64,000 bases of DNA, taken from NCBI GenBank assembly GCA_000004695.1, contig CM000155.2, positions 2,688,001 to 2,752,000 on the forward strand, read 5' to 3'. The notes below the pieces were generated by a model. It made no database searches. It worked only from the letters and a program-made list of their open reading frames with translations, and was not told the origin of the DNA. Both the position numbers and the translations under genes were made by a program. Position 1 is the stretch's first letter; every line of letters starts with the position of its first letter. Source of the DNA: Dictyostelium discoideum. Lineage: Eukaryota. Of this stretch, positions 1 to 64,000 are shown piece after piece.

Positions 1-25818: not shown

Positions 25819-27052
25819 TAATTAATTATAGTAATAACAATTTAATAATAATTTTTTTTTTTTTTTTTTAATTTTTTTTAAAGTTTTTGATGGATTTTTA
25901 GTAAAATATTGTGCATCAATTGTAGGTTATGGTTGTATGGTATTACCAATTTATACTGGTATTAGAGGTAGTTCAGGTAAAGATTCAACAGAGTTAACAA
26001 AGGATTACATTAGAAATACACAATTGATGGTAGCATTATCACAAGCAATTGGTCAATTAGTATTATTGGGTAATAAGGTTACATTGATGGCAGGTTATAC
26101 ATCACGTGTTTCAGAGTTATTAGAGATGATTAAATCAATTAAGGAACGTGGTACATCACAATTTACCATTGTCCACGAGGATGATGTACCAAATCCATTA
26201 ACAAACTCACCAGTGAATGATAAGTATGATACAAGTGTTGATATGTCAAGTTGGTTAGAGGATTGGAGAAAGAGATCAGATCAAACTCGTATTGTTAAAC
26301 GTCAACAATCCAACAGATCATCAGCAAGTGGTGCAACCACTGTCTATGGTGGTGGTACATTTGTTGAGGGTGATTTCATCAAATTCGAGAATGTTTCAAT
26401 CGTATCACCAGAGGGTAAACTTTTGGTAGAGAATTTAGATTTCCAAGTTATGCCAAATCAAAATGTAATGATCACTGGTCCAAATGGTTCAGGTAAGAGT
26501 TCACTCTTTAGAATCCTCGGTGAATTATGGCCACTTCATTGTGGTACTGTAATTAAACCAAGAAAGGAAGATATCTTATTCGTTCCACAAAAACCTTACT
26601 TGGTATTGGGTACCCTCCGTGATCAAATCATCTATCCACATAGTCATGATGATATGAAGAAATTGGGTGTCACCGATGATGATCTTCAACATCTTTTAGC
26701 AACCGTAGATCCAAATCTTACTATCATTCGTCAATGGAATTGGGATGATACCAAAGATTGGTTCACTGCCCTCTCTGGTGGTCAAAAACAAAGAATTGCC
26801 ATGGCTCGTCTCTTTTATCATCGTCCACAATACGCTATTCTCGATGAATGTACAAGCGCCGTCTCTGATGAAGTCGAAGGTAAAATCTATGAAACTTGTA
26901 AAAAACTTGGTATCACTTTATTCACCGTTTCTCATCGTCCACAATTAAGAGCTTACCACGATTACGTTTTACTCTTTAATGGTAGAGGTGGTTGGGAATG
27001 GTCAAAAATTGATCATGATGATGATCATTTAAAAAAACCATTATCACATTAA
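24310..27052 (+). CDS. Peroxisomal-type ABC half-transporter, subfamily D (ABCD), about 741 aa. Model: join(24310..24511,24652..25117,25237..25441,25543..25726,25884..27052).
   Basis: The TMD carries the ABCD signature ...GGADRIDN A DQRVTSDIEQFCNS..., which spans the exon 2/3 junction (compare NPDQ.ITQDVEKFC). The NBD has GPNGSGKSSLFRILGELW (Walker A), LSGGQKQRIAMARLFYHRPQYAILDECTSAVS (signature and Walker B) and TVSHR. Donors GTTAGT, GTATGT, GTAAGT and GTAAGT all keep the exon phases consistent. Confidence 0.8.
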
Positions 27053-27181
27053 ATAAGTAATTTTAATTTTTTAAAAAAAAAAAAAACAAAAAAAAAAAAA
27101 CAAATAATATAATAAATAAAAAAAAAACCTTTTTTTTTTTATACAATTTTTTAAATATATATATTTAATTTATTTATTTAT

Positions 27182-27730
27182 TTATTTATTTGCAAGTTCT
27201 AATATTTTTCTTACAGTATTAAAATTTCTAGCAGTATGAGGTAAATTTTTTATTTTTTTATTTAATGATTTAAATCCAGAAGTTAATTCAGAGGATGGGC
27301 CACATTGTTTACCAAAATAATAAATAATACCATTAATTAATTCCCATTTACTTTTTTCAGTCATTCCAGATTTTTCTTTTTCATATTCACATTGATCTAA
27401 TGACTCACCAGTTGGGAAAAAAACAAAAACTGATTTTGGTATTGAAAGATCAAATGGATTAGATGAAATTATATCTTTATATTCTTCAATATTATAAATA
27501 GCTAATTTAGGATCTTTAACTGAAAACTTTTCTGATAAAATATTTATTACATCATTTTTAATTACAATTTTACTTTCTAATGATTCTATTATTAAATTAC
27601 CAGTTTGAATATATGTTTCAATTTTTTTAATTGATTTAACTTTACTTAATTCTTCTTTTAATTCTTTCATTTTAATTAAATTTTGTGAAGCAATATTTAT
27701 TGATCTTAAAAATATTAAATATTTATTCAT
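27182..27730 (-). CDS. DUF1697-family protein of 182 aa. It is intronless and of a bacterial-type family.
   Basis: ATG at rc 27728-27730. The N-terminus YLIFLRSINIASQNLIKMKELKEELSKVKSIKKIETYIQTGNLIIES matches the DUF1697 signature (Y.ALLRGINVGG.N...MAELR..L..LGF..V.TYIQSGN). The length and the absence of an intron are typical of that family. Confidence 0.65.
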   Translation of the reverse strand: MNKYLIFLRSINIASQNLIKMKELKEELSKVKSIKKIETYIQTGNLIIESLESKIVIKNDVINILSEKFSVKDPKLAIYNIEEYKDIISSNPFDLSIPKSVFVFFPTGESLDQCEYEKEKSGMTEKSKWELINGIIYYFGKQCGPSSELTSGFKSLNKKIKNLPHTARNFNTVRKILELANK

Positions 27731-28006
27731 TTTTTTATTTATTTGTGTAATGTTTAATCAAACTTTAACTAAAAACACAAAAACGAAAATTAAAAAAAAA
27801 AAAAAAAAAAATCAAATAAAAAAAAAAAAAAATGTCAGATTAATTCCAAGAAAAAGATTATTAATTTATTTTTATTTTTTTTTTATTTTTTGAAAAGAAT
27901 TATTGTAATTAATTATTTTATTATTTTGCAATTACAATTTTGAGAAAATTTGATAGGATTTTACAATATTACTTTTTTTTAATTTGGATAATTTAGATAA
28001 TTTTTT

Positions 28007-30751
28007 TTAATTTGTAATTTCAGAAATATAAAAATTTGAATCAGATAATTTATAATAATTATCCCAATAACCAGCAGAGATAATACCACCATAACCTTTA
28101 CCACGGAAATCAGGACCTGTTACAATGAAATCAGGGCCAGTAATATCACCACTTCTTTGTGGAATTGAATGAAGTGCATTATCTAAACCAAGTGAATCAG
28201 TACCAGCAATTACTAAAACTAAATTACCACCACATCTATTTGGCATAAGGAAAGCAATACCAATACCATCACCTTGGAATAAATAACCATTTTCACCTCC
28301 AATATAGAAAGAATTATCTTGATTAAAAGAAACATCTGATCTAATGATATATTTATTAGTTATTAAATTTTCATTTGAATTACCAATTAAAATTACATTT
28401 TCACTACATGATGTATCTTGATTTGATAATTGCTCAATGTATTGTTGATCAGAGAAAATGGTTACAGAACCTCTACCATAATTATTCCAAAAATTGTTTA
28501 CATAGATTGCTGCTTGTTTTGCTTGAGCAATGGTTTGATTATTTTGAGAAGCTGTACCATAGACGATTTTAATACTACTTTCAAAGATTTGTCTAATTGG
28601 ACCATAGGTTGAAGGATTTTTCTCATTTTGAATCCAAGTTGAATTATCTGGATTTATGGTCCAATTTTTTTGATTTGATCTTTGTTGTTGTGGAGTATTT
28701 TCAAAATGATATTGTGGATAAAAGTATTGATCAACAGTAAATTGTTGTTTATTATCAATTATCAAAGTACTTGGGAATTCAGTACGTATTGGTTCTTTAG
28801 TGATTGCAAATCTTTTAACATTTTGAGTATCTAAATACCAAATTAAATCACCATTTGAATCATAAACTTGAGTTAATTTAATCTTTGCTAATCTGAATGG
28901 TATTGAAAGTTGAAGAATTAAAATATTTGCTCTTGGACCTGTTCCAGATGGATTGAGGGTTGAAATTGTAATTGTTTTTGGTATTGGTGGAATTGAAGTT
29001 AAACTATTATAATAAGCTTGCATATAAGAATCTGTAAGAATTCCAGGGAAATAATGATTTTCATTTGGTACTTCACTAACGATTACAGCATTCTCATCTT
29101 GGCTTTGTTCAGCAACCATTCTTACGATACGACGTGAATGATATGGATTGACGACAGTATCGTTTTCACCATATCTTGCCATTAATTTTAATCCAACTAA
29201 ATTACTTGATATAATGTCAACATTATTCTCTTCGATTGAAATCATTAAGAGAGCTTTTAAAGTTTGATCAATATATGAAAAACCTGGTGAAGTTTCATAG
29301 GAAATGTACATTGATAATTTTGGGAAACCACTTGCACAAGCACCACCCAATGCTAAATCACCTTGACGTACTAAAAGATTCCAACAACCCATACCACCCA
29401 TACTATGACCAATGAATAAAATCTTTGAAGAATCAGTTTTATAAAATTGTTTTTGAGATTCTACTACACCTGGTAATGATTCAACCAATGATTCAACCGA
29501 ATAAAATACATTTAATCTACTTGAACTTGCCCAATCATAACCACAATTAGTTCTACCAGTTGGCATTACAGTCCAAAGATTCTCTTGTCTTTGAAATTGA
29601 GCAAACCAACTTGGATCTCTTGTAACCCCTAAAAATCCATGTGTAGCAACCATAACATTACATAAATTTTCATTTAAACCACATTGATTAATTGGTGATA
29701 ATAACATTGCATATTGAACTGTTTGATCAAAATCTAAGAATGTATATAAAAATGCATTTGTAAATTCTGTACAATTAAATGCTATTGATGTAGTATATAA
29801 TTTATTAATTGAATCACCACCACCACCACCAATTTCATTTGTATTAATTGAAACTTGAATTTCTAAATTTAAAGGACAACCTAATTGATTTGAGATTGTT
29901 GAATCTTTTATTGAAATTTCAAATGGTATTGAGAATCTTTGACCAACTAATATATTAGTTAAAGATGTATTTAAGATTGGATTTATTTGAAATAATTGAT
30001 CACTTGTACTATTTTCAAGTAATCCAATAGTTATACCATTTGTTAAATCCATTTCACCAGAATTTAATAATGTTATAGATGCATATTTACTTGCTAATAT
30101 ACCACTAACAATATCTGGTACCAATGATTCAGTTTCAATGATTGAAAGGGTTTCTTTAATTGGTATTAGATTACAAGTGAATTGTGAAAATGCTGAACCA
30201 TAAACTCTTGTACTACTTAACATCTTTAAATAAATTCTATATTGTTCACCTTGATTTAAATAAATGATTTGTTGACCATTACCATATCCGAAAAAGTCAC
30301 CGGAAAATTCATATATTTGGGTTGGATTTGATTGAGATTGAATGTAGAATGTACGAATATCAGTACAATTGATAATATAATTTGATGATGGTTCAGTTGC
30401 TGTAAAATCACCAATTACATAAGCATACCATAAATAAATTTCCCAACCAAATGGCATATCATAAAAAGACCAATTAATACTTGATGACCATTCCATTTGA
30501 AATGCTCCTGGTGTACTCCAATTATATGTACTCCAACCAACTACACTATTATGTCCTAATTCTGATGGATAGGTTGTATTATCACCAATTGGAATATTAA
30601 AAATTCCACCATATGATTCTAATGTATCATAAATTTCTTCTCTTTCTCCAATTGGGAATGGTCCAATTACATTATAAATATTTGGTAGTGTTGTACATTT
30701 TATATAATTGATTAATAATAATAAAATTTTTAATATATATAAATATTTCAT
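28007..30751 (-). CDS. Secreted alpha/beta-hydrolase (lipase/esterase-type) protein of 914 aa with large N- and C-terminal extensions.
   Basis: ATG at rc 30749-30751. Signal peptide MKYLYILKILLLLINYIKC. The nucleophile elbow GHSMGG sits in ILFIGHSMGGMGCWNLL (a PGAP1/DUF676-type lipase motif). The ORF is continuous, with no evidence of introns. Confidence 0.65.
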   Translation of the reverse strand: MKYLYILKILLLLINYIKCTTLPNIYNVIGPFPIGEREEIYDTLESYGGIFNIPIGDNTTYPSELGHNSVVGWSTYNWSTPGAFQMEWSSSINWSFYDMPFGWEIYLWYAYVIGDFTATEPSSNYIINCTDIRTFYIQSQSNPTQIYEFSGDFFGYGNGQQIIYLNQGEQYRIYLKMLSSTRVYGSAFSQFTCNLIPIKETLSIIETESLVPDIVSGILASKYASITLLNSGEMDLTNGITIGLLENSTSDQLFQINPILNTSLTNILVGQRFSIPFEISIKDSTISNQLGCPLNLEIQVSINTNEIGGGGGDSINKLYTTSIAFNCTEFTNAFLYTFLDFDQTVQYAMLLSPINQCGLNENLCNVMVATHGFLGVTRDPSWFAQFQRQENLWTVMPTGRTNCGYDWASSSRLNVFYSVESLVESLPGVVESQKQFYKTDSSKILFIGHSMGGMGCWNLLVRQGDLALGGACASGFPKLSMYISYETSPGFSYIDQTLKALLMISIEENNVDIISSNLVGLKLMARYGENDTVVNPYHSRRIVRMVAEQSQDENAVIVSEVPNENHYFPGILTDSYMQAYYNSLTSIPPIPKTITISTLNPSGTGPRANILILQLSIPFRLAKIKLTQVYDSNGDLIWYLDTQNVKRFAITKEPIRTEFPSTLIIDNKQQFTVDQYFYPQYHFENTPQQQRSNQKNWTINPDNSTWIQNEKNPSTYGPIRQIFESSIKIVYGTASQNNQTIAQAKQAAIYVNNFWNNYGRGSVTIFSDQQYIEQLSNQDTSCSENVILIGNSNENLITNKYIIRSDVSFNQDNSFYIGGENGYLFQGDGIGIAFLMPNRCGGNLVLVIAGTDSLGLDNALHSIPQRSGDITGPDFIVTGPDFRGKGYGGIISAGYWDNYYKLSDSNFYISEITN

Positions 30752-30772
30752 TTCTTTAAACGAATGGTTTCG

Positions 30773-30805
<33 letters not shown>

Positions 30806-30911
30806 AAAAAAAAAACAAAAAAAAAAAATCCAAAAAAAAAAAAAAATCTAAAAATTAAATTGTGAAGTGTTTCCATCAACAAATTGGAGTATTAATTGAA
30901 ATTATATTTTA

Positions 30912-32315
30912 TTATTGAACACTCAAAATATCAGTTATGAGTGGTTGCTTTTTAATAGCAACAGTAAATTGAATTGAAAGTGTATCATTTTTCAAATATC
31001 CTCCAGTTTTGAAATCCTTTTCAAATGCCCATCCCCATCTTGTACCACCAACCTCTAAACCTATTTTATAGAATTTTTTAAAAAATTTAATTAGTATAAA
31101 TACATTTAAATTTTTGAAAAAAAAAAAAAAAAAAAAAAAATAAAACTTACATTTATCATTTTCAAATGTACTATTTAAATCATTACCGTTATGATTTTTA
31201 ATTGAAATAGAAAAGTTAACAAATGTTTTTTCTCCTTTGGTTAATACCAAGTATAAGGATAAGCTGTTACTTGGTGAAGTTTCACCATTTGGATACAACC
31301 ATAAATGGAAACTATGATGACCAACAGTGATGACTGGCGAAGAGAAATAAAAACCCTTTTGGAACTGTCTCTTTGAAAAGTTTTTAATATCCCAAACACT
31401 TTTGAACTTTTCTTGTTTTGAGATTAATCGATTGATTTCTCTTTGAGCCAATGGGTCGTCTCTTGCTTGAGTTAGCAATGTTTCAAGTTGTTCAACTTTT
31501 TGATTTAATTCAGAGATTTGCAAATCATTAAGTGTTTCATTCAATTCATCAATTTTGTTATTTAGATTCGAGATGTGTTCAATTGATTGTAAATGATTTG
31601 ATAGCTCTGATCTTTTGAATAAAAGATCACATCCATTATCACAAAGAATACATGGAATGACTATATTTGGACAAACATTATCTAAGTGAAAATCCATATC
31701 ACCTCTTTCAACTGTTGAACCACATTCAAGACATTTAATTTTGGTTTTTAAGCACTCTTCATCGATATGTTCTTCTATTGATTTTCTGATGATTTTGTTA
31801 TTACAGTTTGGGCAATCCTCCAATTGGAAACCACAAGTTTGTAAATGTTGATCTAGATTTTTTAATCTAAATTCACCGGTACAACCATTGACATCATTTG
31901 GACATTTTGTAAAGGCATATATACATCCTTTCAAGTGAGAACTTAAATTTCCAACAGTGACAACGTCTCTACAACCATCGTCATCGAGTAAGACATTTAT
32001 ACCTTCATAGTGATTGGGATTCGATCGCACAAGTGAATTTGGACAATCCATGTTTTTACCTGCAAATCCATTTTCAATGAATCTTGATCTTGATAGACTA
32101 TCGATTGACTCTACTCTACATTCTTTGGTTGGACATTCTTTGGTTGTTCTAAATATTTCAATCCAACAATTTTTGCATGCCCAACTACCATTTTTGCATT
32201 GATAGACTTCAGAGACCTTATCAAAGTCATAAATTAATATTTTGCATTTTGGACATGAAAAATTCTCACCTGGGTTGGTTTTTGTAAATAAAAAATGAAA
32301 TATGTTAACATCCAT
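30912..32315 (-). CDS. TRAF-like protein with RING-like and TRAF zinc fingers, a coiled coil and a MATH domain. Model: complement(join(30912..31060,31151..32315)), about 437 aa.
   Basis: ATG at rc 32313-32315. The N-terminal half is Cys-rich (CPKCKILIY...[12 protein letters not shown] plus repeated C..C/H..C TRAF-type fingers). The coiled coil reads [24 protein letters not shown]. The MATH domain is split by a 90-nt intron (GTAAGT at rc 31145-31150, acceptor AG at 31061-31062). The ORF track reads through this intron as poly-F. Confidence 0.7.
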
Positions 32316-32658
32316 ATTATTAATAAAATGATAAAGATATAAATGTTAATGCTATTAATTAATATAAAAATATAAAAATAAAATAAAAAAAAATAGAAAA
32401 TAATAATAAAAAAAAAAAGAGGATAAAAAAAAAAAATAAAAAAAAATAAAAAAAAATAAAAGTATTTATGTTTATAAAATTTAATTACCATTTTTATTTT
32501 TTTAATAAAGGCTTGAAAATTTAAGGGTTATAGAGGTAAATTATTAAAGAAAATTATTATTAAAACTTAAACTTTTTTTTTTTTTTATTACATTTTGAGC
32601 TTCAAAAAATTTTCACAACTTATTTTTTTCAAAAAAAAAAAATAAATAAAATTTAATC

Positions 32659-32689
<31 letters not shown>

Positions 32690-32801
32690 TAAAAAAAAAA
32701 TTTAATCAGGATATGGTTTAAGTTATATAAACAAACAAGATTTTTTGATTCGTCTCATCAAAGGCTCATCACCATCTTAAAGGATGCAAGTGTATGGTCT
32801 G

Positions 32802-32840
<39 letters not shown>

Positions 32841-33105
32841 AAAAATTTAAGAGATAACCACCTTAATTTTTTTATTTTTTAAAATTCAGTTATTTTTTCT
32901 AGTATTTGGCTCATTGTGTTTTGCTCTTTGTTTTATTATTTTATATTTTAAATTATTAGATTTTTTTTCCACACAAAAAAAAAAAAAAAAAAAAAAAAAA
33001 ACTTAATTTTATATTGAAATTCAGTAATTAAAATGGTCGACCAATATATATTTTATATTTTATTTGTTTGTTTATTTTTTATATGTTTGCTTGTTTTATT
33101 TATTT

Positions 33106-34663
33106 TTAATCATTTAAAAAAGTTAAGACTGGGGATTGATAGGGTTGATTATTTCCTTTTGGTGTTATAAAATGTTTGAAGGTATCAGTTTTAATGATTG
33201 TAGCAACAGTGGATGGTATTGAATTTGGGGATTTAAAAGGTAATTTTATATCACACAAATAAAGATTTTGTACAGAGGGAGGAATGATATCTTGGCTAAT
33301 TGGTTCAGAGAATCCATCATGAAGAAATAAATCAGTTACACCATTTGGAATTGAGCCAACTAATAAAGGTGTTTTGATGGTGCAAATATGAAGATGAGTT
33401 ATTGTGGGTGCCAAAAATCCTGGTTCCAAAGGTTGATTAAATCCATCTAATAATAAACAGTGTTTTACATTGGCTGGTATATAGGCACCACCTTCAATAA
33501 TTTTTATATTACTATTTGATGGAATAGCTAAATGAGTGATCTCAGTTGAGATGATACCATTATTTTCATCCTTATTATAATAGGTGAAAACTTTATCACC
33601 AAATTGAACTCTTTTTGGTTTTTTAGCAAAATTGATAGATTTAGAATGAATGATAAATATTGATTTCATTAATTCCTTCATTGAATCAATAGATTGTTGA
33701 TTCAATGTAACAGTTGAACTTCTATAATCATCTAATATTTCCTTTCTATAATTATTTGTATCTTCCGATAATAAAATTTTAGATTGTTGATAATCTTTTA
33801 TTAATTCAATGTGCTCATTATTTTCAAACATTTCTCTAATATTATAATTTTTAAAAATAATTTCTGGTTGTTGATCTTCTTGTGGTTGATCTTGTTGGGG
33901 TTGAGGTTGTGGTGGTTGATCTTGAGGTGGTTGATCTTGAGGTGGTTGATCTTGAGGTGGTTGATCTTGAGGTGGTTGATCTTGAGGTGGTTGATCTTGA
34001 GGTGGTTGATCCTGTGGTGGTTGATCTTGAGGTGGTTGATCTTGAGGTGGTTGATCTTGTGGTGGTTGATCTTGAGGAATTTGCTCCTGTTGCTGTTGTT
34101 GTTGTTGTTCTTGTTCTTGTTGTAGTTGTTGTTGTTTTTGTTTTTCTTGTTCTTGCTCTTGCTCTAGTTGTAATTGTCTTTGTCTTTGTTTTTGTAATTT
34201 TAAGATTAAATCTTCTTCAACTTTATGGCTTTTAATTATTTGATCAGTTAAATTATTATTTCTTTCAACATTAAAAGATATTTGTTTGTTAATATCTTGA
34301 TTTTGATCGAAAATTGTAAGTAACTGATCAATACCATCATTTAAAATTGTATCGAGTAAAGTTTGTATTGGATTAATTACACCTTGTAATAATTTAACAT
34401 TTGTTTCATGTTCATCTCCAATCTTTTTAAAATCTAAATTGGATTGTTTTAATAATACTTGATCCGAGTTGTAACATTCGTTTAATTTTGGGAAAAGTTG
34501 ATTCTTAAATTCTTCCAATATTGAATTTGTATTTTCAAATTTAATTTCATCAAATGTATGACCTCTATGTTTTGGTGAAACAACACAAGAATTACAAACT
34601 GGGTCACTTGAACAATCTACACAAAGAAATTTAATTGTTTTATCTTTATGTGTAACACATTTA

Positions 34664-34695
<32 letters not shown>

Positions 34696-34728
34696 TTTAT
34701 TGGCTTTAAATAATTTATTGGAAATCAT
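33106..34728 (-). CDS. B-box zinc-finger, coiled-coil and FNIP-repeat protein of 540 aa, with a (PQDQP)n tract.
   Basis: ATG at rc 34726-34728. The B-box is CVTHKDKTIKFLCVDCSSDPVCNSCVVSPKHRGHTF, followed by a Q/E-rich coiled coil. The C-terminal FNIP repeats read LLDGFNQPLEPGFLAPTITHL..., LHDGFSEPISQDIIPPSVQNL... and CDIKLPF. Confidence 0.75.
33880..34080 (-). repeat. Perfect 15-bp tandem repeat, about 11 copies, inside the B-box/FNIP CDS. It encodes (PQDQP)n.
   Basis: The plus strand shows ggtggttgatcttga reiterated with only two variant copies (cctgtgg and cttgtgg). The minus strand reads CCTCAAGATCAACCA. Confidence 0.9.
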
Positions 34729-35068
34729 GATTTAGATTTATTTGTTTTTGTGATAAAAACAAAAATAAAAAAAAAAAAAAATAAAAATAAAAAAAAAAAT
34801 TAAAAAAAAAAAAAAAAAAACTTGCCACAATAAATAAAAACCACTGCCCTTTTCGGTTATGTATTTTTAAGTTTTTGTTTTTTTTAAGTTTTTTAAATTT
34901 TTAAATACAACAAATTTTTACAAAAATAAAAATTTCAGGTGAAAGTACTTATTTACATAAGCACTTTTCAGTTTTGTTTTTTTAAGTTTTTTTTTTTTGT
35001 TTTTATAAATTTTTATAACTAGCACCTATCGATAATACTTATAATATATTTTTTTTTTTATTAAATAG

Positions 35069-37627
35069 TTATTGGTTTTTCGCCAACTTTCTTAATTTTA
35101 ATTGACTAACTTCAACTTTCTTTTTTCTATAAACCAAAAAACCAGATGCACCAATTGCAGCCACACCAACAAATGATGTAACAACTGCAACTGGAATAAT
35201 GTAAGATTTTCTATTGTCATTATCTCCACATAAATCTTTAAAATTTGTAGTTAATAGTAAAGAGAAATCTGAAAATTAAAAAATTAAAAATTAATAATGA
35301 GGAATTTTTTTTTTTATCAGAAAATAAAAAAAAAAAAAAACATACCTGGATCGATTAAACAGTTTTTGCAATGTGGTAAATCCATTCCCATTGTAATGGT
35401 TGATTTACTTTTATCACTTGAAATTATTGAAGTTTTCAAATGAATTGGTCTACCATCAGAGATAACTTTATTTATGAAACGACCATAAAGAACCTTATTA
35501 TCTTTTTTAATTGTTATAAAGTTTAATAGTTGATTTGATGTTGTTTCGATTTCAGTTTCTTTATTATTACATTTATCTTTTTTAATTTCTTTTTCTTCTG
35601 TTTTTGTAACTATTTGTAATTGTAAAGTATTTAATGTACTTGAATATGTATAGTTATAAATAAAAATAGAAATTTTAATTGAATCCTTTTCTAACCTATA
35701 ATTTAAATCAGAGAATGTATAATCTTTTGTTTGATCTATTATTTCTACTTTATAAATTAATTCAACTTGGTTATCATCTAATTTTTGATTAAATAATTGT
35801 ACTGATTTATCAATGTTGGTGGTATCGTTTTTTACTTTTTCCCATTTTTGGTTTATATCATAAATTTTAACTTGTTTACCATTAAAATTTAATTCAATTA
35901 ATTTATCAATGAAAATTTCATAATTATTATAACTATCATCAATTGTTGTTTTACCATTTGTATCTTTTGAATCCACTGTATTATTTGGAGAATTACAATC
36001 TAAACCTTTCCACCATCATTACATCTACATTCACCTGATGATAAACAAACACCTTTACTATTACAATTTTTTAAACAATTATTTTTTATATTTGGATCTT
36101 CATTATCTAAATAGATGAAAAGATCTTTTCCCATCCAAATAATTTGATTTTGTGTGACATTAACATTTTGAATACCTGATTGACCTTGTGGAAGTTCACA
36201 TTTTATAGTTTTATTATCAATTGCTTTTGGATCTTTACAATTTAATTGACCAATGGTAACTGTTAAATCAAAATGAATACCTCCAAACCATCCAAACAAT
36301 GTAACTTCACCACCTAAATGATTTGGAATTGAACAATCTTTACCTATAACTCTATTGTTGGACATTTACAAACACCAATTTCTGCATCACATTTTCCTTG
36401 ATTAAAACATTGAGTTGGGCATATGAAATTACAATTACCAGTTTGATTATTACAATAACCATTATCTTGATAAATATTTTCACATTCAATAAATGGTAAA
36501 GAACAATCATCACCTTGATATCCATTAATACATTGACATTGGTAGGTTGATAAATCACATGTTCCACCATTCAAACAAGAGGTTAAAATACATTTATTTG
36601 AAGAGCAATCTTCACCTTGATATTGATTTAAACAATTACATTCACCTGTAGTATGATCACAAGAGCCACCACTCATACAAGACTTGGGACAATTAATAGA
36701 TAAACAATCATTTCCAAAGTAAATACCAATATATTTACATTCACCTAGAGTTGTATCACAATTACCACCATTTTGGCAATTATTAGTACAGTTAATTGAT
36801 AAACAATCATCGCCAAAGTAATTGCCAATACATTTACATTTGCCTTTAGTAAAATCACAAGTACCTCCATTATGGCAATTATTTGTACAGTTAATTGATA
36901 AACAATCATCCCAAAGTAATTACCAATACATTTACATTCACCTTTTGTCGTATCACAAGTACCACCATTTTGGCAAATTTTTACAATAAATTGATAAACA
37001 ATCATCTCCAAAGTAATTGCCAATACATTTACATTCACCCTTAGTCATATCACATACACCACCATTAAAACAGGTCTTTTGGCATTGAATTTCTGAACAA
37101 TCTTTACCTCTATATTGATTACAACTACAAATTCCTGTTAAATAGTCACATGTTCCACCACCAATTGAAATTGAACAATCATTTATACAATCATAGTGAA
37201 TTGTAGTACAATCAGGTAAACCTGTAAAACCATAATTACATATACAACTTGCATTATTTGTTAAACAATATGAATTTTGACTACATTGATTCTATAAACA
37301 CATTTTAATTGGACTATTGGTTATTCCTATATTAATTGAAAGTTGATTTGTATAAATACCAATTTTAATAATAACCTTTATATTTGATTCATCTTTTAGT
37401 TTTAAGAAATTTGAAATATTACATGAAATTGTTGTAAAAGTTGAATCACCTTGAATAACTGGACAACTATATGATTGACCTATTTTATCGAATAGATTTT
37501 TTTTTTTTTTTTTAGATTTTTGGTAAATAAGAAAAAAATGTTTTTTGTAAATAATAATATAAAAAAAAAAAAAAAAATATTTACACGCTATAAATCCTTT
37601 CTTTTGCTTTTTGAGGGAATTTACCAA
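35069..37627 (-). pseudogene. Type I transmembrane protein gene with about six tenascin-type EGF-like repeats and an IPT/TIG domain. The reading frame is disrupted. The 3' part has intact splicing (exon ...35346, intron 35269-35345, last exon 35069..35268).
   Basis: The minus strand carries EGF repeats (C..C.NGG.CD...G.C.C...Y.G.DCS). An in-frame TAG sits at rc 37292-37294 (...PIKMCL*NQCSQNSYC). A 2-nt deficit falls near 36990 and a 1-nt deficit near 36905 (tttgggatgatt versus tttggcgatgatt in the sister repeats). Another 1-nt shift near 36365 separates GVCKCP from NNRVIGKDCSIPNHLGG (TIG). The last exons are intact: ...LIDP G|GTATGT, then TTTTCAG|AT FSLLLTTNFKDLCGD..., a TM helix IIPVAVVTSFVGVAAIGASGFLVY and the tail RKKKVEVSQLKLRKLAKNQ*. 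Confidence 0.45.
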
Positions 37628-37739
37628 GAAAACCTGGCTCCATTGAGCATTTTGAAAAAATTAGAATAAAAACTTCATCAAAATATAATTTAAAAAAATT
37701 ATTAACAAAATCTGAGGCTTTAATTTGATTTTGTAAAGA

Positions 37740-38290
37740 ACATTCCATAAATCTTTATTTAAAAAAATAAAAATAAAAATTATTAGTTTTTTTTTTTTTT
37801 TTTTTTTAAAATTGGATCGGTTTTTTTTTTAAAATTGGATCGGTTTTTTTTTTTTTTAAAATTGGATGATAAAGCAATTGCTATTTGCTTGTCTTTGTAA
37901 TACTTCTCATTTTATTCTATTAAGTTTCTTTTTAATTGTTTTGGTGCCTAAAAAAATTTTTAGAAAATAATCTTTGAAATATGAATAAGACCTTAATTTT
38001 TTTTTTTTTTAAAAAAATGCACATTTTTTATAGAGTACTACAAAGTGAATCGTTGTGTTTTGAGATGTTGAGAAGTGCTATTGCGTGAAGTGGTGAGTTC
38101 CATTGTCTGCTGAATTGTAATAGTTTTAGCGAGATTAAAGAGCATAGTTTGTTTTGTTCTTGTAAACCTCTATCAAAATATCCGGCAAAAACAAATGGAT
38201 ATTTTGATAGAGGTTTTTTTTTTTTTGAATTGGATAACGCAATTATTATTTGCTTCTCCTTGAGATGCTAGATCTCATTTTATTTTTTTT
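37740..38290 (-). mobile_element. Nested 3'-terminal fragments of TRE5/DRE-type non-LTR retrotransposons. They are ORF2-3'/C-module-like pieces, each ending in oligo(A) on the minus strand.
   Basis: Minus strand, first copy: ...gcaaataataattgcgttatccaattc(A)13. Second copy: ...gcaaatagcaattgctttatcatccaatttt(A)n. A third feature is three tandem ccgatccaatttt(A)10-13 units at 37795-37866. The 30-nt block ggaactcaccacttcacgcaatagcact (rc 38086-38113) is identical to 42837-42866 at the ORF2 3' end of the element near tRNA-Glu. Confidence 0.45.
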
Positions 38291-38538
38291 TTTTTTTTAC
38301 AGGGTCTTTTTGATTAAAACATCTTTTTTGTCCAAACTTTTTTCTAAATCTTTTTTTATTTTATCGTCTGGTTCGTGATTGATGTTTATGACGTATTTGA
38401 ATTGTTTTTTTTTTAATTGAGTTTTATCCACAATTTCGCTTATTTTTTGTAGGCATTTGTGTTGCTTAATATTTGTGGTGTTGTTTGTGATTTTCATTTT
38501 ATTTTCTTTCTATCTTTTTTATTTTTCTGATTAACTTG

Positions 38539-38578
<40 letters not shown>

Positions 38579-40284
38579 TTATAGAAAGTACTGAGTGAAT
38601 TATTGTATTTTTTGAGATGTTTAGGAAGTTCTATTGCGGGTGTTGATGATGATTTGTGACACCCCTTGTCCTGTTTTATCAATTGGTGCGTGGTGTGTTA
38701 TTTTGTTTTTATATTGTTGATTTATTGAGTAAATTTTATTTGTTTTTATATTTGTTTCAGTTAGAAGTGCTGCGTCCAGCTTGTTGTTGTCTAAAACGGT
38801 GTTTATTATGCTGGCAGATTGGATGGTGTTGGATCCTTGGACGTTCCAAACACCTATTCTTATTGTGTTTTTCTTTATAGTTTTATTTGGGGTAGATTTT
38901 TATCTACCTTTTGAAGTTTCTGGTTTATTTTGTCTTCTAACTGATCTTTACTTTGTTCATTGTGTTGTTGGTCTTGTGTGTTTGTGGGGTTTTTTGATTT
39001 ATTGATTTGTTTTAGAATTTCCTTGTTGAAGTTGTCTATATCTTCATCCATTTTTGTTTTTATGCTTTTTTGTCCATATTCACCCAATTTTGGTTTGACT
39101 GGTGTTTTGTTGGTCTTGTTTGTTTTGTCTTGTTGTTTCTTTTTTGGTGTGTTTAACAATTTACTTGGTGAATCGATAATTTTCGATGGTGTACCATAGG
39201 TTGGGCTGAAACTCATGATATGTTTTATTGGAGAGGAGAAGAACCATTGATTTGAAGGGATTGAAAGTGGGAATTCTATTTTTCTTATTGCATCAGTGTT
39301 TGGGCTGGTGAAGTCGAAGATATCATTTGCCTCTCTAAGTTTTTCTTCCGTTGTTAGTCCCTTTGTTTCGCCGTGTTGTTTTATTGGTGTATTGTATGGA
39401 GATGGTGGTTCGATAGGTTTTTCTGATTTTGTTTTAATTTCTTGATTGTTTATCGATTGTGTATTGATCTCATTCTCTATTCTTGTTAGTTCATCTACGT
39501 TTTCTAGTGATGCTTCTATTACCTTTTGAGCTGTATCATCTAGGGCCATAAATGTTTTATCATTAGATGAGGATGTGATTGGTGGGATAATGATTGTTCT
39601 TTTTCCTTGTTTTGGTATTTGTTCTGATGTAGATTGTGGTTGTTGTTCATCTGATTGTTTTTTATTTTTGTTTTCTTCTTGATTTTCTGGTAATGAGGTT
39701 TGATCTCTCCATCCTTTGTTGGAGTGTCCAATTAATGTTAGATTGTCTAGTTCAATGATAGTGTCAAATTCTTCTACGACTCTTTTCACTGTTTTGATAA
39801 TTAGAGTTTCGCCTTTAATTTCTGATTTAATTAGTTTACATCCTTCATTTTNTATTACCCNNTCTATTTCTGTGAGTGATTTATACCNATCAAAATCTGN
39901 ANACANATTTTTTGGTCTTANAGTGGNTANAAANTGTCCNTTTAATTNTGCNTCNAACATATTTNCNAAATAGATTNCTGNACTAANACNGTCTGTGAGA
40001 ATTTTGAANGTANTATTACTTTTGATTAAAACATCTTTTTTGTCCAAACTTTTTTCTAAATCTTTTTTTATTTTATCGTCTGGTTCGTGATTGATGTTTA
40101 TGACGTATTTGAATTGTTTTTTTTTTAATTGAGTTTTATCCACAATTTCGCTTATTTTTTGTAGGCATTTGTGTTGCTTAATATTTGTGGTGTTGTTTGT
40201 GATTTTCATTTTATTTTCTTTCTATCTTTTTTATTTTTCTTTAAAAAGTTAAAAATCTGGAAATTTTCTAATTAACTTGGTTCC

Positions 40285-40334
<50 letters not shown>

Positions 40335-40420
40335 TCTTTTTTATATGAAAAATGAAATAATCAAAAAAAGAGATTGTTGTTGTTGTTTGTTTTTTCTTTG
40401 ATAGAGGTTTAATTACATTT
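38290..40420 (-). mobile_element. TRE5-A (DRE)-like non-LTR retrotransposon, a non-autonomous ORF1-only variant with layout A-module(?) - B-module - ORF1 - B-module. Its 5' end lies about 40-50 bp upstream of tRNA-Leu, head-to-head.
   Basis: A direct repeat of about 230 bp (38290-38530 versus 40021-40260, near-identical) flanks a 444-codon ORF. Each repeat copy contains the ORF1 ATG and the first ~62 codons. The left copy gives the 66-aa ORF at 38297..38497, identical to the ORF1 N-terminus. Oligo(A) follows on the minus strand at 38284-38300. The element stops about 48 bp short of the tRNA-Leu 5' end at 40442. The naming rests on the known DRE/TRE5-A module structure and its ~50-bp-upstream-of-tRNA integration preference. 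Confidence 0.5.
38875..40209 (-). CDS. Retroelement ORF1 protein of 444 aa, Lys/Gln/Pro-rich. The 5' third contains ambiguous bases.
   Basis: ATG at rc 40207-40209 lies inside the B-module repeat. The window has n characters scattered through 39841-40020, which appear as X in the ORF track, so sequence quality is poor there. Confidence 0.5.
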   Translation of the reverse strand: MKITNNTTNIKQHKCLQKISEIVDKTQLKKKQFKYVININHEPDDKIKKDLEKSLDKKDVLIKSNXXFKILTDXXSXXIYXXNMXXAXLXGXFXXTXRPKNXXXDFDXYKSLTEIXXVIXNEGCKLIKSEIKGETLIIKTVKRVVEEFDTIIELDNLTLIGHSNKGWRDQTSLPENQEENKNKKQSDEQQPQSTSEQIPKQGKRTIIIPPITSSSNDKTFMALDDTAQKVIEASLENVDELTRIENEINTQSINNQEIKTKSEKPIEPPSPYNTPIKQHGETKGLTTEEKLREANDIFDFTSPNTDAIRKIEFPLSIPSNQWFFSSPIKHIMSFSPTYGTPSKIIDSPSKLLNTPKKKQQDKTNKTNKTPVKPKLGEYGQKSIKTKMDEDIDNFNKEILKQINKSKNPTNTQDQQHNEQSKDQLEDKINQKLQKVDKNLPQIKL

Positions 40421-40441
40421 TAATAATTAAGTTTCAAAAAA

Positions 40442-40523
40442 GTAAGCTTGCCCGAGCTGGTCTAAGGGGTTGCATTAAGGCTGCAATATCATTGATACAA
40501 GGGTTCGAATCCCTTAGCTTACA
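40442..40523 (+). tRNA. tRNA-Leu, anticodon AAG.
   Basis: The 7-bp acceptor stem is GTAAGCT/AGCTTAC with discriminator A. The D-arm reads GCCCGAGCTGGTCTAAGGGG. The anticodon stem TTGCA/TGCAA closes the loop TTAAGGC, giving AAG at positions 34-36. A long variable arm (TATCATTGATAC) and the T-arm AAGGGTTCGAATCCCTT follow. Length is 82 nt. Confidence 0.85.
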
Positions 40524-40552
40524 AAATATTTATTTCAATTGGTTGAGTCAAG

Positions 40553-40563
40553 GGTTCGATTCC
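40553..40563 (+). promoter_or_regulatory. External B box (exB) downstream of tRNA-Leu.
   Basis: GGTTCGATTCC lies about 30 bp past the tRNA 3' end without a complete tRNA structure around it. Dictyostelium tRNA genes commonly carry an extra B box 20-50 bp downstream. Confidence 0.5.
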
Positions 40564-41041
40564 AGAATAGATTAACAACAAATCACAAAGATTACTATAT
40601 TTCAACCTCAGCCTTCCCAAAATATTTAAAATTCTAATATAGAAATAGAATCTATTTATAATATTTCTAATATAAAAAAAATAAAAAAAAGATTATCAAT
40701 TTTTTATTATTATTTAAAAAAAAAAAATTTTGACCAATATATTTCTCATTTTATAAAAAATTATTTGAAATTTTGTAATATAATCCGACTCTTCATTATT
40801 AATTAAATTTCATAATCGGTCGGTCTCCGACCTGGTTTTAAACCTCGGAAATTTTAAAAAATAAAAATTCGAAAAAGATTAAGTAATGGAAAAAGTTTTG
40901 TTTGTTTTTTTTTTTTTTTTATTTATAAAACACCATTTTGATTTTTTTTTATTAAATTTTAATTTTTTTTTTTTTTTTTTTATCATTTAAAGTTATTTTA
41001 GGTTTAAAAAAATTAGAGTTAAAAATTGTATTATATTATTT

Positions 41042-41965
41042 TTTATTAGTTGCTTATTTTTTAATAATGCCAAATCACAAGATCAATCACCAATCACATT
41101 AATAGTAAATCCAAATATTAATAATACTTATATTATTGGTGAAAAATGTGGTATTAAAGAGAGCCTTGTTAATTTATATCAATTTAATTGTTCAATTTCC
41201 CCACTGGAAGTTGGAGGAGAAATCATTTTAAATGGTAACATTAATCCATTATCTCCTTACCAAACAAAGATTCAAATATTACAAACAAACAATTCAACAT
41301 CAGTATTAATTAGTATTGTTATTGGTGACTTTACATTATCAAATTCAATTATTTCAAATATTACAAATGAATATAATGGATATCCTTCAACCAACTATTT
41401 AATTTATACAGATAGAATAAATTTTACATTGAATAATGTTAATATTTTCGATATTGGATCTAGTATTGAAACAGTAATACAATCTGAAAATAGTATTCTT
41501 AGTATAACAAATTGTTTATTCAACATTCTTACCACTGTACTTGGTGCAATATCTGGTGGTAGTTGTAATGTAATAATCAAGAATTCAGTTTTCACTTCTT
41601 TATCATCATCATCTGGACCAAGTGTATTGAATTATCTCACAAGTACAGAAAATGTTGAAATAACACTTATAATGAAAAATTGTCAAGTTTATAATTGTTA
41701 TTCTCAATCAAATGGTGGAGTTTTATTTATGTCAAATTATTTTAATTCAAAAAATGTTCCAAATTTGATTATTGAAAATTCTGTCTTAAAGAATAATAAT
41801 GGTTCAAAGGGTGGAGTACTCTATAGTTCAAAGTATCCATTAATTATTAACAATTGTACTTTTGATTCAAATGTTGCAGGACTTGGTAGTATTTTATATG
41901 TTTCAGGAGGATCAATAACAGTTACAAATTCTACAATTATTAATGTAATTAATCCAACAAAAAAT
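41042..41965 (+). CDS. N-terminal fragment (about 300 aa) of a secreted parallel beta-helix-repeat protein. It is truncated or interrupted where the tRNA/retroelement cluster begins.
   Basis: The frame is open from 41042 with no in-frame ATG and a signal-like start (...FISCLFFNNAKSQDQSPITLIVNP). Beta-helix-type repeats follow (SILSITNCLF..GGSCNVIIKNSVFTS; NGGVLFMSNYF; GGVLYSSKYPLIINNCTFDSNVAGLGSILYVSGGSITVTNSTIINV). From about 41965 the ORF at 41429..42130 reads through the exB and tRNA-Glu sequence, which is non-coding. Confidence 0.4.
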
Positions 41966-42019
41966 TTATATCTTTGTTTTCTTTTTTTTTTTTATTTATA
42001 TCTATCGTGTGGTTGGGTG

Positions 42020-42031
42020 AGTATCGAACCC
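42020..42031 (-). promoter_or_regulatory. External B box downstream of tRNA-Glu (minus strand).
   Basis: Minus strand, following the poly-T pol III terminator: TTTTTACTTATACCCGAAAATAAAATCAAGGGTTCGATACTCACCC. GGGTTCGATAC is a B-box-like element about 30 nt 3' of the tRNA. This is a partial tRNA-like 3' half and not a full gene. Confidence 0.4.
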
Positions 42032-42061
42032 TTGATTTTATTTTCGGGTATAAGTAAAAAC

Positions 42062-42133
42062 CTCCCCATTCGGGAATCGAACCCGAGGTACCAGTGTGAA
42101 AGACTAGAGTGTTACCGACTACACCAATGAGGA
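42062..42133 (-). tRNA. tRNA-Glu, anticodon UUC.
   Basis: Minus strand: TCCTCAT TG GTGTAGTCGGTAACAC T CTAGT CTTTCAC ACTGG TACCT CGGGTTCGATTCCCG AATGGGGA G. The acceptor TCCTCAT/ATGGGGA has one G-U pair. The D-stem is GTGT/ACAC. The anticodon loop CTTTCAC gives TTC. Length is 72 nt. Confidence 0.8.
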
Positions 42134-42139
42134 ATTGGA

Positions 42140-42923
42140 TGAAAATTTTTTTCAATAGCGATGATATTAGGTGTAAAAATAACCCCATTACGAAGTTCTC
42201 CCCAACCTCAAAACAATATACAATGATCTCATGAAAAACCAATATCTAAATTACGATTCTTTCAACCCAACTCCGGGTCAGACCCAAATCATGAAAGAAA
42301 TTAAAAAAACAACTCTCCCTTTTCTAGAAATCAGGAAAATAGTCAACTTGAAAGGAAGAGACCTCCTCTGGAGATTAGCTCTTAAAGCTCTTCCAAAGAT
42401 CCACAACGCCCCTTGCATCTGGTGTAACGAACAGGAAACCTCAGAACACATCTTCTTCAAATGCAAATCACACATTAAAGAAACTCAAGAGTGCATCAAC
42501 TACATTCAAGAAAAATCTGGAGGATCCAGAATCAATTGGGGAATAGAAATCTTCAACAGACTAGACATTCCATTAACAGCCAACGCCATAGCCATTATTT
42601 GCGAAAACATCTGGAGAAGAAGAAACAAGAAAATCCGGATAACACTAGGAATAACACTCAAAAACTTAAGAAAACAACTACTAGTACACGAACTAAAGAA
42701 AACTCAAACAGCAGCCTGGGAAAGAACAAAAAACAACATATACAAACTAATCAGACAAGAAAAAAAAGCAACCAACAACGAACAAATAAAAAAATTCAAA
42801 AACATCATCTCCCTACAACTCGAAAGATTTAGCAAACACTGGAACTCACCACTTCACGCAATAGCACTACCATCAAACCTCAACAAATATATTACGTCAC
42901 TAAACACACTCTACACCCCCCAA

Positions 42924-42972
<49 letters not shown>
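42140..42972 (+). mobile_element. Fragment of a TRE5-type non-LTR retrotransposon (ORF2 C-terminus plus 3' end) with a 45-nt poly(A) tail. Its proximal end is about 50 bp from the 5' end of tRNA-Glu, head-to-head.
   Basis: The frame is open from 42183. The protein has the zinc-knuckle LWRLALKALPKIHNAPCIWCNEQETSEHIFFKCKSH (C..C...H....C) typical of the C-terminus of LINE-like reverse-transcriptase ORF2. Poly(A) spans 42928-42972. It shares the 30-nt block at 42837-42866 with the nested fragments at 38086-38113. Confidence 0.6.
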
Positions 42973-42975
<3 letters not shown>

Positions 42976-43039
42976 CTTACAACCTTAAAGGCACCTGTAA
43001 TATCTAATAATAAAATTAATAAAAGGAGTTATATCTCAA

Positions 43040-43700
43040 GAAAAAGCAACTAAAAATGGCGTTATTCCATTCAAAAAAAAAAATTCCTATTAAATACTTT
43101 TAATAATTGGACCCTTGAACACCCAGAAATAATTAATAATAAATAATAAAAAAAAAATAATATTATATCTCTTATATAAAAATTATAAGTTTAGTTTGTG
43201 CACAATTTGGAATAAAACAACAATGAATTTTTATTTTATTTACTATTTATACTAAAATAAATTTTACTAAAATTTCTGAGAATAAAGTAAGAATCTTGTA
43301 TTTGTTAACGTCTTTTCAGCTACAGATCTATTTCTATATTTGTATTTTACCAGGGATAAAAACTTAAATATAAATTTATGTCGCTTAATTATTCGCGATT
43401 ATTACATTTTTCATCATTTGAATATATAATAATTTCCATTATTCAAGATTCACAAAAAAAGAAAAAAATTAATAAAAGTAAAAAACATTTTGAAACTTGT
43501 ATAAAATACATAATATACGTGAACCCCCAGAAATAATAATAATAATAATTTATATATATAATATATTTATCTCTTTTACTACTAAAAATAATGTTTATCT
43601 TTATTTTATTTAAACTATTTATACTAAAATTAATTTTATAAAGAAACGAATTTTTTAAATTTAGATCACCAAAATACCTTTTTTTTTTTTTTTTAAAAAA
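43040..43700. repeat. Unclassified A/T-rich repeat region with two diverged internal copies of about 150 bp.
   Basis: ...acacccagaaataattaataataaat...ttatttactatttatactaaaataaattttactaaa (43110-43270) resembles ...gaacccccagaaataataataataat...ttattttatttaaactatttatactaaaattaattttataaag (43520-43650). There is no coding potential. It may be the terminal region of another mobile element. Confidence 0.3.
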
Positions 43701-43967
43701 AATCATAATTTTCTATTGCAATAACTCTTTTTTTTTTTTTTATATATTTTCAAAATTTTTTTTTTTTATTAATTATTATTTAAAAATAAATATAATATAA
43801 ATTTTAAATATTATTTTAATATAAATATAATATATTTTATTAAATATTTACACATATTAATTTTTTTTTTTTTTATTTTTTTTTTTTATTTTTAGAAGTT
43901 TTAAAGATTTAATTAAATGTAAAGTATGTACTATAATGTGTTCACAATCAATATTTTATAATTGAGG

Positions 43968-45215
43968 NNNNNNNNNNNNNNNNNNNNNNNNNNNNNNNNN
44001 NNNNNNNNNNNNNNNNNNNNNNNNNNNNNNNNNNNNNNNNNNNNNNNNNNNNNNNNNNNNNNNNNNNACGGAGGAGGCTCGGGGGAAGAGAGAGGAGGCA
44101 GAGCAGGGGGGCGCATGGTGGATGGTCGAGAAGAGATGGCACCGCCGAGGGCGGGCAAGGGAGGGAGTCGAAGACCAGGCGGCACACGACCGCGGGGGCG
44201 GGAGAGGCAAAGANAGAAGCGGGCGTGGCGAGAGGGAGGGGGGCGCGACGGGAAGGTGCAGGACGAGACGAAGACGAGGGAATCGGTCTCGAGGGGCAGG
44301 GGGAGAGGCGCAGCGTAGACGCGCGCACGGTGTAAGGTAAGAGAAGGGAGAGCGGGGGGAGAACGAGAGCCGAGAAGACTGCTGATACGAGGAAACGACG
44401 GGAGATCGCGGGAGAACCACAGAGGAGGAGGCGAAGAGGGGTGGTGGAGGGGACGCGCCGACAGATGACAAANACAAGGCGCGCGCGGGGTGGGCGCCTC
44501 AGAGAGGGGGGGGGCGGAAACGAGGTCGGGGGCGAATAGAGGGAGAAATGAGGGAGCGAAGCCGAAAAGACACCCGAGGAGACGCGGACACAACAGGGGG
44601 GGGGGATCTCCTCTGGGGGGGGACGGGAAAGAAGAGAGGGGGATGTCTTCGCGAAAGCAAACGTATGTGGTGTGTTTAGAAAAATGTATCGGGAGGGGGG
44701 GGGGAAGAGACACAGGGGTGGTGTGTGTCGAGAGACAAAGGCTCACCCAGTGTTAGAAAGAAAAAATGTTTTGTTGCAAGAGAAAACATTGCCCCCCCCA
44801 GGAAGGGTGGGGCGCCAGGGGAAAAAAAAAGATGTTTTCCCCCAAATGAGGTGGGGGGGAAAGGGAGGGGGGGGGGAAAGGCTCCCCCCCCTCCGGGACA
44901 TTCCGCCAAGCGGAAAATGGTCTAAAGAGGGAACTCCCCCCAGGGGAAAAGGGAAAAAAGATTTGGGAGGGCGAGGGGGTTTATAAAGGATTTGGGGGAG
45001 GAGACATACGGCAAGACACTCCAGGAAATGAACGAATATCCCCCGGCCCCCCCTTGAAAGTTGGAGGGAACACAAATTAACATGGTGGAGCAAAAATGCG
45101 GGTATAAATAAAATTTCCCCGGGGGGGGAATATAAACCAGGGAGAATGCCCACTTGTTCCCCAAAGGGAGGGTGGGGATGAAAATAAGTGCCCCGTTGGT
45201 TAAAAAAAAATTCCG

Positions 45216-45250
<35 letters not shown>
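43968..45250. other. Assembly gap (100 N, 43968-44067) followed by about 1.2 kb of purine-rich, G-homopolymer, high-GC sequence. It is a probable low-quality read or assembly artefact and not genuine amoeba DNA.
   Basis: The base composition switches abruptly from about 20% GC to over 60% G+A with runs of 8-12 G and embedded n characters. Every ORF here (43931..44746, 43948..44328 and others) is Gly/Arg/Pro/Glu low-complexity with X residues. Normal A/T-rich sequence resumes at about 45190. Confidence 0.6.
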
Positions 45251-45344
45251 CCAATAATTCAAAAAAATTAAAATTCAATCTCTCAATTGCCCTAATTTAA
45301 TTTCCCACAGCAACAAATAATTATTATTATTTTTTTTTTATATT

Positions 45345-48998
<3,654 letters not shown>

Positions 48999-49415
48999 AA
49001 AAAAAAATTAAAAAAATTAAAAAATTAAAATAAAAATAAAATTTAAAAAAAAGATATTATTATTTTTAAATAATAATACTAATAATAATAATAATTAAAA
49101 AAAAAAATATATGTGCCGATTTTTTTTTATTTAATACATATTATCAAACCCACATCTCAGATCTAAATATTTTTAAAATATAAAAAAAAAAATAAAAAAA
49201 ACAATTTAAATAAAAAAAATAAACATTTACCACAAAGAGGGGATGGTTTTTTTTTTTTTAATGACACAATTTTTTTTTTTTTTTTTTATTAAATATTTAT
49301 TATTATTAATAATACTATTGGTTTTTTTAATCATTGTATATTTTATTTGTTTTTTCAAATATTTTTTTTTTTAATATTTTTTTTATTATTAATATTAATT
49401 ATAATTTTATTTTAT

Positions 49416-49469
<54 letters not shown>

Positions 49470-49482
49470 AAGATAGTGGAGA

Positions 49483-51659
49483 ATGAATTTATTTATTAAA
49501 AATTTTTTAATAATTATTTCATTATATTTTATAATTTTAAATTTTTTAATTACTAGTTTGGTAATTTTAGTAATAGTAATGTATTGTGGATATATTTATA
49601 AATTAGGTCAATTCTTATATAAAAAGAGATATTTCGAAATAATTTATGATCATGATCAAATATTATTGGAAAATCAACCACATTCATCTTCACCAAAATT
49701 ATGTTATTATGACAATGAAAATAAAAAATATAAAAGAGGTTCAATAGAAATTCAAGATATTTTATATTTTAATATTTCAAAAGAATACTCCTACAATCAT
49801 GGTAATGTTTTTGGATTTGAATTAACAAGTAAGTAAAAATAATATGGGTTAATTATTATTAGTAGTAAATACACTCACTCACACTCACTCACACACACAC
49901 CACTAAATTCCAATTTTTTTTTTTTCAAAAAAACAATTATTATTTTAAAGTACCAGGAAGGGTTTTTTGTTTTTATACAAATACAGAATCAGAGAGAATT
50001 TATTGGATTGAAGCAATTACAACAATTTCATCAAAATTAAAACAAAATAAAATTGATAATAGAATTAATGATAATTTAAAATCAACCAATTTTTTACCAC
50101 AGTCACCACAACTTTCTATAAAAAATGATCATGATGAAAATGAAAATGGGGAAAATGAAAAAGATGAAAATTATGGTGATAATAATGAAAATGAAAATGA
50201 AAATGAAAATGAAAATGAAAATGAAAATGAACTAAAAAATAATAATCAACAATTAAATAATGAGAATCAAAAATATTATTTCAAAGAAACACTATTTGAA
50301 ATTTTCAATTTAATTGATAATTTAAATAATAGAAAAATAAAATTATTAAATTATCAAAATATATTTAATAAAGAAATTATTTATAATATCAATAACAACA
50401 ACAATAATCCCAATGAAAATAAATTTAATCAAATCAATATTTTTAAAAATCAAATATTTGAAACTCAATTTAAAATTAATTCAATTATTTATCCATTAAT
50501 TAAATCAGAATTAAAGTCAATTAAATTATTTTTAAATGGTTCATTAGATAATAATAATTTTAATAACTCTTTTTTAATAAATAATGAAAATAAATTATTA
50601 GAAATCTTAAATGAAAATAATAACAATAACAATGAAATGGAAAATTTTGATGAGAAAATTAAAATTTCAAGAGAACAATTAATTTTCAAAACAAATTTAT
50701 TAAAAGAAGAAATAAACCAATCAAATAATAATTACAACAATTCATCAATTTCAAATTTAAGTATTTTATTTAAAAAAATTTCAAAATTAAATTCAGATAA
50801 TAATAGTAAAATAAATAGTAATATAAATTATAGAAATAAAATTGATGACCACCAAAATGAATGTAGTGAAATTAAAAAATGTGATATTTTAGAACTTTTT
50901 TTTAATGATGGTATGTTAAATAAAATGGAAGAATATAATATTATCAAAGAAGGATTTAATGAAAAAATTAAGGAAATGGATGAAAAAATAATAAATATTG
51001 AAAATGATATTAATCTTTATAAAAATTCAAACATTAGCAGTGAAAATCAAGAATTAAATGAATTATTAATTTTATTAAATGAAATTAGATATTATAATGA
51101 TTTCACTATTAATCATTTTAATCATTATTTAAATTTTATAAAACAAGTTTTACTATTAAAAAGTCAATGTAAAAATATTAAATTACAACAAAAACCAATA
51201 ACCTCAAATGAACAAAATAATAATATTTCACAATTAGATTTATTGGTAGAATCATTAATTAAAAAACATAATAATAATAACATTAATAATAACAATAACA
51301 ATAACAATAATAATAATAACATTGGTAGATGTTATAGTGTTGGAAGTGATAGATCATTAAAAGAATCAATTAGGTCAACCTCATCTCTTTCAAATTTTAG
51401 TGTTTCATCTTTAAATACAGCACCAATTTTAAATCCAAGTGGTAAATGGATATTACCATCAAATTTTAAAAAGATTAGCACTGGATTATATCAATTTGGA
51501 AGCAAAAGAATTAATGCTTCAATTCGTGATTCTGATGGTAATTTAGTAGTCCGTGTTGGTGGTGGTTATTTATTATTTGTTGATTTCGTTTATAAATATG
51601 GTGAAAGAGAATCTTTAAAATTAAAATCTCAATTAAAATCTTCACAAAATACAATTTGA
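49483..51659 (+). CDS. PH-domain protein of about 684 aa with long Asn/Glu-rich low-complexity regions, join(49483..49828,49951..51659). The true start may be the internal ATG at 49579.
   Basis: The PH domain spans the intron: ...YCGYIYKLGQFLYKKRYFEIIYDHDQILLEN...KRGSIEIQDILYF...GNVFGFELT | IPGRVFCFYTNTESERIYWIEAITTISSK. Donor A|GTAAGT is at 49829 and acceptor TTTTAAAG at 49949-49950, both phase 1. The first 32 codons (MNLFIKNFLIIISLYFII...) are about 90% A/T and may be UTR. Confidence 0.65.
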
Positions 51660-51725
51660 AAAAAATAATAAAAATAAAATAATAATAATATTAATGTTTT
51701 TTTTTTTAATAATTCTTTAATTTAT

Positions 51726-52511
51726 TTATTTCTTTTTTTTATTACCATTATTATTATTGCTATTAAGTTTTGGTAATTTTGGTAATTTTGGTCTAACTTT
51801 TAAACACATTAAAAAGAAAGAAAAGATTGAAGAGATGACAGATAATACTGATTTATGTTTACTTGTTAAAAAGAATAATGCAGAGAAATCTAATAAAGAG
51901 ATGATATAAGATACTATTAAACCCATATAAGCAAATTTTGAGAATATTTCAGATTGAGTTGAAAGTACATAAGTATTGAATAATAATAAAAAGAAATTCA
52001 AAGTGAGTGATAAATTTATAAGTATTGATTTAGTTGATTTCTCTTTTTGAATTAATGCCAATAATGAAATTAAGCATTGGAAAATTGCAACTAATGATAC
52101 CATTAATGTATACATTGTTACAACTGATATTAAAATTGGATTTTGATATAATGGTATAAATTCATTATTATTGTTATTGTTATTATTGTCAATTTGGAAT
52201 TCATTTTGATTATCTAATAAATTATTATCATATGTACTATATTGTTCTTCTGTATTGATATTATTATTATTATTATTATTATTTGAAATACTACTATCTG
52301 TATTGTTGAATAAACCAAGGTCTGATTTTGAATAATTTAATAAAGTTATCAAATTAGATGGTTGATAAAATCCAAATCCACCTAAAATTAAATATATGAA
52401 ACAATCGAATCTTAAATAAACATCAATAATAAATTCTCTACTTTTGAACATAACTTCATATAATGTTTTCTTTTTTTGGACTTCTGTTGGTTTTGGTTTT
52501 GTTTCTACCAT
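51726..52511 (-). CDS. Multi-pass transmembrane protein of 261 aa with an Asn-rich loop. Function unknown.
   Basis: The ORF is continuous. Four or five hydrophobic helices are evident (FIIDVYLRFDCFIYLILGGFGF; ILISVVTMYTLMVSLVAIFQCLISLLALI; LTLNFFLLLFNTYVL; MGLIVSYIISLLDFSALFFL; VISSIFSFFLMCL). Confidence 0.5.
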   Translation of the reverse strand: MVETKPKPTEVQKKKTLYEVMFKSREFIIDVYLRFDCFIYLILGGFGFYQPSNLITLLNYSKSDLGLFNNTDSSISNNNNNNNNINTEEQYSTYDNNLLDNQNEFQIDNNNNNNNNEFIPLYQNPILISVVTMYTLMVSLVAIFQCLISLLALIQKEKSTKSILINLSLTLNFFLLLFNTYVLSTQSEIFSKFAYMGLIVSYIISLLDFSALFFLTSKHKSVLSVISSIFSFFLMCLKVRPKLPKLPKLNSNNNNGNKKKK

Positions 52512-53327
52512 TTTTTTATTTTTATTTTCTTTTATGTATAAAAAAAAAAGATATATATAATTGATTTTTTAAATTACAAAAATGTAAATGTAATTTAATT
52601 TTAAAAATAAATAAGATATACAAATCGACCGAATGAAAAAATGAAAAACAAAAAAACAAATTAAAAAAAAAAAAAACTGAAAAAAAAAAAAAAAAAAAAA
52701 AAATTATAAAAAAAAAAAAAAAAATCCCAGGATTCAGTATTTAAGTATGAAATAATTTGTTTATTTTTAAAATGTTCGTTTATTTTAAAATAAACAAAAA
52801 ACTGGGATCAAAAATATCTTGGGAAAATAAAAGAATTAATGAAATGAAATGAATTTTATTTTGGTAATGTTTAAATTTTTTATTTTTTTTTGTTAGGCAA
52901 ACATGGACAATAAAATATGTCATTGTAATTGTATTTGATTTATTTGTTTATTTATTTATTTTTGGCGGTTTGCTTTTTTTTTTTTTGTGAACATACTTTT
53001 TTAATTAAAAATTTAATTTAAAAAATATAAAAAAAAATAAAAAAAAAATAAAAAAAAAATATTTGGTTCACAGAACAAAAGACCAATTATTAAAATATTA
53101 AAATAAAATCTATCTTAAAGTTTTTATTTTTAAATAACAATTACATAATATGTTTATTTATTTATTTCTTTTAATTTAGTTTATTTTAATTTTCTTTTTT
53201 ACCATCTTTGTTATTTTTTATCATTTTTTTTTTTTTCATTTTTTTTCACTTTTTTTATTTTTTATTTTTATTTTCTTTTTTTTTAAAAACAGTTAAATAA
53301 TAGCACAAATAAGTATTTTTTAAAAAA

Positions 53328-54563
53328 ATGGCAACGCCTTATAGAGAGAAAATTGAAAAAATGAGTTCAGAGGTTATTGATAGTAACCCATACTCAAGAT
53401 TAATGGCATTAAAGAAAATGGGTATTGTTAATAATTATGAAGTATGATTGAACAACAAAAATAGAAAGTATATGTATATATATTTTTAAAATTATTATTA
53501 ATTTTATTTTTATTTTAAAAAAAAAAAAAAGAATATTAGAAATTTATCAGTTATAATTGTTGGATTAGGCGGTATTGGTAGTGTTGCAGCAGAAATGTTA
53601 ACAAGATGTGGTATTGGTAAATTATTATTATTTGACTATGATACTGTTGAAATTGCAAATATGAATAGATTATTTTTTAGACCTGAACAATCTGGTAAGA
53701 GTAAAACTATGGCAGCACAAGAAACTTTATCATCAATTAATCCAGATGTTCAATTTGAGTCACATAATTATAATATCACCACCATTGATAATTTCGAGCA
53801 TTTCAAAGGACGTATTGAAAAGGGTGGTTTGGTAGAAGGTGAGCCTGTGGATTTAGTATTGGGATGTGTTGATAATTTCGAAGCACGTACAGCAATAAAT
53901 CAAGCATGTTTAGAATTGGGTAAAAGTTGGATGGAGAGTGGTGTATCAGAGAATGCAATCTCTGGTCATATCCAATTGATCATACCTGGTGAAAGTGCTT
54001 GTTTCCAATGTGTACCACCATTGATTGTTGCAAGTGGTATCGATGAACGTACATTAAAACGTGAGGGTGTTTGTGCAGCTTCGCTACCAACAACTATGGG
54101 TATAGTTGCAGGTATGTTGGTTCAAAATACTCTCAAATATTTATTAAAATTTGGTGAAGTCTCTTCATTATTAGGTTATAATGCATTATTAGATTACTTT
54201 CCAAAAGATAACATGAAACCTAATCCAGAATGTTCAAATTCATTTTGTATTATTCATCAACAAAAATATAAAGAATTTTTAAAAAATAATCCAAAAGAAA
54301 ATTTAATTCAAAATAATAATAATAATAATATTAATAATAATGAAAAGAAATCTACATATGAAAATGAATGGGGTATTGAATTAATTGAAACTTCTGAAGA
54401 TTTTAATAATAATAATAATAATAATAACAAACCTTCAAATAATTCATTCGAATTTTCTTATGATAAAAAACCAACTGTAGAATTAAATGAACAATCAACT
54501 GTGAAAGTAAACTCATCTTCAAATCTTGAAGATTTAATGAATCAATTAAAAAATATGAAATAA
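53328..54563 (+). CDS. uba5: Ubiquitin-like modifier-activating enzyme 5 (UBA5, the E1 for UFM1), join(53328..53441,53532..54563), about 381 aa.
   Basis: Exon 1 [38 protein letters not shown] ends at GTATGA. After a 90-nt intron, exon 2 begins [49 protein letters not shown]... and continues ...[58 protein letters not shown]. This is near-colinear with metazoan UBA5. Confidence 0.85.
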
Positions 54564-55222
54564 AATAAAAATAAATTAAAACAATAATAAAAATGAAAAT
54601 AAAAATAAAAATAAAAATAAAAATTTTATTTTATCTTGATTTCTTGAATTTTTATTTTTTTTTTATTTTTATTTTTATTTTTTTATTTTAATTTTATCTT
54701 GATTTCTTGAAAAGTATTTTCATACAAGGTTACAATGATTAAAAAAATGAAAAAAATTTTTTAATAATTTTAAAAAATTAACTTCACAAATCAATTATTA
54801 GGAGATCTAAATCTTCCTATGTGGCATTCAAACGATAATTTTGGTCTGAAAATTCTCATAATTATTTGAAATGTTTGTAAAAAAGAAAAAAAAAAAAAAA
54901 TTAAAAAAAAATAAAATTTATTAAATTAGGCACCCCCATATAAAAAAGAAAAAAAAAATTAAAATTAAAATAAACAAAAAAAAAAAAAAAATTATTTCAG
55001 TTAAAAACCCAGTACTACTGTTTTTTCTTTTAAAACCCTTTACAAAAGAAAAAAAAAAAAAATAAAAAAAACAATCAATCACTTTTTTTTTTTTTTTTTC
55101 TGATTGCCCTACATATATGCAATCAATAATAAAGGTTTTTAAAAACAAATAATTTAATCGACTTTTTTTTTTTTTTTTTTTTTTACACAAACAAAAGAAA
55201 AAAAAAAACAAAACGAAACAAA

Positions 55223-58200
55223 ATGTTTTCCCAATTTAAACAAATCATAGGTATGATATTTAATTGATTATTTATTTATTTTTATTTCATTTTTATTTTT
55301 TTATATTTTTATTTTTGAATAATAATAATTAAATAAATTATATGTTAACATTTTTTTTTATTTTTTTTTTTTATATTATTTTTATTTTTTTTTTATTATT
55401 ATTATTAAATTAGATTCAAAAATTGATAATAAAGTTAATACAATCAGTAAAAAGATTCAAAATAAATTAGTAATATTAAATGGAGCAGGAGGATCACCAA
55501 ATAAAGGTAATAAGGATAGAAATTTTAAATTATCATTTTCAAGTATGATATTTATACCACCACCATTACCAACAATACAAAGTGATCCAAATTTATTTAA
55601 AGGTGCACCAGAGACAGAGATGAGTCAATATAGTGAGAATGGATTTTCATTCTATTATGAAGAGTTTGAGGAGGTGGGAATGACAGCACCAAATTTAATA
55701 GTACAACAAAATATACCAAACATTCACCCAGAACCATTGGAAGGTATGCATCCGTATGGATTTAATTTTGAAGAGTATAATCAAAGAAGGGCGAATATGA
55801 ATTTAAATCATGCAAATGTAGATTGTAAACCACATTTCCTACGTATTCAAAATGAGAATCCAATAAAGAATTATGCAATGACACCAACTAATCAAAGGAT
55901 TTTAAGCAAGGCAGAGTTGATGCAATGTTTGCAACCCACTAATATCACCTACATTTGCATCACCGATCAATCGTTTACCAATAAGGAGAGAAGAGCGTTC
56001 TTGAAGAAACTTGCTCAGTTTAGTTCAGTTGAGACTTTGATTGTTAAAGGGTGTGGTATTAAAAGTTTTGCCAATGGTAGTAGATTCCCAGTACTACGTT
56101 TTGTTGATTTATCACAGAATAGTATTAAAAATTCATCAGGTATTAAGAAATTAATAAAATATTCACCATGGTTAGAATTTTTAAATTTAAGTGGTAATGG
56201 TATATCGGCATGCACGGAATTGGAGTGGAAACAACGTTGCAATCGTCTCCTATCGACATTGACTCAATTGGAGAATATAAATTCAAAAGCGATACCAATA
56301 GATGATCGTATTGGTGCAATTTCATTATATGGTCCAACCAATAGAAAACAACAATTGGAGAAAATCAGATGGGAACTTCATTTAGATTCATTGGCTGATG
56401 TTAGAGCATTGAGACCCATTCATCCAGGTTGGCAACCACAAGGTATACTTCATATTCAATTGAATAATTGCCAATTACGTCATTTCTACATTGGTGCAAT
56501 GGTAAATTTAAATAGTTTAGATTTATCAAGAAATCTTTTAACTGATATCTCTTTTAGTGGTATTGAAAAATGTACATATCTACAATATTGTAATCTATCA
56601 AATAATCAATTGGCTCGTGTAGATACTACTTGTCAAATGTTTGAATTCACTCCATCGATTCGTTGTGTTGTACTATCAGGTAATCCAGCTACCTTTTCGA
56701 GAGATCTCTATAAAAAGGAGTTAATTTATCGTACTAGAAATGGGTGTGGTACAAATAGATCATTGGGTATTCAACAAATTGATACGGAAATGATATCGAT
56801 AGATAATAAAGTTTCGACAATTCATGAATATGAATTAAAGACAAGTGGTAATCAAGAGGTTGCAAATAAAGTCTCATCAGAACTACGTTGGAAATTATTA
56901 ATAATTGAAAGGTTTGGTCATAAACAGTTACAAAGTATTCCAAACTTTTTCGATAGCATTAGACATATTGCATTCCCAAAATCAAATATTCAAATGGTTG
57001 ATGTATTTTGTTTTAAGAATATTGAAATCATTGATTTCAGTGGTAATGATCTATTCCAATTCAATGGTTTAAGAGCATTATATTCTTTACGTGTACTTTT
57101 ATTACAAGATAATCCAAGATTGGATACGAAATCAGTCACTGATCAATTGGATCAATTGGAAAGTTTAGAATCTATAAATTTATCGGTAAATGGTGATCAG
57201 ACACATCAAAGGTATCCAAAGAATACTCAAAACTCTCAATACAGAGCATTGGTACTTGGAGTGGTGATACCAAAGAATCGATCATTCATTCTATTGGATA
57301 ATAATGTTATTTCAAATTTAGAACGTGTTGAAGCCTATAGAAACGCAGGTTACTCTAATGATTTAGTCGAACGTTATAGATTCTTTTTAGCATTGACAAT
57401 TAATTGCACTCTACCATTTGGTCGTCAAGTTTATCCTGATCAAGTTGAAATTGGTAAACAATATGATCCAACACAAGTTACAATTCTTAGAAGGCTAAGA
57501 GAATGGCAATTGACTTCAGAGTTTATCAATTTCTCTTACTTTACAAATGTTCAAGAAATTGATTTAACCAATAATCGTCTAACTGATATTTTAAATATTG
57601 GTTTACAACAATTGAATAATCTTTCAAAACTTTGTTTAATTAATAATCAAATTAATAATCCATTACCATTGATAGCTCAATTATTGGATTCAATAAAGTC
57701 ATTGGAGATCATTGCAATTCGTGGTAATCCTTGTATGAGAAGCCCAAATGATAGATTATCATTGATTGGTCATATGTCAACAATGAAGTCAATTACAGAA
57801 TCAACATTAAAAGTAATAGATACTGAAATTACAATCTATGATAAAGTTGAAGGTTGGAAACTAGTTGGTGGTCCTTTAAAAGATGCTGAAATTTTAAAAT
57901 TAAATTATATCGTTAAATTTAAATCAATAGATTTATTCGATCATCATTCTTTATTTAATTTAGAACTTTGTGATTGTGCTTTAGAATATTTAGATATTAC
58001 ACCATTTATAAATTTAAGAACACTATTGTTAGCAAATAATAAATTTAAATTATTATCAAATATAGTTGGTTTGGGTAGTGGTAGTTGTCAACAATTGTTT
58101 GCATTGGATTTAAGAAATAATCAATTGGATTCAATGTCTGATTTTAAAACATTGCTATTATCATCATCATTACCACAATTATCAGTTATTGGTTTATCAG

Positions 58201-58940
58201 GTAACGGTTTCACTAAATCATCAACTAGTCAAACTTTTAATTATCGTTCAAAATTCTTGGCTTTAATTACACCATTATCTCAATCTCATCTCTATCCATT
58301 GTCAATGTTGGATTCAAATGAAATCACTCCTGATGAAATTAATGATTGTCAACCATTGGTTGGTGTTGATAAAAAGGAATCGTTATTTAATATTTGTCTA
58401 TTAAGAAGATCAACTTCTCCTGATTTCTTTAATTTAACTGAATTGGATTTATCAGGTTGTAATGTAACATTTTGTAATTTTGGTTTACTTCAAAATTTAA
58501 TTATACTCTCATTATCAGATAATAATATCTCTGATTCAAATTTAAAAGATAGTAGTATCTCTTCTTTAAATAATCTTAAAGCTTTAGATTTAAGAAATAA
58601 TAGATTAAAAGATTTATCAATTTTATGTAAAATTATTGATTTATTAAATATTGAAGTAAGTAAAAATATTAATAATTATTTATAATAAATTATAAATTAT
58701 AAATAATAAATAATAATAATAATATTAACTATTTTTTTTTTATTTATTTATTATTATTATAATTATTATTAGACATTATTTGTTGAAGAAAATTCATGTT
58801 TTGAAAAAGATACTCCAAAAGATAGAATTAAATTCTTTAAAAAATTAACAAATTCCAGAGTTTTATCAACTATGAAATATTTAAATGGTTCTGAAGTAAC
58901 TTCAAATGATACTATTAAATTTAATAATAAAAAGAAATAA
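55223..58940 (+). CDS. Large leucine-rich-repeat (LRR) protein of about 1145 aa, join(55223..55250,55414..58655,58773..58940). The first micro-exon is tentative.
   Basis: Many LRR units (L..L.L..N.I..I; e.g. LRVLLLQDNPRLD, LDLRNNQLDSMSD, LDLSGCNVTFCNFGLLQNLIILSLSDNNISD). The 3' junction is clear: ...LLNIE|GTAAGT with acceptor TTATTAG|ACA TTA TTT GTT GAA..., giving TLFVEENSCFEKD...KFNNKKK*. The 5' exon ATG TTT TCC CAA TTT AAA CAA ATC ATA G|GTATGA joins TTAAATTAG|AT TCA AAA in phase. Confidence 0.65.
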
Positions 58941-59655
58941 ATAAATAGTTTTTTAGAATTGTAAATCTTAACAATGACCAAGATTTTTTTTTTTTTTTTT
59001 TTTTTTTTGGAAAATAAAATTTAAAAAGAGATATTACAATTATTTTAAAAAGATTTAAAAAAAAAAAAATGTTTTTTAATATTCATAGCTATGATTTTAG
59101 TTTTAAAATTTTGAATCTTCCCTGTATTAAAAAGAACTGTAGAAAAAGAAAATTATTTTACTAATTATTATTTTTTATTTCTATTAAAATTTTTAAAAAG
59201 TATACATACAAACTTTTTCAAATCTTCCAAAAATATAATGATATTCTTTGTTCCTTAACCAATTTGAACCAAAATAAACTAAAAAAAAATGATTTATCTT
59301 TATTATTAATATTTTAAATCATTGTTTTAAAAAATTTGAATCTTTTCATTGTATTTTCTATGTAAAAGAGAAAAAAAATCAAATAATTCAGAAAAACAAT
59401 TAAAAAAAAAAGAATTTAATTGATTTTTTACATAGAGAATATTGTAAAAGTATTCAAATGTTGAAAAAAGTAATCAAAAATTTCAATAATAAAGAATTAA
59501 ATCATTCTTTCAATTTGTTGTAGTTTATTTTGGTTATCTCTAATCAAATCTGATAACAATAAATATAATCTAAATATTGATGTGCTTTATTTATATTACC
59601 ATTTGCATATCTATGTTTAAATTGATTCTTTAAACTTTTATGAATGCATCATCCA

Positions 59656-59689
<34 letters not shown>

Positions 59690-60332
59690 AAATTATCGAT
59701 AAATTGGTATTTTTATTTATTTTTTATTTATTTATTATTAGTATTATAGTTTTTAAAAAGTTTACTTAGTAACTTTTGGATCATTATTCCTAGGAAACAT
59801 TAATATTATTCTTTTCTTTTCAGAGTTTAAATATTTCATTCGCTCTAGAGATTGAATCAATTGGAGAAAGATAAAACATTGAATAATATCACTTTTACCA
59901 GGACCATTGGCTACATTAAAATTGATTACATCTAAAAGCATGATTCTAGATCCATTTGTAGTTTCTTAATCTCCAATATACAAATATTTTTTTTTATTTT
60001 TTTTTTTTTTATAGTAGCATTTAATTAAAATGGGAGATTCGATGTATCATTTTGAAAACAATTATTTGGTGTATATAAAATTGTTTCTAAATTAATATTT
60101 ACCTCTTTTTTTTTTTTTTAATAAATAAATTATAAAAATTATTAAAAAAAAAAAGTAAAAAAAAAAAAAAAAGTGTTGAAAAAAAAAATTAAAACCAGAA
60201 AAAAGAATTAAATAAATAACCAAAAAAAAATAAATAAATTTTCTATTCAAGTATCTCAATCAAATTAATTTTTTTTATTTTTTTTTTTTTAAAAAATCTA
60301 TTTATTAAATATATTTCTTCTCATTGTTATTC

Positions 60333-60363
<31 letters not shown>

Positions 60364-60517
60364 CCGATTCAGTTCCTAAAATAATCCGTATTTAAAAAAA
60401 ATGATTAAAAAAATATAAAAAAATAAAAAGAAAGCATTGATTTTTTAAAAAAAAGAATTTAATTGTGTTTAATTAATTTTTTTTTTTAATTTTTGGTGGA
60501 GGGGTTTTGGAAAAGTG

Positions 60518-60557
<40 letters not shown>

Positions 60558-60674
60558 AAAAATAAATATTTTTTTTTTTTTTTTTTTTTTTTTCATAAAC
60601 ACACAAACCATCAGATTTTTTTTTTTTTTCTTTTATTTATTTATTTTTTTTCATTACCTTTTAATTTAAAAATC

Positions 60675-61012
60675 ATGTCTGAAATTAATGTAAAATTGGT
60701 TAGCTTAAGAAATGTTATTTTAAAAGAACATTTATTTAATATGCAAAATTCTAAATTACCAGTAACACAAATTTGTAAACATTTTCAAATTAAAGATTTA
60801 GTTTGGTCTGATATTGACGAACCTTTACCAGCCGATGACAATGGTTATTCTAAAATGAGTAAGTTTTTATTATTAGTTATTCTAACCTTTTTTTAACATG
60901 TTTAATTTCTTACTTTTTTTTTTTAAAAAAAAAAAAACAAAAAAAAAAAAAAAAAAAAAAAAAAGCATTTGCAGGAATGAAATCAATCAATGTTCGTGGA
61001 ACTGCATTGTAA
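60675..61012 (+). CDS. Small hypothetical protein of about 77 aa with two exons (60675..60858, then about 60966..61012).
   Basis: ATG at 60675. The ORF MSEINVKLVSLRNVILKEHLF...DIDEPLPADDNGYSKM ends at A|GTAAGT. Two candidate acceptors (AAAAG at 60964-60965 or TTTGCAG at 60973-60974) lead in the same frame to ...MKSINVRGTAL*. No family was recognised. Confidence 0.3.
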
Positions 61013-61396
61013 TCTTAAAAATTGTAATATACACAATATAGAAAAAAAACAAATAAAAAACAATATTTATATTAGAAATGATTTATTTTATTTTATTTTA
61101 TTTTATTTTATTTTATTTTATTTTATTTTATTTTATTTTTTTTTTTTTTGGTATAATGGATAATTAAATATTTGGATTTAAGTAAAATGAAAAGATATTT
61201 CAGTTATTCAAAGGAATTAATAAAGGAGAGGTTAACTCTCAATTTATTAGGTTAATAAATTAAAATTAAAATTAAAATGTTTAGATAAATTATAAAAAAA
61301 AGTAAAAAAAAAGTAAAATTAAAATAGGAATTAATTTTTTTTTTTAAAGAAAAAACTTTAAAAAAAACTCTAATTTATTTAAATTTAGTAGAAAAG

Positions 61397-61774
61397 TTAA
61401 CAACATCTACGACGACGACCAATATCGATATCAATATTAATGATATTGGCGTTTGAACCGCCACAACTACCATTAAAACCACCAATACCACCCCATCCAC
61501 TTAAACCACTCCATCCAGCTAAACCACCACTACCACCACTACCACCACTACCACCACAACCACCATCAAAACATGAAATTGAATTATCATTACTAGCAAA
61601 TCCATTAAGATTAGAGGCACCAATTGAACTTCCCATTGAACCAGTTGAATTTGAAATTGATGAAATTGATTCTATTAAATATTAAGTTTTAATAGTAAGT
61701 AAATGATAGGTTACTATTTTTAAAAAAAGAGAAAAATGAAAAAAATAATAATAATATTTACTAAAAATTGCCAT
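61397..61774 (-). CDS. HssA/B-like (hsl/sigN-type) small Gly/Ser-rich protein of about 95 aa, complement(join(61397..61671,61762..61774)).
   Basis: A 13-nt first exon ATG GCA ATT TTT A|GTAAAT, then a 90-nt intron and acceptor ATTTAATAG. The product reads [24 protein letters not shown]...[14 protein letters not shown]...[18 protein letters not shown]. The MxI-SISSISN start is the hallmark of this Dictyostelium small-protein family. Confidence 0.65.
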
Positions 61775-62082
61775 TTATTTGTGTATTTTTTTTTTTTATA
61801 ACTTTTTTTTTTTAAAATGATTTTATTTTTTTTTTTTTCAATATAAATAGTCTATTAAATTGTTTGATTAATTTATTTTAAAATTAAAATTTATTATAAA
61901 ACAACAAAATATGTGTTTTAAATATTTTTTTTTCTTTTTAAACAAGTCTATTTCAACTTTTTTTTATATTTTATTTTATTTTTTTAAAATTAAAAAACTA
62001 TAAATTCTTTTTTTTTTTTTTTTTTTTTAAAAATAAATAAATAAATAAAATACAAATAAAAAAACAAATAAATATCAAACAA

Positions 62083-62421
62083 ATGACAATTTTTAGTAAA
62101 TATTTTTTTATTCCTAATTAATAATAGTAAATACTTGAAAATATTAAATTACTAATAATTTTTATAATAATAAATAATTTAGATTCAATTTCATCAATTT
62201 CAAATCCAACCAGAACAGCATTAAGTTCAATCAACACCTATAATTATAATGGATCATCTGTTAATGATAATTCAACAGCATATTTTGATAATGATTTTGG
62301 AGGATGGGGTGGTTTAGGTGATTTTGGTAATGGTAATGGTTGTGGAGGTGGTAGTTCAAATGTAAATGTTATTAACCTTGACATTGATTTTGGTCGTCGT
62401 CGTCATCGTAGATGTTGTTAA
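62083..62421 (+). CDS. HssA/B-like small Gly-rich protein of about 83 aa, join(62083..62095,62183..62421). It is divergent from the previous gene.
   Basis: ATG ACA ATT TTT A|GTAAAT, then acceptor ATAATTTAG. The product reads [83 protein letters not shown]. Confidence 0.65.
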
Positions 62422-62469
62422 TTCGCTTTAATTATTAAATAAATATTTTATACTTGCAATTTAGAAGTT

Positions 62470-62640
62470 AAATAGTTTTTTTTTTTTTTTTTTTTTTTAT
62501 AATGGCTATTAATACATATGCAAGGTTTAATAAATATTGAATGTAAAATAAATAACGCAATTGTTATTTTCCTCTCCTTGAGATACTTATTTTCATTTTA
62601 TTTATTGTTTTTTAATTCTTAATAGCATGCTAGTTGTTGA
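62470..62640 (-). mobile_element. Retroelement 3'-terminal (C-module-like) fragment with an oligo(A) tail on the minus strand, located inside the hsl gene cluster.
   Basis: Plus strand 62556-62612, ataacgcaattgttattttcctctccttgagatacttattttcattttatt, is a variant of the motif ending the TRE5-type fragments at 38233-38290. The plus-strand T22 run at 62470-62491 equals poly(A) on the element strand. Confidence 0.35.
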
Positions 62641-62910
62641 TTTTTTTTTTTTTTTTTTTTTTTGTTCTTTCTTTTTTTTCTTTGATAGGGGAAAGTTGAA
62701 AGTTTATAATAAAAAAAGAATTAAATGATTGGAAAAAAGTAGAGTTTAAAAATTAAAAATAAAATAAAAATGTCTTGGTGAATTATTAAAATTAAAATAA
62801 AAAAAGTAAAATAAAAAAATAATAATAGTTATAATAACAGGGATTAAATTTTTAAAAAGAAGTTTTAAATGAAATATTTTATTTATTTAAATTTAAATTT
62901 TGTGAAATAA

Positions 62911-63252
62911 TTAACAACATCTACGATGACGACGGCCAATATCGATATCAATGTTTATGATATTTGCATTTGAACCACCACAACCAACATTAAAACCACC
63001 GATACCACCCCATCCACCTAAACCACCACCACCACCACCACCATCAAAACATGAAATTGAATTATCATTACTAGAAAATCCATCTTTACTAGAGAAACCA
63101 ATTGAACTTCCCATTGAACCAGTGGAATTTGAAATTGATTCTATATTATATTTAATTAGAATGGTTAGTAAATAGTTAGTTATTTTTTTAAAAATAAAAA
63201 AAAAAAAAAAAAAAGAAAATATAAAGAAATAGTATTTACTAAAAATTGCCAT
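62911..63252 (-). CDS. HssA/B-like small Gly-rich protein of about 80 aa, complement(join(62911..63140,63240..63252)).
   Basis: Same micro-exon structure: ATG GCA ATT TTT A|GTAAAT, a 99-nt intron (in-frame, so the ORF track reads through it) and acceptor ATATAATATAG. The product reads [80 protein letters not shown]. Confidence 0.65.
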
Positions 63253-63542
63253 TTTTTATATTTATTTGTTTATATGATTTTATTTTTATTTTTTTAAAAA
63301 TTTTTTTTCAATTAAAATAGTTTATTAAATTGATAGATTAATTTATTTAAAATAAAATAAAAAATTTAAATTTCCATTATTAAACAAAATTTGTGTATTA
63401 ATTATTTTAAGCAATTTTATAATCCTTTCAACTTTTTTTTTTTTTTTTTTCAAAAATTATAAATACTAATTTTTTTTTCATATTAAAAAAAAACAAATAA
63501 AAACAAATATACAAAAAAAAAATAAAATAAATATATCAAGAA

Positions 63543-63860
63543 ATGTCAATTTATTGTAAATATTCTATTTTTTAATATGAATATACTTAAAAATTTTAAT
63601 AACAATTTTAAAATAATAATTTATTAGATTCAATTTCCTCAATTTCAAATCCAACTAGAATGGCATTAAGTTCAATCAACACATATAGTTATAATGGATC
63701 ATATGTTAATGATAATTCAACAGCATATTTTGATAATGATTTTGGAGGATGGGGTGGTTTAGGTAATTTCGGTAATGGTAATGGTTGTGGTGGTAGTTCA
63801 AATGTAAATGTTATTAACCTTGACATTTATATTGGTCGTCGTCATCGTAGATGTTGTTAA
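63543..63860 (+). CDS. HssA/B-like small Gly-rich protein of about 81 aa, join(63543..63555,63628..63860).
   Basis: ATG TCA ATT TAT T|GTAAAT, then acceptor TTTATTAG. The product reads [81 protein letters not shown]. Confidence 0.65.
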
Positions 63861-64000
63861 TTCACTTTACTCTAATTAATAAATAAAATAATAATTTTTT
63901 TTTTATTATTATTTTAAAAGATATTATTCAAAAATTAATTTTATTATTTTTTTTTATATTTTTAGTATAAAATTTTTTTTTTTTTTTTTTTTTTTCCTTT

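What the first reader, a model, noticed from the sequence alone, without database searches (positions are those of the whole stretch)
27182..27730. Intronless bacterial-type DUF1697 gene, a candidate horizontal acquisition
A 182-aa ORF with a proper ATG matches the DUF1697 signature (YLIFLRSINIASQNLIKMKELKEEL...TYIQTGNLII). That family is overwhelmingly bacterial and about 180 aa long. The gene has no intron, sits between two unrelated host genes, and its codon usage is already amoeba-like (A/T-rich), which suggests an old transfer.
Basis: partly seen in the sequence, partly recalled or inferred. Interest (0 to 1): 0.55.

Follow-up and report, generated by a model that had tools for sequence, protein, structure and literature searches.

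The report
Bacterial-type DUF1697 gene in Dictyostelium
This small intronless gene of the social amoeba Dictyostelium discoideum (DDB_G0293206) belongs to a protein family of unknown function that is otherwise found almost only in bacteria, and it was most likely captured from a bacterium by an early dictyostelid ancestor; this is one more example of a known kind of event, not a surprise.

The parts
27182..27730 (-). Complete intronless CDS of the DUF1697 protein (182 aa plus stop), = D. discoideum AX4 DDB_G0293206 / XP_629253.1 / Q54C13
27695..27706 (-). Codons for R9-S-I-N12, the N-terminal family motif (R and N conserved in at least 99% of bacterial members)
   Evidence: Alignment A3 column conservation
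27596..27616 (-). Codons for T39-Y-I-Q-T-G-N45, the most conserved family motif (TYIQ[ST]GN)
   Evidence: Invariant columns in A1, A2 and A3; the same motif served as the search pattern; read directly from the sequence
27224..27235 (-). Codons for T166-A-R-N169, the C-terminal family motif (T-x-R-N)
   Evidence: Invariant or near-invariant columns
27731..28006 (-). 276-bp, very AT-rich (GC about 0.13) 5' intergenic region between the upstream 914-aa gene and the DUF1697 start; presumed promoter/5'UTR (inferred)
   Evidence: Sequence; composition profile
27053..27181 (.). 129-bp AT-rich 3' intergenic region shared with the convergent ABCD transporter gene; AATAAA repeats follow the DUF1697 stop codon directly on the minus strand (poly(A) signal role inferred)
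   Evidence: Sequence
25937..27052 (+). Context: last exon of the neighbouring ABC half-transporter (ABCD type), convergent with the DUF1697 gene; the neighbourhood is conserved in D. citrinum and D. firmibasis
   Evidence: Pfam ABC_tran; orthologous loci L012 and L001 carry PF06472+PF00005 next to DUF1697
28007..30751 (-). Context: upstream 914-aa gene on the same strand (weak Peptidase_S9 match, hydrophobic N-terminus); a 905-aa gene occupies the same position in D. citrinum

Best explanation
The ORF is a functional, domesticated D. discoideum gene (DDB_G0293206). It encodes a single-domain DUF1697 (SP0830-like) protein. Its ancestor was most likely acquired once from a bacterium by an early member of the Dictyosteliales, before the split of Dictyostelium, P. 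violaceum and Tieghemostelium. It then duplicated, moved around the genome and took on amoeba-like composition. Shown here: family membership, the fold, residence in the eukaryotic genome, purifying selection, and a restricted eukaryotic versus broad prokaryotic distribution in the searches made. Inferred: the direction of transfer, a single event, and its timing. The protein has no signal peptide or membrane segment that I could see. It is predicted to fold into two ferredoxin-like alpha/beta lobes. The family-invariant polar residues (R9, N12, Q42, N45, T166, R168, N169) suggest a small-ligand-binding or catalytic pocket. My best guess, at about 20-25% confidence, is that it binds or processes a phosphorylated sugar, nucleoside or nucleotide metabolite.
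Confidence: 0.8

Rival explanations
1. Several independent transfers from bacteria into different dictyostelid lineages, rather than one ancestral acquisition.
For: Bootstrap for a single clade is weak at 29%. The genomic locations in D. discoideum, D. purpureum (two copies), T. lacteum and P. violaceum are unrelated. A ciliate seems to have acquired the family independently, so capture may be recurrent.
Against: The best NJ tree recovers a single clade. All dictyostelid copies share derived states at G143, E158 and L161. They score 206 bits or more against a common profile, versus 113 bits or less for any bacterium, although they were used to build that profile.
Confidence: 0.1
2. Ancient vertical inheritance: DUF1697 was present in an early eukaryote or amoebozoan and was lost almost everywhere except the Dictyosteliales.
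For: The tree is unrooted, so nesting within bacteria is not formally shown. Divergence from any bacterium is high (about 30-38% identity).
Against: It needs very many independent losses. No other eukaryotic hit appeared among the best hits of three searches of a collection that includes EukProt. The family spans at least ten bacterial phyla.
Confidence: 0.06
3. Transfer through an intermediate such as a virus or another eukaryote, rather than directly from a bacterium.
For: This cannot be excluded for an old event. Two IMG/VR contigs carry partial matches.
Against: There were only 2 partial hits in 2.9 million viral contigs, none in 50,697 phage genomes, and only 2 haloarchaeal megaplasmids among 72,556 plasmids.
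Confidence: 0.03
4. Bacterial contamination, an assembly artefact, or a decaying non-functional relic.
For: None found for contamination. For decay: dN/dS of 0.2-0.36 is not very low, and degenerate copies exist (P0005 and P0009).
Against: GC3 is 0.049 and the gene is flanked by eukaryotic genes. The protein is recorded on a 3.6-Mb contig. Synteny holds in sister species. The ORF is intact in six species and the family motifs are retained.
Confidence: 0.01

Closest known systems
SP0830 of Streptococcus pneumoniae (PDB 2HIY), the only solved DUF1697 / PF08002 protein
   Different: Only 21% identical in the structural alignment. The amoeba protein has S for the family-invariant G15 and differs at G143, K148, E158 and L161. 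SP_0830 sits in a deoB/PNP nucleoside-salvage gene cluster (PMC9174251), whereas the amoeba gene is a solitary eukaryotic transcription unit.
The published candidate bacterial HGTs of D. discoideum (Eichinger 2005; 16 retained in Sucgang 2011, PMC3188802 Table 2: ThyA/Thy1, IptA, PP_kinase, OsmC, TerD, DUF885, DUF1121, DUF1289, DUF1294 and others)
   Same: Same kind of case: a Pfam family that is essentially prokaryotic, found in D. discoideum with a D. purpureum homologue, and fully adapted to host composition.
   Different: DUF1697 / DDB_G0293206 is not named in the passages of that table that were read, including its four DUF entries. No held paper mentions the gene. Here the distribution reaches T. 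lacteum and P. violaceum, which dates the event before the radiation of the Dictyosteliales rather than only before group 4.
PPERSA_00010290, the 'PF08002 family protein' of the ciliate Pseudocohnilembus persalinus, reported as HGT from Bacteroidetes (PMC4614350)
   Same: The same protein family, reported as a bacterial acquisition by a bacterivorous protist.
   Different: A different eukaryotic supergroup and presumably an independent event. I did not compare the sequence itself.
TirBCD of Dictyostelium (bacterial TIR-STING-derived HGT, bioRxiv 10.64898/2026.04.30.722052)
   Same: The same lines of evidence for domestication: low GC, synteny among sister species, and origin near the base of the Dictyostelia.
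   Different: An unrelated protein family with a known biochemical activity. Some Tir genes gained introns, while all DUF1697 copies examined lack them.

Membership tests
DUF1697 (Pfam PF08002; SP0830-like) | Scores above the Pfam gathering threshold and covers the whole model | tested here: met
   85.4 bits against a cut-off of 24.4, E=6.3e-24, profile 1-137 of 137
DUF1697 (Pfam PF08002; SP0830-like) | Conserved motifs R-x-[IV]-N near the N-terminus, T-Y-I-Q-[ST]-G-N, and T-x-R-N near the C-terminus | tested here: met
   R9, N12, T39-N45, T166, R168 and N169 are all present. 21 of 28 columns conserved in at least 85% of bacterial members are identical. G15 is S
DUF1697 (Pfam PF08002; SP0830-like) | Two-lobed alpha/beta fold of SP0830 (2HIY) | tested here: met
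DUF1697 (Pfam PF08002; SP0830-like) | Stand-alone single-domain protein of about 170-185 aa | tested here: met
   182 aa; homologues run 170-185 aa
Bacterium-to-eukaryote horizontally transferred gene | The gene is truly integrated in the eukaryotic genome (not contamination) | tested here: met
   Eukaryotic neighbours, AT-rich flanks, GC3 0.049, a 3.6-Mb contig, and synteny in D. citrinum and D. firmibasis
Bacterium-to-eukaryote horizontally transferred gene | Broad distribution in prokaryotes | tested here: met
Bacterium-to-eukaryote horizontally transferred gene | Patchy, narrow distribution in eukaryotes | tested here: inconclusive
   Only dictyostelids (Dictyostelium spp., P. violaceum, T. 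lacteum) appear among the named best hits. One ciliate case is reported in the literature. Absence from Acytosteliales and other Amoebozoa was not rigorously tested
Bacterium-to-eukaryote horizontally transferred gene | The eukaryotic sequences form a supported clade nested within prokaryotic sequences | tested here: inconclusive
   In the NJ tree the dictyostelids are monophyletic with bacterial neighbours, but bootstrap is 29%, the tree is unrooted, and the neighbours (Listeria, unnamed metagenomic contigs) may be biased by composition

The most novel reading that the evidence does not exclude
DUF1697 may be a gene that bacterivorous protists capture repeatedly: the dictyostelid ancestor here, and a scuticociliate in the literature. 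That would happen if it supplies an activity useful to cells that digest bacteria, for example salvage or detoxification of a bacterial nucleoside or sugar-phosphate metabolite. If so, genetically tractable D. discoideum would be a good system for finding the function of a widespread bacterial family with thousands of members and no known role.
Probability: 0.12. Interest if true: 0.5.

Novelty: new member of a known kind. Interest (0 to 1): 0.27.

Why it matters
Bacterial genes captured by Dictyostelium are a small, much-cited set; Sucgang 2011 retains 16. Several of them turned out to have interesting roles, for example ThyA, IptA and polyphosphate kinase. DDB_G0293206 appears to be an unlisted addition. 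Its distribution places the capture before the Dictyosteliales radiated. DUF1697 itself has thousands of bacterial members, one structure and no known function. A viable knockout or overexpression strain in D. discoideum could give a first phenotype. Otherwise this is an ordinary, already annotated gene, and the finding does not change current understanding.

Tried and rejected
1. NCBIfam and PADLOC scans of the window protein (PADLOC also for two bacterial members) gave no meaningful hit, so there is no curated name and no link to known defence systems.
2. Guilt by association in bacteria failed. ORFs from 80 GTDB loci were clustered. No neighbour family occurs in more than 12 loci, and the recurrent ones are confined to closely related Flavobacteriaceae, which is lineage synteny. 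The immediate neighbours in six Bacillota loci are heterogeneous and none resembled deoB or a nucleoside phosphorylase on inspection.
4. Donor identification was inconclusive. Profile and phmmer rankings favour Bacteroidota, while the NJ sister group is Listeria plus an unnamed contig. Many top hits are FYMINK-rich, so the ranking is probably biased by composition. I rejected naming a donor phylum.
5. Looking for a mobile-element or viral vector found 0 phage genomes, 2 haloarchaeal megaplasmids and 2 partial viral-contig hits.
6. Literature searches for DDB_G0293206 (0 papers), DUF1697 (2 incidental mentions) and PF08002 (one relevant paper on the ciliate HGT; three others were Plasmodium gene-ID collisions) added little. 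The Eichinger 2005 paper is not held.
7. tblastn for a second copy in the window found none.
8. Look-ups of the ten most AT-biased unnamed hits, to see whether any were eukaryotic, showed all to be metagenomic and unnamed. The one locus inspected is a bacterial KduI/KduD cluster.

Full report
**Observation**

The window carries an ATG-initiated ORF of 182 codons at 27182..27730. It lies on the minus strand, which the finding did not state. Its product matches Pfam PF08002 (DUF1697) at E=6.3e-24 (85.4 bits against a cut-off of 24.4), over profile positions 1-137 of 137. It also aligns end to end (residues 1-178 against 4-179) with the only solved family member, 2HIY (E=1.6e-9). The ORF is therefore complete and needs no intron.

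An exact-sequence look-up identifies it as D. discoideum AX4 DDB_G0293206 (XP_629253.1, UniProt Q54C13). UniRef already labels it 'DUF1697 domain-containing protein', and it is recorded on a 3.6-Mb contig. The gene model and the domain call are therefore not new.

**Is it a real amoeba gene?**

Yes.

- The CDS has GC 0.202 and GC3 0.049. That is even more AT-biased than its neighbours (GC3 0.11 and 0.24). The window as a whole is 23.6% GC.
- The gene is flanked by a 276-bp intergenic region of about 13% GC on its 5' side. On its 3' side a 129-bp AT-rich spacer, with AATAAA repeats, is shared with a convergent gene.
- The neighbours are the last exon of an ABC half-transporter and a 914-aa gene with a weak Peptidase_S9 match. 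The transporter's orthologues carry PF06472+PF00005, which is the ABCD type.
- D. citrinum has the same order: 905-aa gene, then DUF1697, then a convergent ABCD gene and an acid-sphingomyelinase-like gene. D. firmibasis keeps the ABCD side.
- Contamination is excluded.

**Distribution**

An exhaustive phmmer scan of 1.84 billion cluster representatives found 1988 hits at E<=1e-3.

- The five best hits are dictyostelid: a second D. cf. discoideum copy, two D. purpureum genes, Tieghemostelium lacteum and Polysphondylium violaceum. Closer orthologues exist in D. citrinum, D. dimigraforme and D. firmibasis.
- All dictyostelid copies whose DNA I read (D. purpureum, T. lacteum, P. violaceum) are uninterrupted ORFs. 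They lie among plainly eukaryotic genes: V-ATPase E, RabGAP, P450, kinases, actins, Arf and AP5B1. None is syntenic with the D. discoideum locus.
- The next-best hits that could be placed are all bacterial. One contig carries OmpA, PrsW and MnmA. One has a GldB neighbour, which suggests Bacteroidota. One has a gene overlapping an ABM-domain gene. The others are Listeria floridensis, Sphingobacterium and a KduI/KduD cluster.
- A profile built only from dictyostelid sequences scores dictyostelids at 206 bits or more, then drops to 113 bits or less. Every named protein below the gap is bacterial: mostly Flavobacteriaceae, plus Shewanella, Microbulbifer, Peregrinibacteria and Balneolaceae.
- One peptide pattern found at least 531 relatives in GTDB species genomes, from at least ten phyla. 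Two haloarchaeal megaplasmids carry the gene.
- The family is essentially absent from phage genomes and viral contigs.

**Phylogeny**

I built an NJ tree (Kimura distances, 175 columns, 382 sequences).

- The dictyostelid sequences form one clade. P. violaceum is basal, and there are two sub-lineages: D. purpureum-2 with the D. discoideum complex, and D. purpureum-1 with T. lacteum.
- Bootstrap is 94% for the D. discoideum complex but only 29% for the whole clade.
- The sister group is Listeria plus an unnamed contig. This disagrees with the Bacteroidota-rich profile rankings.
- Many top hits are FYMINK-rich, so compositional attraction is likely. I therefore do not name a donor.
- Independent support for one origin comes from derived states shared by all dictyostelids at positions that are at least 87% conserved in bacteria: G143, E158 and L161.

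**Is it functional?**

- Pairwise Nei-Gojobori dN/dS among D. discoideum, D. citrinum and D. firmibasis is 0.22-0.36.
- 21 of the 28 columns conserved in at least 85% of bacterial members are identical in the window protein. These include R9, N12, TYIQxGN (39-45) and T166-x-R168-N169.

**Mechanism**

The biochemical role of DUF1697 is unknown.

- No curated NCBIfam or PADLOC model matches.
- Neighbour clustering across 80 bacterial loci finds no conserved partner beyond lineage-level synteny.
- The only experimental hint comes from S. pneumoniae. SP_0830 sits between deoB and a purine nucleoside phosphorylase and shares their antibiotic-sensitivity Tn-seq profile (PMC9174251). That could be a polar effect.
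- My best guess is a soluble protein with a conserved polar pocket that binds or acts on a phosphorylated sugar, nucleoside or nucleotide metabolite. This is inference, at roughly 20-25% confidence.

**Comparison with what is known**

The case is of the same kind as the published D. discoideum candidate HGTs. DUF1697 / DDB_G0293206 is not named in the passages of Sucgang 2011's 16-gene table that I read, which list DUF885, DUF1121, DUF1289 and DUF1294 (PMC3188802). No held paper mentions the gene. A ciliate 'PF08002 family protein' has been reported as an HGT from Bacteroidetes (PMC4614350), so capture of this family by a protist has a precedent. The lines of evidence for domestication parallel those used for Dictyostelium TirBCD.

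**Verdict**

I put the probability of a bacterial origin by HGT at about 0.8. It was most likely a single event before the radiation of the Dictyosteliales. The donor is unresolved and exhaustive eukaryotic sampling is still needed. This is a new, apparently unlisted member of a well-known kind of event, in an already annotated gene of unknown function. Interest is modest.

Noticed in passing
L001:7941-8486 (D. firmibasis), compared with gene model 8001-8486: The deposited D. firmibasis model, and by analogy the D. dimigraforme model (both 161 aa), start at internal Met21. The D. firmibasis DNA shows an intact 181-aa ORF that includes the conserved N-terminal R-x-x-N motif, so those annotations are truncated.
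   Followed up: yes
P0005 (D. cf. discoideum ACTFIZ_000131, on a 282-kb contig): A second, degenerate DUF1697 copy in a D. cf. discoideum strain: 160 aa, an internal deletion of about residues 60-85, and 67-79% identity. No second copy lies in this window. Whether AX4 has one elsewhere was not checked.
   Followed up: partly
L011:8001-8531 (D. purpureum copy 2, P0009): This paralogue has lost the R-x-x-N motif (a 4-residue deletion) and Q42, yet it groups with the D. discoideum lineage in the NJ tree. It may be decaying or neofunctionalised.
   Followed up: no
L013:6001-6609 (T. lacteum, P0008): A D/E/N-rich low-complexity insertion of about 30 residues lies in a loop of the T. lacteum protein. 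This is typical of dictyostelid proteins and is a sign of post-transfer 'amoebisation'. An unrecognised intron was not excluded.
   Followed up: no
window 28007-30751 (-): A 914-aa single-ORF gene with a hydrophobic, signal-peptide-like N-terminus and only a weak Peptidase_S9 (prolyl oligopeptidase family) match (E=5e-5). D. citrinum has a 905-aa gene with no Pfam hit on record at the same position.
   Followed up: partly
window 24822-27052 (+): The ABCD-type half-transporter next door appears to be split into several exons (ORF pieces at 24822-25127, 25280-25465 and 25937-27052). This contrasts with the intronless DUF1697 gene and the 914-aa gene.
   Followed up: no
Homologue set P0001-P0397: Many of the top-ranking bacterial hits are as FYMINK-rich as the amoeba protein. 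Similarity rankings to AT-rich eukaryotic queries are therefore biased by composition and should not be read as donor identity.
   Followed up: partly
L097 and L098 (IMG/VR contigs), 3001-3273: Two viral-contig entries carry a partial DUF1697 match covering query residues 1-92 only. They may be prophage-boundary host DNA or truncated genes.
   Followed up: no

Follow-up and report, generated by a model that had tools for sequence, protein, structure and literature searches.

Within the 64-kb window (the whole stretch of DNA analysed here), positions 61397-63860 carry four two-exon genes in the strand order (-)(+)(-)(+), designated M1, P1, M2 and P2, whose spliced translations give products of 95, 83, 80 and 81 aa, respectively. 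A sequence-only reading of the window had proposed four paralogues of 80-95 aa in this same arrangement, and the gene models agree with it. The individual features are as follows.

61762-61774, minus strand: M1 exon 1 coding sequence, 13-nt coding start ATGGCAATTTTTA
61672-61761, minus strand: M1 intron, 90 nt, GTAAAT...AATAG, 13% GC
61397-61671, minus strand: M1 exon 2, stop codon included, from spliced translation
61374-61379, minus strand: AATAAA poly(A) signal of M1, 18 nt past the stop
62083-62095, plus strand: P1 exon 1 coding sequence, 13-nt coding start ATGACAATTTTTA
62096-62182, plus strand: P1 intron, 87 nt, 9% GC
62183-62421, plus strand: P1 exon 2, product UPF0512 protein I
62438 (start), plus strand: AATAAA signal of P1
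63240-63252, minus strand: M2 exon 1 coding sequence, 13-nt coding start ATGGCAATTTTTA
63141-63239, minus strand: M2 intron, 99 nt, retention of which would leave the frame open
62911-63140, minus strand: M2 exon 2, product UPF0512 protein J
62887 (start), minus strand: AATAAA signal of M2
63543-63555, plus strand: P2 exon 1 coding sequence, 13-nt coding start ATGTCAATTTATT
63556-63627, plus strand: P2 intron, 72 nt, 8% GC
63628-63860, plus strand: P2 exon 2, product UPF0512 protein K
63878 (start), plus strand: AATAAA signal of P2

The four predicted starts are the only places in the 64-kb window with the 20-nt start pattern ATGNCAATTTWTWGTAAATA, for which 0.02 occurrences would be expected. 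All four introns open with GTAAAT, close with (T/A)AG and have a GC content of 8-13%, compared with 30-38% for the coding sequences. They measure 72-99 nt, which corrects the range of 90-105 nt given by the sequence-only reading. That reading had also described 13-nt micro-exons; the 13-nt coding start followed by GTAAAT is present in every gene, but 13 nt is the coding part only and, because a 5' UTR adds to it, exon 1 is not a true micro-exon. Since the initiator is the sole methionine of P1, its ORF requires splicing. The second exons (275, 239, 230 and 233 nt for M1, P1, M2 and P2) differ in length by multiples of three throughout, and an AATAAA lies 17-24 nt downstream of the stop in all four genes. 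Each transcript would be completed by a single splice right after the 13-nt coding start, with the putative AATAAA signal about 20 nt beyond the stop. The sequence-only reading had thus recovered the right gene models from the raw letters, down to a coding exon of 13 nt. All four intron lengths are divisible by three, which was judged meaningless: three of the four introns carry in-frame stops, and the introns of other family genes, those of D. firmibasis included, do not share this property.

Searches with tblastn recovered the four copies with E values of 1e-18 to 1e-61 and found no fifth family copy within the 64-kb window. DDB_G0293328 proved to be unrelated to the family; it encodes a nucleic-acid-binding protein. 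An exact match to an upstream 1046-aa LRR ORF was absent from the protein collection, presumably owing to introns in that gene.

Three of the four products are 100% identical to proteins from chromosome 6 of D. discoideum AX4: P1 to UPF0512 protein I (XP_629194.1, Q54BZ7), M2 to UPF0512 protein J (XP_629195.1) and P2 to UPF0512 protein K (XP_629196.1). The window itself very probably comes from this chromosome, either of AX4 or of a strain almost indistinguishable from it. The three accessions are consecutive and all carry the NCBI name "hssA/2C/7E family protein", so the similarity to HssA/B, hssA/2C/7E or sigN proteins anticipated in the sequence-only reading was borne out; its family label holds for hssA/2C/7E, but UniProt files these proteins under UPF0512 and not under the "hssA/B" family. 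For M1, the closest database protein was UPF0512 protein L (78% identity, E 3.7e-38), and the exact protein was not found in a collection of 15 billion sequences that contains its three neighbours and includes RefSeq, UniProt and nr. When compared to the UPF0512 proteins (UniProt U512A-X), M1 nevertheless lacks none of the invariant columns, the SNxNIINxDIDIGRRxRRCC end among them, and P1, M2 and P2 correspond to I, J and K without difference.

The hssA/2C/7E family of Dictyostelium comprises roughly 100 genes for tiny Gly-rich developmental proteins, and its founders hssA, 2C and 7E have the same structure as the genes described here, namely a first exon of 13 bp followed by a second of about 200 bp. 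Among 96 sigN-related genes, 89 have an exon-1 ORF of 13 nt (Vicente et al. 2008). All four genes at the locus show the family gene structure (13-nt first-exon ORF and a single short intron), and all four products are below the 120 aa that delimit the family (Vicente et al. 2008), as are the sigN-related proteins. Allowing for a one-base offset in the published table, M1 fits the entry sigN147/DDB0191871 (chromosome 6, 13//274, intron 89, 95 aa) in size, intron length and chromosome, and M2 fits sigN171/DDB0191873 in the same list; a chromosome-6 entry matching the plus-strand subtype (I and K, 83 and 81 aa) is absent from the 96 genes. Identity to SigN1 is listed as 19% for sigN147 and 22% for sigN171, both on chromosome 6, so M1 and M2 fall outside sigN Groups 1 and 2, for which the criteria are an identity to SigN1 of about 60% or more and a location in the two chromosome-2 clusters.

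The Pfam profile PF05710 ("Coiled") scored 23.4 bits for P1, 18.5 for M1 and 16.6 for P2, with no match for M2, so that P1 alone lies above the gathering score of 21.4 bits and M1 and P2 fall below it. At E<=0.01 the profile was matched by 20 of 28 UPF0512-type relatives (best 9.9e-8). The alignment takes in the MxxFxSISSISN region at the N-terminus together with the Gly-rich core, spanning between 1-58 and 1-71 of the 90 profile positions; because it ends before the C-terminal NIINxDIDIGRRxRRCC block, this block looks specific to UPF0512. The invariant RRxRRCC end also distinguishes UPF0512 from hssA and sigN.

The products would be Gly-, Ser- and Asn-rich chains of 80-95 aa predicted to lack a stable fold. 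Glycine makes up 15-26% and serine 13-20% of the residues, and AlphaFold, run on a 39-sequence family alignment, returned a mean pLDDT of 40.9 with zero secondary structure. Conservation is seen at both ends. The N-terminus is kept as M-x-I-F-x-SISSISN in M1, P1 and P2, as the sequence-only reading had it, but M2 begins with KSISN and has one SIS unit fewer. At the C-terminus, the signature C-G-G-S-N-x-N-(I/V)-I-N-x-D-I-D-I-G-R-R-x-R-R-C-C, with its terminal Cys-Cys, is recognizable in all four products, and the invariant columns C74, N78, N80, I82, N83, D85, C94 and C95 are present in each. The conserved basic terminus reported earlier stands overall, with two exceptions in detail: the M1 tail is GRRRRCC, without His, and in P2 a Y replaces the second D of the signature (DIYIG instead of DIDIG). 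The motifs at both protein ends are conserved out to D. purpureum. By tblastn identity, P1 and P2 (86-90%) and M1 and M2 (71-73%) form two subtypes, with 45-55% for cross-type pairs, in line with the proposed division by strand. The partners of each pair thus belong to different subtypes, which sets the locus apart from the sigN-related family.

An alignment that takes in the DNA around and between the genes delimits two units.

61251-62500: duplication unit 1, the M1-P1 pair with short 3' flanks (blastn; direct-repeat families D6, D8, D9, D11, D14 and D16)
62744-63959: duplication unit 2, the M2-P2 pair (blastn against unit 1)

The units are collinear and 74.5% identical over 1315 alignment columns. 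The duplicated block spans 1.25 kb, and the spacer between the units (62501-62743, about 240 bp) is non-homologous; with start-to-start spacings of 1442-1517 nt, the period is 1.44-1.52 kb, confirming the tandem duplication of a divergent pair with a unit of about 1.5 kb. Between units, exon 2 is 93% identical for the P type and 74% for the M type (with gaps), while introns are 71% and the intergenic region 66% identical; the synonymous divergence of P1 and P2 is 0.09.

Could the likeness of the ORFs be a low-complexity artefact, arising from Gly-rich repeats in AT-rich DNA and not from paralogy? The Gly and Ser contents given above lend themselves to such a reading, as do weak Gly-rich tblastn matches at 2900-3185 and 47556-47861, which proved to be Gly-rich stretches in large unrelated ORFs and not family members. 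Yet the homology is not limited to the repeats: it continues in collinear order into the non-repetitive motifs at the N- and C-termini, into the introns and into the intergenic DNA. The 20-nt start motif is confined to four sites, and three products match curated proteins exactly. The tblastn results, the exact protein matches, the collinear alignment and the start-motif count together refute the artefact, to which we assign a negligible probability. Overall, the four genes are almost certainly members of the UPF0512 subfamily of the hssA/2C/7E family, arranged as tandem head-to-head pairs.

The array probably grew when unequal crossing-over copied an entire divergent pair, consisting of one "MAIFK" type and one "MTIFN...PTR" type, and selection and/or gene conversion would since have kept the coding exons closer than the non-coding DNA. 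Positions 61397-63860 may represent the first two units of a longer tandem array. Accession order (I, J, K, L and W as XP_629194-198; M as XP_629201) suggests that UPF0512 L, W and M follow beyond the window end as further parts of the array. The genes, their exon structure and the duplication mechanism for divergent pairs are already annotated and published, and the pair layout is ordinary for the family, whose origin has been ascribed to duplication of a divergent two-gene tandem (Vicente et al. 2008).

The pair layout is conserved in D. firmibasis. A locus on CM069770.1 (RB653_010413/010414 and neighbours) holds eight members that likewise begin with ATGGCAATTTT(T/C)A|GTAA; their introns measure 65-100 nt, the splice of the eighth member being unclear. 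Divergent pairs there lie 290-514 bp apart, and one same-strand tandem is also present. The "MAIFK" type accounts for seven of these members and MTLFK for one; no member of the "MTIFN...PTR" type was seen at this locus. The RRxRRCC end is found in most members, with two altered ends (RHRRWF and RRHRTYC).

One or more of the copies, M1 above all, might be a degenerating duplicate or a pseudogene with no function. M1 alone of the four is absent from the collection's versions of RefSeq, UniProt and nr, no other copy is as divergent (71-73% to M2, 78% to UPF0512 L), its GGS repeat is expanded and its basic tail has lost the His; among about 100 redundant genes, loss of a member would also be tolerable. 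On the other hand, the ATG, GTAAAT donor, AG acceptor, open frame and AATAAA of M1 are all intact, all invariant family residues are retained, and a gene prediction of 95 aa was listed in 2008. Values of dN/dS were 0.41-0.80, below 1 in every comparison (14-60 substitutions per pair), which weakly favours selection at the protein level; values of 0.4-0.8 also count in favour of decay, as the constraint that they indicate is mild. We consider decay of one or more copies unlikely.

A slightly less probable alternative is that the genes act as RNAs, the transcript and not the 80-95-aa product being functional. It draws on the summary of earlier hssA work by Kin et al. 2018 and on the closeness of P1 and P2, whose second exons are 93% identical at a synonymous divergence of 0.09 while introns stand at 71%, a pattern expected from constraint on the nucleotide sequence and likewise from gene conversion. 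Against it, the ORFs are intact in all four genes and in the eight D. firmibasis genes despite many indels in the Gly repeats, exon-2 lengths always differ by multiples of three, the protein motifs at either terminus persist out to D. purpureum, and no comparison gives a dN/dS of 1 or more. An Rfam scan of the whole window returned only two tRNAs and thus no family match to the genes.

The two regions between the divergent start codons match exactly, ATG to ATG, the intergenic coordinates proposed earlier.

61775-62082: M1-P1 intergenic region, 308 bp, 8.1% GC
63253-63542: M2-P2 intergenic region, 290 bp, 8.6% GC

The identity of 66% between 61775-62082 and its copy compares with 53 +/- 5.5% for shuffles, and the region contains a conserved block, ATAGT..TTAAATTG..GATTAATTTA. 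A TATAAAT with a T-run lies at 61999, 84 nt upstream of the P1 ATG, and is found again upstream of P2 (TATAAAT at 63458, 85 nt); for M1, a TATA-like CAATATAAATAG is located at about 61839-61850, approximately 75 nt upstream of the ATG. Each gene would thus be transcribed outward from an intergenic region of about 300 bp and 8% GC, and each appears to own a TATA-like element about 75-85 nt before its ATG. The intergenic regions may act as bidirectional promoters, as the sequence-only reading had it, and the members of each pair may be co-regulated.

The family to which these genes belong, with about 100 members, reaches high expression late in Dictyostelium development. Published work describes prestalk expression of the sigN-related family from 10-12 h, up-regulation of the family at the tip-to-slug and slug-to-Mexican-hat transitions, and cup-specific expression of some members. 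Deletion of 13 sigN genes produced no phenotype and the published antibody data are of uncertain specificity, which argues for caution over any functional role, even at the family level. By analogy with these relatives, the four genes may possibly be induced during multicellular development (post-aggregation, from tip/slug onward) in the prestalk/cup lineage and encode redundant small secreted, matrix or adhesion-related proteins. Our own inspection of the sequences showed no obvious hydrophobic signal peptide at the N-terminus, so a secreted or matrix role fits poorly.

Polybasic stretches combined with lipidated cysteines are a known type of targeting signal. Resemblance to this motif underlies a more speculative and, in our estimate, improbable reading of the RRxRRCC end, which occurs together with an N-terminus that shows no evident signal peptide. 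It might serve as a lipid anchor, its last two Cys, beside the basic patch, undergoing dual S-acylation or geranylgeranylation. If so, a disordered Gly-rich chain would be tethered to the cytosolic membrane face, and UPF0512 proteins would be membrane-coating rather than components of a secreted matrix.

Four small two-exon genes, arranged (-)(+)(-)(+) and labeled M or P for minus or plus strand, were modeled directly from the sequence:

61762-61774 and 61397-61671, minus strand: M1, exon 1 CDS and exon 2, intron 90 nt, 95 aa
62083-62095 and 62183-62421, plus strand: P1, exon 1 CDS and exon 2, intron 87 nt, 83 aa
63240-63252 and 62911-63140, minus strand: M2, exon 1 CDS and exon 2, intron 99 nt, 80 aa
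63543-63555 and 63628-63860, plus strand: P2, exon 1 CDS and exon 2, intron 72 nt, 81 aa

In all four, the 13-nt coding start (ATGGCAATTTTTA in M1 and M2, ATGACAATTTTTA in P1, ATGTCAATTTATT in P2) is immediately followed by GTAAAT, and the intron ends in AG. The 20-nt start and donor pattern occurs four times (0.02 expected in 64 kb), exclusively at the starts of these genes, and tblastn recovered the same four copies (E 1e-18 to 1e-61) with no fifth copy within the window. Introns contain 8-13% GC compared to 30-38% for the CDS, and AATAAA lies 17-24 nt past every stop codon. Met1 is the sole methionine of P1, and its ORF therefore exists only when spliced. Models, pattern and tblastn copies thus agree with the gene arrangement proposed by the sequence-only reading, except that introns measure 72-99 nt and not 90-105 nt as claimed. 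Their lengths are all multiples of three, which is probably chance because three of the four (M1, P1 and P2) carry in-frame stops. The M2 intron (63141-63239) has none, and its retention would yield a protein of 113 aa containing a hydrophobic, Phe-rich insert.

The proposed tandem duplication of a divergent pair was also borne out. The M1-P1 unit (61251-62500) and the M2-P2 unit (62744-63959) align collinearly with 74.5% identity over 1315 columns, have a start-to-start spacing of 1442-1517 nt by block, and are separated by a non-homologous spacer of ~240 bp (62501-62743). Between units, identity is 93% for P exon 2, 74% with gaps for M exon 2 (82-86% in ungapped blocks), 71% for introns of both types and 66% for the intergenic region, against 53 ± 5.5% in shuffled sequence; the P 3' flank is no more alike than the shuffled level. 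The plus-strand and minus-strand subtypes described earlier are real, as product identities by tblastn reach 86-90% for P1/P2 and 71-73% for M1/M2 versus 45-55% for cross-type pairs. Just outside the duplicated block, ~250 bp past the M1 3' end, lies an (ATTTT)n microsatellite of ~11 units followed by a T-run (~61081-61149).

The feature is real, it is already annotated and published, and its original interpretation is supported with minor corrections. P1, M2 and P2 exactly match UPF0512 proteins I (XP_629194.1), J (XP_629195.1) and K (XP_629196.1) of D. discoideum AX4, all named "hssA/2C/7E family protein" by NCBI, which upholds the suggested hssA/B-like assignment. Of the four products, that of M1 alone has no exact match in the collection searched, which includes NCBI nr, RefSeq and UniRef; its nearest database relative is UPF0512 protein L (78% identity). 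The chromosome 6 entries of the 96-gene sigN-related list include DDB0191871 (sigN147; 13//274, intron 89, 95 aa), DDB0191873 (sigN171; 13//229, intron 98, 80 aa) and DDB0191875 (sigN156; 90 aa) (Vicente et al. 2008, Additional file 1, PMC2257962). With the one-base offset of that table taken into account, the three entries fit M1, M2 (protein J) and protein L, respectively, and M1 was therefore already a recognized gene prediction in 2008. The gene is intact despite its database absence, which may reflect an annotation gap or later deletion of the gene model. That list has no chromosome 6 entry matching the plus-strand subtype, here UPF0512 I (83 aa) and K (81 aa); their minus-strand partners do have entries. 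RefSeq accessions continue after K with L (XP_629197, minus-strand type), W (XP_629198, plus-strand type) and, three further on, M (XP_629201). Judging from this order, the array very probably runs on beyond coordinate 64000 with at least one further pair.

All four genes belong to the hssA/2C/7E family in the broad sense and, within it, to the UPF0512 branch, which a profile search recovered only from D. discoideum, D. cf. discoideum, D. citrinum, D. firmibasis and D. purpureum. P1 scores 23.4 bits against Pfam PF05710 (gathering score 21.4), M1 and P2 fall under the gathering score and M2 has no match; 20 of 28 UPF0512-type proteins match at E<=0.01. The match spans the N-terminus and Gly-rich core, leaving the C-terminal block outside. 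Invariant columns in an alignment of 28 relatives (residues M1, N34, C74, N78, N80, I82, N83, D85, C94 and C95) define the signature ...C-GGSNxN(I/V)INxDIDIGRRxRRCC. The SISSISN start and basic C-terminus described as shared hold in general; M2 is short of one SIS unit, M1 ends in RRRRCC and P2 has DIY instead of DID. Membership of sigN Group 1 or 2 was ruled out because identity to SigN1 is just 19-22%.

A D. firmibasis locus (L001, on CM069770.1) holds eight members (7798-19638) with the same start, ATGGCAATTTT(T/C)A|GTAA, in two sub-clusters with a TIG-domain gene and a nucleoside hydrolase gene between them. Divergent pairs occur there too (ATG-to-ATG 290, 302 and 514 bp), as does a same-strand tandem (10001-10306 and 10870-11230); two members have altered C-termini (...GRHRRWF and ...GRRHRTYC), and the plus-strand subtype was not seen at this locus. 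The member at 19346-19638 carries GTAGGT as its donor, and its splicing is unclear; an unrelated His-rich 79-aa gene lies within the cluster (18023-18262). Alignment of two intergenic regions from the window with two from D. firmibasis revealed a conserved block, ATAGT..TTAAAT..TTGATT. TATAAAT lies 84-85 nt upstream of plus-strand ATGs and, in the window, precedes a T-run; a mirrored TATA-like element lies ~65-75 nt upstream of minus-strand ATGs. These motifs suggest a separate core promoter for every gene, one at either end of the ~300-bp region, with ~150 bp between them in common; bidirectional regulation from this region is plausible.

All ORFs are intact, exon-2 lengths differ only by multiples of three, and dN/dS is 0.57 for P1/P2, 0.41 for M1/M2 and 0.66-0.80 across types, with few substitutions behind each value. 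Synonymous divergence (0.09 and 0.18) is below intron and intergenic divergence, suggesting that exons undergo gene conversion or are constrained at the nucleotide level. AlphaFold, given a 39-sequence alignment, predicted no secondary structure (mean pLDDT 40.9), consistent with a low-complexity protein that is disordered. Most likely, then, two small divergent genes of two exons each were duplicated in tandem as a pair, their products being putative Gly/Ser/Asn-rich unstructured proteins of 80-95 aa that, by analogy with the family, may be induced in multicellular development and act redundantly. The polybasic Cys-Cys end could be a lipid anchor. Function at the RNA level, the main rival to a protein product, is less likely given intact ORFs that conserve their motifs across species. 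Kin et al. (2018, PMC6198379) describe nearly 100 hssA/7E/2C genes with a 13-bp first exon and one clade expressed in cup cells only, and mention earlier work in which hssA suppressed a culmination defect even with its frame shifted. Katoh-Kurasawa et al. (2021, PMC8327917) found that expression of family members rises at the tip-to-slug and slug-to-Mexican-hat transitions. Vicente et al. (2008) count 96 family genes, 89 of which carry a 13-nt ORF in exon 1, trace them to the duplication of a two-gene divergent tandem, and report prestalk expression starting at 10-12 h. Deletion of 13 sigN genes gave no phenotype, and an anti-Group-2 antibody of uncertain specificity breaks up mounds (Vicente et al. 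2008, PMC2257962).

The window as a whole averages ~22% GC, with higher values in short coding islands. Downstream of 100 consecutive N (43968-44067) lies ~1.1 kb of purine-rich DNA (to 45210) that contains extended runs of G and of C as well as isolated n's and terminates in a long A-run; 44001-45000 has 58% GC, a GC skew of +0.45 and an AT skew of +0.49, against 22% GC for the genome. The interval 43968-45210 looks like an assembly gap and flanking low-quality read tail, not biology, and mechanical ORFs at 43931-45153 (minus strand) are probably meaningless. Two tRNA genes lie just upstream of the gap:

40442-40523, plus strand: tRNA-Leu(AAG)
42061-42134, minus strand: tRNA-Glu(UUC)

Dictyostelium tRNA genes draw TRE/DGLT retroelements; ORFs beside these two (38875-40209, 41429-42130 and 42231-43007) have no Pfam match at 1e-5. 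A gene annotated as "TRE5-C ORF2 fragment" (DDB_G0293344_RTE) has an identifier number near that of UPF0512 M (DDB_G0293326). The following neighboring ORFs are ordinary chromosomal genes:

45345-48998: BRCT-domain protein
53595-54563: ThiF-family E1-like enzyme
55545-58685: leucine-rich-repeat protein
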